A stretch of DNA of 11,524 nucleotides from Verrucomicrobiota bacterium. GTDB lineage: Bacteria; Verrucomicrobiota; Verrucomicrobiia; Limisphaerales; CANJXF01. Within the stretch, counting starts at the first letter, position 1. Each line of letters opens with the position of its first letter. This document shows positions 1 through 11,524 of this stretch, one piece after another. Below the pieces are notes generated by a model. The model was not told the DNA's origin and did no database searches. It saw only the letters and a program-made list of their open reading frames with translations. The position numbers and the translations under genes are program-made. The DNA lies in NCBI GenBank assembly GCA_038214755.1, contig JBBQRQ010000128.1, positions 1 to 11,524 on the forward strand. Direction: 5' to 3'.

Positions 1-140
1 ACAAAACACCCGCCTCTCTCTCTTCCCCTGCTGTCCCCCCCCTGCCTCCGGGGCGGGCCCCTCCCCCCCCCGCTTTTAAAAAACCCACCCCCCGGGCGTT
101 TCCCCGCGCCCCACCCCCCCCCCCCCCCCCCCCCCCCCTC
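1..140. other. C-rich low-complexity tract with a 25-nt poly-C run (114-138); probable sequencing/assembly artefact at a contig end
   Basis: Composition differs sharply from the rest of the window, with several C homopolymers and no ORF. It reads as poly-G plus G-rich noise on the - strand, the known failure pattern of two-colour Illumina chemistry. Confidence 0.7.
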
Positions 141-159
141 CTTTCCGTCTGGGTTTTTC

Positions 160-1200
160 TCAGCGAGCTTTGACACGCAAACCTATTTTCTCCGGAGTTT
201 GCGCGAATGATATTTTTCCGTTTGTCGCTGTCGCGCCCAAGTAAGGATCGTTGGTGATGAGAAGATTGCCGTCGATGTCGAGGTGGTCGGTCAATTCCGC
301 CAGATGCGCGGCGGCGGTGATGAGAATGCTCGTTTCGATCATGCAGCCGATCATGGTTTTCAATCCGAGTTTGCGCGCGGCTTGCAACGCTGCGTGCGCG
401 CCGGTGATGCCGCCGGTCTTGACTAATTTCGCGTTCACTCCGTGAAAACATTCCGCGCAATATTCCGCATCTTTCGCGTGATGAAATGATTCGTCGGCGA
501 AAATGGGCAACGGCGAACGCTGCTTGAGCCAAATCCAATCCGCGCGCGGAGCGGACGATGGCATGGGTTGTTCGACAAATTCGATGTTCGGATCTTCGGC
601 GAGCCATTCGATTTTTCGCAACGCGTCCTCTTTGGTTTTCCACGCTTCATTGGCATCGACGCGCACCGTCTTTTTCGGCGCGGCTTCGCGGAGGGCGGCC
701 ATGTTTTTTTCGTCGTCAGGCCCGCCCACTTTCAATTTCAAAATCGGGTAAGGTTCAGCTTCCAAAACTTTTTTCCGAATCATTTCCGGCGTATCGATTC
801 CAATGCTGAACGAGGTCACGTGGCGATTTTCTTTGAATCCCAATTTAAGAAAATCGTAAATCGGCTGATGAACTTTGCGCGCCGCTCCGTCGAGCAACGC
901 GATGTTAAGGGCGCACTTCGCGCCGTAATCACCGGGAAAAGTTTCGAGATAATTCATGCTGCCAGCGATGTCGTCGAACGAAAGTCGGTTCGCATCAATT
1001 TTTTGGAGAAACGTCATGACGGTATTGACGTTCTCGTCGTAACGCGACGAGGGAGCGGATTCGCCGAGCCCGACCACGCCTCCGGAGTCGGTCAAATCAA
1101 GCAGGACGATTTCAAAAATCCTTTTGCCGCTTTTCAGTCCGCTGGCGACGGTCCATTCGTGGGCTAGTTTGAGGTCGAACTTGCGAAAATTCATTTTCAT
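160..1200 (-). CDS. Dipeptide epimerase (L-Ala-D/L-Glu epimerase family, enolase superfamily, muconate-lactonizing-enzyme subgroup), 346 aa
   Basis: Has the KxK motif (LKLKVG), Mg ligands in VDANE, VEQP and ADES, the second catalytic Lys (NAKLVKTGG), GCMIE, and the DxD motif typical of dipeptide epimerases (LDIDG). Also has the N-terminal capping-domain motif GLGESAP. Confidence 0.88.
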   Translation of the reverse strand: MKMNFRKFDLKLAHEWTVASGLKSGKRIFEIVLLDLTDSGGVVGLGESAPSSRYDENVNTVMTFLQKIDANRLSFDDIAGSMNYLETFPGDYGAKCALNIALLDGAARKVHQPIYDFLKLGFKENRHVTSFSIGIDTPEMIRKKVLEAEPYPILKLKVGGPDDEKNMAALREAAPKKTVRVDANEAWKTKEDALRKIEWLAEDPNIEFVEQPMPSSAPRADWIWLKQRSPLPIFADESFHHAKDAEYCAECFHGVNAKLVKTGGITGAHAALQAARKLGLKTMIGCMIETSILITAAAHLAELTDHLDIDGNLLITNDPYLGATATNGKISFAQTPEKIGLRVKAR

Positions 1201-1264
1201 AACGCGCCCAACAAAATCCTAAATGGAGCAGGGTTGCAACTTCTGTTTGGTGAGTGGCTGCCAC

Positions 1265-1330
1265 GTGGCCGCAGAAGTGATGAGGCGAACTTCGAGAAAC
1301 CCTCTCATCGGCTTCCTCGATCAGCGGCTC
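1265..1330. repeat. Degenerate inverted pair of GTAG-type REP-like units
   Basis: 1265-1287 (GTGGCCGCAGAAGTGATGAGGCG) matches 11319-11341 (GTAGCCGTCGGCGTGAGGAGGCG) at 17/23 positions. The reverse complement of 1309-1330 (GAGCCGCTGATCGAGGAAGCCG) is a further decayed copy in inverted orientation. Confidence 0.45.
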
Positions 1331-1380
1331 TGCCTTGGGTCAAACATTCCCGCTAATAGAAATCATTAAACAGAACGAAT

Positions 1381-1398
1381 TCGTGAAATTTTTCACAA
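1381..1398. promoter_or_regulatory. Palindromic operator TCGTGAA-ATTT-TTCACAA; Rex-box-like, also fits CRP-family TGTGA-N6-TCACA
   Basis: One mismatch to the Rex consensus TTGTGAA-N4-TTCACAA. It lies in the AT-rich intergenic region ~190 nt upstream of a respiratory operon. Confidence 0.7.
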
Positions 1399-1404
1399 AC
1401 TTTC

Positions 1405-1433
1405 TTGCACCCCAAACATTCGTTGGCTAAACA
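1405..1433 (+). promoter_or_regulatory. Candidate sigma70-type promoter for the act operon (TTGCAC-N17-TAAACA)
   Basis: -35-like TTGCAC at 1405-1410, a 17-nt spacer and a weak -10 (TAAACA) at 1428-1433, just downstream of the palindrome. An alternative is TTGACG (1507-1512) with TATTCT (1532-1537), 19-nt spacer. Confidence 0.3.
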
Positions 1434-1588
1434 TCATTCGGGTAGAGCAGAGATTCTAATTTTCAACCCGGTTCAAAATTGGAAAAAGTAATGCTGTTTT
1501 TCCCGATTGACGGCGGCGGATGACCCGGAAATATTCTCGCCTCCTGTCGCAGACCCAGAATCGACGAACGATTTAACGAACGCACCAG

Positions 1589-2239
1589 ATGTCAGATATT
1601 TTTCCTAAATGGACAAATCGGCTTCCGCTAAAAATCGCGGTGGGCGCGGCGGTGGTCGTCACTGCGGCGATGGCTGGCGTCAATTATTATGTGACCCCGA
1701 AGTACACCCGCGTCGGTTATCAGCCGATTCAGCCGGTTCATTTTTCTCACGAGATTCACGCGGGCCAACTCGGAATGGATTGCCGCTACTGTCACAACGG
1801 CGTCGAAAAATCCTGGTATTCCAATATCCCGACCGCTTCGCTCTGCATGAATTGTCACAACCAGGTTTTGAAGGACAGCCCGAAACTCGAACTGGTTCGC
1901 GAGAGCGCGTTGAGCGGCAAACCGATTGAGTGGGTGCAGGTTCACATCACGCCCGACTACGTTTATTTCAATCATTCCGTCCACGTAAATCGCGGCGTCA
2001 GTTGCGTGAAATGCCACGGGCAAATCAATCACGCCGATGAAGTGCGCCATGAAAAATCGTTCAGCATGACGTTCTGTCTGGATTGCCATCGCGACCCGGC
2101 GAAGGAAATTCGCGACCCGAAAGATGTTTATAATTTGGATTTAAAAATCAGCGCGGCGGAGCAGGAGAAGATGGGCAAAAAATTTGTCCATGATTGGAAA
2201 GTGAACGCGTCGCAAAATTGCTCGGCCTGTCATCGATGA
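1589..2239 (+). CDS. actA: ACIII subunit A, membrane-anchored pentaheme cytochrome c (216 aa)
   Basis: N-terminal TM helix, GYQPIQPVHFSHEIHAG, five CxxCH motifs (CRYCH, CMNCH, CVKCH, CLDCH, CSACH) and PDYVYFNHSVHV. First gene of the ACIII gene order. Confidence 0.95.
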   Translation: MSDIFPKWTNRLPLKIAVGAAVVVTAAMAGVNYYVTPKYTRVGYQPIQPVHFSHEIHAGQLGMDCRYCHNGVEKSWYSNIPTASLCMNCHNQVLKDSPKLELVRESALSGKPIEWVQVHITPDYVYFNHSVHVNRGVSCVKCHGQINHADEVRHEKSFSMTFCLDCHRDPAKEIRDPKDVYNLDLKISAAEQEKMGKKFVHDWKVNASQNCSACHR

Positions 2240-5200
2240 AAACAATTCCACCCATTTGTCCCGAACCGAAAGTCGGCCCGAAATATTGGCGCAGTCTGGA
2301 CCAATTGGCGGACACGCCTGAATTCAATGAATGGGTCGAGCGCGAATTTCCCTCGGGCGCGAGTGAGTTTAACGATCCGGTTTCACGACGACATTTCGTG
2401 AAAATCATGTCGGCTTCGTTTCTTTTGGGCGGACTCGGTTTGGCCGGTTGCCGCCGCCCCGAAGAACACATTTTGCCGTTTTCGAAAATGCCGGAAGGCT
2501 ACGTTCACGGTGTCGCGCAATATTATGCCACAGCTCGACCAACTCGCGGCAGCGCAGTTCCGCTGCTCGTTAAATCCCACGACGGCCGGCCAACGAAAAT
2601 CGAAGGAAACCCAAATCATCCGTCGAGCAACGGCGGCACGGATGCTTTCACGCAAGCGTCGATTTTGAATCTTTACGATCCCGACCGGGCGATGCGTTTC
2701 ACAAAAAGCGGCAGCGAAAAATCTTCCGCTGACGCTTTCGACGCACTGGCAGACATTTCCAAAAAATTTCAGGCAACTGGCGGTGAAGGGTTGAGTTTTC
2801 TTCTCGAGCAAAGCAGTTCGCCTTCGCGCGAGCGCCTGCAAAAAGTGATTAGCGAAAAATTTCCGAAAGTGCGCTGGTTTATTTACGAGCCGGTTGATTT
2901 GAATGTGGAACGTCAGGCATCGGCCATCGCTTTTGGCCAGCCCGTCGCTGCGGAATATCGTTTGGAAAACGCCAAACGGATTTTATCGCTCGACTGCGAT
3001 TTCCTCGGTGCGGAAGAAAATGCTTTTCGCTCCATTCGCGGATTCGCCAAAGGCCGTAAACTCGAAACGCCCAACGACGAAATGAATCGGCTCTACGTCG
3101 TGGAAGGAATTTTTTCCATCACCGGCATGAACGCGGATCATCGTCTGCGGATTCGGCCCACTCAGATTCCCGCATTGGCCGCGCGTCTTGCTTCGGAAAT
3201 TCTCAAAGGATCAAATCTAACTGGGCTCAGCGACTTGGCTGGTTCCTTTAAAGGCGACGAAAAATGGATTTCTGAAACCGCAAAAGATTTGCTGGCGCAT
3301 GGAAAAAACAGCGTGGTTTTGGCGGGACATCGTCAGCCACTCGCCGTTCATTTGCTCGCGCATGCCCTCAACGATGCACTCGGCAGTGCTGGAAATTCAG
3401 TCGTATATCATTCCATTTCGCAAGCGAACCAAGGCTCGATCAAAGAGTTGACGACCGCGTTGAATGCAAACGAAGTCGATACGCTCATTGTTGTTGGTGG
3501 AAATCAAACTTACACCGCGCCCGCTGATTTGGACTGGTCGAGCGCCGTCGCCAAAGCGAAGGCGATTGTGCGCCTCGGCTATTACGAAGACGAATCGTCG
3601 GTCGGCGCGACGTGGCATTTGCCTGCCGCGCATTTTCTCGAATCCTGGGGCGACGCACGCACCGCTGACGGTACATTCGTTTCGATTCAGCCGTTGATCG
3701 AACCACTTTTCAACGGCGTGACCGAACTTGAAGTGCTCGCTCGCATCGGCGGTTTGAACACGACCCGCCCGCTCGATATTATTCGCGAAACTTTCCAAAC
3801 CATTTCGCCCACTAACTTTGAGGAAGGCTGGAAAAAGTTTTTGCACGATGGCTATCTCGAAAAGAGCGCGGCTCAACCTGTCGCGGCGAAAATAAATTTT
3901 GGCGCAATCAGTCAGGAACTTTCCCGCGCGAAATCTCCCGCCGCCGCCAGCGAACTCGACATCGTTTTCCATCGCGATTACAGCGTCGATGACGGTCGCT
4001 ACAATAACAACGGTTGGCTCCAGGAAATGCCCGACCCCATCACAAAAGTAGTTTGGGAAAATGTCATCATGGTCAGCCCAGCCACGGCCAAGTCGCTTGA
4101 TCTGCGCGTGCTGAAAAATCGCAAGCCCGATGATTTAAAAAATAATGATCGCGGCGTTGTCGCAGGAAACGACATCGTCGAAGTCGAATTGAATGGACGC
4201 AAAGTTCAAGGCGCGGTTTGGGTTCAACCCGGTCTGGCCGACAACACCGTTGCCCTCGCGCTCGGTTATGGCCGCACGAAAACCGGTCGCGTTGGCACCG
4301 GCGCTGGATACAACGCATATTTGCTTCGCACCTCCGATTCTCCGTGGTTTGCCAGTGGCGCGAAAATTCGCAAGACCGGCGAAATGCGCCGCGTCGTTTC
4401 CACCCAGGAACACGGCTCGATGGAAGGCCGCCCGATTATTCGCGAAGGAAATTTGGAGCAGTTCAAAGCGAAACCCGATTTCGCCAGGAACATGGATTTG
4501 GAAGCGCACACGCCGAACGCCGGGCCGATTTACAAGCATCCTTACAATTCGAGTCCCGAGTTGAAGAGCAAAGTTCATCAATGGGGAATGTCCATCGACA
4601 TGAATTCCTGCGTCGCCTGCAACGCTTGCGTCGTCGCCTGCCAGAGCGAAAACAACATTCCCATCGTTGGCAAAGATCAAGTGGAGCGCGGTCGCGAAAT
4701 GCACTGGATGCGCATCGACCGCTACTACGCCGGCGATGTTTCCGATCCGCAAGTCGCCAATCAGCCGATGCTTTGTCAGCATTGCGAAAGCGCGCCGTGC
4801 GAAACCGTTTGCCCCGTCAACGCGACCGTTCACGACGAGGAAGGCATCAACGTCATGGCCTACAATCGCTGTGTCGGCACTCGCTATTGTTCCAACAACT
4901 GCGCGTGGAAAGTCCGCCGGTTTAATTTTTTCGATTTCAATAAGCGTCCCAATAATTTCGCCGACACCTCGAAAGGCGCGTTTGGAAAACTTTATCAAGG
5001 CCCGCTCGCGAAAAAAGAGCCGCTCGAATACGACATGATCAAGATGCTGAAAAATCCCGACGTCACCGTCCGGATGCGCGGCGTCATGGAGAAATGCAGT
5101 TTCTGTATCCAACGAATTGAAGGCGCGAAAATTTCCCAGAAAGTCAAAGCCGGAGCGTCGGGTGATGTGGCCGTTCCAGAGGGAACCTTCACGACCGCCT

Positions 5201-5487
5201 GCGCGCAGGTCTGTCCGGCTGAGGCGATTGTTTTCGGAAATCTTTTGGACGAAAACAGCCGCGTTTCGAAATTGAAAAAACAGGAGCGCGATTACGCCGT
5301 CCTCGGATTTCTCGATACCAAACCGCGTTTGACTTATCTCGCGCGTATTCGCAATCCGAATCCGCTGATGCCCGATCACAAGGAATATCCCGCCAGTTTT
5401 GAAGAATACGAAAAATCCAACGGCGAATCCGGTGAACCAAAACACGAAATGAATGGCGCCGCCCACGGCGAGAAAGGAGCGATTTAA
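2236..5487 (+). CDS. actB: ACIII subunit B, Tat-exported molybdopterin-oxidoreductase-like domain fused to an NrfC/DmsB-like Fe-S domain (1083 aa)
   Basis: Start placed at ATG 2236, which overlaps the actA stop (ATGA), rather than the ORF-track 2194. Has YWRSL...EREFP, Tat motif SRRHFVK, lipobox [28 protein letters not shown], and Cys motifs [36 protein letters not shown] and CSFC...CAQVCP. Confidence 0.95.
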
Positions 5488-6911
5488 TGTCGGAGGTCAC
5501 CACAGTGAAAGTGCAAGCTCCACCTCCTGAATTGGCGCGTCAGCCGTTGGTGCTGAACAATCACAGCTTCGCCTGGATCTCGGATAAAATTTCCGGCCTC
5601 GTCGAAGGCAAAACTCAAAAATGGTGGTGGCCCGCCTTCATCATCAGCGCGTCGGTGATGCTCATGATGTTTTCGTGCATCGCCTATCTGATTTCAACGG
5701 GCGTCGGTGTTTGGGGATTGAATCAGCCCGTCGGTTGGGCGTGGGACATTACGAATTTCGTTTTCTGGATCGGCATCGGTCACGCAGGAACTTTGATTTC
5801 CGCCATTCTCTTTTTGCTCCGACAAAAATGGCGCACGTCCATCAATCGAGCCGCCGAAGCCATGACGCTTTTCGCCGTGGTCTGCGCCGGAATTTTTCCA
5901 GTCATCCACACCGGACGCATTTGGTTCGCGTTGTATCCCGGATTTCTAATTCCGTTTCCAAATTCCAATAGCATCTGGCCGCAATTTCGCTCGCCGCTGT
6001 TGTGGGACGTGTTTGCTGTTTCGACGTACGGAACCGTTTCGCTTTTGTTTTGGTATGTCGGACTCGTGCCCGATCTCGCGACGCTGCGTGATCGCGCCAT
6101 CACGAAGGGCCGCAAGTTTTTCTACGGTCTTTTCGCGTTGGGCTGGACCGGCTCAAACCGCCATTGGAGCAATTACGAAAAAGCCTATTTGATTCTGGCC
6201 GGTGTTTCGACGCCGCTGGTTCTCTCCGTCCATTCCATCGTCTCCTTCGACTTCGCTGTCTCGCAAGTTCCCGGCTGGCACACAACAATTTTCCCGCCGT
6301 ATTTCGTTGCCGGCGCAATTTTCTCCGGCTTCGGCATGGTGCTGACATTGCTGGTTCCGTTGCGCACGCTTTGCAAATTGGAGGACGTCATCACCGTTCG
6401 TCACGTGGAGTTAATGTGCAAAGTCATTTTGGCGACGGGTTCAATTGTCGGTTACGCCTACGCCATGGAATTTTTCATCGCGTGGTATGGCGGCAATCCA
6501 TACGAAAAATATGCCTTCATGAACCGCGCGTTTGGTCCGTATTGGTGGGCTTACTGGACCATGATTTCCTGCAACGTGATCAGCCCGCATCTGTTCTGGT
6601 TCAAATGGTGCCGAACTCGAATGTGGTTTGTATTTCTCGTTTCAATCGTGGTGAACATCGGCATGTGGTTTGAGCGCTTCGTCATCATCGTGACGTCGCT
6701 GCATCGCGATTATCTGCCGTCGAGCTGGAGTTATTTCAAACCAAGCTGGGTGGACATCTGCACGTTCATCGGCTCGTTCGGATTATTTTGCACGCTGTTC
6801 CTTTTGTTCATGCGATTCCTGCCGATGATCGCCATCGCGGAAGTCAAAGGCGTCACTGCGCAAGCTGATCCGCATCATCCCGCCGGTGGCGCGAAAGGAG
6901 AACACCATTGA
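5487..6911 (+). CDS. actC: ACIII subunit C, NrfD/PsrC-family quinol-oxidising membrane subunit (474 aa)
   Basis: Has [88 protein letters not shown] and [17 protein letters not shown] overlap with actB and SD AAAGGAG at 5473-5479. Confidence 0.96.
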
Positions 6912-7489
6912 TGACTCCTCAATCCCAGATGCAAACGGTGACCGGCCATCCGATTTTGTCGCGGCCTTACGCGCTCATCGCTGAATTCTCCACGCCCGCG
7001 GATGCCATTCGCGCGGCGGAGAAAATCCGCGATGCCGGCTTCCGAAAATGGGATGTGCATACACCATTTGCCGTGCACGGAATGGACGCCGCGATGGGAT
7101 TGAAAAATTCCAAAGTCGGCTGGTTTTCTTTTTTTGGCGGATTGACGGGACTGGCCACCGGCATGTCGATGATCTGGTTTATGAACGGGTTCGATTATCA
7201 AATTGTCGTCGGCGGGAAACCATTGTTCAGTCCGCTTTACGCTTTTCCAGTGAGTTATGAACTGACAATTTTGTTCGCTTCTTTCGCCACATTTTTCGCG
7301 CTGTTTGGTTTGAACCGTCTCCCGCGATTGCATCATCCGCTTTTGCGCAGCCGCCGTTTCGTCCAGGCGACGCATGACAAATTTATCGTCGTGATCGAGA
7401 CCGCCGATCCGAAATATTCCGAAGCGCAAACCCGCGCGCTGCTCGAAGCCTGCGGCGCTGATCAAATCGAAATGGTGGAGGAAACTTGA
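6911..7489 (+). CDS. actD: ACIII subunit D (DUF3341 family), two TM helices (192 aa)
   Basis: Has WDVHTPFAVHGMDAAMG, VGGKP, FPVSYELTILF and LPRLHHP. ATG at 6911 overlaps the actC stop (TGATG), with SD AAAGGAG at 6894-6900. Confidence 0.93.
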   Translation: MTPQSQMQTVTGHPILSRPYALIAEFSTPADAIRAAEKIRDAGFRKWDVHTPFAVHGMDAAMGLKNSKVGWFSFFGGLTGLATGMSMIWFMNGFDYQIVVGGKPLFSPLYAFPVSYELTILFASFATFFALFGLNRLPRLHHPLLRSRRFVQATHDKFIVVIETADPKYSEAQTRALLEACGADQIEMVEET

Positions 7490-8103
7490 TGCGATATTTT
7501 CTTTTAAGTTTCTTTTTGATTTGCGTGTTCGTCGTGAGTGTCGCTGGTTTTCGCGGCAGCACCTCGCGCCGGCCGCCCATCGAAATGTTCGACGACATGG
7601 ACCGCCAATTAAAACTTCGTCCGCAAAAAGAGTTCGGTTTTTCAGCGGACAATCGCAGTTCGCGTTTGCCGGTTGCTGGAACGATTGCGCGCGGCTCGCA
7701 TTACGAAGACACGCCCGCGCTAACCGGCAGAATTCCCGGAACGACCAATGGCGTTGACCTCATTCCAATTCCCGTCACCCGCAAATTGTTGCAACGCGGT
7801 CAGGAACGTTTCCAAATCAATTGCCTGCCTTGCCACGGCGCGCTCGGCGACGGCAATGGCATCACCAAAAAATACGGAATGGCTGTAGTCGCGAATCTGC
7901 ATGAGGCGCGCATCGTGAAACTGCCGGACGGAGAAATTTTCAACGTCATCACGTCAGGCAAGGGGTTGATGGGCGCGTATGGAGCCAATGTTGTTCCCGA
8001 AGATCGCTGGGCAATTATCGCTTATCTCCGCGCCTTGCAACGCAGCCGCCTCGCCTCGGTGGAAGATGTCCCGGCGGAAATGCAATCAACGTTTAAAAAA
8101 TAA
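7489..8103 (+). CDS. actE: ACIII subunit E, monoheme cytochrome c with N-terminal hydrophobic anchor (204 aa)
   Basis: Has DMDRQLKLRPQ, PVAGTIARG, RGQERFQINCLPCHG, a distal Met in GKGLMGAY, and DRWAIIAYLRALQ. ATG at 7489 overlaps the actD stop (TGATG). Confidence 0.93.
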   Translation: MRYFLLSFFLICVFVVSVAGFRGSTSRRPPIEMFDDMDRQLKLRPQKEFGFSADNRSSRLPVAGTIARGSHYEDTPALTGRIPGTTNGVDLIPIPVTRKLLQRGQERFQINCLPCHGALGDGNGITKKYGMAVVANLHEARIVKLPDGEIFNVITSGKGLMGAYGANVVPEDRWAIIAYLRALQRSRLASVEDVPAEMQSTFKK

Positions 8104-8104
8104 T

Positions 8105-9454
8105 ATGGATTCGCGTTCAGAAAATTTCGCCGTAGCCGCGCCTCGTGAGAGCGCGGTCGACGTCAAAACGGAGATACCTTCGCGAGGCGCGACTTCCTGG
8201 CCGGCCTGGTTGCGTAACTTGCCAATGATCCTGGTGGTCGTTGGCGGACTGTCCGCGCTCCTCGGATTTTTCACCATTCACGATGGCGGGATGCAACTCG
8301 GCTATTCTTATTTGCTGGCCTACATGTTTTTCCTCAGCGTGTGTCTCGGCAGTTTGTTCCTCGTGATTTTGCATCATCTGTTCGATGCGATGTGGACGGT
8401 GCCGATTCGCCGCGTTCTCGAACACATTGCATTTCTTCTGCCCATCATGGCGCTGCTCTTCATTCCCATCGCGCTGCTCGCTCCGCAAATTTATCCGTGG
8501 ATGAGCATCAACCCGCATGACGACCACTCGCTCCACGCCAAGTCCGCGTTGATTAACCAAAAAGCATTTTACATCGTCGCCGCAATCATCTTCGCCATCT
8601 GGACTTTCCTCACCTACAAACTGCGCGCCTGGTCACTGGAGCAAGACCGCACCGGCTCGGCCAAATGCACTCGCGCCATGCGATTTTATTCGGCGTGGGG
8701 AATTTTTGCTTTCGCGCTCACGCTCACGATGGCGGCGATCTTCTGGATGAAATCGCTCCAGCACCAGTGGTTCTCCACCATGTATGGCGTTTATTATTTT
8801 GCCGGCAGTGTTTGGGTGACCTACGCCACGATTTACGTTCTCGCTTTGGTTTTGCGCGACGCCGGTCCGCTGCGCGACGTCATTCGCCCGCGACAATTTC
8901 TCGATCTTGGCGTGATGTTTTTTGCTTTCACCGTTTTCTACGCCTACATCGCGTTCTCGCAATATTTTCTGATCTGGAACGCCGCTGTGCCGGAGGAAAC
9001 TTTTTGGTATGTCCTGCGCGAACACGGTAGCTGGTATCAAATCGGAATGCTCATCATCTTCGGGCATTTTCTTTTGCCCTTTCTGACCTTGCTGCGAATC
9101 GACTGGAAACTAAAACTCCCCATCATGCTGCCGCTTTGCGCGTGGGCGTGGGTCATGCACTTCTGCGACATGTCGTTCAACATCACGCCCGTTCTGCAAA
9201 TTTTCCGCAAAGCGCGCGTGATGCCCGGCGACCTCGCCGTCAACATGAGGACTGTCACTCCGGACAATTTTGCCATCCATCCGCTCGACCTTGCTTGTCT
9301 CGCGTTTATCGGCGGCGTGCTCGCGCTCGTGTTCATCAAATATTTAAAATCCAATCCTCCGTATCCGCAAAAAGACCCGCGCATCGCGGAAACGATGGGC
9401 GTTTATGTTCCGGCGACCTCCGACATTTCCATCGCGCACGGAGGTGGACAATGA
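8105..9454 (+). CDS. actF: ACIII subunit F, ActC-paralogous polytopic membrane subunit (449 aa)
   Basis: Start placed at ATG 8105, 1 nt after the actE stop; the ORF-track 7979 start lies inside actE. About 10 hydrophobic segments, with W...IRRVLE, IYPW, WMKSL...WFSTMYGVYYF and DLG...YAYIAFSQYFLIWNAAVPEETFWY. Confidence 0.92.
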   Translation: MDSRSENFAVAAPRESAVDVKTEIPSRGATSWPAWLRNLPMILVVVGGLSALLGFFTIHDGGMQLGYSYLLAYMFFLSVCLGSLFLVILHHLFDAMWTVPIRRVLEHIAFLLPIMALLFIPIALLAPQIYPWMSINPHDDHSLHAKSALINQKAFYIVAAIIFAIWTFLTYKLRAWSLEQDRTGSAKCTRAMRFYSAWGIFAFALTLTMAAIFWMKSLQHQWFSTMYGVYYFAGSVWVTYATIYVLALVLRDAGPLRDVIRPRQFLDLGVMFFAFTVFYAYIAFSQYFLIWNAAVPEETFWYVLREHGSWYQIGMLIIFGHFLLPFLTLLRIDWKLKLPIMLPLCAWAWVMHFCDMSFNITPVLQIFRKARVMPGDLAVNMRTVTPDNFAIHPLDLACLAFIGGVLALVFIKYLKSNPPYPQKDPRIAETMGVYVPATSDISIAHGGGQ

Positions 9455-9828
9455 ACAACGATTCTTGCTGCGCCAAAACAAAGTTCGCCGTTTATGCCCT
9501 CGCGATTCTCGGCTCGTTTCTCATCATGGCCGCGCTCGCAAAAATGATGCAGAACAAAACCTCGACGGGCGCAGTCGGCACCGACCAGGTCGCGCAACGG
9601 GAAAAAAATCTCGCCACCATGCGCGCTGAAAATGAACAGGCGTTGAAAAATTATGCGTGGCAGGATCAGGGCAAAGGTTTTGTTCGCCTGCCGATTGACC
9701 GCGCCATGGAAATTACTTTGCAGGAATGGCAGGACCCCAAAACGGCCCGATCCAATTTGAATGTTCGCGCTGACAAAGCGGCTGCGCCCGCGCCCAAGCC
9801 GCCGGAGAAACCGAGCGAGTTTGAATAA
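9451..9828 (+). CDS. ActG-like small single-TM subunit (125 aa)
   Basis: ATG at 9451 overlaps the actF stop (ATGA), with SD GGAGGT at 9440-9445. One TM helix followed by LKNYAWQDQGKGFVRLPIDRAME, which resembles the YxWxD..G.VRIPIxxAM motif of ActG-type proteins. Position directly after actF fits. Confidence 0.72.
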   Translation: MNNDSCCAKTKFAVYALAILGSFLIMAALAKMMQNKTSTGAVGTDQVAQREKNLATMRAENEQALKNYAWQDQGKGFVRLPIDRAMEITLQEWQDPKTARSNLNVRADKAAAPAPKPPEKPSEFE

Positions 9829-9843
9829 TTCATCTCTGTTCGC

Positions 9844-11289
9844 ATGAATTCATCGACTCAAGAATTGTCGTCCACGCCCACCGGTTCCTCGCCGGGCGCA
9901 ATTCTTTCCAACGAGGAAATCGATGCATCGTGTCGCGTTCCCGTTTTGATTTTTTTCGCCAGCGCCGCCATCTGGTTTTTGATCAGTGCCATTCTCGGCC
10001 TGATCGTTTCCATCAAATTGCATTCCCCCAATTTTCTCGCGAACTGCGCGTGGCTCACTTACGGACGCATTCGCCCCGTGCAAATGGATTCGCTCCTTTA
10101 CGGTTTCGCCGCGCAAGCCGCGTTCGGCGTTACGCTCTGGTTGTTCTGCCGACTCGGTCGGACACGGATGACCTATCACGCGCTGCCGATTCTCGGCGCG
10201 ATTTTCTGGAATATTGGAGTGAAGGTTGGTTGCCTCGGAATTCTGGCCGGCGACAGCACTGGTTTCGAATGGCTCGAATTTCCCCGCTACGCCTCGCCCA
10301 TTTTGTTTATCGGTTATCTGCTCATTGGCATTTGGGCGGTGCTGATGTTTCACGCGCGCAACAAGCGCCAGCTTTTCCCAACGCAGTGGTATCTGCTCGC
10401 CGCGCTCTTTTGGTTTGCGTGGATTTATTCCGCGGCGAATCTGCTTCTTGTTTTCGCTCCGGTTCGCGGCGTCGTGCAACTGTGCGTTGACGCGTGGTTC
10501 ACCAGCAATCTTCTCAATGTCTGGCTCTCGCTCATCGGTGTCGGAACGATTTTTTATTTTATTCCGAAACTCACCCATCGTCCGCTACACAGTTATTATC
10601 TCGCGTTTGGCGCCTTTTGGGGAATCGCTCTCTTCGGCGGCTGGGGCAATCTCAACGTCAACGCGCCCTTGCCGAGTTGGATTCCTGCGCTGAGCAACAT
10701 CGCCACTGTGATGATGATTTTGCCTCTGACCTGTATCGCTCTGAATCTGTGCCAAACGTTGCCGGGAAATTCTGCGGAAACGAAATCCGATTCCATTCTC
10801 GGGTTTATTCACTTTGGCGCGCGTCTTTTTTTGGTGGCGCAATTGCTGAATGTTCTCCTCGCGTTGCGCCCGCTCAACGATTTTTTTTACTTCACTTATT
10901 TCTCCACCGCGCAAATCCATTTCACCGTTTTGGGATTTTTCGCCAGCGTGATGTTTGGAGCGATCTATTACATCGCCCCGCGCCTCCTGGGAATGGAATC
11001 GCTCCCGGCGAAATCCGTTCGCCGCCATTTCCTCATCTTCGTCGGCGGTATTCTTATTTTTGGTTTGGCGCTTTTGCTGGGCGGAATTTTTCAGGGAATC
11101 GCCTTGCGCCATTCGCAAAAAACTTTTGCCGCGGTCACCAAAACCACTTTGCCATTTCTCCACTTCAGTACGATTGGAAGCTTGCTGATCGTCATCGCTG
11201 GTTTGATTTTTATTTTTAATTTATTTTTGCTCGGCGTCCGGTGCGGGCGCGCGTGGCGCGAAATTAAAAAATCGGAGGCGCGCCTGTGA
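9844..11289 (+). CDS. cbb3-type cytochrome c oxidase subunit I (CcoN)-like membrane protein lacking most heme/CuB ligands; probable pseudoenzyme (481 aa)
   Basis: About 12 hydrophobic segments with CcoN landmarks WLTYGRIRP, GDSTGFEWLEFP, YFIPKLTHRPLHSY, LPSW and GAIYYIAPRL. By manual alignment the ligand His positions read Q80, S221, absent HH and Q357; only H359 is kept. The frame is intact and full length. Confidence 0.85.
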   Translation: MNSSTQELSSTPTGSSPGAILSNEEIDASCRVPVLIFFASAAIWFLISAILGLIVSIKLHSPNFLANCAWLTYGRIRPVQMDSLLYGFAAQAAFGVTLWLFCRLGRTRMTYHALPILGAIFWNIGVKVGCLGILAGDSTGFEWLEFPRYASPILFIGYLLIGIWAVLMFHARNKRQLFPTQWYLLAALFWFAWIYSAANLLLVFAPVRGVVQLCVDAWFTSNLLNVWLSLIGVGTIFYFIPKLTHRPLHSYYLAFGAFWGIALFGGWGNLNVNAPLPSWIPALSNIATVMMILPLTCIALNLCQTLPGNSAETKSDSILGFIHFGARLFLVAQLLNVLLALRPLNDFFYFTYFSTAQIHFTVLGFFASVMFGAIYYIAPRLLGMESLPAKSVRRHFLIFVGGILIFGLALLLGGIFQGIALRHSQKTFAAVTKTTLPFLHFSTIGSLLIVIAGLIFIFNLFLLGVRCGRAWREIKKSEARL

Positions 11290-11318
11290 ATTTCGGCCCG
11301 CTCGGCATGAATCCATTC

Positions 11319-11342
11319 GTAGCCGTCGGCGTGAGGAGGCGG
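11319..11342 (+). repeat. GTAG-type REP-like unit GTAGCCGTCGGCGTGAGGAGGCGG
   Basis: 5' GTAG tetranucleotide followed by an imperfect GC-rich hairpin (CCGTC/GGCGG, one G-T pair). A related copy sits at 1265-1287. Confidence 0.5.
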
Positions 11343-11389
11343 GAACTCGGGCGCTTAACCGGAACGATTCAGTTGGGAAGATCGCTCGC

Positions 11390-11520
11390 CCTCACCCTAA
11401 CCCTCTCCCCCGAGGAGAGGGAACCTGCCCTCAGCACGCGCCATCACTCACTAAACCATGAACATTTTCCAGCGCTGCATAAGATTCTCCCTCTCCTCGG
11501 AGGAGAGGGCCGGGGTGAGG
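11390..11520. repeat. Inverted pair of 33-bp palindromic REP-like repeats (CCTCACCC...CCCTCTCC-N-GGAGAGGG type)
   Basis: 11390-11422 (CCTCACCCTAACCCTCTCCCCCGAGGAGAGGGA) matches the reverse complement of 11488-11520 (CCTCACCCCGGCCCTCTCCTCCGAGGAGAGGGA) at 29/33 positions. Each unit has its own 8-9 bp hairpin, and the spacer is 65 nt. Confidence 0.85.
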
Positions 11521-11524
11521 TCGA

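What the first reader, a model, noticed from the sequence alone, without database searches (positions are those of the whole stretch)
9844..11289. Full-length CcoN homologue stripped of its catalytic centre: a candidate heme-copper oxidase pseudoenzyme
Seen in sequence, aligned by eye to recalled CcoN motifs (P. stutzeri numbering). GRLRPLHTN becomes GRIRPVQMD, so heme b ligand H60 is Q80 (codon 10081). WWYGHN becomes AWFTSN, so CuB ligand H207 is S221 (codon 10504). YIWAGPHHLHYTALPDW becomes GGWGNLNVNAPLPSW, losing cross-linked Y251 and CuB ligands H257/H258 with a ~2-residue deletion (near 10636-10680). SHYTDWTIGHVH becomes FYFTYFSTAQIH, so heme b3 ligand H345 is Q357 (codon 10912) and only H347 (=H359) remains. 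The proton-channel His of VHFW is also replaced (GAFW). Established: these residues are essential in heme-copper O2 reductases, and the six His are also conserved in NO reductases, so this protein should reduce neither O2 nor NO. The ORF nevertheless has no stop or frameshift and keeps non-catalytic motifs (GRxRP, ExxE loop, YFxPK..RP..SY). Inference: it is maintained for another role, such as a scaffold joining ACIII to an oxidase or cytochrome, a partner of an active CcoN, an assembly factor, or an ion conduit. Automated pipelines would probably mis-annotate it as a working cbb3 oxidase.
Basis: partly seen in the sequence, partly recalled or inferred. Interest (0 to 1): 0.85.

Follow-up and report, generated by a model that had tools for sequence, protein, structure and literature searches.

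The report
Cofactor-less cbb3 oxidase subunit beside ACIII
A gene labelled as the catalytic core of a high-affinity oxygen-breathing enzyme has lost its haem and copper ligands, and its cofactor-loading helper gene, many times over in one bacterial class, yet is kept whole, most likely as a scaffold for the cytochromes that carry electrons out of the neighbouring respiratory complex.

Summary
Observation confirmed. Window 9844-11289 encodes a full-length CcoN fold (TM-score 0.86-0.89 to 3mk7) keeping 1 of 7 catalytic residues. It belongs to a Verrucomicrobiia CcoN subfamily fixed in the operon actABCDEFG-ccoN-ccoO-cytc. Among 150 copies examined, 63 keep all 7 residues, one keeps 6, and 86 keep 0-3. 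A tree of the Act proteins needs at least 9 changes of state, read as repeated losses. A small ccoS-like cofactor-insertion gene lies upstream in 62 of 63 intact operons; none of 86 dead operons has a whole one (one remnant). Dead copies stay under purifying selection (dN/dS about 0.2), their partners keep haem-c motifs, and a CcoN*-CcoO model scores 0.88 against 0.01 (possibly by likeness to cbb3). This genome has no intact CcoN, only an aa3 oxidase. Best reading: a cofactor-free scaffold holding the c-haem exit wire of alternative complex III (0.65). The database 'cbb3 subunit I' of two Methylacidiphilum species is such a dead copy, although papers list a cbb3 oxidase there. The scan noted this family before on other DNA (e1-4782966). 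Expression and binding were not measured.

The parts
9844..11289 (+). CcoN* : ligand-less CcoN (C-family heme-copper oxidase subunit I fold), 481 aa
   Evidence: PF00115 146.6 bits; TIGR00780 135.5 vs cut-off 583; 3mk7 alignment; model and fold search
10021..10023 (+). H60 of the K-x-H-x-P loop: subfamily His, not a canonical ligand; in the predicted CcoO interface
   Evidence: His in 118 of 120 close homologues, 38 of 41 intact and 42 of 66 dead copies; interface list
10081..10083 (+). Q80, site of haem b ligand H60
10504..10506 (+). S221, site of CuB ligand H207
10636..10680 (+). G265...W279: sites of Y251, H257, H258 lost, 2-residue deletion; P275, P277, W279 kept
10912..10920 (+). Q357 (site of haem b3 ligand H345) and H359 (H347, the one ligand left in this copy)
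9829..9843 (+). 15-nt gap between actG and ccoN*, where intact operons carry a ccoS-like gene
1589..2239 (+). actA, multihaem cytochrome c
   Evidence: PF14522, QrcA-like
2236..5487 (+). actB, molybdopterin-like plus Fe-S subunit
   Evidence: TIGR04519, QrcB/QrcC-like
5487..6911 (+). actC, NrfD-family membrane subunit
   Evidence: PF03916
6908..7489 (+). actD
   Evidence: PF11821 210.7 bits
7489..8103 (+). actE, monohaem cytochrome c
   Evidence: PF13442/PF00034
8105..9454 (+). actF (name from gene order; no family hit)
9451..9828 (+). actG-like small membrane protein (name from gene order and recall; no family hit)
11286..11524 (+). duplicated first codons of the ccoO-like gene followed by a multicopy palindromic repeat that breaks the contig; intact ccoO-like (245 aa) and cytochrome c (208 aa) genes lie on contig C106
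   Evidence: the 135-bp overlap also fits C111, synteny favours C106

Best explanation
CcoN* is a cofactor-free former oxidase subunit kept as a structural membrane subunit. The ancestral Verrucomicrobiia operon actABCDEFG-ccoS-ccoN-ccoO-cytc encoded alternative complex III with a dedicated C-type oxidase. In lineages that have another terminal oxidase the catalytic centre and ccoS were lost repeatedly. CcoN* stays because it holds the monohaem CcoO-like subunit, and with it the membrane-anchored cytochrome c, which together form the electron exit of ACIII toward whatever oxidase remains (aa3 in this genome). Shown: ligand loss, operon, co-loss of ccoS, repeated loss, purifying selection, intact haem-c motifs. 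Modelled: CcoN*-CcoO contact. Inferred: physical attachment to ACIII, direction of electron flow, the acceptor.
For: Same gene order act-N-O-c in every fetched locus of the subfamily long enough to show it, bar one probably misassembled and three not adjacent to actF; 164 of 175 genomes with a strong ActD hit carry the subfamily. Bimodal state: 41 intact, 66 with 0-2 of 7; a second set of 43 gave 22 intact, one 6/7, 20 with 0-3. ccoS upstream in 40 of 41 intact and 0 of 66 dead operons; predicted beforehand and found in 22 of 22 intact and 0 of 20 dead (one remnant) in the second set. In R. capsulatus lacking CcoS the complex assembles but is inactive and CcoS is needed for haem b, b3 and CuB (PMC8267372 passages citing Koch 2000 and Kulajta 2006), so an apo-CcoN can hold its partners. 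At least 9 changes on the ActC/D/E/F tree, monophyly of dead copies rejected (p-AU 8e-60). dN/dS 0.15-0.24 for the window against five genus relatives, 0.09-0.24 in 23 of 24 scorable dead pairs. CxxCH kept in 64 of 64 CcoO-like and 63 of 63 cytochrome c partners of dead copies. Model of CcoN* with CcoO-like: 0.88, best control 0.01, runs agree in 94% of contacts, partner pLDDT 80; the mark was reached by 116 of 157 solved and 2 of 215 mismatched pairs. 14 of 37 residues conserved in dead copies lie in the predicted interface, which is 78 of 449 positions (Fisher p 0.002). A-type oxidase present in 32 of 32 dead-copy genomes that are at least 98% complete, but missing from 8 of 41 intact-copy genomes. 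aa3 genes follow the module directly in several operons. One genome that lost CcoN* lost ccoO and cytc with it (G079).
Against: The complex score may only reflect likeness to solved cbb3. No contact with any Act subunit or with the cytochrome c was tested. G079 keeps ACIII and aa3 genes without the module, so it is dispensable at least once. The strict idea that the module replaces the missing haem c of aa3 fails in part: 13 of 29 scored dead-copy genomes have a CoxB with its own CxxCH. Selection is relaxed about threefold against intact copies (dN/dS 0.01-0.13). On the CcoN tree itself 62 of 66 dead copies group together and only 3 changes are needed; I read this as long-branch attraction, and holding one mixed family together was not rejected (p-AU 0.50), which does not prove it. 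The 8 intact-copy genomes without an A-type oxidase are from only 4 genera.
Confidence: 0.65

Rival explanations
1. Purely architectural relic: CcoN* (with CcoO and cytochrome c) is needed for ACIII to assemble or stay stable, and the c haems carry no useful flux; electrons leave from ActA/ActE directly.
For: The whole block is kept in 164 of 175 ActD genomes whatever the downstream oxidase type; with CcoN dead, CcoO is a dead end in the textbook direction of flow.
Against: CxxCH is kept in all 64 and 63 partners and the distal Met of the cytochrome c is invariant in 54 aligned rows; other act operons work without the block.
Confidence: 0.13
2. A new chemistry or carrier role: CcoN* binds a haem, quinone, lipid or metal by non-canonical ligands.
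For: 5 of 8 copies in family f40 keep both haem b ligands; a subfamily His (query H60) is near-invariant in close homologues.
Against: The former ligand sites vary freely, with no convergent replacement; conservation falls most in the catalytic C-terminal half (ratio 0.49-0.67 against 0.74-0.86 for most N-terminal segments); H60 is kept in only 42 of 66 dead copies; ccoS is gone.
Confidence: 0.07
3. Slow neutral decay of a redundant oxidase; the frame survives only because breaking it would be polar on ccoO and cytc.
For: Faster evolution than intact copies (median dN relative to actF 1.39 against 0.83); long branches; one complete loss (G079).
Against: dN/dS near 0.2; all 66 aligned dead copies are 447-522 aa (sequences under 440 aa were filtered out before that count); 37 positions at least 85% conserved across deep lineages; ccoS in the same operon was deleted cleanly while ccoN* was not.
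Confidence: 0.05
4. Ion or proton conduit, or gas channel, run on the CcoN fold.
For: The 12-helix fold is whole.
Against: T215, Y223, S240, Y317 and H337 sites (roles recalled) are 41 of 41 conserved in intact copies but mostly apolar or variable in dead ones; the window has S229, F237, A254, F329, Y349.
Confidence: 0.04
5. Partner, regulator or assembly factor for an active CcoN encoded elsewhere.
For: Many genomes also carry a fused intact CcoNO.
Against: This genome and at least 18 other dead-copy genomes show no intact CcoN, ccoS or ccoG.
Confidence: 0.04

Closest known systems
CcoN, catalytic subunit of cbb3 (C-family) oxygen reductase, P. stutzeri 3mk7
   Same: Fold (TM 0.86-0.89), non-catalytic loop motifs, a CcoO-family partner (PF02433) next door
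   Different: 1 of 7 catalytic residues, polar channel residues lost, no ccoS, fixed in the ACIII operon
Intact ACIII-linked CcoN of Verrucomicrobiia (63 copies seen here; ACIII with a C-type oxidase is noted for verrucomicrobial methanotrophs and Opitutaceae in PMC8498564)
   Same: Same clade (107 rows, support 100), same operon, same subfamily motifs
   Different: Those keep six His, Tyr, channel residues and ccoS; this copy does not
Apo-cbb3 complex of R. capsulatus ccoS mutants (as described in PMC8267372)
   Same: Assembled CcoN without haem b, b3, CuB, still with c-type partners
   Different: A laboratory mutant; here the state is fixed in the genes and selected
gNOR and other variant heme-copper families (PMC11214002)
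   Same: Heme-copper superfamily members with changed active-site residues
   Different: gNOR replaces one His and is thought active; here nearly all ligands are gone, with no conserved substitute
Dead-enzyme subunits within ACIII (ActB without molybdopterin, ActF as an ActC paralogue; recalled)
   Same: Enzyme fold kept for structure in the same complex
   Different: Those are universal ACIII parts; CcoN* comes from the terminal oxidase and still coexists with live orthologues

Membership tests
C-family (cbb3) oxygen reductase subunit I | 12-helix heme-copper oxidase fold closest to CcoN | tested here: met
C-family (cbb3) oxygen reductase subunit I | Six His ligands for low-spin haem, high-spin haem and CuB | tested here: not met
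   1 of 6
C-family (cbb3) oxygen reductase subunit I | Cross-linked Tyr in helix VII | tested here: not met
   G265
C-family (cbb3) oxygen reductase subunit I | Polar proton-channel residues (list recalled) | tested here: not met
   F237, A254, F329 at Y223, S240, Y317 sites
C-family (cbb3) oxygen reductase subunit I | CcoO monohaem partner | tested here: met
   PF02433 86.7 bits on C106; contig join inferred
C-family (cbb3) oxygen reductase subunit I | Cofactor-insertion gene ccoS | tested here: not met
   none in genome or operon
C-family (cbb3) oxygen reductase subunit I | O2 reduction, haem b/b3 and Cu content | not testable with these tools
   needs purified protein
NO reductases (cNOR, qNOR, gNOR and kin) | Haem ligands plus three His (or His/Asp) and Glu at the FeB site | tested here: not met
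   metal-site His absent; NOR structures rank below CcoN
ACIII-linked CcoN subfamily of Verrucomicrobiia | Position act-ccoN-ccoO-cytc and one clade apart from fused CcoNO | tested here: met
Pseudoenzyme | Fold kept, catalytic residues lost, purifying selection | tested here: met
Pseudoenzyme | Protein expressed with a non-catalytic function | not testable with these tools
   no expression data for this genome

The most novel reading that the evidence does not exclude
Verrucomicrobiia build an obligate ACIII-CcoN-CcoO-cytochrome c supercomplex whose oxidase core has been switched off about ten times independently, turning a terminal oxidase into a passive haem-c hub that feeds other acceptors, with haem-b-only copies as a caught intermediate; thermoacidophilic methanotrophs of the genus Methylacidiphilum would then have no cbb3 oxidase at all.
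Probability: 0.4. Interest if true: 0.85.

Novelty: new variant of a known kind. Interest (0 to 1): 0.72.

Why it matters
A heme-copper oxidase family without its cofactors was not found in the papers searched; one classifier removed such sequences by design (PMC3084760) and a 2024 survey calls the active-site His conserved in all families but gNOR (PMC11214002). Live and dead orthologues in the same operon, sometimes the same genus, give a repeated natural experiment on what an oxidase subunit does besides catalysis and on how ACIII is wired. It also affects physiology read from genomes: papers list a cbb3 oxidase next to ACIII in Methylacidiphilum and one links it to high O2 affinity (PMC6688271), but the database proteins so named in M. 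kamchatkense and M. infernorum keep 1 of 7 catalytic residues. Presence of ccoS is a simple marker to tell live from dead copies.

Tried and rejected
RNA runs: none was listed for the operon; no evidence either way. 'Sequencing artefact or single decayed copy': rejected, 2039 hits at E<=1e-20 and 365 clusters at E<=1e-30; 129 of 135 screened representatives keep 0-2 of 7 residues. 'Broken ccoO in this genome': rejected, the gene restarts whole on C106. 'Module replaces the haem c of caa3': only partly true. ccoG did not separate live from dead copies; it tracks the fused CcoNO. No bd oxidase found in this genome. Promoter/terminator scan and ESM Atlas searches added nothing decisive. Papers: eight full-text searches for a prior description found none that notes the ligand loss; subscription papers such as Refojo 2010 and Ducluzeau 2008, the SI of PMC11214002 and the body of Table S10 of PMC6688271 were not seen and could mention it. 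PMC2474590 had no hit for the terms; PMC4013037, PMC13608581 and PMC13274419 were not informative.

Full report
OBSERVATION. The window is the whole contig C128 of a 5.1-Mb, 97% complete genome; named relatives are Verrucomicrobiota. The ORF 9844-11289 gives 481 aa without a stop. It hits PF00115 (146.6 bits) and TIGR00780 far under its cut-off (135.5 against 583). Its only solved sequence relatives are five cbb3 CcoN chains. An AlphaFold2 model (mean pLDDT 92.4) matches 3mk7 at TM 0.86-0.89. The role of each residue is recalled; that six His and a Tyr define the active enzymes is stated in PMC3084760 and PMC11214002 (passages).

SURROUNDINGS. Upstream lie actA-E (family hits) and two genes named actF and actG from gene order. 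After ccoN* the first codons of a ccoO-like gene are duplicated around an insert of about 323 nt, a palindromic repeat with 33 copies of at least 120 bp in the genome, which breaks the contig. The gene restarts whole on C106 (245 aa, PF02433) followed by a membrane-anchored monohaem cytochrome c (208 aa). The 135-bp overlap also fits C111; relatives favour C106. The genome has one other COX1-family gene, an A-type CoxA with a CuA-type CoxB lacking haem c, and no hit for intact CcoN, ccoS, ccoG or bd oxidase.

THE FAMILY. The loss is not private. In the 120 best homologues the H60 site is His in 6, the H207 site in 10, the H347 site in 25. I fetched CcoN-like loci from 40 relatives and 300 phylum genomes found with TIGR00780 and PF00115. 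Sequences of at least 440 aa scoring best against the window protein numbered 107: 41 keep all seven residues, 66 keep 0-2, none 3-6. They sit in the order actABCDEF(G)-ccoN-ccoO-cytc and form one clade apart from fused CcoNO (support 100). In 251 class genomes, 164 of the 175 with a strong ActD hit (my cut, E<1e-25; 14 weak hits set aside) carry the subfamily. Ten of the 11 exceptions were fetched: five have a different act operon ending in a CoxB with its own haem c, two end at a contig edge, two are divergent operons, and one (G079) has lost ccoN, ccoO and cytc together (positive control).

REPEATED LOSS. On a FastTree tree of ActC/D/E/F (98 of 107 rows; the window is represented by three genus relatives) the state changes at least 9 times; an IQ-TREE tree of 49 rows also needs 9 and rejects one clade of dead copies (p-AU 8e-60). 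Dead G298 shares a genus with live G310 and G064. Regaining seven residues plus a gene is implausible, so I read these as losses, about 12 by my count of the drawn tree. Against this, the CcoN tree joins 62 of 66 dead copies (3 changes), with long-branch warnings; holding one mixed family together costs no likelihood (p-AU 0.50).

CO-LOSS OF ccoS. A PF03597 search hit a small ORF just upstream of ccoN in 11 of 13 live-copy genomes that lack fused CcoNO and in none of 19 such dead-copy genomes. A profile from those 11 found it in 40 of 41 live operons (the last is at a contig end; the 11 seeds match by construction) and 0 of 66 dead ones. I wrote down the prediction and tested 43 more loci: 22 live, all with ccoS (one missed by my position filter and recovered); one copy with a single H207R change and ccoS; 20 dead, 19 without and one with a truncated remnant in a probably misassembled scaffold. 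CcoS is needed for haem b, b3 and CuB in CcoN, and without it the R. capsulatus complex assembles but is inactive (PMC8267372 and PMC12648545 passages citing Koch 2000, Kulajta 2006, Rauch 2025, which I did not read). This is independent evidence that dead copies receive no cofactors, and a precedent that apo-CcoN holds its partners.

SELECTION. Nei-Gojobori estimates (dS often near 1, so rough): window against five genus relatives 0.15-0.24; 24 scorable dead pairs of 25 gave 0.09-0.24 with one 0.41; 11 scorable live pairs of 21 gave 0.01-0.13. Selection is relaxed but purifying. In dead copies 37 positions remain at least 85% conserved, and conservation falls most in helices 6-12, the catalytic half.

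PARTNERS. CcoO-like and cytochrome c partners of dead copies keep CxxCH in 64 of 64 and 63 of 63. A model of CcoN* with the CcoO-like subunit scored 0.88, best control 0.01 (mark reached by 116 of 157 solved and 2 of 215 mismatched pairs; 94% contact agreement; partner pLDDT 80). A like complex is solved, so the pass may show likeness only. Independently of the score, 14 of the 37 conserved positions fall in the 78-residue predicted interface (p 0.002; 8 of 23 without Gly and Pro). A-type CoxA was found in 58 of 62 dead-copy genomes (32 of 32 at 98% completeness or more; G079 set aside) and 33 of 41 live-copy genomes, the 8 misses coming from 4 genera: the oxidase dies where another exists. 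CoxB lacks haem c in 16 of 29 scored dead-copy genomes, including all of the window's order, but has one in 13, so the module is not simply a stand-in for the caa3 haem.

MECHANISM. Most likely CcoN* is a cofactor-free scaffold that keeps CcoO and the anchored cytochrome c in place as the electron exit of ACIII (0.65). That it is not an O2 or NO reductase is near certain from established chemistry. Attachment to ACIII, flow direction and acceptor are inferred. Rivals: pure assembly relic (0.13), new ligand chemistry (0.07; f40 copies keep the haem b pair in 5 of 8), decay (0.05), ion conduit (0.04), partner of a live CcoN (0.04).

COMPARISON WITH PRINT. PMC8498564, PMC6688271, PMC10205796 and bioRxiv 2024.01.15.574570 (passages) list a cbb3 oxidase in verrucomicrobial methanotrophs; three of them place it next to ACIII, and PMC6688271 links it to high O2 affinity. 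The proteins named cytochrome oxidase of M. kamchatkense Kam1 (P0269) and cbb3-type subunit I of M. infernorum (P0271) keep 1 of 7 residues. Four genomes of their kin family f39 show act-N*-O-c followed by aa3 genes and no CcoN-like hit better than E 4.5e-7. That the papers meant these genes is inferred from gene position; Table S10 itself was not visible. Eight searches found no paper noting the loss; the library lacks most subscription papers. The live orthologues, repeated losses and ccoS co-loss were not in the lines shown.

VERDICT. Real, clade-wide and selected: a pseudoenzyme variant of C-family subunit I tied to ACIII. New variant of a known kind; interest 0.72.

Noticed in passing
window 11286-11524; G000:C106 start: The ribosome-binding site and first codons of the ccoO-like gene are duplicated on both sides of a ~323-nt palindromic repeat (33 genome copies of at least 120 bp), so the insert left the gene intact.
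   Followed up: partly
L063, L064, L230, L232, L233 (family f40): Copies keep both haem b ligands and R57 but have lost the CuB and haem b3 ligands: a possible haem-b-only intermediate (5 of 8 f40 loci).
   Followed up: partly
L074:9508-10317, L076:9360-10202: The actG position holds a membrane-anchored protein fused to a c-type cytochrome domain.
   Followed up: no
L093-L110, L136-L161: Intact ACIII-linked CcoN score only 208-258 bits on TIGR00780 (cut-off 583), have Gly for H243 and, in the three intact rows shown, an extra His-His pair in helix 8: an unstudied live C-family subfamily.
   Followed up: partly
L177 (G079): actG is followed directly by coxC; ccoN*, ccoO, cytc and coxA are gone from the operon.
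   Followed up: partly
L225 (G418): Single H207R change (CGC) with ccoS kept: either an early step of loss or an assembly error.
   Followed up: no
L245 (G466): Truncated ccoS remnant, CcoN* cut short and followed by eukaryote-like coding DNA; probable misassembly.
   Followed up: partly
L170, L172-L175, L183, L187-L189: A second type of act operon ending in a haem-c-bearing CoxB, CoxA, CoxC; four genomes carry both types.
   Followed up: partly
L029, L030, L091, L092, L099, L104, L146: Other divergent but intact CcoN clades, not linked to act genes.
   Followed up: no
G000:C8:51679-56264: The aa3 genes run coxA-coxC-...-coxB, with coxB last and no haem c.
   Followed up: partly
window 160-1200 (-): Enolase-superfamily dipeptide epimerase-like gene, divergent from actA.
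   Followed up: no
window 1-140: Poly-C low-complexity contig end, probably an assembly artefact.
   Followed up: no
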